Assembly (NCBI GenBank): GCA_023421075.1
Contig: JAEZUM010000046.1
Location: 16,768 to 80,767 of the forward strand
Length of the DNA: 64,000 nt
Source: Bacillota bacterium
GTDB lineage: Bacteria > Bacillota > Clostridia > Lachnospirales > Lachnospiraceae
Reading direction: 5' to 3'
Position 1 is the stretch's first letter, and every line of letters begins with the position of its first letter. A model generated the notes under the pieces. That model worked only from the letters and a program-made list of their open reading frames with translations. It did no database searches and was not told the DNA's origin. Made by a program: the position numbers and the translations under genes. Shown piece by piece: positions 1-64,000 of the stretch.

Positions 1-171
1 ACTGTAATTATCTGCAGATGCCTCACTTACCATTATCTCACTACCGGCAATCCGTTTCTCTGCTAAATTGCTGATATACCTTCCAGGATAACTCCATCGC
101 ATCACGGATACCATTAAAACTGCAAAAGCCAAACACCATAGTAAAAGGTAAATTCTATGCCTTTTATTCAT
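1..171 (-). CDS. hypothetical membrane-anchored protein, N-terminal fragment (gene runs off the left edge)
   Basis: My own minus-strand translation: ATG at 171..169 preceded by GGTGGTAGG, reading MNKRHRIYLLLWCLAFAVLMVSVMRWSYPGRY... (basic N-terminus plus one hydrophobic helix). The frame is open to position 1. It is absent from the ORF track because it is truncated. Confidence 0.35.
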   Translation of the reverse strand, partial: MNKRHRIYLLLWCLAFAVLMVSVMRWSYPGRYISNLAEKRIAGSEIMVSEASADNYS

Positions 172-235
172 ATCATACCTACCACCTATGTCTTACTATT
201 ACAGTTTATTCAAAGATTGTATTCCCATGCTGTAA

Positions 236-2710
236 TTAATAGGTATCTCGTAAGCTTCGAACCTGCAGTTTCTCCTTCAGGTCTTTCGCATCTTTAAATG
301 CTTCTCCACGGATATCCTTCTTCGCAAGTGTAATAACCTTGTCCTCTCTGTCCGTGAGATAGAAATAATTATCACTAAAGATAGCATCATTGTCAGCAAA
401 GTCAAGCTCTACAAAACACGCCAGTTTCTCAGCCTTCAGATGGATCAGGTATTGATCCTCTTCCTCTTGTACAAGGAGGTTGATCTGAGGTTGCTGTAGC
501 ATCAGGTATTTGAATGGAACAAATATCTCTACCTCATGGCTTTGATACCCTTCCTCATCGATGAAGACTGCTTCCACAAAGACCTGATCTTCGATCCCTT
601 CAATCAGAGCTTTATAATCAATCTCGGTGACCAACTTATTCGATAAAGCGGGTACCTTTACCTCATAGGAATCAGTTCTTAATACCGCAAAATCCATTTT
701 CCGCAGTGTGACGACCACCTTACAGTTTTTATCCTCCATCCGTTCATTTTGGATATGTGCTTCGATGGTCTGCCCGGTTCTTGCAAGTGTTCCTGCGATT
801 GGAGCAAAGAATTTCTTCGCCATATAATGCAATGCTTTCCATCTGCCGTAATAATCAATGCTCGCCCAGGAAGCAACCGGCCAGTCATCATTTAGCTGCC
901 AGTACAGAGCACCCATACAACGACCACGGTTCCGTCTCCAATGCTCTACGCCGAATTTGATGGCAATACCCTGCATGATCTGTGACACATAGATCAATCC
1001 GGTAAAATCCTTCGGATAAAGGAAGTTTTCGGATAGATAATACAGAATAATACCGTTGGCCGAATTATTCTTCTGATGACTTTCCATGACTCTGGAAAAG
1101 ATATTCCTATCTTCTTCCTCTGTATAGGAATTCACCGTCTTGATGGACGGGAAGGACTGAAATCCGAATTCAGAACAGAAGCGGAAGAAATAATTACGAT
1201 AGTCCTCAAAAGGCTTTAAACCATGCCATACTGCCCAGTAATGGGTGTCTCCCCGGTTCTCATCGTCGGGATTATCAAAACAACCGCCGGAGGAAGGAGA
1301 AGAAGGCCAGAAAAAGGTTCTGTCATCAACCTCTTCCACTGCTTTGGGTAAAATATATTCAAATTGTTTGATATAATCAGCTCGTAGCGCGGGGGAATGC
1401 GGTTGAAAATCCGGCCAGTGAAGCCAAGCTGATTCCAGCTCGTTATTTCCACACCAAATTCCTAAGGATGCATGATGTCTGATTCGTCTGACATTATCCT
1501 TCGCCTCAAGTGCAATGTTCTCTTCAAATTCCTTGGTTACATCATACACGTTGCAGGCAAACATCAGATCCTGCCATACGATAATTCCGAATCGGTCACA
1601 TAGATCAAAGAATTCATCACTGGGATAATATCCCCCTCCCCAGACACGCAGACAGTTATAATTGGCTCTTACACAGGAGTCAATCAAATATTCAATTCGG
1701 TCTAGGGTAATCCTGGAATAGACCAAATCCTCCGGAATATAATCTGCACCCTTGGCAAAAATCTTGATTCCATTAATCTTAAAGGCAAACTCGGAACCCC
1801 ATTCATCCTTCTCCTGACTTATGGTCAGAGTACGAAGACCAATGGTATACTCTTTGCTGTCACATATCTCATTATCCTTCTTCATAACCACTTCTAGATG
1901 ATAGAGCGGCTGCTTACCATATCCATTCGGCCACCACAATTCCGGTTGTTCTACAGTTATAGAACATCCAGCATTGCTTCCCGGTACGCTTTGTTGGTAG
2001 GTTACAGCATCACCACTCGGTGTTGTCAAAGTATATTCCAGCGTATAGTCTCTCTGGAGTAAACGCTCCAGCTTCGTAATCAGTTCTAGCTCCACACTGT
2101 GGTTATGGTGATGCTGAATGATCTCTACATCTTCTATTCTTCCATCCGAATAACCCAACAGCTCAATGTCTCTCCAGATACCTGCATCCGGAACCTGAGC
2201 TCCCCAATCCCAGCCAAACATGCAGTGAGCCTTTCTCAGGTATTGATTTCCCTTCATCGCACCATTTGCAACGTAGCTGATCTCCTTATGCTCTGCCGGA
2301 ACATAGCTTTCGATAAAAGTAATCGGTGCGCGAAATACAATCCGGATCTGATTCACACCGGGGTTAAGCAAGGACTTACAATCAAGCCTCCAGGTCCGGT
2401 GCATATTGTTGGTTTTATCCAACAGAATATCATTGATGTAAATCTCAGCCAACGTATCCAAGCCATAGCAGGTTAATTCGATCCGCTTCATGTCATATAG
2501 CTCATCTGATACCTGAAATTCTCTGTAAAATTCATAATCCTTTCGAAACAATTCTCTTGCTTCGTACTCATTCAATCGCCAGAAGGGATCACCAATCCGG
2601 CCATGAGCCAACAGGGTTGACATGACAGAACCGGGTATCTGGGTGTCCAGCCAGTGATTTTCTGTAACTTCTTTCATCTTCCAAATACCATTCAGTGTTT
2701 GCTGCAACAT
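236..2710 (-). CDS. beta-mannosidase, glycoside hydrolase family 2
   Basis: 824-aa ORF. The length, the N-terminal sugar-binding region and the [12 protein letters not shown] and WQD..FAC / NELE motifs are typical of GH2 beta-mannosidases. Confidence 0.8.
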
Positions 2711-2840
2711 ATAAACTTCTCCTCCGTATTTGTAGTAAAAATTCCAGTAATATCTACATTATACCACAGAAGAAATCAGGTATCCATATGTTAACCTCAT
2801 GAATAAGATAGATTAACGAATTTTAACAGAGGTTTATCAT

Positions 2841-3653
2841 ATGGGATACTATATTAATGTCGAGCCAACAGTGAACTTATATATCGAGGATTTGAATCCG
2901 GAGGGAAGCAAGACGATTCTGTTCCTACATGGCTGGCCCGGCAGCCATGAATTATTTGAGTACCAATTTAATCAGCTGGCTCCTTTGGGTTATCGATGTA
3001 TTGGATTGGACCAGAGAGGCTTCGGCAAATCCGATCAGCCTATGACCGGATACAGCTATGATCGGTTATCCGATGACGTACGTTGCTTGATTGAAACACT
3101 AAAGCTTCATGATATTACGCTACTGGGACATTCTACCGGAGGTTCTATCGCTGTACGTTATATGGCCAGACATCGTGCTTATCAAGTGAAAAATCTGGTA
3201 CTATGTGCTGCTGCGGCTCCAAGCCTGATCAAACGTCCCAATTTCTCCTATGGGGTACCGAAAGAAAATATCGAAGAAATGATAACCCTTACTTATACTG
3301 ACCGCCCACAGATGCTACAGAATTTTGGAGCAAATTTCTTCTTCCAACACATCAGCTCTGCAATGATGGATTGGTTCTTTCAGCTTGGTCTGGCTGCAGC
3401 AGGCTGGGCAACTGCAGAAGTCGAAAAGACCTGGATCGCAGAGGTACTGTTTGCCGACCTGGAGCAGATATTGACACCAACCTTGATTATTCATGGAATT
3501 CATGATAAAATCGTACCTTTTTCACTTGGTGAGATTCAAAAGAAAATGATCCGCAACTCTCTTTTACTTCCCTTTGAATTCAGTGGTCATGCCACCTTCA
3601 TTGATGAGATGGATCGTTTCAACAAAGAAGTAACTCGCTTTATCAATGCATAA
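2841..3653 (+). CDS. alpha/beta-fold hydrolase (arylesterase / non-haem haloperoxidase-like)
   Basis: 270 aa. HGWPGS oxyanion region, GHSTGG nucleophile elbow, and a C-terminal HG.HD..VP and GH motif. Confidence 0.8.
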   Translation: MGYYINVEPTVNLYIEDLNPEGSKTILFLHGWPGSHELFEYQFNQLAPLGYRCIGLDQRGFGKSDQPMTGYSYDRLSDDVRCLIETLKLHDITLLGHSTGGSIAVRYMARHRAYQVKNLVLCAAAAPSLIKRPNFSYGVPKENIEEMITLTYTDRPQMLQNFGANFFFQHISSAMMDWFFQLGLAAAGWATAEVEKTWIAEVLFADLEQILTPTLIIHGIHDKIVPFSLGEIQKKMIRNSLLLPFEFSGHATFIDEMDRFNKEVTRFINA

Positions 3654-3824
3654 ATCCATAATCTTTTGACGAAAGTTCTCTCAAGTTTCCGACTTTCATA
3701 ATTTGGATGATGATAATCCGTAAATCCTCCGGATACATTTTTTTGATATGATACTATATTTTTCTTATGTTATCGTTTATAATAAGTAAGATTAACGTAA
3801 GATTAATACTTTGGGAGGTATCAT

Positions 3825-4697
3825 ATGTTATACGGAGCACTGGAAGCCGGTGGCACAAAGATGGTAATGGCGATAGGCAATGATCAAGGAGAAATACTGG
3901 AGCAGCTATCGATACCGACAGAGACACCGGATATTACTATGATCAAGATAATTGAGTATTTTAAGAATAAGAAGATAGAAGCACTGGGGATTGGATCCTT
4001 TGGACCGATTGACCTGGACAAAGGCTCCAAAACCTACGGCTGTATCACCTCAACCCCGAAACTTGCCTGGGTGAATTATAATATTGTGAAGACCTTGAAG
4101 GATGCACTACAGATTCCGATCGGCTTTGATACGGATGTGAATGCTTCTGCACTCGGAGAAGCAACTTGGGGAATCATGAAGGACGTGAACTCCGGTATCT
4201 ATATCACGATTGGAACCGGGGTCGGGGTTGGTGTCTATATGAACGGATCCTTATTACACGGAATGCTTCACCCTGAAGCTGGTCATGTATTATTAAGCAA
4301 ACATTCTGAGGATACCTTCGAAGGCGTTTGTCCTTATCACCCCAACTGCTTAGAAGGATTGGCATCCGGTCCCGCGATTGAGAAGCGCTGGAATCAAAAA
4401 GCCTATGAATTAAAGGATAATCCGAAGGTATGGGAGCTGGAGGCTTATTATATTGCTCAGGGAATTGTAAATTATATTCTAACCTTATCCCCTCACAAAA
4501 TTGTACTCGGCGGCGGAGTAATGCATCAGGAACAACTCTTCCCCCTGATCCGCAGAGAAGTAGCCACACTTCTAAACGGATATATCAAAACTCGTCAAAT
4601 GGAGGATCTGGAGCATTATATCGTGCCTGCCTCACTTAAAGATAATCAGGGTATCATGGGATGCATCCAGTTGGCTAAGCTGGAATTAGCCAATTAG
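3825..4697 (+). CDS. ROK-family fructokinase
   Basis: 290 aa. N-terminal ALEAGGTKMV ATP-binding motif, a DTDVNASALGE ROK signature, and a Cys/His zinc motif (HPEAGH...CPYHPNCLE). GGGAGG Shine-Dalgarno upstream. Confidence 0.8.
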   Translation: MLYGALEAGGTKMVMAIGNDQGEILEQLSIPTETPDITMIKIIEYFKNKKIEALGIGSFGPIDLDKGSKTYGCITSTPKLAWVNYNIVKTLKDALQIPIGFDTDVNASALGEATWGIMKDVNSGIYITIGTGVGVGVYMNGSLLHGMLHPEAGHVLLSKHSEDTFEGVCPYHPNCLEGLASGPAIEKRWNQKAYELKDNPKVWELEAYYIAQGIVNYILTLSPHKIVLGGGVMHQEQLFPLIRREVATLLNGYIKTRQMEDLEHYIVPASLKDNQGIMGCIQLAKLELAN

Positions 4698-4734
4698 ATA
4701 AGTTTAGCCCGGCTTCACTGGACACGGCAGACAA

Positions 4735-4805
4735 ATAAGACACATTACTGCTAGCCCTCACTATATAAGGATTTTATAGCAGGGATAGACGGTAATGTGT
4801 CTTAT
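4735..4805. terminator. compound hairpin between convergent genes (bidirectional terminator candidate)
   Basis: AATAAGACACATTAC (4735..4749) pairs with GTAATGTGTCTTAT (4792..4805), enclosing a second inner stem. It lies between the fructokinase (+) and nitroreductase (-) stop codons. Confidence 0.5.
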
Positions 4806-4866
4806 ATATACCTATGAGTTATTACCAAGATAACAATATATTCTATATCCTTAATTCAAATCGATC

Positions 4867-5613
4867 TTATTCCTCTCGAAAGCTCTGCATATATACCGCT
4901 GCAGATCGGTTCATTTCAAGTGAAAACTTACTCATATATTTGCGATTACAGATCGCCGCGATTCCTTCCGATACATCCTTGTCAGAAATACCGGCTTTCT
5001 GATTGCGTAAACGATGCATTTGCTCCTGCTCGTCCTTGGATAGCCTATGATATGTATTTTCATAAACGATGTAATTCTCATCAAAACGTAATGGCTTCTT
5101 CCTGGTTAATTGCCCCTGTGTTGGATATCCATATACTACCATAGCAGCCGGAACTACATATTCAGGAAGCTGAAGCATATCTCGTACCGCCTCACAGTTC
5201 TCGATGATATCCCCGATATAGCAGGAACCAATACCTAGTGACTGTGCAGCCACAACTGAATTCTGAGCTGCAATAATCGCATCTGCACAGGCAAGCAACA
5301 GATCTCCTTCCCCGGGCTTGCGAGGTTGGCAGCCCTCTTGACAGAACGCATCATACCAACGCTGATAATCAGCCAGAAAGATAAGAATTAATGGAGCCTT
5401 CATAATAAAGGGCTGATTATCACAGCTGATTGCCAGTTGTTTTTTCAATTTGTCGTCTGTGACATCGATGATACTGTACAGCATCATTGCCCCTGCCGTG
5501 GGTGCCTCAAACGCTGAGCTTATGATCACCCTCTTGAGTTCCTCCGGAATCGGTCGTTCTTCAAATACTCTCACCGATTTGCGTTCCACTAACTCTCTGA
5601 TTGTCTCATTCAT
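4867..5613 (-). CDS. nitroreductase-family flavoprotein
   Basis: 248 aa. RKSVR.F motif at the N-terminus and overall nitroreductase-fold pattern. AGGAGG Shine-Dalgarno upstream. Confidence 0.75.
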   Translation of the reverse strand: MNETIRELVERKSVRVFEERPIPEELKRVIISSAFEAPTAGAMMLYSIIDVTDDKLKKQLAISCDNQPFIMKAPLILIFLADYQRWYDAFCQEGCQPRKPGEGDLLLACADAIIAAQNSVVAAQSLGIGSCYIGDIIENCEAVRDMLQLPEYVVPAAMVVYGYPTQGQLTRKKPLRFDENYIVYENTYHRLSKDEQEQMHRLRNQKAGISDKDVSEGIAAICNRKYMSKFSLEMNRSAAVYMQSFREE

Positions 5614-5811
5614 GCTTAATCCTCCTTTATTAATAACATGATTTAAGAGAACGATTGTAGGATTTTTCCTCCCTTATCCTCATTGCATAATCACAATACG
5701 GAAACACGGATCAATTCTCGCATCGATCCTAATTATTAATAATTATATCATATCTTCTTAAGATTGAAACTCGTTACTTCTCTAAATGCAGTATCTTTTG
5801 CATTATAATAC

Positions 5812-5866
5812 CTTATAAAAACAATATGGCATAGATATGTATTGCTTGCCCAATACTTATCTATGC
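5812..5866 (-). terminator. rho-independent terminator after the degenerate ABC-like gene
   Basis: On the minus strand, a 16-bp stem (GCATAGATAAGTATTG / CAATACATATCTATGC, one mismatch) with a 6-nt loop is followed by CATATTGTTTTTAT. Confidence 0.55.
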
Positions 5867-5935
5867 ATACTGTTAATGTTGTATATTCCCCATACAACCC
5901 AATATAAGTCAAGAGTTGCCCCTTATGATCCTTGT

Positions 5936-6541
5936 TTAGTTTACTACATATATCCTGTCACTAAAGCTCTGAAGCAGCTTATAATCATCCGAACCGATCA
6001 ATACAATCTTTTCATCCTTCGCATATTTGTTCAGAAAAATCATGATTTTTCTTCGATCACTTGTTTTAAAACTTTCCATAAATGCATCCAGAAGGATTAA
6101 GGTCTTTTCTTTTAAAAACAAGCTAACGAGCTTTACCTTCCTGCGATCAATCTCTTTCAGATAATTAATCCCGGTATTGATATAGCGAAGTAATCCGAAT
6201 TCCTTTAACAGCATTCTCTTCCGATCCTCGTAGCCTTCGTCTACCGCTTGATCCATAGTCCCGAAGAAATCCAGGAAATCATTCACCGAAAGCTCTGTAT
6301 TAATGATCGAATCCTTCGTTATCACAGCAATATTATTGATATATTCCTCATAACTGCCCTTCATGCTTATCATATCCAGCACCACATCACCATCAAAGTG
6401 CTCTAATCCGGATAGCAAAGAAATCAATTCATTCTTTTTATCTCCGTAGAGACCGGCCAAGGTACAATTATCAATATCCATTGATATCCCTTTTGACTCC
6501 CCGGGAAGATCCTGCATATTTTTTACTCTTATATTAAGCAC
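5936..6541 (-). CDS. orphan ABC-ATPase homologue with all catalytic motifs degenerate
   Basis: 201 aa with a GTG start after GGAG. It aligns collinearly by eye with ABC nucleotide-binding domains, but Walker A reads GLYGDKKNE, the signature motif reads LKEID (for LSGGQ), Walker B reads ILLDAF (no catalytic Glu) and the H-loop reads GSDD. No permease gene is adjacent. Confidence 0.6.
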   Translation of the reverse strand: MLNIRVKNMQDLPGESKGISMDIDNCTLAGLYGDKKNELISLLSGLEHFDGDVVLDMISMKGSYEEYINNIAVITKDSIINTELSVNDFLDFFGTMDQAVDEGYEDRKRMLLKEFGLLRYINTGINYLKEIDRRKVKLVSLFLKEKTLILLDAFMESFKTSDRRKIMIFLNKYAKDEKIVLIGSDDYKLLQSFSDRIYVVN

Positions 6542-6732
6542 AATTTATCTCCTACAGCTATGGTTTTTCCGTATTTATGTTATCTTAGTACGGATCAAAA
6601 CTCAATAAAACCTGGTTATTTGAAGCTTTTTATTTACTATTCTGCAAAATACAGAGCAGATAATTTCGCTATCATTCATTTTTCTGCACTTTTTCATGAT
6701 AATTTTACAATATTGGTACCCAGGCTTTGCAG

Positions 6733-6773
6733 GAGAAAAAGGAAGATAACACATTTAATCGTGTTATCTTCCT
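6733..6773 (-). terminator. rho-independent terminator closing the agr cassette
   Basis: 13-bp perfect stem (6740..6752 / 6761..6773) with an 8-nt loop, followed on the minus strand by TTTTTCTCC. Confidence 0.7.
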
Positions 6774-6845
6774 CCTTCAGACCTTATTCCTTTCATTTCT
6801 GATGATCAACAGCCTATCTTCAGGCATATCTATAACTAGCTTTCG

Positions 6846-7025
6846 TTAACCCAGCTTTTTGCTTAATTGCTTCAGGTTAACCTCCTTCAAGTTCTCCGGT
6901 TGCTTGGGCTCATACAAAATCAGGATGCATTCATCAAGACCATTCTCTCACGAGGTTAATGATGATGACAAAACCTTTTTGCATAAGATGGATGACAGAC
7001 TACTCTTTTCTTTCTTGTTTTTCAT
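6846..7025 (-). pseudogene. agrD: agrD-like cyclic autoinducing-peptide precursor, frame interrupted by an in-frame TGA at codon 26
   Basis: My own translation. GGAGGG-N6-ATG (7025), then MKNKKEKSSLSSILCKKVLSSSLTS, TGA (6950..6948), ENGLDECILILYEPKQPENLKEVNLKQLSKKLG, TAA (6848..6846). CILIL followed by YEPKxPExL is the AgrD hallmark seen in clostridial homologues. There is no in-frame start codon between the TGA and the Cys. Confidence 0.55.
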
Positions 7026-7081
7026 TACTTACCCTCCATTATTTATATTTTTTGACAAATGAATTCATAACAACAGAAGTG

Positions 7082-7684
7082 TTATTCGAATCCGTTGTCA
7101 TGAATCCGATTGTTTGGTAATAAAAATATTCCTTCCAATAATAAGGCCAAAACACCAAGTATAACAAAACTGCCAAAAGCATTTAAGAATAGTATCCCAA
7201 CCAGCAAGATACTTCCTTCGATTCCTGCAATCCACAATGATCTCTTCCTATGCCATTCGCGTGTCTCGGTGGATAATCTGCGTCCGGGCGAACTGGCCGG
7301 TGCCCGCATATAAATTAGAAAACAAGCTGTTAGGAGCAGGATAAAGGTGATCAATTTCCAATTAGTCAATAATGCCAATCCCTTTGATAGCCAAATGATT
7401 GATGTCATTATTAAAAGTGATATTATCAAGCACCCTCCCCTTGTCTTCAAGTGAATACCACCCGCATATTTGCGCAAGGGTCCATAGAATAACGCAAAAA
7501 CGATTGCCTCCCCGGGGACCCGAAGGACAATCGCAACGATGCTGAAAATGATTATGTTGAAAATATTTGAAAGGTACCTTTCCAAGGAATACGCATAGAT
7601 ATCCCGGTACTCCATATCAAGCTTGAAATTTGAAGATACATTCGTAATAATTCTATCTGCGATCAATTTATATATCATAAGCAT
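7082..7684 (-). CDS. agrB: AgrB-family autoinducer-processing membrane peptidase
   Basis: 200 aa with multiple TM helices. RKYAGGIHLKTRGGC places His and Cys 7 residues apart, as in the catalytic H77/C84 pair of S. aureus AgrB. Confidence 0.8.
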   Translation of the reverse strand: MLMIYKLIADRIITNVSSNFKLDMEYRDIYAYSLERYLSNIFNIIIFSIVAIVLRVPGEAIVFALFYGPLRKYAGGIHLKTRGGCLIISLLIMTSIIWLSKGLALLTNWKLITFILLLTACFLIYMRAPASSPGRRLSTETREWHRKRSLWIAGIEGSILLVGILFLNAFGSFVILGVLALLLEGIFLLPNNRIHDNGFE

Positions 7685-7736
7685 TCACTCCTTAAGATAT
7701 GAAACCAATGGATATTCCTCTGCAGTTTTTAATTAT

Positions 7737-8465
7737 TTATATCTGTGGAAATTCGAGATATCTTCTTTTAACTTCCTTTGCATAAGTTCGGCCAACGGGA
7801 AATTCTTCCCCTGTCTTCATCTGAAGAAGATGTTTCTTTAGCTGAGCAACTTCTGAAAGATTTACAATAATACCTTGGTTAATCCGCAAAAAATTATCTT
7901 CCAATCGCTCCGATAATGATGTTATAGTCTCATACACAAAATGCTTTGAGGATTTGGTGACGATAACACTCTGCGAATCATTTCGCTCTATGTACAGGAT
8001 ACTGGATTGATTTATTTTCTTCTTTAGATTATCCTCTGTAATGATGAAGGGAGATCTTTGCTTTCGATAGTTAAGATCATTAACCTGAAGAACGGCTTTC
8101 TTGAATATCCGCTCCAACCGCTCAGGATCTACCGGCTTAATAATAAAACTGAAGGCTTCCACATTAAATGCATCATAAGCAAATTCTTTATGTCCTGTAA
8201 TAAAAATCGTTAGAACTCTCGGGTTTTTCTTAAGCATTAAGGATGCAGTCTGAATGCCATTCAGACCATTCATGCTTTTTAGATCAATATCCATAAAAAT
8301 AATATCGATCTCTTCCTTATTCATGTATTCCAGGACGGCTTCTCCATTTGTAAAGCCCATAATATTGGCTTCTATTCTATACTTTTTGGATAATTCCTCG
8401 ATATAGGTACAGTTTATCTTTAGAGGAATACTCTCATCCTCACAAACAGCAATACTTAGTTTCAT
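7737..8465 (-). CDS. agrA: LytTR-family response regulator (AgrA-like)
   Basis: 242 aa. Receiver domain (CEDE..., IIFMDIDL) plus a C-terminal LytTR-type DNA-binding domain. It sits between the HPK10 kinase and agrB. Confidence 0.85.
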   Translation of the reverse strand: MKLSIAVCEDESIPLKINCTYIEELSKKYRIEANIMGFTNGEAVLEYMNKEEIDIIFMDIDLKSMNGLNGIQTASLMLKKNPRVLTIFITGHKEFAYDAFNVEAFSFIIKPVDPERLERIFKKAVLQVNDLNYRKQRSPFIITEDNLKKKINQSSILYIERNDSQSVIVTKSSKHFVYETITSLSERLEDNFLRINQGIIVNLSEVAQLKKHLLQMKTGEEFPVGRTYAKEVKRRYLEFPQI

Positions 8466-8508
8466 GAATTTACCCCTTTATCCGAATCTCAAATCACGAA
8501 CAGACCTA

Positions 8509-9822
8509 TTAAATTGGCATTATGATACGCAGCTGAAAGACCTCATCATCATAATTAAAATGAACCTCACCTTTGTATTTCGCAACAATGTCTCTTATAT
8601 TTTCTGTACCGATTCCATGTAAGTGTGTATTATCTTTACTGGATAGAAATTTGCCTTTTCTCATCACAGGCTTTACCCCAATCGAATTCTCACATTGTAT
8701 GATACATCCTCTATCCGTCTTCTGTAACGAAAAATCAATAAATTTCTTATTCATGGATTTTTCAGCCGCTTCGATTGCATTATCCAAAATATTACCGAAC
8801 AGCGCACAAACATCTCGATCCTGCATAGAGATCCCGGATGCTGCGATAAAGCTTTGAAATTCAATATTCAGTTCCTTTGCTTTTTCTTTCTTTGCATTCA
8901 ACAGTACGGACAGAGCCTTATTCTCAGCAACAATGATATCATTCGCCTTGGCAACATCTCCATACAGATCATCTACATACTCTTTAAGCTCAGTTATCTT
9001 TTGTTCATCAACCAGATTTTTGATCAGACCAATATGGTTATTCATATCGTGTCTTAATTTACGAAGATTATCGGTTATATTAATCATATCATTATTCTGT
9101 TTGAGTTCCAACTCGATTTTCTGCAGCTTCAGCTGAGTCTGCAGCTCTTTTCGGGATTCCCGCTCCATTTTGAAGACCAATAAAAAGGTGATAATCTCAA
9201 TAATTAATACCAATCCGAATAAAAATTGAACAATAGTGTCTAAGTCAATATTAGCGTTATTCAAATTAAAAAACACAACCACACTGCCGATCACCAAGAC
9301 AACATTGGATACTACCAAAATACTAAGATTTTTATGTGCAGATTCCTTGATCTGTAATTTTGCTCGTCTTCTCCTGATAAACAGTTCAAATAAGATGAGG
9401 GTAACGACCTTCGTGGCAAGAGTTGCCGTATTATTGATAACTGCATTGTTTTGAATCTCTTCCAGTGATATCTTTAAAACTAATGTCATAAATGTTATGG
9501 TTACGAGTTCCATAATAATTAATCCAATATAATAGACACCCCACCAGATCAGCTTCTCAAAAAAGGGACCCTTGAACAACCAAATGGCAGCAACAAAGGT
9601 GTATAGAATGATAACAACGCTTCCATATCCCCTTAAATTCTCCATAAAAGACAGGTCAAATACAATTCCCTTAATAATCAATAATACAAAGATAAGAGAT
9701 GCAGCTATACCATATATTTTTTTGCTGTATTTTAATTCCAGCATATTAGTCATCAATCGATACCATATATAAGCCTCAATGACTTGATTCGCATGATCAT
9801 AGATAAATAATAATAAGTTCAT
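8509..9822 (-). CDS. agrC: AgrC-like (HPK10) membrane sensor histidine kinase
   Basis: 437 aa. About 6 N-terminal TM helices, H-box LRKLRHDMNNH, N-box FGNILDNAIEA and G-box HGIGTENI. GGGGGA Shine-Dalgarno upstream. Confidence 0.8.
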   Translation of the reverse strand: MNLLLFIYDHANQVIEAYIWYRLMTNMLELKYSKKIYGIAASLIFVLLIIKGIVFDLSFMENLRGYGSVVIILYTFVAAIWLFKGPFFEKLIWWGVYYIGLIIMELVTITFMTLVLKISLEEIQNNAVINNTATLATKVVTLILFELFIRRRRAKLQIKESAHKNLSILVVSNVVLVIGSVVVFFNLNNANIDLDTIVQFLFGLVLIIEIITFLLVFKMERESRKELQTQLKLQKIELELKQNNDMINITDNLRKLRHDMNNHIGLIKNLVDEQKITELKEYVDDLYGDVAKANDIIVAENKALSVLLNAKKEKAKELNIEFQSFIAASGISMQDRDVCALFGNILDNAIEAAEKSMNKKFIDFSLQKTDRGCIIQCENSIGVKPVMRKGKFLSSKDNTHLHGIGTENIRDIVAKYKGEVHFNYDDEVFQLRIIMPI

Positions 9823-10041
9823 ATGTAATCCCCCAGTACGTCAATGTAATCACTAATTCATATCAATAGTAAATACTTACTATAAATCTATCATATTATG
9901 ACAAATTTAGCAATTCACATATCTACCAAATATCATACTATCATCAGAAAATTTTGTAATAAACATGTTTAAAGAGAAGCAAAAATATCGCCTTCCCTCT
10001 CCTCCTATATTAAGTATACAGAATGGTGCCACCGGACAAAC

Positions 10042-10081
10042 GGATAAGGGCAGACAACCTTGCGGATGTCTGCCCTTATCC
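10042..10081 (-). terminator. terminator hairpin after sigG
   Basis: 14-bp GC-rich stem GGATAAGGGCAGAC / GTCTGCCCTTATCC, 47 nt downstream of the sigG stop. The tail on the minus strand (GTTTGTCC) is only moderately U-rich. Confidence 0.5.
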
Positions 10082-10127
10082 TTACTCTATATGAATCAAT
10101 TCATCGATAGATGAAATGATTACCCTC

Positions 10128-10907
10128 CTAAGAAATTAGATAGTTTCTCATATTTTTTAAAGCTGATTTTTCCAATCTGCTTACCTGAGCCTGAGATATA
10201 TTAATCTCCTTCGCTACCTCCATCTGTGTCTTTCCCTCAAAGAACCGGAGTTTAATAATATTGTGCTCTCGCGCCGACAGTTTATCCATCGCTTCCTTCA
10301 ACGATATTTCCTCGATCCAGTTCTCCTCCTTGTTTTTCTTATCACTAACCTGATCCATGATATACAAGGCATCACCGCCTTCGACATATACCGGATCATA
10401 CAGTGATACAGGACTCTGAATTGCATCCAGTGCATAAACAATATCCTCTTTGCTGATACCAATCTCAGCAGCAATCTCGCTGATGGTGGGCTCCTTTTCG
10501 TTGCGCTTCACCAAAGCCTCCTTCGCATAGATTGCTTTATAAGCAGTATCCCGAAGGGATCGGCTGACTCTTATCGCATTATTATCTCTCAGGTATCTGC
10601 GTATCTCACCGATTATCATCGGGACAGCATAAGTAGAGAATTTTACATTCTGTGTTATATCAAAATTATCAATCGCCTTCATCAGACCGATACAGCCAAT
10701 TTGAAATAAATCATCGACGTTTTCATTGCTGCCTGAGAATCTCTGGATTATGGAAAGTACTAATCTCAGATTTCCTTTAATATAGAGTTCCCTCGCCTCC
10801 TTATCGCCATTTAATATTTTCTGAAACAATTCTTCCTTTTCATTATTTTTTAGTAATGGCAATTTAGATGTATTAACCCCGCAAATCTCAACCTTATAAA
10901 GAGCCAT
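10128..10907 (-). CDS. sigG: sporulation sigma factor SigG
   Basis: 259 aa. It matches B. subtilis SigG along the whole length as I remember it (KVEICGV.TSKLP.LKN, NLRLVLS.IQRF, FSTYAVPMIIGEIRRYLRDNN). Confidence 0.93.
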   Translation of the reverse strand: MALYKVEICGVNTSKLPLLKNNEKEELFQKILNGDKEARELYIKGNLRLVLSIIQRFSGSNENVDDLFQIGCIGLMKAIDNFDITQNVKFSTYAVPMIIGEIRRYLRDNNAIRVSRSLRDTAYKAIYAKEALVKRNEKEPTISEIAAEIGISKEDIVYALDAIQSPVSLYDPVYVEGGDALYIMDQVSDKKNKEENWIEEISLKEAMDKLSAREHNIIKLRFFEGKTQMEVAKEINISQAQVSRLEKSALKNMRNYLIS

Positions 10908-11008
10908 ATCGAAACCTCCGAATCATTCATTTTCTCTATAAAATGATTCACGTTTTAGCTCCTGTTTATACGATAAACTGATAAGAAATAATTACCATTT
11001 CTCAAATA

Positions 11009-11749
11009 TTACTCGAAGCGTACCATTTCTTTCTTCAATCGCTTAATAATCTTCTTTTCCAGTCTTGATATATAAGATTGAGATATTCCAAGTAAATCAG
11101 CAACTTCCTTTTGGGTCCGCTCAATGCCGTCATCGGTATTTAGACCAAAGCGAAGATCTACGATAATTCGTTCCCGATCGGATAACTTTGACAAGGCTCT
11201 TCGTAGTAATTTGCGATCTACTTCCTCTTCAATATTACGATAGATAACATCCTCTTCCGTACCCAGAATGTCCGATAAAAGCAATTCGTTTCCATCCCAA
11301 TCTACATTTAAGGGTTCATCAATGGAAACCTCAAGCTTTGTCTTATTATTTCTTCGAAGATACATTAAAATCTCATTCTCAATACACCTTGAGGCATAGG
11401 TTGCAAGCTTAATATTTTTATCCGGGTTGAAGGTATTAATTGCCTTGATCAGGCCAATGGTTCCGATAGAGATCAGGTCCTCAACTCCGACTCCGGTATT
11501 ATCAAACTTTTTTGCTATGTATACTACAAGCCTAAGATTGTGCTCGACCAGGATTGATTTCATCTCACCGTCGCGCTCCGTTCCCAGCTCATTAATCACT
11601 TCCGCTTCTCTGACCGGATCCAATGGCGGAGGCAATACCTCTGCACCACCAATGTAATGGATTTCACCTTTATGCCCAAATATGATAGTTCGTATGTCCG
11701 GGATCATCCGAAATTGGAACTTGTTCTGTATCGATAACTTTAAAAGCAT
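11009..11749 (-). CDS. sigE: sporulation sigma factor SigE (pro-sigma-E)
   Basis: 246 aa. Pro-sequence followed by [24 protein letters not shown] and [21 protein letters not shown]. Located directly downstream of spoIIGA. Confidence 0.93.
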
Positions 11750-11784
11750 AATAAACCTCCCATATTTATCTTTATGATTGCGTG

Positions 11785-12759
11785 CTAAGAGTATAAAAGC
11801 TCTTTATGTAAAATCACATGATATTCTTCTTTCGAGGATAAGCTGTTCTCGGATATTGCCGCTGTTATTTTACGACAATACATTGTTTCCTTCCCCGTAT
11901 GTATCACCAACTGATCCAGCATTAATCCAAACATCATACCCTGTGCTTTTCCGATGGACGAATAAGGAATGATCCGAAGCCGTAAAAGCAGCTTCTTCAA
12001 ATCCTCGGATTGATCCAGGGATGCCGCCATTACTTCTTCCATCCCAATGCCCGAAAGGTAATTCTTTGTATTCTCAAACTCCTCCAGAAATTCCTTCGTC
12101 AATAGCTCCTCAATGACAGAACGCTCGATGACAATGACGGGCTTATGATACAAGGGATCATACAGGCAATTCCCTGTATCAAAGAGACCTTTTGTATGAA
12201 TGCTTCGCCCTTCCAGAGTCAATTCGATATCATAAATATCCTTTTCTTTTCGCCGATATATACGCCACAAGTACATTAAAATGATAGTCAGAATAACTAC
12301 AATTACCATAGCTATAGCAACGAAACCCACTGATATATCGCTAAACAAAATCGAATCTCCCAAATCCAACAAATTCAGCCTAAACCCAGTGTTATAATAA
12401 ATTGAGTTCATCAAACCACCTACAAAATATGTAATTAAGCAGAAACTAATCCCCTGCTTCAACAGATCAGTCCATTTCAGCCTGCCAAAGGCAATCAGTA
12501 GCATCAGTGGTATTACGGCAATCTTAACCGATGTCCCAAGCACTTTTATCATAAATGCAGAAGGAAAGAGATCGGTCAAGGAATTCACCCAAGGTATCAG
12601 GCTGATTAGTACTGCAGAGCATCCCCCTGTGATTGCCGCCAGACAAAGGCGAATGATACCGGATCGCTTCCGATTCACCACCTTGACTAGCAGTAGCAGA
12701 ATAAAATCTATAAAGAAATTAAGGATAAATACAATATCCGGATAAATCTCAAGATACAA
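11785..12759 (-). CDS. spoIIGA: sigma-E processing aspartic peptidase SpoIIGA
   Basis: 324 aa. Five N-terminal TM helices and the GLFDTGN active-site motif. TTG start 4 nt after GGAGGTG. Confidence 0.88.
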
Positions 12760-12834
12760 AATTCACCTCCAAAAATATGCTCAGCATCTTCTGTGTATCG
12801 CTTCATTAATATGTGCTTTCATGTACATAACCGA

Positions 12835-12867
12835 TTATAACTTGTTTATCTTCCAAAATATGTCAGT
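12835..12867 (-). promoter_or_regulatory. candidate spoIIG-type promoter with an over-long spacer
   Basis: On the minus strand, CTGACA (12867..12862) is followed by a 21-nt spacer and TATAAT (12840..12835). This lies about 75 nt upstream of the spoIIGA start and downstream of the ftsZ terminator. Confidence 0.35.
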
Positions 12868-12939
12868 TCTTGGTTAAAATATCAGTGTTTTCATTTACTT
12901 ATTTTTACAGTTTTTGAGTTAATATGATTTTTAAGCACA

Positions 12940-12980
12940 AAAAAAACTGCCAGACTATTTAATAAAAAATAATCTGACAG
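12940..12980 (-). terminator. rho-independent terminator after ftsZ
   Basis: On the minus strand, a 13-bp stem CTGTCAGATTATT / AATAGTCTGGCAG (two G-U pairs that exist only in the minus-strand RNA) is followed by TTTTTTTT. Confidence 0.75.
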
Positions 12981-13153
12981 CCTTAATCTCTTATGTATAA
13001 AGATAATTCTATTATTCATACCTGGCACACCCGAGAAATTCGACTAAAATTTCGGGTTGTCCTAAATTCAACAAAATCTATATCGATTGCTGCTATAACG
13101 GTATGTAACAAAATATTACAATCTACAAAGCCAATAAGAAACTGAATTTCTTC

Positions 13154-14419
13154 TTATTTATTATGGCGATTCTTCTGTAAAAACTCAGGTATCTTGATAC
13201 CACTGGGATCTGTATTGGTGTTCGCAGGAGCTTTTCCAGGCTGGCTTACCGGACGTCTGTTTGGATCCGTCTGATAACTGGTCTGTGCAGAATGTACCTG
13301 TTGGCTCATCTGACTAGTCCCATTATAATTCGTTCCCGCAGTAAAAGAACGGTTCAAGCTGAACTCGGGTTTCGTCTGCGTAGGCTTAACTCCACCGACA
13401 TTCGAGGTATGATGTCTAAGGAAATCCGGAGTCTTTACCATCTCCTTATTTCTTCCGTCTAAGCCGGTCGCAATAACTGTTATCGTTGCAGTATCCGGAT
13501 TCACATCATCAAACATAGCACCAAAGATAATATTTGCGGTATCTCCTGCTAATTCCTGTACTAAGGTTGCTGCCTCATTCGCCTCAATCAGGCTGATGTC
13601 ACCGGAGATATTGATGATAACATGGGAAGCTCCCTGAATCGTTGTCTCGAGTAGAGGACTTGTAATTGCCTGCTTCACTGCATCAATGCATTTATCATCG
13701 CCGACACCCATACCAATACCGATGTGTGCTACGCCCTTATCCTTCATAACGGTCTGAACATCTGCAAAATCCAGATTAATCAATCCGGGAACATTAATTA
13801 GATCTGTGATACCCTGAACACCTTGTTGTAATACTTCATCTGCTTTGCGCAGTGCATCCGGCATGGTGGTTCTACGGTCAACAATCTCTAATAATTTATC
13901 ATTCGGAATCACAATCAAGGTGTCAACATGCTCTTTTAAACGGTCAATACCCGATATTGCGTTTGTCATACGAGTCTTTGCTTCGAAACGAAATGGCTTA
14001 GTAACGATACCTACCGTCAAAATACCCATATCCTTTGCCAACTGAGCAACCACTGGAGCTGCACCGGTTCCGGTACCGCCACCCATTCCACAGGTCACGA
14101 ATACCATATCTGATCCTTTGATAATCTCCATTAATTGTTCCTTGCTCTCCTCAGCAGCCTTCTGTCCGATCTCCGGCTGTGCTCCGGCACCTAATCCCTT
14201 TGTCAATTTCTCGCCTATTTGAATGCATAACGGAGCCTTGCAATTTTTCAAGTGCTGCTTGTCCGTATTTACACAAACAAATTCAACACCGACGATATTC
14301 TCTTCTATCATTCGATTAACGGCGTTATTTCCTGCTCCTCCTACTCCGATTACAAGTATTTTTGCAGTGGTATCCGCCTCATTTGTTCTTATCTCAAGCA
14401 AGGTCAATTCCTCCTTCAT
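13154..14419 (-). CDS. ftsZ: cell-division tubulin homologue FtsZ
   Basis: [15 protein letters not shown] and [13 protein letters not shown] motifs, plus a C-terminal IPEFLQK peptide. The ORF track starts at a TTG (14449). The ATG at 14419 ([10 protein letters not shown]) aligns better with known FtsZ N-termini. Confidence 0.93.
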
Positions 14420-14620
14420 CGTATTCTTTCTATAAATTTGACTTATCAATCCCTCATAATATCATTCCAATTTTCTTCCAAAACCACATGATAATGGGAT
14501 AAAATCTCCCTCACATACTAACTATGGTGTCCCATAATCCTACTTAATATAATATCTTTAAATTCCCAAATAATCAAGCATAATTTTTAAAAAATTATAT
14601 TTTATTTAAGTCTTTTTTAT

Positions 14621-15376
14621 CTATTCTGTCGGATTTTTTTGTTTTCCAATGATGTTTTGTGTTCCTTTTACATAATTTCTCATATCCAGTGTAATTTCCA
14701 TACCTTCCGCCTCTGCCAGGATGTTTTTCAGCTCAGAAAGAGCTTCATCATATGTGCTTTTTTTCCCAAGCAGAACCCTGATATCCTTGCAGTCCAGGGT
14801 GACCTCATAATCACTGCTAAAGGTAATCTTATCGACCTTTAGCTCATACTTGTGAATTAGCTGCGTCAGATTGATTATGACATCAAAAAGTTCATTCTTT
14901 TGTACTTCCAGCTTTTCACTGAGCATAATTTTGTTAAATTTCAAGCCGTTAATCACAGGTATATCCGTCAGCCGCTTAGAAGAGCTTTCTACTACGATGC
15001 CATCCTTATCAAAATACATGTACTGCCCCATAAATTCTATGCATCCGGCGACCATTTTCTCATATACATATACTGTAATCGTATGCGTATCTGTCATCTT
15101 AACATCAATTTTCTCCACAAAGGGAAGCCTGACATCCATAAAATACTGATGTTTTAAATAGAGATAAAGTGAATTCGAATCTAATTTTGTTTTAATCAAC
15201 TCACCGGTTATCTGTTCCGAGGTATATCTTCTGGTACCGACCACCTCGATCTTCTTTATATAGAAGGTACTGATGAACAAAATACATGGGATACCGAGGA
15301 TGAGAAGAATTAGTATTAGCCTCCGGCCTATCCTTACCAGTACATTATTCGAATTCCTGGACTTCATTCGATTCAT
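14621..15376 (-). CDS. ftsQ: FtsQ/DivIB-type cell-division protein
   Basis: 251 aa. Single N-terminal TM helix followed by a POTRA-like region (IKKIEVVG..). Its position between murA and ftsZ fits. Confidence 0.7.
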   Translation of the reverse strand: MNRMKSRNSNNVLVRIGRRLILILLILGIPCILFISTFYIKKIEVVGTRRYTSEQITGELIKTKLDSNSLYLYLKHQYFMDVRLPFVEKIDVKMTDTHTITVYVYEKMVAGCIEFMGQYMYFDKDGIVVESSSKRLTDIPVINGLKFNKIMLSEKLEVQKNELFDVIINLTQLIHKYELKVDKITFSSDYEVTLDCKDIRVLLGKKSTYDEALSELKNILAEAEGMEITLDMRNYVKGTQNIIGKQKNPTE

Positions 15377-15399
15377 TCTTTAACTCCTATATCGTATTC

Positions 15400-16683
15400 T
15401 CATCCTGCAGCATTTTCACTGCAATATCTGATCTGTGCTCCGATGTTTGCCAAATCTCTGCAGATATCTTCATATCCTCGTTCTATGCTGGTCGCATCTC
15501 GAACAATTGTGGTACCGTCGGCAGCCATACCTGCAATAACAAGAGCTGCTCCACCGCGAAGATCATGAGCTTCTACCACTGCACCTGTTAATTGTTTCAC
15601 TCCTGTAATGATCACCCTATTTTCCTTTGTTTCCAAGGTGATTTGAGCACCCATTTTTTTTAGATCCTCTACATTTTGAAAGCGTGACTCAAATATTTCT
15701 TCCACAATGGTACTTTTTCCGTCGGCAAGACACAATACTGTCATAAGCTGTGATTGCATATCCGTCGGAAAACCCGGATAAGGCTGCGTCTTCAGTACCT
15801 CAATCGGAAGAAGTCTTCCTCTTGAATGTACGGTTATCCTGTCTTCTGTTGTGTCGATACCGCAACCGACTCGTTTCAACACCCGAAGGGTAGATTCAAG
15901 ATGACTGATCGGTGTACCGGTAAATACCACATCACCACCGGCAGCTGCTACCGCCGCCATATATGTTCCTGCAACTATCCGATCAGAGGAAAGCCGAAAT
16001 TCCACATCATGTAACTGCTTGACACCTTCAATTTCTATAAAGGCGGTACCTTTTCCGCAGATCCGAGCACCGGCTGCAATCAGATAATTACAAACCTCAA
16101 TCACTTCCGGCTCTCTTGCTGCATTAAATATTCTTGTGGTTCCCTCAGAAAGAACTGCAGTCAATATGACATTCTGCGTTGCTCCTACACTTGGAAATTC
16201 AAGAAATATATCGGCTCCAAGAATTCGGTCGGAGTGGCAATGAATCATAGTATCATTTTCTCCGGTGAATTCCTGCGTTACATTCATCTTCTTAATTGCT
16301 TTCAAATGATAATCGATCGGCCGTTTTCCGATGGAACAGCCACCCGGATATGCAATCGTAACCTCATTATGTCTTCCAAGGAGCGATCCCAAGAATAAAA
16401 TGGAGCTTCTCATCTTCGTGACATATTCCTCCGGAACGGAGGTTGAAGTAGCATTCCTACTGTCTACATTAAGAGTATTTCCTTCCCAGAATGTTGTGCA
16501 CCCCAGTTCCTCCAGTATGCTGACCATATGATATACATCAAGTATTTTGGGACAATTCTTAAGTATTGTAGTTCCTTTATTCAGAATAGTAGCAGCAATC
16601 ACAGGTAATGCTGCATTCTTCGACCCTTGTATATTAAGTTCACCTTTTAAATGCTTACCACCGATGACCTCGATACTCGACAT
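15400..16683 (-). CDS. murA: UDP-N-acetylglucosamine 1-carboxyvinyltransferase MurA
   Basis: 427 aa. GSKNAALP N-terminal motif and the active-site loop YPGGCSIGKRPID. Confidence 0.93.
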   Translation of the reverse strand: MSSIEVIGGKHLKGELNIQGSKNAALPVIAATILNKGTTILKNCPKILDVYHMVSILEELGCTTFWEGNTLNVDSRNATSTSVPEEYVTKMRSSILFLGSLLGRHNEVTIAYPGGCSIGKRPIDYHLKAIKKMNVTQEFTGENDTMIHCHSDRILGADIFLEFPSVGATQNVILTAVLSEGTTRIFNAAREPEVIEVCNYLIAAGARICGKGTAFIEIEGVKQLHDVEFRLSSDRIVAGTYMAAVAAAGGDVVFTGTPISHLESTLRVLKRVGCGIDTTEDRITVHSRGRLLPIEVLKTQPYPGFPTDMQSQLMTVLCLADGKSTIVEEIFESRFQNVEDLKKMGAQITLETKENRVIITGVKQLTGAVVEAHDLRGGAALVIAGMAADGTTIVRDATSIERGYEDICRDLANIGAQIRYCSENAAG

Positions 16684-16797
16684 AGAACACCTCAGACAAT
16701 GTAGAAAATATACTACACTATATGAATACAGGCTTGTCCGCGTGAATTTTGCAAGTTATTCCAATCAAAAGTCGTAGGTCGAGAAAAATCAGTATAT

Positions 16798-16980
16798 TAT
16801 ATTTTGTGATGTTGGGAATGCAGTTTGGCTTGACCGGCCGACCAAAGGGGTTATGCTTTGTTAAGACTCAGGCAGGAAGATGGTCCAAGGACCAGCTTTC
16901 TGCTATCCTTGAGGCCTATAAAAAGCATCCTGCCGGGAGGGAAAGGCGGCCTAACTGTATTCCCTACACCACAAAATATA
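16798..16980 (-). ncRNA. structured RNA, about 183 nt, long interrupted hairpin (6S RNA-like); strand not resolved
   Basis: 16801..16828 pairs with 16950..16977 (25 of 28 positions). There is a central internal loop (about 16829..16846 against 16935..16949). A second long imperfect stem (16847..16886 / 16887..16934) is capped at TGGTCC-AA-GGACCA. The local GC content is clearly above the surrounding AT-rich intergenic DNA. I chose the minus strand only because of the gene orientation of the cluster. Confidence 0.4.
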
Positions 16981-17082
16981 TCAACTCACTAAATATAGAA
17001 TGCCTACCCTTTGAGTTAGTTTGTGCCGAAGAAGACGCAGGCACAAACAAGGAGGTGTGAATTATGTTATTAATAATTCACA

Positions 17083-18228
17083 CTAGCCTTTCTCTCCTTT
17101 GATTTGATTGGAAACACTGAGCACAATTCCCATCTCAAAGAGGATAACCATGACAGAGCTGCCTCCATAACTGATAAAGGGAAGCGGAATTCCTGTGGAA
17201 GGGATTGAGTTGGTTACTACTGCAATATTAATCAGTACCTGAGCAGCGATATGAGCAAGTACACCGGTTGCAATTAAACCGCCATATAAATCGGCAGCAT
17301 TGATAGCGATAATAAAGATTCGCCATATCAGTAATATGAACAGAAGAATTAAAGCAAAGGCACCAAATAACCCTAACTCCTCACAGATTACAGAGAATAT
17401 CATATCATTATGAGATTCCGGAATGAAACCCAGCTTCTGCATACTCTCTCCCAGGCCCTTGCCAAAGACGCCTCCGCTGGCAATCGCATATAAGCCCTGA
17501 AGGATCTGATAGCCCTTCGGCTCAGACTCAACATTCAGCCAGACCGTAATACGCTCGGAGCGATAAGAAACGAAGAAGACAAAGATCGAACCAATTGCTG
17601 CAAACAAAACACCAGATATAATAAAGTAAGCTTTCTTCCTGCTGGCAACGAAACAGATTGCTACCATGATAACACCGATAATCAAGGCTGTTGAAAAGTT
17701 CTCGATAACAATCAGACCAAGTAAAGGTGCTATAAAGAGAACAACACGAATAAAACCTGTAAACTTATCCAGCTTCTTCGGAGCCAGGTTTACTATGTAC
17801 GCAGTAAATATGATTACTGCAATCTTTGTTAACTCAGAGGGTTGGAAACGTCCCAGCGGTCCCATATCGATCCAACGCTTTGCACCATTAATGGTTGGAC
17901 CGAACAAAAGTACATAGAGCTGTAACACAATACACATAAGATAGAGAATGGTGACCGGTTTCAGCTTAATAATAGGAAGGTTCTTAATATAGATTCTATA
18001 ATCGATCTTCGAAACAAAGATCATGATTAAGATTCCCGCTCCGGCAAATAACGCCTGACGCTCAAGATAATAGGTAGCACTTCCGTTTAGCCTTTGTGCA
18101 TTGTAGGAGCTGGTACTATAAATCATGACTAATCCAAAGCATACCAGGAAAAGTATGAGAAACAATAAGCTGTAATCATAGTAGCTGTGCATTTTTCTTT
18201 TATTTACTTCTCCTGCTGTTCTGGCCAT
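17083..18228 (-). CDS. ftsW: SEDS-family peptidoglycan polymerase FtsW/SpoVE
   Basis: 381 aa, about 10 TM helices, with the C-terminal motif GIPLPFISYGGSS. Confidence 0.9.
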   Translation of the reverse strand: MARTAGEVNKRKMHSYYDYSLLFLILFLVCFGLVMIYSTSSYNAQRLNGSATYYLERQALFAGAGILIMIFVSKIDYRIYIKNLPIIKLKPVTILYLMCIVLQLYVLLFGPTINGAKRWIDMGPLGRFQPSELTKIAVIIFTAYIVNLAPKKLDKFTGFIRVVLFIAPLLGLIVIENFSTALIIGVIMVAICFVASRKKAYFIISGVLFAAIGSIFVFFVSYRSERITVWLNVESEPKGYQILQGLYAIASGGVFGKGLGESMQKLGFIPESHNDMIFSVICEELGLFGAFALILLFILLIWRIFIIAINAADLYGGLIATGVLAHIAAQVLINIAVVTNSIPSTGIPLPFISYGGSSVMVILFEMGIVLSVSNQIKGEKG

Positions 18229-18346
18229 ACTTACACTCCCAACTAAATGTTGTTTAATGTCATATCATCATATAAATCTGTTTCGGATTTATGATCCAAT
18301 CACACATTTATCAATTAACTAAGTTCTGATTTTTAATTGGTGCTCA

Positions 18347-19708
18347 CTATGAAAGCAGCTCTCTTACATATTCCTTGAATAAATTGCCTCGTTGTTCATA
18401 ATTCTCGAACATACCCCAGCTGGCACAGGCGGGAGATAATAACACAGAATCACCCGGCTCTGCTTTCTCGGCACTTATTCTTACTGCCTCCTTCAGATCA
18501 CTTACCATAATAATATTATGGAACCCATGACGTTTTGCAGTTTCTGCAATCTGCTCTCTGGTCTGCCCCAATAGAACCAGCAGCTTAACCTTTGAGTCAA
18601 AGGCTTCAATCCATTCATCAAAGGTACTATGCTTATCATACCCTCCGCCGATTACTATGGTAGGAGTTCTCATTGCCTGAACCGCTTTAATGGAGGCATC
18701 CGGATTCGTTCCCTTGGAGTCATTATAATAAGTAACTCCGTTGATGTTTTCTACATATTCTATTCTGTGCTCTACCGCACGAAAATTCACCAGTGCCGTA
18801 TGGATAAACTCCATCGGAACACCTAAGGATAAAGCCATACCGGTAGCAGCCATAATATTTTCATAATTATGCTTACCGAGAACCTTTACCTCATTAATAT
18901 TTACGACAAATTCCTTTCTGCCCTGAATACTGTAGTAAATATCCTCATTGTCAAGATATAAGCCCTCTTCTAATTTATGCGTACTGCTGTAAAATAAAAC
19001 TCTGGTTTTTAACCTCTTCGCCATCTCACGCAGGATTTCATCGTCATAATTCAGAACACACACCTCCGACATGGTCTGGTTCTTGGCAATGTTCTCCTTC
19101 ATGGCAATATAATTATCCATAGTATGATGCCGGTTCAAATGGTCCGGTGTTATATTCAGGATCGCACTGACATCCGGTCTGAATTTCTCTATTGTCTCCA
19201 GCTGAAAGCTGGACAGCTCAATCACGGCTACCGATTGTTCGGTTGTGTCCATGGCTACATCAGTATAAGGATTACCGATATTACCTACCACATAGACCTC
19301 ATCAAAGTAAGTATTCATGATCTCTCCGACCAATGTTGTGGTTGTAGTCTTACCATTCGTTCCGGTAATACCGACAATCTTACCTTTGGAGATCCGGTAT
19401 GCTAATTCAATCTCACCCCATACCGGAATATTCTTTTCTCTGATTCGCATTACTGCAGGATGATCAATTGCAACTCCGGGGCTGATAACAAGTAGATCCA
19501 GACTTAAAATCATTTCATCGGTGAGATCTCCTGTAACAAGAAGAAAGTTTTTCTCTGTATCAAATTTATCCGTAAAATCCTTATCGGTCAGACCCGTATT
19601 CGAATCATAGAGTATTACAAAAGCATCCTGCTTTTGCAGCAATCTGGTCGAGGATATACCACTTTTTCCGGCTCCGAATACTAACACTCTTTTTCCCTGT
19701 AATTGCAT
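18347..19708 (-). CDS. murD: UDP-N-acetylmuramoylalanine--D-glutamate ligase MurD
   Basis: 453 aa. GAGKSG N-terminal Rossmann motif, GITGTNGKTTT P-loop, Mur ligase C-terminal domain. Confidence 0.93.
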   Translation of the reverse strand: MQLQGKRVLVFGAGKSGISSTRLLQKQDAFVILYDSNTGLTDKDFTDKFDTEKNFLLVTGDLTDEMILSLDLLVISPGVAIDHPAVMRIREKNIPVWGEIELAYRISKGKIVGITGTNGKTTTTTLVGEIMNTYFDEVYVVGNIGNPYTDVAMDTTEQSVAVIELSSFQLETIEKFRPDVSAILNITPDHLNRHHTMDNYIAMKENIAKNQTMSEVCVLNYDDEILREMAKRLKTRVLFYSSTHKLEEGLYLDNEDIYYSIQGRKEFVVNINEVKVLGKHNYENIMAATGMALSLGVPMEFIHTALVNFRAVEHRIEYVENINGVTYYNDSKGTNPDASIKAVQAMRTPTIVIGGGYDKHSTFDEWIEAFDSKVKLLVLLGQTREQIAETAKRHGFHNIIMVSDLKEAVRISAEKAEPGDSVLLSPACASWGMFENYEQRGNLFKEYVRELLS

Positions 19709-19742
19709 ATACGCTCCATTCTGCCACAGTTGGCGTCCTATT

Positions 19743-20711
19743 TTAATTAATACCCATGAGTGCTACCAGACAAAGAATTGCTGTAATGATCGAGAATACG
19801 GCTACAACTCTTGTCTCTGACCAGCCCATAAGCTCAAAATGATGATGGATAGGAGCCATTTTAAAGATACGCTTTCCTCCGGTTAATTTAAAATAACTTA
19901 CCTGTAGGATAACGGAAATAATTTCAACCAGATAGATAAAAGCCACCAGGATGATAAACAGGGGCATCTGAAGCATGAAAGCCGTAGCTGCCACAAAACC
20001 GCCAAGGGCAAGCGATCCTGTATCCCCCATAAACACCTTTGCCGGATAAACATTATAGACCAGGAATGCCATAAGACTTCCTGCCACGGCGCCGGTGATT
20101 GGTGATAAATCACTATGAAGTCCGATGGCTACAACGGTGAAAAAGGTTGCGATCAGCACGGTAACACTGGACTCAAGTCCATCCAACCCATCCGTAAAAT
20201 TCGATCCGTTTACGGTTCCCAATACTACAAATAAGAAAAACGGTACAAACAAAAAGGAGATGTCTGCATATTTTCCGCCGGTAAAGGGAATGAGCATCGT
20301 CGTTCCGATATCCGTATAATTTAATATATAGTAACCGAATACTGCCGTAACCAGGATTTGCCCAACAAGTTTCTGCCAGGCACGTAGTCCCATGGAACGC
20401 TTCATAACCACCTTTATATAATCATCCATAAATCCGATAATACCAAAACCAATGGTAACAAACAAAACCGGTATGATCTCATCATAATCCTTGATGTAAA
20501 TCAGGGAGGTGATTGCTATACTCAGTACAATAACGATTCCACCCATGGTCGGAGTACCGGATTTTTTCTGATGTGATTGAGGACCTTCCTCCCGAATATA
20601 CTGCCCGAATTTTAGTCTTTTCAAAAATGGTATTAAAAGCGGACACAGTATAACACAAACAACAAAGGAAATAATGACAGGTAATATTACTTTAAATTCA
20701 GAAAAATTCAT
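19743..20711 (-). CDS. mraY: phospho-N-acetylmuramoyl-pentapeptide transferase MraY
   Basis: RLKFGQYIREEGPQSHQKKSGTPTMGG motif. I place the start at the ATG at 20711 (MNFSEF...), which has GGAGG 5 nt upstream. The ORF-track start at 20771 is probably an over-extension. Confidence 0.92.
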   Translation of the reverse strand: MNFSEFKVILPVIISFVVCVILCPLLIPFLKRLKFGQYIREEGPQSHQKKSGTPTMGGIVIVLSIAITSLIYIKDYDEIIPVLFVTIGFGIIGFMDDYIKVVMKRSMGLRAWQKLVGQILVTAVFGYYILNYTDIGTTMLIPFTGGKYADISFLFVPFFLFVVLGTVNGSNFTDGLDGLESSVTVLIATFFTVVAIGLHSDLSPITGAVAGSLMAFLVYNVYPAKVFMGDTGSLALGGFVAATAFMLQMPLFIILVAFIYLVEIISVILQVSYFKLTGGKRIFKMAPIHHHFELMGWSETRVVAVFSIITAILCLVALMGIN

Positions 20712-20869
20712 AGTATCCTCCATTCCAAATGGGAGCCAGTAACTGGCATCTTTCATATGTAGATTCTTCATATTTAATGACTTAGCTATTATACTTTATC
20801 AGTTCGAAAAAAACAATAATGAACTGGCCTAATTCGTAGAGAAATTTGTACTAGTTATTGTGGTTTTCT

Positions 20870-22828
20870 TTATTTAAAATACAATATAAAGTCACTATCC
20901 TTTTCTACCGTTTCCCCACTCAGCGGGAATTGTTCTGAGACAAACTCCCCTTCTCCTATGGAATAAAGCTCACCGAAGTCATATATTTTCATCAGTTCCT
21001 TCACTTCTTTTTTCGTCTTACCCATAAAATCAGGCATCTGGAAGGAACCGATATTGAATTGCTCTTTCTCCGTCTCTGTATAGCTCTCCTCAATCCCCAG
21101 ATAAGGAAGAATATTAGAGAACAAATCTGCGATGACGGGGGCTGCTATCGTTCCTCCGTAATAGATCCCAACGGGATCTTCTATAAGTACCATCGCCATA
21201 ACCTGAGGATTATCAGCAGGTGCAAAGCCGATAAAGGAGGAAATGTATTTATTACTGCTTCTGGGAAGCTTCTCAGAGGTTGCTGTTTTTCCACCAACAC
21301 GAAAGCCGGGAAGATAAGCACGCTTACCGGTTCCGTCTGCGACAACCGCTTCCAGTAGTTCTTTCATCGTCTGGGATGTCTCAGAAGACACAGCACCGTT
21401 GACAGTATCATACTCAAGTTCCCTGATCTGTGTCCCGTCTGCGGAAACCACCTCAACCCCCAGATGCGGTGTTACAAGCGTACCGCCGTTTACGATTGCG
21501 CTGGCTGCTACCATAAGCTGCAGTGGCGTTATCTGAAAGGACTGACCAAAGGACATGGTTGCAAGCTCCACCGCCTTAATCACATCTTTTTTATGCATGA
21601 TTGAATTGGCTTCTCCCGGTAAGTCAATTCCGGTTTTATGAAATAAGCCAAGTTTTTTGAAATAATCATACATCTTATCAACACCGACTCGTGCACCGAT
21701 TTCCATAAATACCGGATTGCAGGAATTCTTAATCCCTGCTACAAAATCCTGACTTCCATGTCCACCTACCTTATGGCACCTTATAATTCGATCTTCTACC
21801 TTCTTATAACCCGGGCAGAAAAACGTATCGGACAATTTTACAACATGTTCCTCCAGTGCAGCGGTAGCGGTTATAATTTTGAAGGTTGAACCGGGTTCGT
21901 AGGTATCGCTGATACAGGCATTTCTCCACATTTTATTTAGTAGGTCATTCATTTTCTCATTGCTTAAGGTCTGACCTTCGTACTGAGATGCAATCTCCTC
22001 AATCAAGGTATAGGGATCGTTCAGATTGAATTCCGGAACATTCACCATGGCGAGTATTTCACCGTTTTGCGGATTCATCACAATGAGCTTTACATTAGAA
22101 GCCTGTTTCGCTTCCATGACCTTTAAAGCAGCTTGTTCGGCATACTGTTGAATATTCATGTCCAGGCTGATGTACAGATCATTACCGGGTTGCGGTTCAA
22201 TCCGGTCCTCCGCTGCGTTCTCAATCTCCACTCCATAAGCAGTCGTTAATGTCAGTATCTCGCCATCCGTACCCTTTAGATACTCATCATATTTTACCTC
22301 AAGTCCGATAATACCCTGATTATCGCTTCCGGTAAAACCGATTACCTTCGAGGCTAAGGAGTCATAGGGATAGTATCGCTTGTAATCTTCATCAACCATA
22401 ACTCCATCCAGATCAAATTCTCTGATCCGATCTGCGATTTCCTTGTCTACATTCGATTTAATCTTCTCTCTTGAGGATACCTTCTCTACTCGTTTTCGTA
22501 CCTTTTCCTCGCTTAGTCCGAGCTGCTCGGTAAGCACCTCTATGACACGTTCGGGATCCTTGATCTGTGCATGAATGACGGATATAGTGCATACCGGCTT
22601 ATTGGTAGCGATTTCATTTCCCTTTGCATCATAGATACTTCCACGCTCCGCCTTAATCGCACGTTCACGAAGATGAAGCTCTCTCGCTCTGGCCGCATAA
22701 TCTTCGGATTTTAATATCATTAAATACCCAAGGCGAATAAATAATGCCAGGGTTACAACTACGATTACACTTACAACAATTAATATATTTCTCCTGTTAT
22801 AGGTCCTGCTTCTAGCCATTCTAATCAT
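20870..22828 (-). CDS. spoVD: class B penicillin-binding protein with a C-terminal PASTA domain (SpoVD-like)
   Basis: 652 aa. TM anchor, a transpeptidase domain with STFK, SCN and KTAT (KTG-type) motifs, and one PASTA domain at the C-terminus. It occupies the position that spoVD has in the B. subtilis dcw cluster. Confidence 0.8.
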   Translation of the reverse strand: MIRMARSRTYNRRNILIVVSVIVVVTLALFIRLGYLMILKSEDYAARARELHLRERAIKAERGSIYDAKGNEIATNKPVCTISVIHAQIKDPERVIEVLTEQLGLSEEKVRKRVEKVSSREKIKSNVDKEIADRIREFDLDGVMVDEDYKRYYPYDSLASKVIGFTGSDNQGIIGLEVKYDEYLKGTDGEILTLTTAYGVEIENAAEDRIEPQPGNDLYISLDMNIQQYAEQAALKVMEAKQASNVKLIVMNPQNGEILAMVNVPEFNLNDPYTLIEEIASQYEGQTLSNEKMNDLLNKMWRNACISDTYEPGSTFKIITATAALEEHVVKLSDTFFCPGYKKVEDRIIRCHKVGGHGSQDFVAGIKNSCNPVFMEIGARVGVDKMYDYFKKLGLFHKTGIDLPGEANSIMHKKDVIKAVELATMSFGQSFQITPLQLMVAASAIVNGGTLVTPHLGVEVVSADGTQIRELEYDTVNGAVSSETSQTMKELLEAVVADGTGKRAYLPGFRVGGKTATSEKLPRSSNKYISSFIGFAPADNPQVMAMVLIEDPVGIYYGGTIAAPVIADLFSNILPYLGIEESYTETEKEQFNIGSFQMPDFMGKTKKEVKELMKIYDFGELYSIGEGEFVSEQFPLSGETVEKDSDFILYFK

Positions 22829-22982
22829 AACCTTAATTCTTCTATTGTTTCATTTTATTACAAACAAGTTATGATTATTCGATATTAGTAACAGTTCAGC
22901 CATACAAATTTCTGGTATGATGCAAAACCTTGCTTGTGGCTGCCCTTTACGATTCCCCTATAAACAAGTGTGATAACCTGTA

Positions 22983-25139
22983 TTATTCCAGTGCATCCGG
23001 ATTAAATTCCTCTTCCCCCGAAGCAGGTTCTGTTCCATCCTCCGGCTGACCCGTATTCTCATTCGGTAATTCCGTATTTGTTTCATCGTCGTTATTATCC
23101 TCGGGATTACCGCCGGTAATCTCTTCCTGCGTTGGAGTATCCGCCGGGTTGTTCGTCGTTTCCGATTGTGAATCCCCGGTAGGTTCCGTATTTTGTTCAT
23201 TCGTATCATTATCGTCCGCTTCGGAATCTACTGTCTGGTTTACACCCGGTGTGGTCTGATTCTGATCCGCATCCTCAGTCGTTGCATCTTGGGAGGGCAA
23301 GAGATAATCAATCTCTCCTTCCGGAAAGATTCCGAGTGCCGGGAGGAGCTCAGCCATAATTCTTCCTGCAAACTTCGTAGCAATGGAGCTGTCCGCTTGC
23401 TTTTCTACATTCTGTGGCTCATCAATCATAACATATATTACGATCTCAGGATTGATGGCAGGTACGGAGCCTAAGAAGGAAACCACATAAGTCTTGGCTT
23501 CACGGGGAAGCTTCTGTGCAGTTCCGGTCTTTCCGCCGATCGCATAGCCTTCAACCTTGGCACCACCGGCTGTACCGGCTTCTACCGTCTGATACATAGA
23601 CTTTTGAATAAACTCAGAGGTCTTCTCTGACACCGTCTGTCTTACCAACAATTTATCGTATTCCTTCACTGTGGCACCATTGTCATTTACGATTTTCTTC
23701 ATAACATGTGGCTGATAATAATTACCGCCATTTACAAGGGAGGAATAGGCCGCAGCCATTTGAAGCATTGTCACGTTAAAGGCCTGTCCAAAGCTATTGG
23801 TCGCAAGCTCGATGGGATTTAAGGCATCAAGAGCCATAGTAATACCCGTTCCTTCACCCGGGAGATCAACACCGGTTTTCTTTCCAAAACCGAAGCCGGT
23901 CTGATAACGATAGAAGATATCCCTTCCTTCCTTCGCTACGATTTGCATCAGCGCATCATTACAGGAAAACATAAGTGCTTCACTGAGCGTCAATTGTCCA
24001 TGACCTTGAACCCGGCTACACTTAATATGTACTCCGTTCACATCCTCTGCTCCGTCACAATAATAGGTATCCTCTTCCGCAAGAAGCCCTTCTTCCAATC
24101 CTGCCGCTATTGTAACCGGCTTAAAGGTTGATCCGGGCTCGAAGCTGCTGGTAATAATATCATTTTTCCACAGAGCATTGAGTGCCTCGGTCTTCTGATT
24201 CTCTGTCATTGCCGCCAATTCTCCGGCCTCAATGATACCCTCTAGATTTCTGGGATTATTCAAATCGTACTCCTGATTGGAAGCCATTGCAATGATTTCT
24301 CCATTGTTTGGGTTCATGACAAGAACTCCGATATTTTTACTTCCGATTTCCGCGTTAAACTGCTTGATATGCTCCTGTATAATTCGTTGTGCATTAATAT
24401 CAATTGAACTGACAATATTATTGCCGTTCACGGCCTTCTTCACGATTCGTTCAATATTCAGGTCCGAATCATAATAGCCGTATTCTCTTCCGTTTGTGCC
24501 ATTCAGTTCATCATTATAATATTCTTCAATTCCCCAAAAGCCTGTATTATCTGCAGAAGTAAAACCAAGCACATCACAAGCCAGGCTTGCATAAGGGTAG
24601 CTTCGAACATATTCCTCTTCAAACCATATACCGGTGATTGTGGTTTTATCCTCTTTCTTTTTTGATTTTTTAAAGTTTTCTACATATGCTTCATAGCTTT
24701 TCACCGTATCGTATTTCACATTTTTCTGTAAGATAACATATTGGCTTTTTGACTTAACCTCATCGGTCAGAATTGCCTGGATTGTTTCAGACTCAATCCC
24801 GAAGTTATCCTTCAATGCAGCTAAGGTCACCGGAATACACTCCTCATTCAGGGACAATCTCTTTGGATCCAGAATCAGCTTATACTGCAGCTCACTACGT
24901 GCCAGTACCGTGCCATTACGGTCAGTAATGGTTCCTCTTTTGTAGGGTAATATCGAGCTGACGTATGTCTCTCTGGAAAGCACCTGTTTTGCATACAGAT
25001 CTCCCTTCGTTTGCATGATATAGATCAAACGTCCCATCAAAACGACTAACAGGAGAGTAATAACACAAAATACAAGCAATAGTTTTGCTTGCATTCGTGA
25101 GTTGAATTTTTTAATTGTCTTATCCGATAACTTTTCCAT
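22983..25139 (-). CDS. class B penicillin-binding protein (PBP2B/FtsI-like) with an acidic low-complexity tail
   Basis: 718 aa. TM anchor, then STFK, SCN and KTGT motifs. The last ~105 aa are rich in D, E, T and N and have no PASTA domain. Confidence 0.85.
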   Translation of the reverse strand: MEKLSDKTIKKFNSRMQAKLLLVFCVITLLLVVLMGRLIYIMQTKGDLYAKQVLSRETYVSSILPYKRGTITDRNGTVLARSELQYKLILDPKRLSLNEECIPVTLAALKDNFGIESETIQAILTDEVKSKSQYVILQKNVKYDTVKSYEAYVENFKKSKKKEDKTTITGIWFEEEYVRSYPYASLACDVLGFTSADNTGFWGIEEYYNDELNGTNGREYGYYDSDLNIERIVKKAVNGNNIVSSIDINAQRIIQEHIKQFNAEIGSKNIGVLVMNPNNGEIIAMASNQEYDLNNPRNLEGIIEAGELAAMTENQKTEALNALWKNDIITSSFEPGSTFKPVTIAAGLEEGLLAEEDTYYCDGAEDVNGVHIKCSRVQGHGQLTLSEALMFSCNDALMQIVAKEGRDIFYRYQTGFGFGKKTGVDLPGEGTGITMALDALNPIELATNSFGQAFNVTMLQMAAAYSSLVNGGNYYQPHVMKKIVNDNGATVKEYDKLLVRQTVSEKTSEFIQKSMYQTVEAGTAGGAKVEGYAIGGKTGTAQKLPREAKTYVVSFLGSVPAINPEIVIYVMIDEPQNVEKQADSSIATKFAGRIMAELLPALGIFPEGEIDYLLPSQDATTEDADQNQTTPGVNQTVDSEADDNDTNEQNTEPTGDSQSETTNNPADTPTQEEITGGNPEDNNDDETNTELPNENTGQPEDGTEPASGEEEFNPDALE

Positions 25140-25160
25140 GGTATCTTACCTCATTGATAT

Positions 25161-25646
25161 CTATTCAGGAATATCCTCATACTGTCTTACATAATTTGAA
25201 GAGCTGCTTTTATAGGTAATTACTTCATTTTTATTTGGGTATACCATACCAAGCTCTTCAACAGCCACCTGATAAATATAATCTAGATTAAGTGCCGTGT
25301 CAATCGCTTCATAAGAGGCGTCATTCTCATTTGTTAAAACGGTCAGCTCTTTTTCGAGCTTAATAATGCTCTTGTCCATCTGACTTACTTGGTTCTGGAG
25401 CATTAAGTAATCCACACAGACATAAACAGTTGCTATGATCGCCACTGTCAGAACAATCAGGGATGCAAAATTAATACCGGAAAACGCCTTAGGCTGTCTT
25501 TGTTCCTGTCTTCTTGGTGAGGGTGCAATATACTGCTCTTCCTCTCTCCATACCTCAGGAGCCACACTTAATTTGCGAACCGTATTACCCTCCACATAGC
25601 TTGTCCCTGTATTATCATATTGATAACGTTTCTTCTTAGCCTCCAT
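25161..25646 (-). CDS. ftsL: FtsL-like cell-division protein
   Basis: 161 aa. Single TM helix followed by a coiled-coil region. Its position between rsmH and the first PBP fits. Confidence 0.6.
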   Translation of the reverse strand: MEAKKKRYQYDNTGTSYVEGNTVRKLSVAPEVWREEEQYIAPSPRRQEQRQPKAFSGINFASLIVLTVAIIATVYVCVDYLMLQNQVSQMDKSIIKLEKELTVLTNENDASYEAIDTALNLDYIYQVAVEELGMVYPNKNEVITYKSSSSNYVRQYEDIPE

Positions 25647-25696
25647 GCCAGAAACCCCTCTCTACCCGTTGTTCAAATGTTCTTGAATAAAATGTA

Positions 25697-26650
25697 TTAA
25701 TGATTATTTTCGTTCTGTTCCGCTCGTTCAAACACACGAAGCTTCGCGCTTTTTGACCTTTTATTAAACTCCAGCTCCTCCTGTGAAGGAAGGATGGGTT
25801 TTCTTGATATCACCTTACCTTGTGATACCTTGCCACACACACATACCGGAAAACTCGGCGGGCATATGCATGGATTTTCATTCGTCTTAAAACAAGACTT
25901 TACAATCCGATCCTCCAGGGAATGAAAGGTTATAATGCACAGCCTGCCTTCCGGTGTCAACAATTCAATCATGTCCTGCAATGTGTCCTTAAGTACCTCA
26001 AGCTCTCGATTAAGCTCTATTCGGATTGCTTGAAAGGTTCTCTTTGCCGGATGCCCTGTAGTTATTCTGAGCTTCATCGGTATTGCTGCTTTGATGGCTT
26101 CAATCAGCTCGAAGGTTGTCTCAATCGGCTTCTCCTGCCTCATTCGTACAATATGCTTGGCTATATTTTTCGCAAAATTATCTTCTCCATAGTCCCTTAT
26201 AATGCGGAAAAGCTCCATCTCACCATATCCATTGACTATGTCTTTTGCTGTCTTTGTATTTCTGGTATCCATTCGCATGTCCAGAGGTGCATCCTCTTTA
26301 TACGAAAAGCCTCGTTCCGGCGTATCAAGCTGATACGAGGAAACTCCCAGATCAAGAAGTATTCCGTCTACTTTTTCAATCTGAAGCTCCTGTAGTACTC
26401 GCTTAATATCACTGTAATTACTTCTTACAATGGTTACCTTATCCATGTACTCTGTTAACCGCTCTCCCGCTGCTTTAATCGCTGCTTCATCCTGGTCAAT
26501 TCCGATTAATCTTCCTGTGGTCAAGCGTTTCGCGATCTCATAGGAATGTCCTCCGCCACCCAGTGTTCCATCTACATAGATGCCCTCCGGTTTGATATTC
26601 AGGTTCTCTATACATTCTTCCAACAACACTGATTTGTGTACAAAAGCCAT
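25697..26650 (-). CDS. rsmH: 16S rRNA (cytosine1402-N4)-methyltransferase RsmH
   Basis: [18 protein letters not shown] and DLGVSS motifs. The ATG at 26650 has GGAG 6 nt upstream. The track start at 26662 is a TTG. Confidence 0.93.
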
Positions 26651-26691
26651 ATTAATCTCCAATCTGACGATACACAGCTTATTCGGTAATG

Positions 26692-27120
26692 CTAAAAGCT
26701 GATACCGTACTGCGACATATGTTCTGCGATTGCATCAACATTATCATAGGTATTATTATTCTCCCAGCGTTCCTTACTCCATATCTCAATCTTATTCAGT
26801 ACTCCTACAAATACGATGTCTTTATCTAATCCGGCACTCTCTCGAAGCTTTAGTGGTATTAGTATTCTTCCCTGTTTATCCGCTTCGCAATCAGCTGCCA
26901 TTGCAAGAAAATATCGTTGCAGCTGTCTTGCTTCCTTTGTACCGGGTAACTTACCGAGTTCATTCGCAAAGGCTTTCCAATCTTCATTTGGGTAAACGAA
27001 CAGACAACCGTCAAGACCTAAGGTGATCACAAATTTTTCTCCTAGGTCTTCTCGAAACTTCGACGGTATGATTATTCTGCCTTTGGCATCGATCGAATGA
27101 TCGAATTCACCCATGAACAT
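26692..27120 (-). CDS. mraZ: transcriptional regulator MraZ
   Basis: 142 aa with a duplicated SpoVT/AbrB-like module and two D.KGRI..P motifs. Confidence 0.93.
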
Positions 27121-27205
27121 ACGGTTTCACCTTCTTTTCCATCGGAGAGCCCCTTGCTGGCACATTTCCGATCGAGCTTTTGAGCTATTTTTAGGATGGC
27201 TTGTA

Positions 27206-27250
27206 CCACTTTTTTGGTTTTTCACACCACTTTCCACCACTTTGCTCCAC
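27206..27250 (-). promoter_or_regulatory. array of AAAGTGG direct repeats (candidate MraZ operator)
   Basis: The plus-strand CCACTTT heptamer occurs at 27206, 27227 and 27237, with CCACTCA at 27247. The spacings are 21, 10 and 10 nt. The array lies just downstream of the candidate mraZ promoter. Confidence 0.5.
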
Positions 27251-27260
27251 TCATGTGTTT

Positions 27261-27289
27261 ATTTTATATTAAATTAGGGAATTTATCAA
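27261..27289 (-). promoter_or_regulatory. candidate sigma-A promoter of the dcw operon
   Basis: On the minus strand, TTGATA (27289..27284) is followed by a 17-nt spacer and TAAAAT (27266..27261). It sits between the lgt terminator and the repeat array. Confidence 0.45.
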
Positions 27290-27299
27290 GCATGAATTC

Positions 27300-27347
27300 A
27301 AAAAAAATAGCTCACAAAGCCTTATGATTGTTGGCTTTATGAGCTAT
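27300..27347 (-). terminator. rho-independent terminator after lgt
   Basis: 15-bp stem ATAGCTCACAAAGCC / GGCTTTATGAGCTAT (one mismatch), followed on the minus strand by TTTTTTTT. Confidence 0.75.
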
Positions 27348-27461
27348 TTTGATATAAGATAACAATATATTGTATATATTCGAAAAATCGAACAAATTAT
27401 GTCAATATATAGACAAAAACTGCAATTTGGGAAATTGGTCCTAATCGCCTCTTTTTTGTAC

Positions 27462-28412
27462 CTATTTTCTATATTTGGTCCTTACCTTCCGTCTTTTATA
27501 AATCAGATAAACAACGGATACAACAACCAGAAGCGCGGATAACAGCTGGGATACGGCAAAAGGTGTTCCCCACAGGAAAAGCTGATCTGTCCTGAGTCCT
27601 TCCATCCAAGTACGACCGATTCCATAGCCAATCAGGTAGAGCAGCATTACTTCTCCATCAAATTTCTTGTGTTTCGTATAAACGATTAGCAGAATCAATA
27701 GGCATAGGTTCCAGAAAGATTCATAGAGAAAGGTGGGGTGCACTTGAATATACGAAGCATCGCCCAGGACAACTACCTTATCTCGAATCTCGAGAATACG
27801 CTCCAAGGCAGCTTCTTTTCCCTGATACATCTGCTCCAATTCAGATAGAGATGTTGTATTACGGAATACTCTTGAAACATCTGACACATTCAACTGCATC
27901 GCAAAAAGTCCATCGTAATACTTTCCAAAGGCTTCCCGATTGAAGAAATTTCCCCATCGACCAATTATCTGCCCGGTAACCAAGCCGATACAACCGGTGT
28001 CAGCCAAAAGCCAAAAAGGATATTTCTTTACTCTGGCAAAAACGATTGCGGTCAATACCGCTGCAATAATTCCGCCATAGATTGCCAACCCTCCGGTTCG
28101 CAGATTAAATACAGATAACGGATTGTCAGTAAATTCCTCCAAGGCAAAAACCACGTAATACAGTCTTGCTCCAATTACCGCTGCAACGATCGCGATCAAA
28201 GCAAAATCCAGATAAATCTCTGTCTTCTGGCCGGTTCTCTTAGCCATCCATTCTGCGATTAACCAGCCAAGAAGCATACCAAAACCAATGACCATTCCAT
28301 AATAAGCAATTCGATAACCGAAGATATCAAATCCGGTACCTACATTCTTCAGTTCAATACCAAGGTTTGGAAAATTAATATTCGTAGTTAAAAAGACCAT
28401 CAAATTCTTCAC
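27462..28412 (-). CDS. lgt: prolipoprotein diacylglyceryl transferase Lgt
   Basis: 316 aa polytopic membrane protein with the GRWGNFFN.E motif. Confidence 0.9.
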   Translation of the reverse strand: MKNLMVFLTTNINFPNLGIELKNVGTGFDIFGYRIAYYGMVIGFGMLLGWLIAEWMAKRTGQKTEIYLDFALIAIVAAVIGARLYYVVFALEEFTDNPLSVFNLRTGGLAIYGGIIAAVLTAIVFARVKKYPFWLLADTGCIGLVTGQIIGRWGNFFNREAFGKYYDGLFAMQLNVSDVSRVFRNTTSLSELEQMYQGKEAALERILEIRDKVVVLGDASYIQVHPTFLYESFWNLCLLILLIVYTKHKKFDGEVMLLYLIGYGIGRTWMEGLRTDQLFLWGTPFAVSQLLSALLVVVSVVYLIYKRRKVRTKYRK

Positions 28413-28424
28413 CGCTTTCCGGAA

Positions 28425-29522
28425 TTATACATTGAAACGGAATAATACGACATCTCCATCCTGAAGAACATATTCTTTCCCTTCAGAACGAACCAACCCT
28501 TTTTCCTTTGCTGCGTTATAATTACCGCATTCAATCAGATTGTGGTAGCTGACAATCTCAGCGCGGATAAAGCCTCTCTCGAAGTCGGTATGAATTTTTC
28601 CGGCAGCCTGGGGAGCCTTTGTACCGATCTTGATTGTCCAAGCTCTTGTCTCCTTCGGTCCTGCAGTCAAGAAGCTCATTAATCCTAAGATATGATAGCT
28701 TGCTCTAATTAATTTCTCCAGACCGGACTCCTTTAATCCAAGATCCTCTAAAAACATACGTTTCTCATCTTCGTCTAGTTCGGCAATCTCCTGTTCAATC
28801 TGAGCACAGATTACAAAGACTTCGGAGTTTTCCTGAGCTGCTATCTTACGTACTTTATTTACATACTCGTTATTAACACCGTCATCTGCAAGATCATCTT
28901 CCTTTACATTGGCTGCATAAATTACAGGCTTCGCCGTAAGAAGATTATAGCTGTCCAGCCATACCTGCTCCTCTTCATCCTGCGTTGCAAAGGCTTTTGC
29001 CATCTTGCCTTCCTCTAAGAACGCTTTAATACGTTCCAGAAGCTCAAGCTCCTTAGCAAGTGCTCTATCATTTTTTGCTCCTTTGTTTGTCTTAGATATT
29101 CTTCTCTCTAAAATCTCAAGATCGGAAAAGATTAATTCCAGATTAATTGTCTCGATGTCTCTCTCAGGATTAACAGATCCATCAACATGAATTACATTAG
29201 TATCTTCAAAGCAGCGAACCACATGTACAATCGCATCTACTTCTCTGATATTGGAAAGAAACTGATTACCAAGGCCTTCCCCCTTGGAAGCACCCTTTAC
29301 CAGTCCGGCGATATCCACAAATTCAATGGTAGCTGCGACAATCTTCTCTGTATGATACAAATCTCCAAGTACCTTTAATCTTTCATCCGGAACCGGAACG
29401 ATACCAACGTTCGGGTCTATGGTACAAAAAGGATAGTTCGCTGATTCTGCTCCTGCTTTTGTTAACGAGTTAAAAAGTGTGCTTTTCCCTACATTGGGCA
29501 AACCTACGATACCTAATTTCAT
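28425..29522 (-). CDS. ychF: ribosome-binding ATPase YchF
   Basis: 365 aa. GIVGLPNVGKST P-loop and a C-terminal TGS domain ending DGDV..FRFNV. Confidence 0.93.
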   Translation of the reverse strand: MKLGIVGLPNVGKSTLFNSLTKAGAESANYPFCTIDPNVGIVPVPDERLKVLGDLYHTEKIVAATIEFVDIAGLVKGASKGEGLGNQFLSNIREVDAIVHVVRCFEDTNVIHVDGSVNPERDIETINLELIFSDLEILERRISKTNKGAKNDRALAKELELLERIKAFLEEGKMAKAFATQDEEEQVWLDSYNLLTAKPVIYAANVKEDDLADDGVNNEYVNKVRKIAAQENSEVFVICAQIEQEIAELDEDEKRMFLEDLGLKESGLEKLIRASYHILGLMSFLTAGPKETRAWTIKIGTKAPQAAGKIHTDFERGFIRAEIVSYHNLIECGNYNAAKEKGLVRSEGKEYVLQDGDVVLFRFNV

Positions 29523-29603
29523 TTGTGTCTTCCTTCCTTATTTAACAATTTCAATTTATATAGCGTATAATTTATCTTTTCCTTACGGACGAAGGCTTGA
29601 GGT

Positions 29604-30263
29604 TTAATCCTTCGATTCGATAACCAGTAAGATTCCTTTTGAAAACTCAATCTTCCCGACTTCCTCGATCATTTCATTACTGATTCCAAGACTACTCCCT
29701 GCGGCTAAGATTATCGAGTTCAATGGATACTTAAAACCGATCAACGTCAATCCGCATACTTCTTCGCTGAACGGAAGCAAGGATACAAAATCACCATGCT
29801 GCCTCAGCCTATCAATTTGAAAGCTGCTTCTCTTCAGATAGACTTTGTTATTACCGTCAATTAAGCAGGCGTCTATGTTCTGCTGCAAAGGAAGCAGAAG
29901 CAGGTGGATGTTGGCAATCATATGATCCAATCGGCTTCCGGTTGCTCCGGCGATGGTAATACCGGTAGCATGATGGTGCAGCGCAAGTTCGATGGCAATC
30001 TGAGTATCCGTTTTATCCTTCTCTCGCGGAAAGGTCTCAATCGGTATGGTACTCTTTCGATATTTATCCAGTATTTCTTCCGGAACCGAATCAAAATCTC
30101 CTACAATATAGCTGGGAGAAATTCCAAGCTTATCAACCGATAAAAGTCCATGGTCGGCAGCGATAATGGTTTCATAGCACTCCCTACACAATAATTCACT
30201 TAAAAACGGTTCATCAATACGGCCGCCGGTGATAATTAAAACATTGTTTGTTCCATTACTCAT
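29604..30263 (-). CDS. thiN: thiamine pyrophosphokinase
   Basis: 219 aa. GDFDS and KD.TD motifs. It follows rpe, as in the conserved Firmicutes block. Confidence 0.8.
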   Translation of the reverse strand: MSNGTNNVLIITGGRIDEPFLSELLCRECYETIIAADHGLLSVDKLGISPSYIVGDFDSVPEEILDKYRKSTIPIETFPREKDKTDTQIAIELALHHHATGITIAGATGSRLDHMIANIHLLLLPLQQNIDACLIDGNNKVYLKRSSFQIDRLRQHGDFVSLLPFSEEVCGLTLIGFKYPLNSIILAAGSSLGISNEMIEEVGKIEFSKGILLVIESKD

Positions 30264-30294
30264 ACAGTCGTCATGCCCTCCATTTATAAGCTGC

Positions 30295-30972
30295 CTAATG
30301 GAATCGTATCCTTTGATCGGATCTACGAAAAACCTCCTTGAAGGCTTCTATATTCTTATTGATATCACCACGGAATACCGAAGAACCGGATACAATTACA
30401 TTGGCTCCGGCATCAATGACATCCTGAACATTCTCCAGTGTGATGCCACCATCTACCTCAATATCGAGCTGATGTTCAAAAGCAATCGTCCTGTTCTTGA
30501 GTTCTTCAATCTTCTGAAGCATGTCGGGAATCATAGCCTGTCCCCCAAAACCGGGATTAACTGTCATAATAAGTACCATATCCAAATCCTTAAGAATATA
30601 TTCCAATTCCGAAAGAGGGGTTGCAGGATTCAAGGAAACACCGGCTTTCATACCCAGCTCCTTAATTCTTGTTATGGTACGGTGAAGATGAGTACAAGCC
30701 TCTGCATGAACCGTTATAATATCTGCTCCTGCCTCTTTGAATTCCTCAAGATAGCGGATTGGTTCCTCAATCATAAGGTGTACGTCAAAAACAAGCTTCG
30801 TATTCTTTCGGATCGAAGCGATGACAGGCATACCAAAGCTGATGCTTGGGACATAATTACCATCCATAACATCAATATGGAGATATTCTACCCCAGCCTG
30901 CTCGATCATAGCAATCTGTTCTCCCAGCCTATTAAAATCTGCCGCTAATATCGATGGTGAAAGCTTTATCAT
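30295..30972 (-). CDS. rpe: ribulose-phosphate 3-epimerase
   Basis: SPSILAADF, H.DVMDG and VDGG motifs. The start is taken at MIKLSPS (30972). The upstream extension in the ORF track has no homologous sequence that I recognise. Confidence 0.9.
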   Translation of the reverse strand: MIKLSPSILAADFNRLGEQIAMIEQAGVEYLHIDVMDGNYVPSISFGMPVIASIRKNTKLVFDVHLMIEEPIRYLEEFKEAGADIITVHAEACTHLHRTITRIKELGMKAGVSLNPATPLSELEYILKDLDMVLIMTVNPGFGGQAMIPDMLQKIEELKNRTIAFEHQLDIEVDGGITLENVQDVIDAGANVIVSGSSVFRGDINKNIEAFKEVFRRSDQRIRFH

Positions 30973-31076
30973 TGTAACAACCGTACCTTTCCCTTTATAA
31001 TGCGATAAAAAAGAACCGAAAGCTGCCGCTTTACCAAGCACTTAAACAGCAGATGAATTCGTTCAAGGCTCCTTAT

Positions 31077-31958
31077 CTAGTAGCGCTTTTGGTTCTTCAG
31101 CTCTTCATATAATGTAACATAGTTCTCATAACGCAGCTTACTGATCTTCTTATCCTGTAAGGCTTCCTTTACAGCACATCCCGGCTCATTCAGATGATTG
31201 CAGCCAATGAAACGACACTGTTCCTCATAATCTTTAAACTCGATAAAATAATCCTTCAACTCTTCCTTCTCCAGCTCATCAATATATAGGGAGCTAAAGC
31301 CGGGCGTATCCATAATGTAAGTATCGTCTTCAATATAAATCAATTCGGAATGCCTAGTGGTATGCTTACCGCGTTTAATTTTCTCGCTGACCACACCAAT
31401 TTCCATATTAGCGGCGGGCTGAACAAGATTAATAAAGGTAGATTTTCCAACACCGGATGGTCCGGCCAGTACCGTTGTCTTACCTTTCATTTTCTCATAT
31501 AGGATAGGTAACCCTTCCTTTTGCCGCATACTGGTAAATACTACCTCATAGCCACAACGAAGATAGGTCTCCCGAAGTAATGCAATCTCACCTTCGGATA
31601 CAATATCCATCTTATTAAAACACACGATTGCATTCACTGATTGCTTCTGCATCATGATTAGAAATCGATCCAGAAGATTTAAGTTAGGATCAGGCTCAGC
31701 TGCTGCAAATATAACCATTGCCTGGTCAACATTTGCAACAGCAGGCCTTATCAATTCATTTTCTCTGGGTAAAATCCGAATAATGGTACCCTTGCCCTCC
31801 GGTTGATCCACGGTATCGATTTCTACATCATCACCTACCAGAGGCTTAATATTCTGGTTACGGAATATCCCCTTCGCTTTGCATTCATATACAAAATTCT
31901 TCTCTGGTGTATGGACATAGTAAAATCCTGCAATACCTTTTATAATCTTTCCCTTCAA
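31077..31958 (-). CDS. rsgA: ribosome small-subunit-dependent GTPase RsgA
   Basis: 293 aa. OB-fold N-terminus, circularly permuted GTPase (NKMD ... GPSGVGKST) and a C-terminal Cys zinc cluster. Confidence 0.9.
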   Translation of the reverse strand: MKGKIIKGIAGFYYVHTPEKNFVYECKAKGIFRNQNIKPLVGDDVEIDTVDQPEGKGTIIRILPRENELIRPAVANVDQAMVIFAAAEPDPNLNLLDRFLIMMQKQSVNAIVCFNKMDIVSEGEIALLRETYLRCGYEVVFTSMRQKEGLPILYEKMKGKTTVLAGPSGVGKSTFINLVQPAANMEIGVVSEKIKRGKHTTRHSELIYIEDDTYIMDTPGFSSLYIDELEKEELKDYFIEFKDYEEQCRFIGCNHLNEPGCAVKEALQDKKISKLRYENYVTLYEELKNQKRY

Positions 31959-31959
31959 G

Positions 31960-34056
31960 CTAATCCTCCAAAGGTTCGAAATCTACAGACCAGGTTGTCT
32001 GTGCATCACCGGGAGCTGTAAATAATTCTCCATCCACATACATTTTTACGGTTCCTACGCTGGAACTGTCACTGGTGGTGGAAACAGTTAACGGGAAGTC
32101 TAATAAGGATAGATATCCTTCATAAATAGTACTGATTTCTCCATCCTGCTCCATCTCTAAGATGATCTCCGCTTCATCTGCATCACTGCTTTCGAAGGGA
32201 TTAACATCAATGGTTACCTGTCCGCTATATACTGTAGGACCGGTTTGTGCTGGTCCGGAGCTTACTATAATATCAATTACCGTACCGGCATCTACCTTCT
32301 GTCCGGAGGTATTGCTTTGATACGTTACCTGACCCTTGGGATAAGTACTTGAGCTTTGGTAGGATACCGTACCCTTCACTAATCCAGCACTGGTCAATGC
32401 ACTGGTTGCTTTGTCTTCGGTAAGACCAATCAGGCTCGGAACAACTGACTGAGCATTCACCGGCCCGGTACTGACAACAACGGTGATGGTATCTCCACTT
32501 ACTACCATAGCCTGACGCTCAGGATTCGTAGAAATTACACGTCCTGCTTCGATCTCATCACTTGCCACATATTCGTGCAGCAGCTTTAATCCTAATTCTT
32601 TCAGCTTCTTATCCGCACGTTCCTCAGTAAGTCCATATACATTCGGAACTTCAAAGGCTTCCGGTCCAAGGCTGATGGTTAAGATTACCGTAGAGGTTTC
32701 CTCTACTTCATTACCGGCCTGAGGATACTGGGCCATTACCTTACCAACCTCGATCGTATCGGAATACTCTTCCGAAAAACGTACATCGGCCTTCTCTGCT
32801 TTTGCCCGGATCGAGCTCTCTGCATCGTCCTGTGTAAGACCGATGACATCCGGAACAACATACATTACACCGGTCGGAGACTCTGTAGGTCCTTCCGTCA
32901 AGGACGGTGAGGGTGATAAATTCTCTTCAATCTCGGTAGGATCCGGGGTATTATCCTTTGCTCTGGATAAGAACCACACTACAGAACCAATAATGACAAT
33001 AGCAAGAATTACTATGGTAACAATACTACCTACCAGGAAAAATTTCTCTACCTTCGAATCTACAGTATCTAATTCCTCATCTTCCTCTTCTGTAAGATTC
33101 TTGGCCTGAAGATTTCTGGTATCCCGTAAATTCTCATCTAGATATGCTCCGTTTTTAATTTTATTCAGATCGTCGGATATATTGATTGTCGGCGAATCAC
33201 TGGATACAAATGCAGGAATCTGAACAAAATCGCCGTCCGGATTGGAGATTGCTCTCTTAAGATCAGCGATCAACTCAGAGGAGGAATGGTATCTTCTCTC
33301 CGGGCGCTTCTGCATACATTTTTGTACTATCTTATCGATACTTACCGGAATCTCGGGATCAAGCTCGCGAAGTGGCATTGCTTCTCCCTGAATATGAAGT
33401 AAAGCAACCGATACGGTATTGTCCCCGGCAAAAGGAACCTTACCGGACAACATCTCATATAAGGTTACACCCAAGGAATAGATGTCGCTCTTTTCGTCGC
33501 TGTATCCTCCTCTCGCCTGCTCAGGAGACAGATAATGTACGGATCCCATCGCATTGGAGGTAATTGTATTTGAATTGGTTGCTTTCGCGATACCAAAATC
33601 GGTTACCTTTACCTTACCATCTCTGGATATGATTATGTTCTGTGGCTTGATATCCCTATGAATAATACGGTTATCATGCGCTGCTTCCATCCCTTGTGCA
33701 ATCTGGATGCCAATTCCGACCGCTTCTTTTACTTCCAGCTTACCTTTACGTTCAATAAAACGTTTGAGGGTGATTCCCTCCACCAATTCCATTACAATAT
33801 AATGTAAACCGCTGTCATCTCCTACATCATAAACATTCACGATATTAGGATGGGATAAGCCAGCAGCAGATTGAGCTTCTGCCCTAAATTTATTCACAAA
33901 GCTTTTATCGCTTGAGTATTCCGGCTTTAATACCTTTATCGCCACGAATCTGTTTAGCCTTTGGTCTCTGGCTTTATATACATCCGCCATTCCACCGGAT
34001 CCTACTTTATCAATGATTTCATAGCGATCGCTGATAAACATACCGGGTTTTAACAT
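31960..34056 (-). CDS. prkC: PASTA-domain Ser/Thr protein kinase PrkC
   Basis: 698 aa. Hanks kinase motifs (GSGGMADVYKA, HRDIKPQN, DFG), a TM helix, three PASTA repeats and a C-terminal beta-rich domain. Confidence 0.9.
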   Translation of the reverse strand: MLKPGMFISDRYEIIDKVGSGGMADVYKARDQRLNRFVAIKVLKPEYSSDKSFVNKFRAEAQSAAGLSHPNIVNVYDVGDDSGLHYIVMELVEGITLKRFIERKGKLEVKEAVGIGIQIAQGMEAAHDNRIIHRDIKPQNIIISRDGKVKVTDFGIAKATNSNTITSNAMGSVHYLSPEQARGGYSDEKSDIYSLGVTLYEMLSGKVPFAGDNTVSVALLHIQGEAMPLRELDPEIPVSIDKIVQKCMQKRPERRYHSSSELIADLKRAISNPDGDFVQIPAFVSSDSPTINISDDLNKIKNGAYLDENLRDTRNLQAKNLTEEEDEELDTVDSKVEKFFLVGSIVTIVILAIVIIGSVVWFLSRAKDNTPDPTEIEENLSPSPSLTEGPTESPTGVMYVVPDVIGLTQDDAESSIRAKAEKADVRFSEEYSDTIEVGKVMAQYPQAGNEVEETSTVILTISLGPEAFEVPNVYGLTEERADKKLKELGLKLLHEYVASDEIEAGRVISTNPERQAMVVSGDTITVVVSTGPVNAQSVVPSLIGLTEDKATSALTSAGLVKGTVSYQSSSTYPKGQVTYQSNTSGQKVDAGTVIDIIVSSGPAQTGPTVYSGQVTIDVNPFESSDADEAEIILEMEQDGEISTIYEGYLSLLDFPLTVSTTSDSSSVGTVKMYVDGELFTAPGDAQTTWSVDFEPLED

Positions 34057-34073
34057 GTTAGCTCACCTCGTTT

Positions 34074-34793
34074 TCATACTTTAATAATAATGATAGCAAT
34101 ATTATCTTTACCGCCGTTTTCGTTAGCACACTTTACTAAGGTCTCCGCGGCTGTTTCCGGATCTGCGTTCTCTCTGATAATCCGTTCAATTGTCTCGTCT
34201 TCCAACATATTCGTCAGTCCGTCCGAGCACATAAGTACCGTATCTCCGTCTTCTAAGTTCACCTCAAAAAAATCAGGTTCCACCGTTAGGTTGGCACCGA
34301 TTGCTCTGGTGATTATGTTCTTATTCGGATGAATTCTCGCCTCACAACGATCAAGCTCGCCTGTTTTTACCATTACTTCCACCAGGCTATGATCTTCTGT
34401 AACTTGCTTGATCGATTTACCAATAACATATAATCTGCTGTCACCGACATTGGCAACATACATTTCTTTATCAAATATGGTCGCCGCCACTAAGGTGGTT
34501 CCCATACCCTCTAACTCAGTCTGCTCTAACGCTTTGTTGATCAGCGCTTCATTCGTTTCCCTGATTGCAGCTTCGATTAAGGCTATCGGTGATTCTTGCT
34601 CACCTTCCTCAATCTTTTGCTTAAAAAACTCAACACAGTATCTTGAAGCATAATCACCGGCATTATGTCCTCCCATACCATCTGCTACGATAAATAAATT
34701 CGGTAGTTTTCCGATGGCATTTTCACTGCAAAAGACGTAATCCTGGTTTATCCTCCGTCGCTCTCCAATATCAGTTATCGAAAATGCTTTCAA
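34074..34793 (-). CDS. prpC: PP2C-family Ser/Thr phosphatase
   Basis: 239 aa. ADGMGGH, DGL and GG.DN motifs. Located immediately upstream of prkC. Confidence 0.9.
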   Translation of the reverse strand: MKAFSITDIGERRRINQDYVFCSENAIGKLPNLFIVADGMGGHNAGDYASRYCVEFFKQKIEEGEQESPIALIEAAIRETNEALINKALEQTELEGMGTTLVAATIFDKEMYVANVGDSRLYVIGKSIKQVTEDHSLVEVMVKTGELDRCEARIHPNKNIITRAIGANLTVEPDFFEVNLEDGDTVLMCSDGLTNMLEDETIERIIRENADPETAAETLVKCANENGGKDNIAIIIIKV

Positions 34794-34804
34794 GCCTGCA
34801 CCTC

Positions 34805-35863
34805 CTAGTTATGACAATCATCAGAGCTGTTCTTGTCGATATAGCTCTTTCGCAATTGCCCACAGGCAGCATCAATATCTGCGCCCATTTCTCTTCTAAT
34901 AGTAACATTTATTCTGTTTTTTTCAAGTGTATTTTTAAAAATTTGTATTTTTTTACTTTCCGATTTTCTATAATTCCGCTCTTTTATCGGATTTACGGGG
35001 ATTAAATTTACATGGCAGTTAAGCCCTCTGACCAACCGACACAATTCTTTGGCATGCTCTTCTTCATCATTCACACCGTCTACCAGACTATATTCAAAGG
35101 TAAGTCTTCTGCCCGTTTCATCATAATAATAACGAAAGGCATTCATTACCTCGCTTAATTCATACTTTGCCGCTACCGGCATCAGCTGTTTACGGATCTC
35201 ATTGTTTGGAGCATGTAAGGAAAGTGCCAACGTGATTGCCAGCTCCTCCTTCGCAAGGTCTCTGATTCGTTCCGGAATACCGCAGGTAGATACGGTTATA
35301 TTTCTGGCGCTTATGTTTAATCCTTTTTCGTCCGTTAAAATTCGAAGAAATCGGATCAGATTATCATAATTATCAAGCGGCTCTCCGGTACCCATCACAA
35401 CAACATTGGATACTCGTTCACCGGTTAATGCCTGAATACGGTATATCTGATCGAGCATCTCGGAGGGAAGCAGATCCCGTTCCTTTCCTCCGATGGTGGA
35501 AGCACAGAATTTACAACCCATTCTACAACCCACCTGAGAAGAGATGCATACACTATTGCCGTGATTGTACTTCATTAGAACGCTTTCAATTACTCTGTCA
35601 TCCTTTAGACGAAATAAATACTTAATGGTTCCATCCGACTCTGAATGCAAGGAATCAACCTCTGTGAGCGCAGTAATCGGATAAGCCTCGGCTAGCTTAG
35701 CCCGCAGTTCCTTGGAGAGGTTCAGCATCTCATCATAGCTTCCAACCAGCTTCTTATGCAGCCATTCATAGACCTGCTTTGTTCGAAAGGCCGGCTGCCC
35801 CAGTTCCTTAAGTAGAGCTTCCAATTCATGATAATATAATGATTTTATATCCAACTGATCCAT
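34805..35863 (-). CDS. rlmN: 23S rRNA/tRNA (adenine2503-C2)-methyltransferase RlmN (radical SAM)
   Basis: 352 aa. CRMGCKFC radical-SAM cluster and a C-terminal ACGQL motif. Confidence 0.93.
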   Translation of the reverse strand: MDQLDIKSLYYHELEALLKELGQPAFRTKQVYEWLHKKLVGSYDEMLNLSKELRAKLAEAYPITALTEVDSLHSESDGTIKYLFRLKDDRVIESVLMKYNHGNSVCISSQVGCRMGCKFCASTIGGKERDLLPSEMLDQIYRIQALTGERVSNVVVMGTGEPLDNYDNLIRFLRILTDEKGLNISARNITVSTCGIPERIRDLAKEELAITLALSLHAPNNEIRKQLMPVAAKYELSEVMNAFRYYYDETGRRLTFEYSLVDGVNDEEEHAKELCRLVRGLNCHVNLIPVNPIKERNYRKSESKKIQIFKNTLEKNRINVTIRREMGADIDAACGQLRKSYIDKNSSDDCHN

Positions 35864-36030
35864 ATTCTTTCCTATTCTGATAAAATTCCATCAAGTATTC
35901 CTTATTATATTTAGCAGCTACAATAATCATACCTCAGGACCTGCGTTTCATGTCCTGATGAAATCCTGTTTCTTTCTGTATAAACGTTTTTCATTCACAA
36001 TTCACTTCAATATATCCCGGTGTAGTAGAA

Positions 36031-37374
36031 TCATTTTTTACGAAACCTGGATATAAAAAATCCATCCGTATCATGAATGCCGGGTATCAATTGAAGATAA
36101 CCCTGATCCGAAGTCTCGGTAAGCAGTTTCTCGGGCAGATATTCATTCAGACTCTCTGCCTCAAAATCATAATGCTCCAGGAACCAGTTGCGGTTATCGA
36201 CATTCTCACCGTGATAAACCGTACAGGTACTAAAGATTAATCTACCGCCCTTTTTCACATATTTTGATACTTTATCCAAAATAATCCTTTGTAATTCTAT
36301 CAGCTCTTTATGTTGATTTTGTGTCAACTTGTATTTTATATCCGACTTTTTACCTAAAACGCCTAAGCCGCTGCAGGGAAGATCCGCAATCACTACATCC
36401 GCAGCTCCTATGATATCCGGGTCCAATTCGGTAGCATCCCATACCTTTACGTCGATATTGGTAGCACCGAGACGTTTGATATTATCCGTAATCAGCTTTG
36501 CTTTATATTCCGTTAAATCCCTGGCCGATACTTTTCTTGCACTTTGAGCAGCATGCAGCGCTTTTCCTCCGGGTGCGGAACAGACATCAACAACAAAATC
36601 CGTTGGACCGATGTCCGCGACCTCGCACACCAACATTGAACTGACATCCTGTATCGTGAAGAGACCTTCCCGGAACGTATCCAGTTTATCTAAATAATCG
36701 TAATCCTTGATTCTGAAGGCATAATCCAGATAGCCGCTGGCTTCTACCGTAACACCTTCCTCCTTGAGCTTTTTAACCAGCTCCTCCGGAGTTATTTTAG
36801 CCAGATTACAACGGATGGTCGTTTCCTTTTCATTCAGGGAGGCTGCCAGCATCCTTTCAACCACCGGATCGGTGTATTGTCCTAACAACTCTTCCACCAG
36901 CCACTTAGGGGTAGAATATGCAACCACCAGGTAATCAATCGGCTGCTTCCCGGGATCCGGATATTCGATATCCCTACCCGCTCTTGCGATGTTTCGAAGT
37001 ACCGCATTCACAAAACCGGAAAGCTTGGTAAAGCTGCGTTTCTTCGCAAGCTTAACGGCTTCGTTACAGACTGCTGATACCGGTACCTGATCCATGAACA
37101 TCAGCTGATATACGCTCATCCTGAGCAGATTACGAATAAAGGGCTTCATCTTTGTTACCGGTAACGAGGCATGTTTATTAATAATGTAGTCTAGGGTCAG
37201 GTATCTCTTTACCGTTCCGTGAAAAATTCTTGTTATAAAGGCTCTTTCCTGCTTTTCTAACATCTGATGCTGTCGTAAGGTCTGATTGAGGATTGTATGA
37301 CTATACTTGCCCTCCTCCAGAACCTCCAATAACATCGCTAGAACTATCTCTCTTGAACCCATCGGATCAGTCAC
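36031..37374 (-). CDS. rsmB: 16S rRNA (cytosine967-C5)-methyltransferase RsmB
   Basis: NusB-like N-terminal domain plus a SAM methyltransferase domain (DVCSAPGGK, DLPCSG, STCT). The start is ambiguous: a GTG at 37374 lies 8 nt after GGAGG, and an ATG at 37362 is the alternative. Confidence 0.88.
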   Translation of the reverse strand: MTDPMGSREIVLAMLLEVLEEGKYSHTILNQTLRQHQMLEKQERAFITRIFHGTVKRYLTLDYIINKHASLPVTKMKPFIRNLLRMSVYQLMFMDQVPVSAVCNEAVKLAKKRSFTKLSGFVNAVLRNIARAGRDIEYPDPGKQPIDYLVVAYSTPKWLVEELLGQYTDPVVERMLAASLNEKETTIRCNLAKITPEELVKKLKEEGVTVEASGYLDYAFRIKDYDYLDKLDTFREGLFTIQDVSSMLVCEVADIGPTDFVVDVCSAPGGKALHAAQSARKVSARDLTEYKAKLITDNIKRLGATNIDVKVWDATELDPDIIGAADVVIADLPCSGLGVLGKKSDIKYKLTQNQHKELIELQRIILDKVSKYVKKGGRLIFSTCTVYHGENVDNRNWFLEHYDFEAESLNEYLPEKLLTETSDQGYLQLIPGIHDTDGFFISRFRKK

Positions 37375-38068
37375 GTCTTCTTCCTCCACCAAACAGAATG
37401 ATCAATCGGAGCAGCTGTAAGATGGTTGCTGCCGCTGCCGCAACATAGGTAAGTGCAGCAGCATCCAAAACTTTCTTGGATTGTCTTAGTTCATCCTCAT
37501 ATAGTATTCCGGTTTCACCCAGCCTTGCAATCGCACGCTTTGAAGCATTGAACTCTACCGGAAGTGTAATCAATTGAAACAGTAGGGCTAATGAGAATAA
37601 TATAATTCCCAAATCAATCAGGGATTGAAAGCCACCGATAAATAAGCCGATCAAAATAAGTGGCCAGGCAGCCATGGAACCAAATCTTGCCACCGGTACC
37701 AATACTCCTCTGATTTTAAGCGGTGCATAGGAATTCTGGTGCTGAATTGCATGTCCGCACTCATGGGCAGCGACTCCGATGGCAGCCAGGGAATTGGAAT
37801 AATAGACTGAATCGGATAATCTTAATACCTTGTGTCTGGGATCATAATGATCGCTCAAATTGCCGGAGACCTGTTCGATCTGCACGTCATAGATCCCGGA
37901 GCTCTGCAGAAGCTTGGCCGCAGCCTGAGCACCCGTCAAACCGGACATACTTCTTACGGCGGAATACTTCGCAAAGGTTGACTTGACCTTAGCAGAAGCC
38001 AGCATGGATATTACCACGCCGATGAGTACCAAAATATAAGTTGAATCAAAATAAGGGTAAAAACCCAT
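37367..38068 (-). CDS. membrane zinc metallopeptidase (YugP/PF04298-like)
   Basis: 233 aa. HECGHAIQH zinc motif flanked by TM helices. Confidence 0.75.
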   Translation of the reverse strand: MGFYPYFDSTYILVLIGVVISMLASAKVKSTFAKYSAVRSMSGLTGAQAAAKLLQSSGIYDVQIEQVSGNLSDHYDPRHKVLRLSDSVYYSNSLAAIGVAAHECGHAIQHQNSYAPLKIRGVLVPVARFGSMAAWPLILIGLFIGGFQSLIDLGIILFSLALLFQLITLPVEFNASKRAIARLGETGILYEDELRQSKKVLDAAALTYVAAAAATILQLLRLIILFGGGRRRD

Positions 38069-38085
38069 AAAAACACCTCCTTATA

Positions 38086-38130
38086 AACAAACAAAGCAAA
38101 ATTAGTGCCAGCAAATTACCCGGCACTAAT
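38086..38130 (-). terminator. terminator-like hairpin after fmt
   Basis: 9-bp stem ATTAGTGCC / GGCACTAAT, followed on the minus strand by TTTGCTTTGTTTGTTT. It lies only 33 nt before the next start codon, so termination may be partial. Confidence 0.45.
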
Positions 38131-38159
38131 CAGGAAACCGGAAGAAGTACCTGAGTACA

Positions 38160-39098
38160 TCATCCTTGTCCAAGGATCGTTCCCAGCGTTAACGGATATC
38201 CACGCAAAAACAAATCCGTGGTCATCCTCTTCTTTCCCTCCAGCTGTAATTCTTTAATTACCAGTGCACCGTCACCGGTTGCAACAACGAAGGCTTCCTT
38301 ACGTAACTCAATGATCTGACCGGGCTTTGCCGTATGATCAATACAAGGCTCTACACTTGCCTGCCATAGCTTCAGCGTCTTGCCGGACAGGGTAGTGTAT
38401 GCACTCGGCCAGGGATTAAGTCCACGGATCAGCCGTTCCAGCTTTATGGCTGGCTGGTTAAAGTCTACCCGTCCCATCTCTTTACTAAGTACCTTCACAT
38501 AAGTTGCCTTATCATTATCCTGTACCGTTCTTGCTGCAGTCCCTGCTTCCAGTTGTTCAAGAGCTTCTATTAATAAGTCTGCTCCAAGCTGTGCCATTTT
38601 ATCAAAAAGGCTGCCGCCGGTTTCATTCTCTGCAATTGGCAGCTTCGCCTGCAGGATCATATCTCCTGTATCGATGCCCACGTCCATATGCATAATAGTA
38701 ATACCGGTTTCACTCTCACCATCAATAATAGAGTATTGGATCGGTGCAGCGCCACGATATTTGGGCAAAAGGGAACCATGAACATTAATACAGCCATAAG
38801 GCGGTATATCAAGAAGTACTTTCGGCAGAATTTGTCCGAAAGCAGCAACCACGATGACCTCCGGTGCCAGTGTTCTCACCGTTTCAAGAAACTCCGGCTC
38901 CTTCGCCTTATTTGGTTGATACACCGGTATATCATTTTTAAGTGCAAGCTCCTTTACCGGCGAGATGCTCAGCTCCTGAGCTCTGCCCTTCAGCTTATCC
39001 GGTTGAGTCACCACACCGATCAGTTCATGCTTAGAATTAATTAATTTATTTAGCGTAACTGCCGCAAAATCCGGCGTTCCCATGAATAAAACCTTCAT
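38160..39098 (-). CDS. fmt: methionyl-tRNA formyltransferase
   Basis: 312 aa. MGTPDFA N-terminus and HGSLLP.YRGAAPI motif. Confidence 0.93.
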   Translation of the reverse strand: MKVLFMGTPDFAAVTLNKLINSKHELIGVVTQPDKLKGRAQELSISPVKELALKNDIPVYQPNKAKEPEFLETVRTLAPEVIVVAAFGQILPKVLLDIPPYGCINVHGSLLPKYRGAAPIQYSIIDGESETGITIMHMDVGIDTGDMILQAKLPIAENETGGSLFDKMAQLGADLLIEALEQLEAGTAARTVQDNDKATYVKVLSKEMGRVDFNQPAIKLERLIRGLNPWPSAYTTLSGKTLKLWQASVEPCIDHTAKPGQIIELRKEAFVVATGDGALVIKELQLEGKKRMTTDLFLRGYPLTLGTILGQG

Positions 39099-39136
39099 CC
39101 CGATCAGTCCTTTCCATAACGTTCCTTCGGTAAGTA

Positions 39137-39631
39137 TTATTGTACCTCTTCCGTTATAACAACATCTCTCAGTTCACCGATGGTCTGATCTACATAAAGC
39201 TTACCATCCAGATGATCCAGTTCGTGACAGAAGGCTCTGGCAAGTAATCCGGTACCCTCAATCGTATACTCTTCCATTTTCTCGTTATATGCCTTCACCT
39301 TAACATATTCCGGTCTGCTTACGGTTCCTACCTTACCCGGTACACTCAAGCATCCTTCATCGCCGATCTGCTCCCCGTCACGTTCCACAATCACAGGATT
39401 GATTAAGATGATCGGCTCATTTCCTTCCTCGGAAACATCAATAACCACCAGTCGTTTTAAAATCCCTACCTGAGGAGCAGCAAGTCCGACACCATTTGCA
39501 TCGTACATGGTATCCAGCATATCCTCAATTAAGGTAAGAAGCTTCTTGTCAACTGCCACTATTTCTTTTGCCACCTTATTCAGGACGGAATCTCCAACTT
39601 CTCTGATATTTCTGATTGCCATATGCTTCAT
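39137..39631 (-). CDS. def: peptide deformylase
   Basis: 164 aa. GVGLAAPQ, EGCLS and HE.DH motifs. Confidence 0.93.
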   Translation of the reverse strand: MKHMAIRNIREVGDSVLNKVAKEIVAVDKKLLTLIEDMLDTMYDANGVGLAAPQVGILKRLVVIDVSEEGNEPIILINPVIVERDGEQIGDEGCLSVPGKVGTVSRPEYVKVKAYNEKMEEYTIEGTGLLARAFCHELDHLDGKLYVDQTIGELRDVVITEEVQ

Positions 39632-39796
39632 CCTCTCTATCGTTTCATTTCACAAAGTTTATTATTGGTTGTATTGCCAATGTTTTGAAAACATCATAAG
39701 CAATTATAATATAATATCATATTTCAATCTGTTTTATCAACAAAATATCTCTTAAGGTCATAAATTATTCATAAAATTGATAATTATTAGGTTAAA

Positions 39797-42043
39797 TCAA
39801 TAGCTACTCATCGGATCAAAATCAAATTGGAGATTACAGCCGGTAAACTGTTCGGAGTACGTAAAATACCCTTCCAGATAATTCTTCATCCGGATCAATT
39901 CCTCATAATCGCTGTATTTTAAGTAAATCACTCTTCGGAAGGTGTCGTTTACTCTCGCTATTGCCGCAGGAGCCGGTCCGATTACCGAAACACTCAGCTG
40001 CTCACGCTCCAGATATAGCTTTAACGCCTCTCCAAGCTGTGCCGCCGCCCGATCTGCTTTCTCCTCTTCCTTCGAAGTAATCAATGCCAACAACATATGA
40101 GCAACAGGGGGATATTGCAACAAACTGCGATAGAGGATCTCCTGTTCATAGAATGCCTCATAATCCCCGGCAGCAGCTGCAACAATGCTATAGTGCTCCG
40201 GATGATAGGTCTGAATTACTACCTCTCCCGGAAGTACATCTCTTCCGGCTCTGCCTGCTGCCTGACAGAGCAACTGAAAGGTTCTCTCACTTGCTCTGAA
40301 ATCACCGGTATACAATGAGAGATCAGCTGCTATGATTCCCACCAAGGTAACTTTCGGAAAATCGTGCCCCTTTACGATCATCTGCGTCCCCACAAGAATG
40401 TCAGCCCGATGCTCGGAAAATGCGTTAAGAATTGCTTCATGACCACCCTTATTCTTCGTGGTGTCGGTATCCATACGAAGTACTCTGGCACCCGGAAATT
40501 CCTTTTTCACCAGTTCCTCCACCTTCTGTGTTCCGGTACCGAACGCAGCAATATACCTGGAATTACAGGAGGGGCAATTACCCGGTTGTTTCTCGCTGTA
40601 CCCGCAGTAATGGCATACCATATTTCCATTATTATGAGAGGTTAGAGAAACATCGCAATGTGGACATTTCATCACATATCCGCAGCTGCGGCAGGATACA
40701 AAGCCGGCATAGCCACGGCGATTCAGAAACAGCATAATCTGTTCCTTCTTATTTAAACGATCCAGAATCAGTTCCTTCAGCTTCTCACTGAAAATGGATT
40801 TGTTCTTGTTCTTTAATTCTTCCCGAAGATCCGCAACCCAAACGACGGGCGGCTGTGCTTCCTTCGCTCTCTTTGTAAGCGTATAGCACTTCATGTCTCC
40901 CTTCTTCACCTGGAGAAAGGATTCGGTGGAGGGAGTGGCTGAACCAAGTACCACCGAGCTGCCGGTCAGTTCTGCTCTCTTCTTTGCAACAAGGATTGCA
41001 TGGTATTTTGGAGTTGTCTCACTCTTATAGCTATTCTCATGCTCCTCATCGATTATAATGAGACCAAGATTCCCAAAGGGCGTAAACAGCGCAGATCTAG
41101 GACCGATGATGATATCAATCTCCCCATTGCGGGCTCGTTGACTCTGGTCAAACCGTTCCCCCTGAGACATCTTAGAATTCATGATGGAGATTCGTTCCCC
41201 GAAGCGTCGGTAGAAACGCTGAACTGTCTGATAAGTAAGCGCTATCTCAGGTATCAGCAGGATGACCTGCTTACCCTTACTGACAACATAGGCAATCATC
41301 TCCATATATACTTCTGTTTTACCGCTTCCGGTAACTCCATGAAGAAGATAGCTGTCTCGGACTCCATGATCATAATCGTGCATAAAATCCGTTACGATAA
41401 CCTGCTGTTCCTCATTTAAGGTGACGGATTGATACTGATTATTTTGTATATTAATCGGATTACGATAAACCTGTTCGGATACCAATCTGGTAACTCCCTG
41501 CTTCTCCAATCCAAGAATTGTTTCTCTGGATATTTTAAGCTTATTCAATGCAACCTCATAATCCAGAACCTTATCACGAAGCAAGGCTTCTAAGAGCCGT
41601 AACCTGGCTTTATTGTTTTTTCTCTGATATTCATAATACAACTGACTTGCCTGTTCGTGATCGAGAACCAGCTGTATGCTTCGTTGTTCCTTGATTTTCA
41701 CCGCTTTCCGTACCGGAATGACCGTCTTTAAAGAATCATTCATCGTACCTCCAAAGGTTTCCTTGATCCAATAAGCAAGATAAATCAAGTGGCTATCAAT
41801 CATCGGAGCATCGGCAACTACCCTCGATATCGGTTTGATCAGCTCCGCCTTTAGCTTTGGCTCCGAGGACAAATCCACAATGTAACCGTTAATCTGTCGG
41901 TTCCCCTTACCAAAGGGTACAACAACAAGGGAGCCGATGACAGCCAGCTCTGACAATTCCTCCGGGATGGCATATTGGTATGTCTTATCTAGGTTCTCAT
42001 GGGAAATATCAATTATGATGTCAGCGTAGCTTTGATCAGACAT
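39797..42043 (-). CDS. priA: primosomal replication-restart helicase PriA
   Basis: GVTGSGKTEVY Walker A, DEEH, and a Cys4-Cys4 zinc insert (CRSCG...CPHC...CHYCG...CPSC). The start is taken at the ATG at 42043, with AAAGGAGG upstream. The track start at 42112 overlaps murE. Confidence 0.9.
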   Translation of the reverse strand: MSDQSYADIIIDISHENLDKTYQYAIPEELSELAVIGSLVVVPFGKGNRQINGYIVDLSSEPKLKAELIKPISRVVADAPMIDSHLIYLAYWIKETFGGTMNDSLKTVIPVRKAVKIKEQRSIQLVLDHEQASQLYYEYQRKNNKARLRLLEALLRDKVLDYEVALNKLKISRETILGLEKQGVTRLVSEQVYRNPINIQNNQYQSVTLNEEQQVIVTDFMHDYDHGVRDSYLLHGVTGSGKTEVYMEMIAYVVSKGKQVILLIPEIALTYQTVQRFYRRFGERISIMNSKMSQGERFDQSQRARNGEIDIIIGPRSALFTPFGNLGLIIIDEEHENSYKSETTPKYHAILVAKKRAELTGSSVVLGSATPSTESFLQVKKGDMKCYTLTKRAKEAQPPVVWVADLREELKNKNKSIFSEKLKELILDRLNKKEQIMLFLNRRGYAGFVSCRSCGYVMKCPHCDVSLTSHNNGNMVCHYCGYSEKQPGNCPSCNSRYIAAFGTGTQKVEELVKKEFPGARVLRMDTDTTKNKGGHEAILNAFSEHRADILVGTQMIVKGHDFPKVTLVGIIAADLSLYTGDFRASERTFQLLCQAAGRAGRDVLPGEVVIQTYHPEHYSIVAAAAGDYEAFYEQEILYRSLLQYPPVAHMLLALITSKEEEKADRAAAQLGEALKLYLEREQLSVSVIGPAPAAIARVNDTFRRVIYLKYSDYEELIRMKNYLEGYFTYSEQFTGCNLQFDFDPMSSY

Positions 42044-42080
42044 AACGGCCTCCTTTGGTATCAATTGTTGTGAATATCTT

Positions 42081-43553
42081 CTACAGGAGCGCTGACTTAC
42101 TCTGTGCGGCAACCTCTCGAATCAGCTCACGGTCATCCATGTGGTATTTCACGCCTTTGATTTCCTGATAATCTTCATGCCCCTTACCGGCTACAACAAT
42201 AACATCACCTTCCTCGGCATGATCGATACTATAGCGGATTGCTTCCTTACGGTCGATAATCTCCACAAATTTACCGGGTCCTCTCTTCACACCCTCCAGA
42301 ATATCATTCACGATATCCTGTGGTTCCTCAAAGCGTGGATTATCACTGGTTACAATCGTAAGGTCTGCCATATTGGAGGATACCTCACCCATCTCATAGC
42401 GCCTGCTTTTTGCCCTATTTCCACCACATCCAAAGACACAGACCAAGCGCTTCGGGTTATATTCCTTCAGAGTGGTCAAGAGACTCTCGAGACTCATGGC
42501 ATTGTGAGCATAATCCAACATCACACTAAAATGCTTGGATACCGGAACAAGCTCAACTCTGCCTTTGACATAGACATTTCCCAGGGATTTCATAATTTCT
42601 TCATTGCTTACTCCGAAATGCCTGCAAAGAGAAATCGCACATAAGGAATTATATACATTAAATTTGCCTGGAATATTCATCTCCACATCAAGATTCATCA
42701 AGCCTTCCACGTGATAAGCAATTCCTAAGAAACCGGGTTTTTGCAACAGCTTGACATCGGTAGCACGAATATCCGCCATCTCTGTGAAACCGAAGGTCTC
42801 CACCTCACAGGTATGGCCTTCCAGAATGTCAGATGCATGTTCATCATCGATATTGATTAAGCCCAATTTGCATTGCTTAAATAATTTACTCTTACTGGTC
42901 AGATAATCCTCAAAGTCCGTATGCTCCGCACCACCGATATGATCCTCACCAAGATTGGTGAATATACCATAATCAAAGGTGAAGCCTGCAACCCGGTTTA
43001 GCTTCAAGCCCTGGGAGGATACCTCCATCACCACACACTCGCAACCGGCTTCCACCATCTGAGCGAAGGTCTGTTGCAGGGTATAGGATTCCGGTGTTGT
43101 ATTACTGGCTGGTATCACGGTATCTCCTATTATTGTCTCGATGGTTCCGATTAATCCGACCTTCTTACCGGTATTCTCAAGAATCGATTTGATCATATAG
43201 GTCGTTGTTGTCTTGCCTTTCGTTCCGGTAATACCTATGGTTTTCAAATTCCTTGCAGGATGCCCAAAATATGCGGCAGACATAAAAGCAAGTGCTAGTC
43301 TGGTGTCCTTCACTCTTATCACGGTTATATTGGAAGGCAGATCAATATCTTTTTCTACAATAATCGCCAGAGCTCCCTTCTCTGCAACCTCCTTTGCATA
43401 TGCATGCCCATCCGATACCGCTCCCGTAATACATACAAACACACAATCCGCAGTTACCTTTCTCGAATCATAAACCAGCTCCTTGACAGAGCAGCGATCA
43501 TCTCCCTGAATGCAGGTATATTCTAATTGAGCGATCATATCCTTCAAAATCAT
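42081..43553 (-). CDS. murE: UDP-N-acetylmuramoyl-L-alanyl-D-glutamate--2,6-diaminopimelate ligase MurE
   Basis: 490 aa. GITGTKGKTTT P-loop and a DNPR motif, which is associated with meso-DAP-adding enzymes. Confidence 0.88.
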   Translation of the reverse strand: MILKDMIAQLEYTCIQGDDRCSVKELVYDSRKVTADCVFVCITGAVSDGHAYAKEVAEKGALAIIVEKDIDLPSNITVIRVKDTRLALAFMSAAYFGHPARNLKTIGITGTKGKTTTTYMIKSILENTGKKVGLIGTIETIIGDTVIPASNTTPESYTLQQTFAQMVEAGCECVVMEVSSQGLKLNRVAGFTFDYGIFTNLGEDHIGGAEHTDFEDYLTSKSKLFKQCKLGLINIDDEHASDILEGHTCEVETFGFTEMADIRATDVKLLQKPGFLGIAYHVEGLMNLDVEMNIPGKFNVYNSLCAISLCRHFGVSNEEIMKSLGNVYVKGRVELVPVSKHFSVMLDYAHNAMSLESLLTTLKEYNPKRLVCVFGCGGNRAKSRRYEMGEVSSNMADLTIVTSDNPRFEEPQDIVNDILEGVKRGPGKFVEIIDRKEAIRYSIDHAEEGDVIVVAGKGHEDYQEIKGVKYHMDDRELIREVAAQSKSALL

Positions 43554-43660
43554 AAGTAGTCCTCCTTCGATTACCGCTTGATATTTATATTATTTCCAAT
43601 AATTGTAATTCTTTTATTCTACACAATATAATTATAGGCGATTTATACTATTTGTAAAGC

Positions 43661-43695
43661 AAAAAGATAGGATGAGGAGTAGCCATCCCCATCCT
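43661..43695 (-). terminator. rho-independent terminator after the PhzF-family gene
   Basis: On the minus strand, stem AGGATGGGGA / TCCTCATCCT is followed by ATCTTTTTGCTTT. Confidence 0.6.
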
Positions 43696-43742
43696 TACAA
43701 TATATGTTATCCATGTGAATTTAACATAGTCTGTGGTGTCGT

Positions 43743-44519
43743 CTAGAGATAAATATCTCCGATCAGATGTGTTACTGCTTTCCCACTGATCTCAACACGA
43801 TCCCCATTATCCTTACAGACTAACTCTCCACCTCTTTGGGAGCATTGCCTTGCTGACAGGCTCTTCTTTCCGAGACGTTCACTCCAGTAAGGGATCAAAC
43901 TGGTATGAGAGGAACCGGTTACCGGATCTTCTACAATTCCTGCACCGGGAGCAAAAAAACGAGACACAAAATCGCAGCTCTCCCCTGGTGCGGTTACAAT
44001 AAATCCAAAATACTGATCAATCTTCATCAACATACCAAAATCCGGTTTCATCCCAATTAAGGTTTGCTCACTGTCAACTACCGCCAATAGATCCCTCGCA
44101 CTTAGTGTCTCTGATACCTTCACACCCAATGCCGCCTCGAGAAGTTCCGGCTTTGAGCACGGAACCGGTTTTCTGGCAGGAAAATCCATGGTAAAAAGCT
44201 CTCCCGTTCTGGTTACCGTTAATATTCCACTCATTGTATGAAATTGAACCATCTGCATCGAGGGTTCTATATAATTCATCAATACATAGGCACTGCCTAA
44301 GGTAGCGTGTCCACAGAGATCAATTTCCACCTCAGGAGTAAACCAACGAAGCTTATAGCCCTCTTCTATTTTCACCAGAAAAGCCGTCTCTGCCAGATTG
44401 TTCTCAAAGGCAATTTTCTGCATAAGCTCATCCTCCGGCCATTGATCCATAACACAGACTCCTGCCGGATTACCGCAAAAGTTCTTGTCTGTAAATACAT
44501 CCACGACATAATATTTCAT
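43743..44519 (-). CDS. PhzF-family isomerase
   Basis: 258 aa. N-terminal VDVFT...F.GNPA motif and an internal duplicate fold with EDPVTGS. Confidence 0.8.
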   Translation of the reverse strand: MKYYVVDVFTDKNFCGNPAGVCVMDQWPEDELMQKIAFENNLAETAFLVKIEEGYKLRWFTPEVEIDLCGHATLGSAYVLMNYIEPSMQMVQFHTMSGILTVTRTGELFTMDFPARKPVPCSKPELLEAALGVKVSETLSARDLLAVVDSEQTLIGMKPDFGMLMKIDQYFGFIVTAPGESCDFVSRFFAPGAGIVEDPVTGSSHTSLIPYWSERLGKKSLSARQCSQRGGELVCKDNGDRVEISGKAVTHLIGDIYL

Positions 44520-44601
44520 ATTCTCTAGCCCTCCCGACCAATTAACAATCTACTTATCTCCAGATTAATGCGCATCTGAAGTCTGTACCGATGAGATCCA
44601 C

Positions 44602-45381
44602 TCAGACGATTTTCTTCGGGTCATAACAATAGCTTCTGACTCTTCCATATGTCACTTCGTTAAAATGATATTTCTCCCCGCCTTCTTCAAAGCAAAACTC
44701 GACTTCTCTGCCTACCATCGTTCCTTTTATGATTTGTTGAGTTATAAATAACACATCCTCGATATAACTGATTCCGAGAATATTCTTGGATTGATGAATA
44801 TGTCCCGGATAGATGATCAGCTCCGGATATGGCCTGACAATCTCTAATAGACGTTCGATCTGCTTTTCATACTCTATTAATGTGCTGCTCTCCTCCAGCC
44901 ACATCCAGTAAATACCGGCACCAATGGTATCACCGGTATAGATCAGTTGATTCTCACGGTCCAGAAGAACAACACTACCAAAGGTATGTCCCGGTACCAA
45001 AAGTACCTCAAGACATATTCCGCCAAGGTCGAATACTTGTCCCTCTGTTATATCCTTTATCGTTCTTAGGTCTACTCCCTTTTTATCTTCCTCAAGCATC
45101 CAAAGATCCTTATGCTGAAGATACATATCACATCCGGCAGCCATAAATTCATCTGCACCAATTCCGGCATGATCACCATGTCCATGGGTTAAAATCATCG
45201 ATAAGGGTAATTCAGTGATCTCACGGGCTTTTTCATAGACCCCTGCCACCTCACAAAGTCCATCGATCATAACTGCAGCATGATCACCGCATACCAGATA
45301 AGCGTCCACTGGACTAAATTCATTCTTTTCATGGAATTGCCATACTCTGTCATTGATCCGAAATATCTCAAGTGTATTCAT
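44602..45381 (-). CDS. MBL-fold metallo-hydrolase
   Basis: THGHGDH metal-binding motif. The start is taken at the ATG at 45381 (MNTLEIF), 5 nt after GAGGA. The track start is at 45420. Confidence 0.78.
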   Translation of the reverse strand: MNTLEIFRINDRVWQFHEKNEFSPVDAYLVCGDHAAVMIDGLCEVAGVYEKAREITELPLSMILTHGHGDHAGIGADEFMAAGCDMYLQHKDLWMLEEDKKGVDLRTIKDITEGQVFDLGGICLEVLLVPGHTFGSVVLLDRENQLIYTGDTIGAGIYWMWLEESSTLIEYEKQIERLLEIVRPYPELIIYPGHIHQSKNILGISYIEDVLFITQQIIKGTMVGREVEFCFEEGGEKYHFNEVTYGRVRSYCYDPKKIV

Positions 45382-45627
45382 ATTCTTCCTCATTTCTGCA
45401 CTGCTTTTATTTATACACATCTCATGATCGTGTACACGCGGTATATTTTATTCAGGTTACCACCATTTGTTAAAAATGTCCATAAAATTTACATTACCCG
45501 GCATGAGACTTCATTACCATTCCTGCAGGTTCAATGGTACCGTCTCACACCGGGCTTAAAGTAAAAAAATTATAAGATCACTGATGATTTACTTAAGAAA
45601 TCATGACCGGGCAGGCTTCATAATTGA

Positions 45628-48600
45628 CTAATTATGGTAAAAGAATCTTACAATAGCTGTGCCCATTCCTCTTGTATATGGATCATAGCGGTAATTAACG
45701 GCGCCTGCTTGTGCTGCCATCGTTGCAGTATCTGTTCCACGAGCAGGACAAATCATCTGCACATGATTCGTATTCATTGCAACCGCAACGGTAGGCAGGC
45801 CTGCGTTAGCCTTTTGCTGAGCTTCACTCGCAGAGACCTCATGCCAGCCAAATGAAGGCCCAAATTTGACAAGCCATTCGGTCATACGCGTTGCACTCAT
45901 TTCATAATACTCACCGGGTTTCCTACTTACTGCTTCTGCTCCGGTCTTCGGATTATAATAATGAGGAATCTCTACGTTCATACCGATGGTTGCATCCCAT
46001 ACGAAGATGTTACACCATGTTACCCCGGGAGTTGGTACTCCGTTTCTTGTATCCTTTTTGTATCTGATATTATCTTCTACTTTAAATTGATCAAGAATCA
46101 TATCATAAACAAGCTTTGACCGTGGTCCGGAGTTTATGAATTTCGGAAGAACCTCTGTCCATTGAGCCTGTACCTCAGCGGTTCCGGTCGGATTTTCCTT
46201 GATAGCTGGTACCACCTCATATCCCCAGGCATTTGGATCTACACCGTCATTTAACCCATCACCGTCCGTATCTGCCATGGTAGGATCGGAAAGAGCATTA
46301 TAAACCGTAATACTCTTTAATGAAATAATATCTTCGATCGGATAACCTTTTGCAACTAACTGTGCTTTAATGAATAGGGTTAAATCCAATAATTCTGTTG
46401 TGCCAAGCTCGTTATAATCCGATACTCCGTCACCGTCCGTGTCTACCCCATTATTCTCAGGTAAGGCAGGCAGCTTGATGTAGCGGAAGCCATGCTTCAA
46501 GATCACCCATACTCCATCCGAGGTCTCCTCGCCTATCATTCCTGCCAGGGTAAGAAGAACCGTACTGAAGTCATCATAGATACTCGCAAACAAGCCACCG
46601 GTGGTTTTCCATAACGGAGAATAATCGTAGGTACCCGTGTGTTCACCCGTATAGGTGATCACTGAGGTAATAATCCCTGCTGCCTTAAGACGGGCTGCTT
46701 CTTCCTCTAAGGAGATAACGCCATAAGAGGTATATGTCTTATAAGGTGCATCCGTAATCAAAATGGCGAATTTACTAGCTGTTTGACGCCAGTCCAGACG
46801 TCTTGCGGTCTCGAGTGCATCAACATCCGATTCCGGCGTATCACCGCCACCGGTTGCCCGAAGTGTATTAAGCATGGTAATAAAATCAGATACTCTAGAA
46901 TACCAGTTTGAGGTACCATTCTTAATAACCTTCGTCGTATCAGGACCATCTTCCTCAAGATCCTTGAAATCAATCAGCGCAAAATTAACCTGAACATCAT
47001 ATTCGGTTGCCAAAAGGGTTACAAAGTTCGTTATATTCCTTATAACGGCCGAAATCTCTCCAGACATAGAGCCTGTTGTATCAATAACAAAGACAATATC
47101 GGCCTGCCCGCTGATCGTGGAGGGAGGATCTGCTTCCATGCTAATCGCGGATGGTGTTACTACTTCCATCATGTCAACGGAAGGTGTCTCAAGGCTGTAT
47201 GGTATAATGGTGATCTCAGCCTCCTCCGGTAACTCATTGCTCATCGAAGGCGGTAAGTCCGGTGACATCGGTTCTGCCATGTACATTCTGCTTGCTGTGG
47301 GAGCCGGAATGAAGTCATCGACATCAATTCCAAGTGCAGTCAGAAATTCAGCAACGTCAAGGACAAAATACGTTCCGGCTGCATCCGGATTACAGTAGAG
47401 CGAGGTTCCCCTCAGTACAGAAGAGGGAACCGGTAAAAAGCTGCCATCCGGACTAAGCTTACATATCATTAAATTCTTAAGATAATCTACCCCTTTGATC
47501 AGGGCTAAGGCACTCATATCAAATCCAAGTGTCAACGATCCGTCAAACAGCTCCTCATTACCGCCAATGACGACCGGCTTGCCAATCAGAGATCGGGTAT
47601 CCAGTAATGTGGCATCCCCAGAGGGTCTTAAGGATACTCGTTCGTCTATATTCCCACTGAGATATCCGATTACCGAAGGTCCTGCTAGATTGTCTGTAAG
47701 TAGCTCTGTTCCGATTGCCTCGGCCGATAAGCTCTGTTCAAACTTGAGAGATCCGTCGGTAGGATCCTTTGGATCAAGGCCCATCGCAACTTCAAGTCCA
47801 TCAGAAAGGCCATCTCCATCCGTATCCTTAAGGATTGGATCAGTCTTATAGTTATTGATCTCCTCTCCATCCGATAAACCATCCAGGTCAGTGTCGTTTC
47901 TCTCCCAGAAGGTATAATGTTCTGTAATCTCAGACCAGTCTGATAGACCGTCTCCATCGGTATCCTTTTCCGGATCTTTATAGCTCTCAACATCCTCTTC
48001 CGGTGTCAAGGGATCAGTATATAACACGAACAACTCGATAAAATCACTTAAGGTATCACCATCGGTATCCTTATTATCAATCTTAGTACCGTAAAGTTCT
48101 TCATCGTCATCATAAACACCGTCACCATCAATATCAGTGGGATCCGGTATCGGAGGGAACGATGTAGGAACCGGAGTTGGATTCGTAACCGGTGGTATGT
48201 AAGGACCCGCGTTATTCGTCGGTATTACGGTAGGTGTCGGTGTCGGTGTTGAAGCGGAGGTCGGAGCCACTACAGTAATTTCAAGCAGCTTCGATACCGA
48301 TCTTTGGACCGTATCCTTTTTGTCCCGATATGCAACAGCGGTTATTTTATATACACCAGCTACCTTTGGAGTGAATATCCCGTTTGCTTTCATAACTCCT
48401 GCTTCTGATGTCTTTCCGCTTTTCGTATTAAGAATTTCTTTCCCCTCTGCGTCACATACGACCCAGTAGGTCTTATTAGAGGTACCCTTTGGTTGAATCG
48501 TCTTGTTAAAGTTATAGGAGGTTCCCAGTACTATTTTATTATCTTTAGGTGGATTATTAATTATAATCTTGGTTGCATCAATACTGATCTTTACTTTATC

Positions 48601-49005
48601 GACCAATTTAGCAACCTTTTTACCTTCTCTGTCATATACTGTCACTGTAACCTTATAGGACTTTCCTAATACCTCCTTTGCCTCAGCCAGAGTATATACC
48701 GAAACCTTGGAAGAGTTCCCTGCTGCTGTCAACTCTTTCGTACGGAGAGATTTATCCTTCTGGAAGCTCACATATGGTTCAATTGCTCCATTCAGACTCC
48801 AGCTGATCTTATAACCCTTCTCCACATTACGAACGGTATATAGATTACTGGTTCCCACGTAAGAATACGCATGCTTTTGTATGGTCGGAGCAGATCCGTT
48901 TGCAGCAAGAATTCTGTCCGTCGGAATTACTGAAGTCAAAAAACTAAGAATAATCAGTAATGATATTAGTTTTTTTCTTCTTAAGTATTGTCTCATTTGC
49001 TTCAT
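45628..49005 (-). CDS. secreted multidomain protein: signal peptide, Ig-like repeats, P/T linker, thrombospondin type-3 calcium-binding repeats, vWA domain, C-terminal Cys/His (NlpC/P60-Tae-like) domain
   Basis: 1125 aa. N-terminal signal sequence. Repeated DTDGDGLSD-type motifs in two blocks. A vWA MIDAS motif, DIVFVIDTTGSMSG...T...D. The C-terminal ~200 aa contain TWCNIFVWD and NHVQMICP. There is no LPXTG or other anchor. Confidence 0.8.
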   Translation of the reverse strand: MKQMRQYLRRKKLISLLIILSFLTSVIPTDRILAANGSAPTIQKHAYSYVGTSNLYTVRNVEKGYKISWSLNGAIEPYVSFQKDKSLRTKELTAAGNSSKVSVYTLAEAKEVLGKSYKVTVTVYDREGKKVAKLVDKVKISIDATKIIINNPPKDNKIVLGTSYNFNKTIQPKGTSNKTYWVVCDAEGKEILNTKSGKTSEAGVMKANGIFTPKVAGVYKITAVAYRDKKDTVQRSVSKLLEITVVAPTSASTPTPTPTVIPTNNAGPYIPPVTNPTPVPTSFPPIPDPTDIDGDGVYDDDEELYGTKIDNKDTDGDTLSDFIELFVLYTDPLTPEEDVESYKDPEKDTDGDGLSDWSEITEHYTFWERNDTDLDGLSDGEEINNYKTDPILKDTDGDGLSDGLEVAMGLDPKDPTDGSLKFEQSLSAEAIGTELLTDNLAGPSVIGYLSGNIDERVSLRPSGDATLLDTRSLIGKPVVIGGNEELFDGSLTLGFDMSALALIKGVDYLKNLMICKLSPDGSFLPVPSSVLRGTSLYCNPDAAGTYFVLDVAEFLTALGIDVDDFIPAPTASRMYMAEPMSPDLPPSMSNELPEEAEITIIPYSLETPSVDMMEVVTPSAISMEADPPSTISGQADIVFVIDTTGSMSGEISAVIRNITNFVTLLATEYDVQVNFALIDFKDLEEDGPDTTKVIKNGTSNWYSRVSDFITMLNTLRATGGGDTPESDVDALETARRLDWRQTASKFAILITDAPYKTYTSYGVISLEEEAARLKAAGIITSVITYTGEHTGTYDYSPLWKTTGGLFASIYDDFSTVLLTLAGMIGEETSDGVWVILKHGFRYIKLPALPENNGVDTDGDGVSDYNELGTTELLDLTLFIKAQLVAKGYPIEDIISLKSITVYNALSDPTMADTDGDGLNDGVDPNAWGYEVVPAIKENPTGTAEVQAQWTEVLPKFINSGPRSKLVYDMILDQFKVEDNIRYKKDTRNGVPTPGVTWCNIFVWDATIGMNVEIPHYYNPKTGAEAVSRKPGEYYEMSATRMTEWLVKFGPSFGWHEVSASEAQQKANAGLPTVAVAMNTNHVQMICPARGTDTATMAAQAGAVNYRYDPYTRGMGTAIVRFFYHN

Positions 49006-49065
49006 TTCTATTACCTCCTTATTATAATAAAGAAAGCCTGTCTTTCCGGCTTTCTTTTTTCCGGT

Positions 49066-49097
49066 ACGAAAAAAACCACCTTTGCCGTAAGGTGGTT
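49066..49097 (-). terminator. rho-independent terminator downstream of comEC
   Basis: On the minus strand, AACCACCTT-ACGGCA-AAGGTGGTT is followed by TTTTTCG (a 7-U tract counting the stem end). Confidence 0.7.
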
Positions 49098-49353
49098 CTC
49101 ATTTGCAAATGCTATTTCGATTTATAGTACAAATTGAAATTTATCTCATAAGTAATTCCTATTTTTTAATCATTTTACTCATCAACAGAAGCTGTTCATT
49201 AATAATATATGAGGCTGTCCAAGATTTTATAACTGTTTATGAATAAACATTGATATCTCATCAAATATATCTGATATTCGGCAGATTACAATGTCATTCG
49301 AACGTTATATATGTGTGACCACATTCCGTATCCTCATCCAGGGTGATCACTTA

Positions 49354-49541
49354 CATCTTCATCTTGTGTCTCCATCTCGTGTCTCCATCTTGTGTCTTTA
49401 TCTCGTGTCTCCATCTTGTGTCTTCATCTCGTGTCTTCTTCTGTGTCTTCATCTGTGTCTTCATCTTGTGTCTTCATCTGTGTCTTCATCTGTGACCTCA
49501 TCTTGTATCTTCATCTGTGACCTCACCCCGTGCCCCATCTT
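49354..49541. repeat. imperfect tandem repeat, about 14 units of 12 or 13 nt (plus-strand unit GTGTCTYCATCT[Y])
   Basis: Units were read directly. There are five 13-nt units from 49366 to 49430, then mixed 12- and 13-nt units up to about 49529. The comEC stop codon (49461..49463) lies inside unit 8. Confidence 0.85.
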
Positions 49542-51884
49542 CCGGAATTCACTAATCTCAAGCATCTCACCATCGGTTGATAAAGTAATCGCTCCGCTCT
49601 TGTAAGTAATAAGAGCAATACTTGACACAGCGTCTAATCGTTCCAATAATTCAACATGGGGATGTCCATACCGGTTCTCCTTACTGCAGGAGATCACGGA
49701 ATAATCCGGCTTTATTAATTTGAGCAGTTCCTCCCCGGTCGAGTATTTCGAGCCGTGATGCGCCACCTTAAGTACCTCATAATCAATGGCAGGGGCTGTT
49801 CCGAACTCCTTTTGTAGCCTAACCTCCTTCAATTCCTCTATTAGCTTTTTCTCACCCTCAGCCTCCAGATCTCCTGTTAACAGCATATCAAAACCACCAT
49901 AATTTACGCGAAGTACTGTCGAATAGGAATTCGCAGTGGAGCCGATAAACCCAGTGGAGGGATGCAGGCAATCAATATGAAGCAAGCCTTCCTGTATCCT
50001 GTCTCCTGCCGCGATATATTGTAGATTTATATTCTTAATCGACGCCAAATCCACCAGTTCCATATATTTCTCATCCTTATCTGCCAGATCAGGGAGAAGC
50101 AATGTTTCGATTGTGAACTCATTCTCCTTCACCATCTCAACGATACCCGATATATGATCGCGATCCGGGTGGGTAATGATTGCATAATCCAGTCGATCTA
50201 CCCCCTTCGATTTTAGAAAAGGAACAATCCGATACTTACCGACTTGTCCGGTACTTGAGCTACCACCATCAATCAGAAAGGAGGTTCCTTCTCTGTTCTC
50301 CATAAAAATCGCATCACCCTGTCCGACATCGAGTAAAGTCACCTCAAGTCCAGGGTTATAGTGAGGTGAAAATAAGATCAGTTGTGAAGCCAACAGTAAT
50401 AGAAGCGTCCACTTCTTTTTGTATTTTTTTGCTGCCAGAATAAAGGATAGCATGCATAAAAACGATAAGATAATTATGAATTGTTTGGGTTTTCCAACCG
50501 TAATCATATGAAAGGGTAAATGTCGAACCCCCTCACAGATCAGGTCATAAAGCTTCAATATATAATTGGAGCCGCCAATTGCAAATACTCCGGCTTGGTC
50601 AGAAACCATACCAAGAAACCCCGCGAGAATTGAATTCATTGTCAACACAGATACGAAAGGAAGAATCATCAGATTGGTTATCACACCATAAAGGGGATAT
50701 TGATAGAAAAAGTACAGAATGATCGGGCTTGTCGTAAGCATTGCACTAAAGCTGATTAAAAGACCATTCTTTATCTTGTTGTTACCCGGAAATAGTTGTT
50801 TTAGAATTGGCAACAGAACAGCAATTCCAATCACTGCAAGAAAGGATAATAAAAAGCCTGTACTGATCAACTGGAAAGGATTTTGAAGCAGGATAAGCAA
50901 TGCACTCAAGGCTGCTGCCGATATCATATCATAGGTTTTTCCCGCCAGAGTAGCAAACAGCAGAACCATCAACATAACAACCGCTCGATTTGTTGATACG
51001 CTGAAATTAGTCATCACACCGTAGCTATAGATAACGAGTACTGTAATCAATGTTGCAGCGTGTAGAGATAGTCTGCATTTTCGCAGCAGCCAGAAGGTAC
51101 TCATGCCGATCAGTGATACATGCAGTCCTGATATGGCCAAGATATGCGAGATACCGTTTTCCTGATACAGCTGCTTCACTTCATCCTCGATAAGATATTT
51201 CTCCCCTAGGAGCATGGCCGTTAATGTGCCTGCCTCTCTATTATTCAGACTATCATGATAGACCTGCATCAAACTTTTTTTGACCTGATCCAAGAAAGCA
51301 GCATAATAAGAATAACCATCATCCGAGACAATGATCTGCTCCGCCATAAGTTTAAAATCAATATTTAATGCTTTATAATAGTTTTCTTCATTGAATTGGC
51401 CGGGATTTGTCGGCTTTTGAAATTTTTGTAAAGAGCCTTGAACGGTAATCTGATTACCGATCCGGTAGATTTGATCATTGGATAGATAGATAATTACACT
51501 TTCACAGGGATAATTCTCCCCGTTTCCAATCGCGATTTGATTATTAACAACATATAGTATTTGGCCCTGCTGCTTCCTTACCACCATCTTTATACGACCG
51601 GTAAGCACACAGGGTACTTCTTGTTCAAATGCATAATAAAGCTTTGGTAATCTGCTTTGATCCTGCATAACCACATAACCCAGAAGCAGGAAAGCCGGTA
51701 GCAGCCAGAAGAGGACTTGTTTCTTATGAATACTCTTCTCCTTATGGTAAAGCATATCAAGGTATATAAATATATAGGCAAGAATAACCAGTGCCAGTAA
51801 TATACCGATTGCGATCTGCCTCCAGGCACTTCCGACTCCAAGCAGATAAGCCCCAAGCATCCACACCAGTGGACGTTTCGCCAA
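49461..51884 (-). CDS. comEC: DNA internalisation competence protein ComEC/Rec2
   Basis: 807 aa. Polytopic competence domain plus a C-terminal MBL domain (LDVGQGD, HPDRDH, AHHGS). The last ~20 aa (QDEVTDEDTDEDTR) are encoded by the tandem repeat. Confidence 0.9.
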   Translation of the reverse strand: MAKRPLVWMLGAYLLGVGSAWRQIAIGILLALVILAYIFIYLDMLYHKEKSIHKKQVLFWLLPAFLLLGYVVMQDQSRLPKLYYAFEQEVPCVLTGRIKMVVRKQQGQILYVVNNQIAIGNGENYPCESVIIYLSNDQIYRIGNQITVQGSLQKFQKPTNPGQFNEENYYKALNIDFKLMAEQIIVSDDGYSYYAAFLDQVKKSLMQVYHDSLNNREAGTLTAMLLGEKYLIEDEVKQLYQENGISHILAISGLHVSLIGMSTFWLLRKCRLSLHAATLITVLVIYSYGVMTNFSVSTNRAVVMLMVLLFATLAGKTYDMISAAALSALLILLQNPFQLISTGFLLSFLAVIGIAVLLPILKQLFPGNNKIKNGLLISFSAMLTTSPIILYFFYQYPLYGVITNLMILPFVSVLTMNSILAGFLGMVSDQAGVFAIGGSNYILKLYDLICEGVRHLPFHMITVGKPKQFIIILSFLCMLSFILAAKKYKKKWTLLLLLASQLILFSPHYNPGLEVTLLDVGQGDAIFMENREGTSFLIDGGSSSTGQVGKYRIVPFLKSKGVDRLDYAIITHPDRDHISGIVEMVKENEFTIETLLLPDLADKDEKYMELVDLASIKNINLQYIAAGDRIQEGLLHIDCLHPSTGFIGSTANSYSTVLRVNYGGFDMLLTGDLEAEGEKKLIEELKEVRLQKEFGTAPAIDYEVLKVAHHGSKYSTGEELLKLIKPDYSVISCSKENRYGHPHVELLERLDAVSSIALITYKSGAITLSTDGEMLEISEFRKMGHGVRSQMKIQDEVTDEDTDEDTR

Positions 51885-51898
51885 ATAACATCCCTCCT

Positions 51899-52807
51899 TT
51901 AGCTCTCATCAATCAAGGACAGATTGCGTTCGAAGAATCCATCAAAGGGAATGCCGTCTCCGAACGTAGGCTGTACTTCGCCATTAATGAGGAATTGAAC
52001 CTTACTGATGTACGGTAATTCAATTAGAGTATTAACAATGGAATAGATTACGATCTCATCTTTTAGGTTAGGAATCTTTTCTTTGAATTTATCACTAAAA
52101 TCCACGTAACATACCCCTTCCTTCATCTCCACCTCGAGCAGCTCGGTACCCTCCGGAATCGTCGGATACATCCCGATCTGTGAAGGACCTTTCATCAGTT
52201 CCTTTAACACCAGCTCCTCCAGTGATCCTATACCGGTATATGTGATATCTGTAACATATTCAACCAGAGCATTACCTTTACTATTTGTGAAATAAAGCTT
52301 AATCTTCGTCTCAGTCCCGGTATTGTCGATGAAATCCTCTTTTGTCATAATACCAACCAGGTTAGAGTTGGAATCCATTAATGGTTGACCATTAACAGCA
52401 AACTGTATAAATTCCACATCCGGAATCTGCGTAATTGTCTTTACAACAGCAGCTCGACATAGCACCTCATTGATTCCGGATAATTCATGATAATTGGATT
52501 CAAAATTAATGGTCAGACTGCTATCTTCATTAAAGGTGAACTCCTTCACTGCAACAATATCGGTGAAAGCACTTTTGTATAACAGATTTTCAGGGTTCAG
52601 CTTTAACATATACAGCAGCTCTTCAATTTGTTCATCCCGGTCCGTACTAATCATCTTGTAAGGCTCACTGACTAAGGCGGAGGTTTTGGAATCAATATAA
52701 TAGATAGACACCTCAGTGCCCTGGTCAGAGGTGTTACCCTTCTTTTCACATGCTGCCAATGCCAGAACCATTAACAGGATTATTATTATTGTACTGAATT
52801 TCTTCAT
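51899..52807 (-). CDS. GerMN-domain lipoprotein
   Basis: 302 aa. Lipobox LALAAC after the signal peptide, then two GerMN-like repeats. Confidence 0.7.
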   Translation of the reverse strand: MKKFSTIIIILLMVLALAACEKKGNTSDQGTEVSIYYIDSKTSALVSEPYKMISTDRDEQIEELLYMLKLNPENLLYKSAFTDIVAVKEFTFNEDSSLTINFESNYHELSGINEVLCRAAVVKTITQIPDVEFIQFAVNGQPLMDSNSNLVGIMTKEDFIDNTGTETKIKLYFTNSKGNALVEYVTDITYTGIGSLEELVLKELMKGPSQIGMYPTIPEGTELLEVEMKEGVCYVDFSDKFKEKIPNLKDEIVIYSIVNTLIELPYISKVQFLINGEVQPTFGDGIPFDGFFERNLSLIDES

Positions 52808-52848
52808 ATCAAACCTCCAGGATGGCTCTTTGTGTCTGCCATCGGTAC

Positions 52849-54243
52849 TTACCCAATATAGTTCAAGGGAATACGGACATTAAAGGTAGTTCCTTCCCCT
52901 TCTTTGCTGTAAACCTTAATCGCACCGCGATGCATTTGAATAACATTCTTCGTGATAGCCAGTCCTAGTCCGGTACCTCCGGTTTCTCTGGATCTAGCCT
53001 TATCTACTCTGTAAAAACGCTCAAAAATCGAATCCTGAGCCTCTAGGGGAATTCCGATACCGGAATCCGATACCTTGATAAAGAAATATTTATGATCCGC
53101 ATTCAATGAGACCCTCACCCAACCGTCCGGGGTATTATACTTAATTGCATTCTCAATGAGGTTCGAGATGGCCAAGGATAGCTTAACCTCGTCAATCTCT
53201 GCAACGACAGGACGAAAGCTCTCGTATATCATCTCAATATTCTGCTTTCTTGCAATCGGAGTAAGCCGCTTCAAGATCAATTCCAATAATTCATTAATAT
53301 TAATCGGAGCTATATTCATATCTCCGGCTGTTTTATCGAGCTTCACCAAGGACAACAGGTCATTGATAATCTTATTTTCACGTTCAATTTCATCTGTGAT
53401 ATCTAGCAGAAACTCACGGTATAGTTCAATCGGTGTATCCTCCTGCATGAGCAAGGAATCGGCCAATACTTTAATAGAGGTGATGGGCGTTTTAAGCTCG
53501 TGAGATACATTGGATACAAACTCTTGCCTTGAATTCTCCAGCTTTTGCATCCGGTTAATCATATGATTGAAGGAATCTGAGATCTTTTCGATCTCATTAT
53601 ATCCTTTGATTGTTACGCTATCATTCATATAACCATCGGTAATTCGGTCAATTGAGTTAACCACATTGGTCAGTGGCTTTGTCAGTACCCCGGTAAAATA
53701 GATGGAAAATGCAACGATCAAGAGAGCCAGAATAACCGCAAACAGGACGACTCTTTGCTCCATGCTGTTTCGAATGCTTTGAATGTCCTTAGTAGAAAAA
53801 TTCATGACAATAGCACCCATAACGTCCTTACTGTCGGTGTGGGTGATTGGGTATGTTAATTTAATATAATGAGTATCCCGATCATGGGAATACCTCGTTC
53901 CTGTTCCTTGCAGACATTGTATCACATCCTCGGAGATCAGATATTTCCCCTCCTCCAGAGAATAGGTATCCTTGACGATGTTCAAACTACTGTTAACGAT
54001 TATAATACGCCCGCGATAGATGTCCGATAATCTCGACACCTCGGAATCCACCTCGGCGTCCTCACCGGTCGTCAGATAACCTCTTGAATCAAGCATATTG
54101 GATAACATATATCCTTGATTCACTAACTCCGCTTTTCGATTGTTGATGGCCTTCTCTTCATAAGTATTTAAGAGAATATAAGTAAAAATCGTAAGTGGAA
54201 CTACACCCAGCACGATAAAAACAACCAGTAAATATGCTCTCAT
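52849..54243 (-). CDS. sensor histidine kinase (two TM helices, HAMP, HisKA, HATPase_c)
   Basis: SHELKTPITSI H-box, NLIENAIKY N-box and GGTGLGLAI G-box. The start is taken at the ATG at 54243, because the track start at 54369 overlaps the response-regulator gene by 107 nt. Confidence 0.85.
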   Translation of the reverse strand: MRAYLLVVFIVLGVVPLTIFTYILLNTYEEKAINNRKAELVNQGYMLSNMLDSRGYLTTGEDAEVDSEVSRLSDIYRGRIIIVNSSLNIVKDTYSLEEGKYLISEDVIQCLQGTGTRYSHDRDTHYIKLTYPITHTDSKDVMGAIVMNFSTKDIQSIRNSMEQRVVLFAVILALLIVAFSIYFTGVLTKPLTNVVNSIDRITDGYMNDSVTIKGYNEIEKISDSFNHMINRMQKLENSRQEFVSNVSHELKTPITSIKVLADSLLMQEDTPIELYREFLLDITDEIERENKIINDLLSLVKLDKTAGDMNIAPININELLELILKRLTPIARKQNIEMIYESFRPVVAEIDEVKLSLAISNLIENAIKYNTPDGWVRVSLNADHKYFFIKVSDSGIGIPLEAQDSIFERFYRVDKARSRETGGTGLGLAITKNVIQMHRGAIKVYSKEGEGTTFNVRIPLNYIG

Positions 54244-54262
54244 GCTGTTAAAGACACGCAAC

Positions 54263-54961
54263 TTATTCTTGATTTTGGAAAAAATATCCGACACCCCATT
54301 TTGTATGTATATATTTTGGCTCACTAGGATTGCTTTCAATCTTTTCACGCAATCTTCGAATGTGTACATCTACGGTTCTGACATCACCGGGGTAATCATA
54401 ACCCCAGACAATATTTAAAAGGTTCTCACGGCTATATACTTTGTTGGGATTGAACACAAGAAGCTCCAGTAAATCGAATTCCTTCGCCGTCAGATTGACC
54501 TCTTTGCCCATGATATATACTCTTCTGTTCTCGCAATCAATCTTCATCTCACCAAAGGTTACTGTCTTAGAATCCGAGCTTCCAGTAGCAGTGTTCTTGT
54601 TACTGCGTCTGATGATGGCTTTGATTCTTGCTTTCACTTCCAGAATATTAAAGGGCTTGGTAATATAGTCATCGGCACCATATTCCAGTCCGAGTATTTT
54701 ATCCATATCATCACCCTTAGCGGTCAGCATTATTATAGGCATCATAGAGAATTCCCTGATCTGTTGGCAAACCTCGAACCCGGAAAGCTTGGGAAGCATA
54801 ACATCCAATAAAACGACATCATATTCCTTCTTCTTAGCCGCCTCTAATGCTTCTTCTCCATCATAGGCGCAATCTACCTCCATACCGTCCTGTTCCAGGC
54901 TAAAACGTATTCCTTTCACGATTAACTTCTCATCATCAACAACAAGTACTCTCTTTGCCAT
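54263..54961 (-). CDS. OmpR/PhoB-family response regulator
   Basis: 232 aa. Receiver domain (VVDDE, LLDVMLP, LTAK) plus a winged-helix output domain (VDVHIRRLREK, GVGY). Confidence 0.9.
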   Translation of the reverse strand: MAKRVLVVDDEKLIVKGIRFSLEQDGMEVDCAYDGEEALEAAKKKEYDVVLLDVMLPKLSGFEVCQQIREFSMMPIIMLTAKGDDMDKILGLEYGADDYITKPFNILEVKARIKAIIRRSNKNTATGSSDSKTVTFGEMKIDCENRRVYIMGKEVNLTAKEFDLLELLVFNPNKVYSRENLLNIVWGYDYPGDVRTVDVHIRRLREKIESNPSEPKYIHTKWGVGYFFQNQE

Positions 54962-55085
54962 TTCTTCACCTCATCTATATATAATAATAACCTATCCTTT
55001 ACTCCACTAACGAAGCATGATTCACTATCTTCCTCCGCTTGTCATCAACCTTACATCTAGTTACAGGACGAATTTTAAGCTATGT

Positions 55086-55199
55086 TCTATTATCACCTTA
55101 CGATACTTCTATACCCTGACGATAATCAATAATACCTGAGATAATAATATTACCTTACGGTAATAATATCACCTTACGGTAATAATATCACCTTACGGT
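55086..55199. repeat. six tandem 19-nt units (minus-strand unit ACCGTAAGGTGATATTATT)
   Basis: Units are at 55181, 55162 and 55143 (identical or one mismatch) and at 55124, 55105 and 55086 (progressively diverged). The first unit contains the last three codons and the stop codon of comEA. Confidence 0.85.
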
Positions 55200-55931
55200 G
55201 ATATAGGGGGAGACCTTATTAAAAAGTCCTTCCTTAATTCCCGGAATCTTCATAAGCTCTTCAATTGTCTGAAAGCTTCCGTTGGCACCTCGATATTCGA
55301 TAATAGAGGCTGCTTTCGCTTCCCCGATACCGGGTAACTCCATCAATTCCTTAGCGTCTGCCAGATTGATATTGATACGTTTCTCATCAGTGGATGCTTC
55401 CGGGCTATTGCTCTCTTGTGTTAGAGTGTCACTCGTGAATGGCAGCTCCTTTACCTCCTCCTTCGAAGGAATATAAATTCGCTGTCCATCACTGACCTTA
55501 ACTGCCTGATTAATATAATCGCCGGCCGCTTCCTTCGTAAGTCCTCCGGCAAGTGCAACAAGATCTATCACTCTTGCACCTTCATCCGCTTCGTAGACAC
55601 CCGGATTGATTACCTCTCCGCATATATGAACATAAATAATATGAACTTCCACTCCACTTGCCTTCGTATTCTCCTTGGAAGCTTCTATTTTCATGGATGC
55701 TTCTGAATGCGCCGAAGTCTTCTCCTTCTCCAACCCCGATACCTTATCAGAATTTTCTCTTTCATCTGCGCCTGTTAGTCCCTCTGCATACTGTGATGTA
55801 TCGGACGCATCGGTTCTTGTTGTTATCAATTCTGCATGGGATTGATTCTCCTCGTAGGAACAACTATAACAGATTCCCGAGATTAATAACAGAGCACAGG
55901 TAATCCCTATCATGACATAATTTTTCTTCAT
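55188..55931 (-). CDS. comEA: competence protein ComEA (DNA receptor)
   Basis: 247 aa. N-terminal TM helix, an SLBB-like region, and a C-terminal tandem helix-hairpin-helix (LMELPGIGEAKAASII ... LMKIPGI). Confidence 0.85.
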   Translation of the reverse strand: MKKNYVMIGITCALLLISGICYSCSYEENQSHAELITTRTDASDTSQYAEGLTGADERENSDKVSGLEKEKTSAHSEASMKIEASKENTKASGVEVHIIYVHICGEVINPGVYEADEGARVIDLVALAGGLTKEAAGDYINQAVKVSDGQRIYIPSKEEVKELPFTSDTLTQESNSPEASTDEKRININLADAKELMELPGIGEAKAASIIEYRGANGSFQTIEELMKIPGIKEGLFNKVSPYITVR

Positions 55932-56062
55932 TGTCTATCATCTTTCTTAATTGATCAGATGACTTAAAAGTACCCTCTATACTTTTTCGATAAGACATTT
56001 TTATTTTACATAATCTGCCCATCATTTACAATAGGTATTTCATCTATAAAACAAGAAAATAC

Positions 56063-56530
56063 TTAACATTTTCTCCAATTACACTGAAATATAACAATCC
56101 CTGCTGCCACCAGAACAAGACCGATCAGCTTATGCCATTCGAAATCTGCCTTCTTTGCTCCGAAGATCCCAAATAATTCAATGAGATATGCCACCAGAAG
56201 CTGGGCTGTGATAATGAACATATTTGCCATTGCCGGTCCTAAGGTATCCACACTTTTTATGACGGTATAGGTGATGAATGCGCCGAGTACGCCACCGAGG
56301 AGCATATATTTACTTTCAATTTTAAGCAGGGATGAAAAGGAACCCTGTCGCCCTGTTATGAACCATGCTCCGAAGCAGACAAGCATAGCCGTAAATTGTA
56401 CAAAGGTAGCTGAAACCCATATACCTGCTTGTTTTGTAACACCCGTATTAAATACTCCCTGAGTACTCATCAAAGCCCCGGACAGAATCGCAATCAAAAA
56501 TCCCAACATATTGAATACCAATCCTTTCAT
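56063..56530 (-). CDS. DMT-superfamily membrane protein (DUF606/YdcZ-like)
   Basis: 155 aa with five predicted TM helices. The sequence pattern resembles YdcZ-type half-transporters. Confidence 0.65.
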   Translation of the reverse strand: MKGLVFNMLGFLIAILSGALMSTQGVFNTGVTKQAGIWVSATFVQFTAMLVCFGAWFITGRQGSFSSLLKIESKYMLLGGVLGAFITYTVIKSVDTLGPAMANMFIITAQLLVAYLIELFGIFGAKKADFEWHKLIGLVLVAAGIVIFQCNWRKC

Positions 56531-56667
56531 TCATACGCAAATCCCGTATCCAACCGAAAAGCTCTACCAAATGACAGCTAAGGGGCCAATTTGTAGTTCT
56601 GTGAAGGATCGGTCTTTATAGTCTTTTATAAAGATTGTATCCCATTTGGTTTTGCCTATGCAGCTTC

Positions 56668-56708
56668 CGAAAAGGAAAAGGTTGCCACAAATATACTGTG
56701 GCAACCCC
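56668..56708 (-). terminator. rho-independent terminator after argD
   Basis: On the minus strand, GGTTGCCACA-GTATATT-TGTGGCAACC is followed by TTTTCCTTTTCGG. Confidence 0.75.
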
Positions 56709-56712
56709 TTGA

Positions 56713-57918
56713 TTATAATTCACTTAAGACTCCGTCTAAAATAGCAATCATTTCATCTACATGCTGCTGCTCAATCACAAGCGGAGGAACAAAACGAATT
56801 ACATTGGCACCGGCGCTAATCAGGATGAGTCCTGCATCCATTACTTTTATAATGATATCTTTTACTGGTATTGTGAACTCCAAGCCCTGCATTAATCCCT
56901 TTCCTCTGCGTTCCTTGATAAATTCATACTTTTCTGCTAATTCGTCCAGTCTTTTGGTAAGATATGGTGCAATCTCCTGAACATGTTCTACAATACCTTC
57001 ACTCTCGAACAGATCAAATACCTTGCTTACTGCTGCCGTAACAAAAGGATTACCTCCATAAGTCGTTCCGTGGTCCCCCGGTTCAAAGGCAGAAGCAACT
57101 TCTGTGGTCGCCGCAAAGGCTCCAACCGGTACTCCACAGCCCAGAGCCTTGGCAGTGGTTATGATATCCGGTTTGATATGATAATGTTGATGGGCAAACA
57201 TCGATCCGGTTCTCCCCATACCACATTGAATTTCATCAAGGATTAGAATAATATCGTTTTCATCACAAAGCTTTCTTACACCCTCCAGGAATTCATTCGT
57301 AGCAGGGTACAAACCGCCCTCTCCCTGAACGGGTTCCAAAATGATCGCACAGGTCTTGTCATTGATAAGCTCCTTAACGCTCTCCAGATTATTGAACTGG
57401 GCAAATACGACTCCGCCGATCAAAGGTCCGAAGGCTTCCCGGTATTTTTTATTTCCGGTGATACTCAAGGCTCCCATGCTTCTTCCGTGGAAGGAATGAT
57501 CCATGGAAATAATCTGGCTGTCTGCCACCCCATGCTTATTATAATAATACTTTCGTGCCAACTTAACTGCACCTTCAATCGCTTCTGTTCCACTGCTGGT
57601 AAAAAAGACCCGGTCCATACCGCTGGCACCAATCAGCTTCTTCGCCGCTTCGATTACCGGTACATTATAATAGAGATTTGAGGTGTGGAGTAATTTATCG
57701 ATCTGAGCTTTCAAGGCATCATTGAACTGTTGATTGCCATACCCGAGAGCAAATACCGCAATTCCGGCTGCAAAGTCCAGATATTTCTTATTATTACTGT
57801 CATAAAGATAGACACCCTCGCCACGATCCAACACAAGCTGATAACGACTATAGGTATGCATCAATACTTTCTCAGCTTCTTCCATGAGCAGCTTCATATT
57901 AATCATATCCTTTCCCAT
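56713..57918 (-). CDS. argD: acetylornithine aminotransferase ArgD
   Basis: 401 aa class-III PLP aminotransferase (SGTEA.E.A.K, DEIQCGMGRTG, TTAKALG). The true start may be an internal ATG near 57897. Confidence 0.88.
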   Translation of the reverse strand: MGKDMINMKLLMEEAEKVLMHTYSRYQLVLDRGEGVYLYDSNNKKYLDFAAGIAVFALGYGNQQFNDALKAQIDKLLHTSNLYYNVPVIEAAKKLIGASGMDRVFFTSSGTEAIEGAVKLARKYYYNKHGVADSQIISMDHSFHGRSMGALSITGNKKYREAFGPLIGGVVFAQFNNLESVKELINDKTCAIILEPVQGEGGLYPATNEFLEGVRKLCDENDIILILDEIQCGMGRTGSMFAHQHYHIKPDIITTAKALGCGVPVGAFAATTEVASAFEPGDHGTTYGGNPFVTAAVSKVFDLFESEGIVEHVQEIAPYLTKRLDELAEKYEFIKERRGKGLMQGLEFTIPVKDIIIKVMDAGLILISAGANVIRFVPPLVIEQQHVDEMIAILDGVLSEL

Positions 57919-57964
57919 TCTATTATTTGATGGAGACAGCTCTTTACCACTGTCGTTCCTCCGT

Positions 57965-58870
57965 CTATTTTCCTACCATTGCCTCGTTATCATAGATACT
58001 GGCCTGATCAATGATGGCTGTTCCGATACCACGATTGGTGAAGAACTCGAGCAGCAGACAATGTTCAATTCTACCGTCCAGAATATGAACTCTGGATACA
58101 CCGTTTCTCACTGCATCCACACAGTTCTTCAGCTTCGGAAGCATCCCCCCTCCGATAAAGCCGCTATCCAGCAAGGCATCTGCTTTATCAAGTGTTAATA
58201 CGGAGATCAAACTGTCCTTATCCTTGGGATCTGCATACACACCCTCAATATCCGTTAAGAATACCAGCTTCTCCGCCCCGATTGCTGTTGCAACGGCACA
58301 TGCCGCGTCATCCGCATTGATATTATAATTCTGATATTCATCGTCAAGACCGATCGGTGCAATGACGGGAACAAAATTATTATCGATTAATGTATTAATA
58401 AGCTCTGTGTTAACTTCAGTAATATTTCCCACAAAGCCGATATCCTGACCATTCACCGATCTCTTCTCTACCTTTAACGTACAGCCGTCCTTACCACTGA
58501 TGCCGACTGCCTTCACACCCAGCTTCTCTACCATCTGAACCAGATTCTTATTCACCTTACCAAGAACCATTTCAGCAACCTCCATGGTCTGTTCATCGGT
58601 AACACGCAGTCCCTCGACGAATTTGGACTCATGACCCAGAAGACCCAGCCATTTCGTAATCTCCTTACCACCACCGTGTACGATAATCGGCTGCATACCG
58701 ACTAATTTAAGCAAAGCGACATCCTTTATGACATTGAGTTGAAGATTCTCATCCAGCATAGCGCTACCGCCGTATTTTACAACGACCTTTTTATTATTAA
58801 ACTTTTGTATGTAAGGAAGGGCCTCAATTAAAGTCTGAGCCTTCAGCAGTATCTGATCCATCTGTTCCAT
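57965..58870 (-). CDS. argB: acetylglutamate kinase ArgB
   Basis: [14 protein letters not shown] and INAD motifs. The start is taken at the ATG at 58870, 8 nt after GGAAAGGA. The track start overlaps argJ. Confidence 0.9.
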
Positions 58871-58901
58871 ATCACTAGTCCTTTCCTGTTTCGTTGTTTT
58901 A

Positions 58902-60122
58902 TTATGAGCGATAGTCTGCATTTATTTTTACATAATCATAAGAGAAATCACAGCCCCAGGCGGTAGCGGATGATGTACCCGATTTTAAATCCGCAGTGGC
59001 CTTGACCTCTTTCCCGGAGAGAATCTGAGTTGCAAATTCTTCGGAATAATCGGTAGCCATGCCATTCTCCACTAATTTAAGCGTACCGTCTGCACTTTCA
59101 ATCGATAAATCCACCTTATCGGGATCAAAATTTACACCGGAATAGCCCATCGCGCAGAGGATTCTTCCCCAGTTTGCATCATTTCCAAAGACTGCCGTCT
59201 TAACAAGATTCGATGTGATGATTGATTTACTAAGGATGGCGGCTATGTCCCAGGAGGGTGCATTCACTACCTCTACCTCAAACAGCTTCGTTGCGCCTTC
59301 TCCATCGGCAGCCATCTTCTTGGACAGATCCGTTGTCACATAATTAAGAGCCTTGCAAAAAATCTCGTAATCCTCGTTTTTCTCCGTGATTTCCTCATTT
59401 CCTGCAAGTCCATTGGCCAATAATAATAAGGAATCATTGGTGGAGGTATCACGGTCCACACTGATCATATTGAAAGAAACCTTGACATCCGCACTTAATG
59501 CTTCCTGCAACAACTCCTTACTGATATTTAAGTCGGTGGTTACAACACCAAGCATCGTAGCCATGTTCGGATGGATCATACCGGACCCTTTTGCCATCCC
59601 ACCAAGCTTAACTTCCTTCCCACCTACCGTGAAGCTTACCGCACACTCCTTGGAATAGGTATCCGTCGTCATGATCGCCTCCGCTGCTTGAGCGCCAGCC
59701 AGAAGTCCTTCCGCTAATTCTGCCGCAAGAAGCTTTACTCCTTCTACAATTACATCAATCGGCATCTGCTTCCCGATTACACCGGTAGAGGCAGTATAAA
59801 CAGAGGTTATCGGAACATTCATAGCATCGGCTACTGCCTTAGCCATAAGCTTATTATTGATATCACCTTCCGTACCGGTACATGCGTTCGCTACACCACT
59901 GTTCAGTACAACAGCCTGAACAAATGGGCTTTCCTTCGTCACCTTCATATCCCATTTTACCGGAGCAGCCTTCACTACATTGGTTGTGAAGGTTCCTGCT
60001 CCTTTTGCAGGAACAACAGAATATACCAATGCCATATCTTTTCTCTTCTTCTTGATTCCGGCATATACCCCCGCTGCTTGAAAACCATTGGCTGCTGTAA
60101 CTCCACCATCTATCTTCTTCAT
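58902..60122 (-). CDS. argJ: bifunctional ornithine acetyltransferase / N-acetylglutamate synthase ArgJ
   Basis: GVTAA.GF N-terminus and the autoprocessing-site motif ATMLG. The ATG at 60122 is preceded by AAGGTGA. The track start is a GTG at 60131. Confidence 0.9.
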
Positions 60123-60156
60123 ATGAATCACCTTAACCTTTCCCTATTATAATTAT

Positions 60157-60585
60157 CTAGCTGTTCTGTTCATTGATACTGATCGTATAATAATTAAGAT
60201 CGGAACGACATTCATAACCTAATCCGCTCCAGAATTCATTCCCTTTCTTATTCTCAGTAAAACATACCAGCCCCAGCTTTGTTATTCCCTCATCTTTCAT
60301 CGATTCGGTTATTCGTTCCATCAATTTTCTTCCGATCGAACGTCTTCGGTAATTCTCATCGATACAGGCGTGATAGATGTATCCTCTTCTGCCATCATGT
60401 CCGCTGAATATAACCCCAACGATATGATTATCTTCTTCCGCAACGAAATTAGTAACAGGATTTCTCTTAAGGAATTTTTCAATCCCCTCTATGGAGTCAT
60501 CCACTTTGCGAAGGCCAACCCCGGGGGTTCTCTTCCAAAGCTGATAAACCTCATCATAATCCTTCATTGTGAAAAGTCTTATCAT
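60157..60585 (-). CDS. GNAT-family N-acetyltransferase
   Basis: 142 aa with the acetyl-CoA-binding motif RRRSIGRKLM. It is the first gene of the arg operon. Confidence 0.8.
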   Translation of the reverse strand: MIRLFTMKDYDEVYQLWKRTPGVGLRKVDDSIEGIEKFLKRNPVTNFVAEEDNHIVGVIFSGHDGRRGYIYHACIDENYRRRSIGRKLMERITESMKDEGITKLGLVCFTENKKGNEFWSGLGYECRSDLNYYTISINEQNS

Positions 60586-60696
60586 AATTCACCTCCATGA
60601 TGATGTTCTGTGTCTTCTTTCCGGGAGAGGAGTCTAACATGAGTTTCTTCCGGTATCCATGCCGGATAATAATAACCGCTGCATAAAATATTTATA

Positions 60697-60725
60697 ATTA
60701 TACATCTCGATTAAATTTTATGCAA
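60697..60725 (-). promoter_or_regulatory. sigma-A promoter of the GNAT-argJBD operon, overlapped by ARG-box-like sequences
   Basis: On the minus strand, TTGCAT (60725..60720) is followed by a 17-nt spacer and TATAAT (60702..60697). TGTATAATTATAAA (60704..60691) and TGCATAAAATTTAA (60724..60711) resemble the TGNAT-W4-ATNCA consensus. Confidence 0.55.
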
Positions 60726-60728
60726 TAC

Positions 60729-61337
60729 CTAATTTAATTTTTTTAGATCGATCCCATGAAGGAGAAGCGAGGCATAGATTTCTGCAATTGGAAAGCCGAC
60801 GATATTATAATAATCTCCTTCTATTTCCTTAATAAAGATACCGAATTTTCCTTGGATTGCATAAGCCCCCGCTTTGTCCATCGGTTCTCCTGTCGCGATA
60901 TAATCCTGTATCTGATCTTCTGTCAAGGGGTTCACTACTACCTTAGTACATACCGCAAAGGAAAAGCTCTCCTCACTACCGCCTTGCTTCATTATGATAA
61001 TATTGACTCCGGTACATACTTCGTGGGTCCGATCGGACAGCATTCGAAGCATTCTTGCTGCATCAATTGTATCCTTTGGCTTGCCAAGTGCATGCTCTTC
61101 GTAGAATACCATTGTATCAGCACCGATTATGATAATGTCCCTGTCATTCCCCTTCTTCTTCACCTGCTCTTTGATGGTTTCTGTCTTTAATCTGGCCAGT
61201 GCTTGTACCATCTGATCAGGCACGGTCTCCATAACCTCTTCCTTCACGTTGCTTGCCATTACTTGATAGGGTATTCCCATGGTCTCCATGATCTCTTTTC
61301 GTCTCGGTGATTCGGATGCTAATATTATCTGGTACAT
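60729..61337 (-). CDS. maf: Maf-family nucleoside-triphosphate pyrophosphatase
   Basis: 202 aa. LAS.SPRR N-terminal motif, GADT, and KAGAYAIQG. Confidence 0.9.
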   Translation of the reverse strand: MYQIILASESPRRKEIMETMGIPYQVMASNVKEEVMETVPDQMVQALARLKTETIKEQVKKKGNDRDIIIIGADTMVFYEEHALGKPKDTIDAARMLRMLSDRTHEVCTGVNIIIMKQGGSEESFSFAVCTKVVVNPLTEDQIQDYIATGEPMDKAGAYAIQGKFGIFIKEIEGDYYNIVGFPIAEIYASLLLHGIDLKKLN

Positions 61338-61526
61338 AATCGTCCTTTCCCAGGTCCTTCGTGGCCTGATAAACAGTTTATCGTTATTCGTACTTGTATC
61401 ATTAATTGACTTCTTATCTTACAGAAACATATCTTTCTTCTATTATAATAAATAGGAACTGTAAGTAAAGACAATTACTTTAAATTCTTCCTTCCTCTGC
61501 CAAACCGTAAATTGAAGCAGGAACAC

Positions 61527-61598
61527 AAATGTGTTGTATTTTTATACTTTTTTAAATTAACTATTGCATAATAATAAAATGTGTTGTATATTTATTAA
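61527..61598 (+). promoter_or_regulatory. argG promoter region with a duplicated 13-mer and three ARG-box-like sites
   Basis: TTGCAT (61564..61569), a 17-nt spacer, then TATATT (61587..61592). The exact 13-mer AAATGTGTTGTAT occurs at 61527 and 61577. ARG-box-like 14-mers lie at 61535, 61565 and 61585, each matching TGNAT-W4-ATNCA at 13 of 14 positions. Confidence 0.45.
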
Positions 61599-61668
61599 AA
61601 GTTATTTATAAAGCGAAGGAAGTATACTATAATTAAAACAATAGAAATCAATTAATGGAGGTTATCGT

Positions 61669-62880
61669 ATGAAAGAGAAAGTTATTCTTGCTTATTCCGG
61701 CGGTCTGGATACTACCGCTATCATTCCCTGGTTAAAGGAGAATTATGATTATGAAGTTGTCTGCGTATGTATTGATGTAGGGCAGGGAAACGAATTGGAC
61801 GGCTTAGAGGAGAGAGCTAAGCTCTCCGGTGCTACCAAGCTCTATATTGAAGATGTTGTCGAAGAATTCGTGAATGACTACGTTATGCCTTGTGTGAAAG
61901 CAAATGCAATCTATGAATATAAGTACCTCCTGGGAACCTCAATGGCTCGCCCGGTGATAGCGAAACGATTGGTTGAAATTGCAAGAATTGAGGGAGCTAC
62001 CGCAATCTGTCATGGTGCAACCGGTAAAGGAAATGATCAGGTACGTTTTGAATTAACGATAAAGGCACTGGCTCCTGATCTGAAGATTATCGCTCCCTGG
62101 AGAATCTGGACTATGGCCTCCCGTGAAGAGGAAATTGAATACTGTGAAAAGCATGGAATTCATCTACCCTTCTCCTCCGATAACAGTTATTCCCGTGATC
62201 GTAACTTATGGCACATCAGCCACGAGGGTCTTGAATTAGAATTACCCTCCAATGCACCGAACTATGACCATTTGCTTGTTCTTGGAGTATCTCCGGAAAA
62301 AGCACCTGACGAAGGAGAGACCCTCAGCTTAACCTTCGAGAAGGGTATCCCTACTGCTCTGAACGGCAAGAGTATGTCAGCAACCGATATCATTAAGGAA
62401 TTGAATGTGATCGGCGGAAAGCATGGTATCGGAATCGTTGATATCGTAGAGAATCGTGTCGTTGGTATGAAATCCCGTGGTGTATACGAGACCCCCGGCG
62501 GAACAATCCTGATGGAAGCGCATATGCAATTAGAGGAGCTTATTCTGGACCGTGCCACAATGACTGCCAAGAAGGAAGTTGGTAACCGCTTTGCCGATAT
62601 CGTTTATGAAGGAAAATGGTTCACCCCTCTTCGTGAAGCATATCAGGCTTTTGTGGATGTAACACAGGAATATGTAACCGGTGAGGTTAAACTTAAGCTT
62701 TATAAGGGTAATATCATCAGTCAGGGTACTACTTCTCCCTATTCCTTATATAATGAAAGCATTGCCTCCTTTACAACCGGAAGCCTCTATAACCATCATG
62801 ACGCAGAAGGCTTTATCAATCTCTTTGGTCTGTCCTTAAAGGTTCGTGCGATGAAGATGGCATCCCTCGATCAGAAATAA
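61669..62880 (+). CDS. argG: argininosuccinate synthase ArgG
   Basis: 403 aa. [10 protein letters not shown]-terminal motif, [13 protein letters not shown], and SRD.NL.H.S.EG. Confidence 0.95.
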
Positions 62881-62924
62881 GTAAATTAGATACTTGAAGA
62901 AATACAATCTGTACCTACCTACCG

Positions 62925-62956
62925 AAAAGCCCCAAACGCGAACGTTTGGGGCTTTT
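62925..62956. terminator. bidirectional rho-independent terminator between argG and the convergent hydrolase gene
   Basis: 14-bp stem AAAAGCCCCAAACG / CGTTTGGGGCTTTT with a CGAA loop. The A and T tracts are symmetric. Confidence 0.8.
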
Positions 62957-62976
62957 CATACGTGACGATAGAAAAT

Positions 62977-63909
62977 TTACATATTAGAAAAACGCTTTAA
63001 GAACCGCTCTACCATCTTTTCATATTCCCTACTGTTCTTGCAATAGCTGCCGGCATGCTTCGCACCTGCCACAAGATACATTGCTTTATTTTTCTTCTTA
63101 TTATGATACATCTGTCTTGTCATATCTGCCGGAACCAGATTATCTATTTTGCCATGAATGAATAACACCGGTGTCAGGGAATGACGGATCACACGGATCG
63201 GTGACACTTCGTTATACCAGAAGCCTGCCCTCAGATAGGTCAGAAAGCTCTCAATCGGTATCAGGATGCAGGGTAGATGGTAATACTGTTTTAACTGATG
63301 ACACAACAATTGTGTCAGATCAGAATAAGCGCAGTCGGCGATTGCAAAATTAACCCGATGATCGATGCCCAAATGCATTAGTACCGTAGCAGCTCCCATC
63401 GATTCTCCGTGTGTTACGATGGTACATTTCTTACCATATCGGTCGTAACACCAGTCTACCAGCTTTTTCAGATCATACCTCTCATAAAAACCCATGGAGG
63501 TATGTGCCTTTCCACTATAACCATGATTTCGATGATCATAAATAATGACTCGATAACCCAAGCGAAAGAACATCTTAGCATATTTTATGCCACTGTATTT
63601 TGCATAGCCGAGCCCATGGCATAGAATCGCGATCTTCTCCGTGGTATTCTTCCTCTGATCTCCATTCCTGGTATCCCCTCTCCCAACCTGACTTCTTCCA
63701 TCCAATAGCTCACAGGATATTCGGTATCCGTAATCCGATTTCAGAGTGAAGATCTCTTTCTCCCAGGAATAATATTCTTCCGTGTCAACCTTGTTACAGT
63801 TGACCTCTCTTTGACAGCCTTTCCCATAAGGCAACATTCTTGGTTTAACAATCAAATCAGACAGGCACCAAAGCCATTCAAACAGCCATACTCCGACAAT
63901 TACTATCAT
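62977..63909 (-). CDS. membrane-anchored alpha/beta hydrolase
   Basis: 310 aa. N-terminal hydrophobic helix, HGLG oxyanion region, GESMGA nucleophile elbow, and a C-terminal HG..D and H. Confidence 0.75.
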   Translation of the reverse strand: MIVIVGVWLFEWLWCLSDLIVKPRMLPYGKGCQREVNCNKVDTEEYYSWEKEIFTLKSDYGYRISCELLDGRSQVGRGDTRNGDQRKNTTEKIAILCHGLGYAKYSGIKYAKMFFRLGYRVIIYDHRNHGYSGKAHTSMGFYERYDLKKLVDWCYDRYGKKCTIVTHGESMGAATVLMHLGIDHRVNFAIADCAYSDLTQLLCHQLKQYYHLPCILIPIESFLTYLRAGFWYNEVSPIRVIRHSLTPVLFIHGKIDNLVPADMTRQMYHNKKKNKAMYLVAGAKHAGSYCKNSREYEKMVERFLKRFSNM

Positions 63910-63917
63910 AATTCACC

Positions 63918-63999
63918 TCATACTGCCGCATTACGGCACAAATTTACCGATATAAATTCATCATCTCCAATTATCAGGGTATTATTCTTGCTTTTTGTT
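63918..63999 (-). CDS. 3' end of an unidentified upstream gene (fragment at the window edge)
   Basis: My own translation. This is the only minus-strand frame open from the edge: ...TKSKNNTLIIGDDEFISVNLCRNAAV, then a TGA that overlaps the GAGGTG Shine-Dalgarno of the next gene. It is too short to identify. Confidence 0.25.
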   Translation of the reverse strand, partial: TKSKNNTLIIGDDEFISVNLCRNAAV

Positions 64000-64000
64000 T

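Follow-up and report, generated by a model that had tools for sequence, protein, structure and literature searches.

A probable strain-specific nonsense allele of agrD in the clostridial-type agr operon of a Herbinix-like Lachnospiraceae bacterium

Is an autoinducer precursor gene that is split by an in-frame stop codon a broken gene, a sequencing error or a gene read in an unusual way, and what does the split mean for the quorum sensing system to which the gene belongs? This question is raised by the agr locus in the 64-kb stretch of DNA analysed here (referred to as the window), the host of which is a spore-forming, Herbinix-like member of the Lachnospiraceae. In the initial annotation, three explanations were offered, i.e. 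loss of the signal gene by a nonsense mutation in a strain that still has its genes for processing and sensing, a base-call error, or low-level UGA read-through that sets the signal dose. Here, we suggest that the window very probably carries a strain-specific agrD allele that is signal-null or at most leaky within a standard clostridial-type agr system, and that this strain probably makes no signal and may still sense it.

Re-reading of the sequence confirmed the frame as originally described, with its start codon, the in-frame TGA, the TAA and a GGAGGG motif six bases ahead of the ATG (Table 1). On the minus strand, the agrD frame extends from the ATG at 7025..7023, which is located 56 nt past the agrB stop codon on the same strand, to the TAA at 6848..6846. 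It comprises 59-60 codons and reads MKNKKEKSSLSSILCKKVLSSSLTS up to the TGA and ENGLDECILILYEPKQPENLKEVNLKQLSKKLG from there to the TAA. The six codons between the TGA and Cys33 (GAG AAT GGT CTT GAT GAA) include no ATG, GTG or TTG, also as described, and the next in-frame start codon past the TGA is the TTG of Leu37, i.e. it lies beyond Cys33.

The distal half matches the AgrD model TIGR04223 with 20.4-20.9 bits, as does the joined peptide; the margin over the curated cut-off of 19 is narrow, and the match is limited to residues 33-47 (CILILYEPKQPENLK), i.e. the ring and the tail. The same model is matched by 8/9 aligned family members, with a best E-value of 3.8e-5. By contrast, the Pfam AgrD model PF05931, which had also been proposed as a check, was matched by neither the window peptide nor nine relatives, even at E-values up to 1-10; PF05931 was made from staphylococcal-type sequences. 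Together, the TIGR04223 score of the distal half and the conserved intact gene in relatives (see below) argue that the frame is more than a chance occurrence. In clostridial AgrD proteins, the cleavage-site pattern consists of the ring, a Tyr and then a Pro five residues on (PMC5322536), and by this Y...P pattern the ring boundary would lie ahead of Tyr38. The C-terminal tail, with its 22 residues, is long and Lys-rich. To judge by its translation, the gene is an AgrD-type precursor with a predicted Cys-plus-four ring and a YEPKxPExL tail. The 64-kb window has no second agrD; a second agrD or agr locus elsewhere in the genome, outside these 64 kb, could be a source of signal.

Table 1. Features of the agr locus in the window (positions in the window).
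Feature	Position	Strand	Evidence
agrD, AgrD-type autoinducer precursor, broken at codon 26	6846..7025	-	translation, TIGR04223, orthologues in relatives
In-frame TGA (codon 26)	6948..6950	-	replaces Leu26 TTA of relatives
C-I-L-I-L codons, residues 33-37, predicted five-membered thiolactone ring	6915..6929	-	TIGR04223 match begins at Cys33
YEPKQPENLK codons, predicted C-terminal recognition tail (AgrB-removed)	6885..6914	-	TIGR04223, residues 33-47
Shine-Dalgarno sequence GGAGGG, 6 nt ahead of agrD ATG	7032..7037	-	sequence; kept in relatives
Intrinsic-terminator-like hairpin 3' of agrD, operon end	6735..6778	-	RNA fold
agrB, AgrD-processing membrane peptidase, intact	7082..7684	-	PF04647, E 4.4e-33
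AgrA-like response regulator, receiver + LytTR, intact	7737..8465	-	PF00072, E 1.4e-15; PF04397, E 6.5e-17
AgrC-like sensor histidine kinase, polytopic N-terminus + GHKL, intact	8509..9822	-	PF14501 (HATPase_c_5), E 1.3e-22

The genes on the minus strand are arranged in the order agrC-agrA-agrB-agrD and follow spoIIGA-sigE-sigG and the sigG terminator. The hairpin at 6778..6735 has a predicted free energy of -24.7 kcal/mol (z = -6.74; 0/200 shuffled sequences fold equally well), and is absent from the list returned by a simple terminator pattern scan. Because it lies directly 3' of agrD, agrD is the final gene of the operon.

The three partner proteins (AgrB, kinase and LytTR regulator) all look intact. 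AgrB scores 114.6 bits against PF04647, differs from its 97%-identical homologue P0001 at five positions, all of them conservative, and keeps 33/33 invariant columns of a 15-member alignment. These columns include His78 and Cys85, to which a catalytic role is assigned on the basis of S. aureus AgrB. The agrB ORF could start at the ATG at 7684; in relatives and in public annotations, however, the protein begins two codons further on (MIYK..., 198 aa), and the true start is probably at 7678. The regulator has 242 aa (239-242 aa in its orthologues in relatives) and the kinase has 437 aa, the same length as in relatives. The kinase matches the AgrC model NF046015 partially (E 9e-15, 54.7 bits vs a cut-off of 500) and the regulator scores 30.4 bits against the AgrA model NF046049 (cut-off 400). 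Because these scores are far under the cut-offs, the two proteins are distant functional analogues of AgrC and AgrA and not staphylococcal equivalogs. As expected of an AgrC/AgrA pair, a polytopic GHKL kinase and a receiver-LytTR regulator are encoded in one operon. Thus, the original description of an AgrD-type precursor beside intact agrB, agrA-like and agrC-like genes is borne out by the TIGR04223 and Pfam matches and by full gene lengths.

Several observations were made on the surroundings of the operon. In several clostridia, sporulation is under the control of agr; given this control, the placement of agr right downstream of spoIIGA-sigE-sigG (6846..12759, minus strand) is suggestive. 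The sigG-agrC junction is present in all relatives with contigs that are long enough, and locus L032, described below, also carries the complete spoIIGA-sigE-sigG cluster. On the 5' side of agrC, an 81-nt non-coding block (~9866..9946, minus strand) is nearly invariant in a comparison of the window, L002/L003 and L004, in which the coding regions are just 77-81% identical; this block is likely the promoter or a regulator-binding region of the agr operon, as predicted from its conservation. At the agrC start, there is an exact 8-nt direct repeat, ATGTAATC, at 9823-9830 and 9844-9851 with a LytTR-like spacing of 21 nt; as a candidate for a regulator-binding site, it was dropped because it is not kept in L004.

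On the other side of the operon, agrD is followed, in the window and in relatives with contigs that reach far enough, by a gene for a 201-aa ABC-ATPase-like protein (5936..6541, minus strand), the orthologues of which have 201 aa in L002, L004 and L008 and 193 aa in L003. Against PF00005, this gene gives an E-value of 0.0011, under the cut-off, and the copies in relatives are without a precomputed Pfam match. By eye, the Walker A, signature and Walker B motifs look degenerate (GDKKN; LILLDAF, in which the catalytic Glu is missing). There is no neighbouring permease gene, and a nitroreductase gene is next. The protein may serve the agr locus as an ABC-like partner without catalytic activity.

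A search with AgrB returned 14 homologues, and their contigs together with a scan of a genome collection gave ten loci with agrD after agrB, i.e. three from strains of the same species as the window (97-99% DNA identity) and seven from Herbinix-like relatives at a greater distance, which represent six distinct sequences. In 10/10 of these loci, an uninterrupted gene of 55-61 codons is present at the same site after agrB. Thus, all relatives have an uninterrupted precursor consisting of leader and ring, whereas the window copy does not. In a 9-sequence alignment of AgrD, C33, E39, Q42, P43 and L46 are invariant, as are K16, L19, S20, S22 and L26 in the leader, and CILIL is identical in 7/9 sequences. 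The dN/dS ratios among relatives range from 0.08 to 0.43 in codons 1-25 and from 0.11 to 0.33 in codons 27-59. Purifying selection thus acts on either half of the frame in relatives, and the entire 59-codon ORF, therefore, represents the functional unit. Because the TGA is at codon 26 and the relatives are all intact, the window copy is a disrupted allele of an AgrD family member.

Other searches did not enlarge this set. An exact look-up of the 200-aa AgrB gave no match because public gene calls start AgrB two codons later, and a scan of genome contigs with single-sequence AgrB patterns returned no relative. An exact pattern with N at the variable base had no match among JGI metagenome contigs, and, therefore, no allele counts were added. 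A look-up with SigG for more strains at the agrD site returned only contigs that end before agrD or that belong to another species. The related contigs include L009, L034 and L035 (ENA scaffolds named LEMO22-1_SAMN17...) as well as L010-L012 and L032 (MAGs JAEYXC, JAEZFH and JAFAGA, with names in OH_); the assembly accession of L032 is GCA_023428655.1. Because these record names hint at one or few large metagenome projects, the TGA and TTA strains may come from related habitats; a literature search found no papers that mention the sample accessions. The idea that, in a single species, agr forms a divergent island with conserved sequence on both sides was rejected because L032 belongs to a different species, as evidenced by nucleotide identities to the window of 88% for sigG and 86% for ftsZ. 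Between the window and L032, amino acid identity is 55% for AgrB, 73% for AgrD, 83% for AgrC, 85% for AgrA and 100% for SigG. In other words, AgrB diverges much faster than its partner proteins, yet the predicted ring CILIL is unchanged.

Alignment with related agrD loci, as proposed in the initial annotation, revealed a sense codon for Leu at the position of the TGA. Codon 26 is TTA in L001, L002, L003, L008, L009, L010, L011 and L012 and TTG in L004, and L013 has Leu in the same invariant column, as read from the alignment. The TTA strains of the same species as the window are L001 (SRR25117342; 98.98% DNA identity over 1954 nt), L008 (SRR35947037; 98.07% over 1553 nt) and L009 (ERZ28597459; 96.9% over 612 nt). 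The change consists of a T-to-G substitution at window position 6949 (C on the plus strand, where relatives have A). This is the single base by which the agrD genes of L008 and the window differ, and the exact repaired AgrD protein occurs in public data as P0018. Because Leu is found at codon 26 in all ten loci, the TGA is a derived single-base change. No further substitutions have occurred in agrD since the stop arose (compared with L008), and the stop is confined to one strain. The TGA thus arose very recently, by a TTA-to-TGA transversion at the codon of an invariant Leu.

Is the G at position 6949 real? If it were a sequencing or consensus error in a low-coverage metagenome bin, the real genome would have TTA and an ordinary agrD. 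In line with an error, every other strain has TTA (or TTG in L004), and the coverage of the ENA contig is only ~8. However, the TGA allele was also found in L006 and L007: contig NODE_17 of ENA ERZ24910820 (208 kb) is 100% identical to the window over 9314 nt, a contig of Logan SRR13358448 is 100% identical over 7964 nt, and both have the TGA. The public records of this same AgrC stem from NCBI, ENA and Logan, and three further contigs also encode it. With the same TGA in two more public assemblies, which judged by contig naming probably come from different assemblers, an assembly slip is unlikely, even though the three assemblies, being 100% identical, may rest on one read set of modest depth (~8x). 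Moreover, the window differs from its conspecifics at 1-3% of positions, and true SNPs, therefore, far exceed plausible consensus errors. Long ORFs (translation table 11) cover 91% of the window, and poor assembly is, therefore, not indicated. Thus, the base-call error considered in the initial annotation is weakened by the two same-strain assemblies with G and retains, in our estimate, a small probability.

If the G is real, the TGA could be functional. In this scenario, low-level UGA read-through with insertion of Trp26 would keep the dose of AgrD low or make the signal depend on the fidelity of translation or the state of growth. Reporter assays in E. coli have identified TGA as the leakiest stop codon; a G at the +1 position makes termination less accurate there, and Trp is usually inserted (PMC11126739); the site in agrD reads TGA-G and matches this leaky context. 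Because the stop sits in the leader, seven residues ahead of the Cys, a read-through product could probably give a normal mature peptide, and there are reports of bacterial genes in which an in-frame stop has persisted while purifying selection acted on them (PMC7918605). However, the TGA is found in 0/10 related loci, including a strain with an otherwise identical agrD, and designed dose control is, therefore, without support. In addition, the Leu lost at codon 26 is invariant, the RNA past the stop (-7.6 kcal/mol, z = +1.05) forms no stimulatory structure, and generic leakiness is common to any fresh nonsense mutation and is no sign of design. Accordingly, the proposal that read-through sets the signal dose found no specific support, and we consider it very improbable. 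Recoding of the TGA, either as selenocysteine or by an alternative genetic code, has nothing in its favor except an in-frame TGA in a conserved gene. TGA acts as an ordinary stop codon in the window, as originally noted: it ends 9/53 ORFs of at least 150 aa, including those for ComEC (49461..51884), PriA and a ComEA-like protein (55188..55931). The homologues carry Leu at the site, neither Cys nor Sec, there is no SECIS-like hairpin past the TGA, and searches of the window for Rfam families and for tRNA genes returned nothing. Taken together, the normal TGA stops, the absence of a structure, the Leu in homologues and the absence of a tRNA exclude recoding for practical purposes. A last reading accepts the nonsense allele and adds selection for it. 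The TGA strain would then be a "silent listener" that avoids the cost of the signal and responds to the CILIL peptide of co-resident conspecifics and sister species, the ring being the same in nearly all of them, with read-through perhaps adding a low basal signal. We regard this scenario as unlikely; if true, agr would have a natural social variant that is signal-negative, in a community of environmental anaerobes.

We, therefore, favor a signal gene that was inactivated by a nonsense mutation in a strain with retained processing and sensing genes, i.e. the first of the explanations offered originally, the relatives all having Leu (TTA/TTG) at the site. In the model for the intact form, agrD would give rise to a 59-residue precursor. 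AgrB would cut this precursor past Leu37 and close a thiolactone ring (CILIL) between this residue and Cys33; the leader would be taken off and the peptide exported and then sensed by the AgrC-like kinase and the LytTR regulator. In the TGA strain, translation would end after 25 leader residues. Because no in-frame start codon precedes the Cys, the outcome would be no signal, or a trace of it by accidental UGA read-through. Because UGA is the leakiest stop codon and the site reads TGA-G, the allele may be hypomorphic instead of null. The stop has no polar effect because agrD is last in the operon. As a result, the TGA strain would be signal-negative, yet responsive to the CILIL peptide of neighbouring strains; as it probably has no autoinducer, it would not auto-activate. 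In other words, we infer that signal production was lost and that sensing was retained. Retention of sensing would have a parallel in an AIP-negative agrB mutant of C. acetobutylicum, the phenotypes of which are restored beside producers or with synthetic AIP (PMC10301443).

Thus, the TGA is an ordinary strain-specific nonsense polymorphism that involves no new mechanism, and this AgrD family member is new but unremarkable. In the annotation of this strain, agrD is to be listed as a pseudogene or as an allele disrupted by a change of Leu26 to a stop codon. Because gene callers leave the intact 59-residue peptide of the relatives nameless, it should be annotated as an AgrD-family precursor. The data also define an AgrD subfamily of Herbinix-like Lachnospiraceae that is small and well conserved and for which a CILIL thiolactone ring is predicted; this could be of use for work on quorum sensing in anaerobes that degrade biomass. 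Should the allele prove common in a population, it would be a rare natural agr variant that is signal-negative and not signal-blind.

The system described here is most similar to the agr systems of clostridia (agrBDCA in C. acetobutylicum and agrBD in C. perfringens, C. difficile and C. botulinum). As in these systems, a small AgrD is encoded beside agrB, the ring is initiated by a Cys and followed by a tail of the type Y/H-E-P-x-x-P, TIGR04223 matches, a GHKL kinase of the HPK10 type is combined with a LytTR regulator, and the host is a spore-forming Firmicute. By contrast, the gene order here is agrC-agrA-agrB-agrD, directly downstream of spoIIGA-sigE-sigG, the tail of 22 residues is long and Lys-rich, and the gene is broken in this strain. 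The initial annotation had likened the peptide to AgrD of C. acetobutylicum. This comparison is roughly apt; it is approximate because the AIP of C. acetobutylicum has been described with a six-membered ring (PMC10301443), whereas a five-membered ring (CILIL) is predicted here. A five-residue ring followed by a Tyr and a conserved Pro five residues on is found in Clo1313_2818 of C. thermocellum, also a plant-biomass-degrading anaerobe (PMC5322536). However, Clo1313_2818 encodes a peptide of the Ser lactone type and is an orphan gene without a nearby agr operon, whereas the peptide described here is of the Cys (thiolactone) type and its gene is part of a full operon.

With regard to the broken allele itself, two comparisons can be made. 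The in-frame stops that persist in bacterial genomes (PMC7918605) resemble the one described here in that a TGA is found in frame inside a conserved, otherwise intact gene; however, the stop in agrD is present in one strain only, and nothing indicates persistence or selection. The likeness to agr-defective variants of S. aureus concerns spontaneous loss-of-function point mutations that leave the operon otherwise intact and that are polymorphic between strains within a species. In S. aureus, a pathogen unlike the environmental anaerobe studied here, natural agr-inactivating mutations are overwhelmingly located in agrC and agrA and result in signal-blind strains (PMC11730646). By contrast, the signal gene is mutated here, and the strain would be signal-negative and probably still responsive. 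Mutations in the signal gene represent the less common class of agr defect; however, agrD also offers a far smaller target for mutation.
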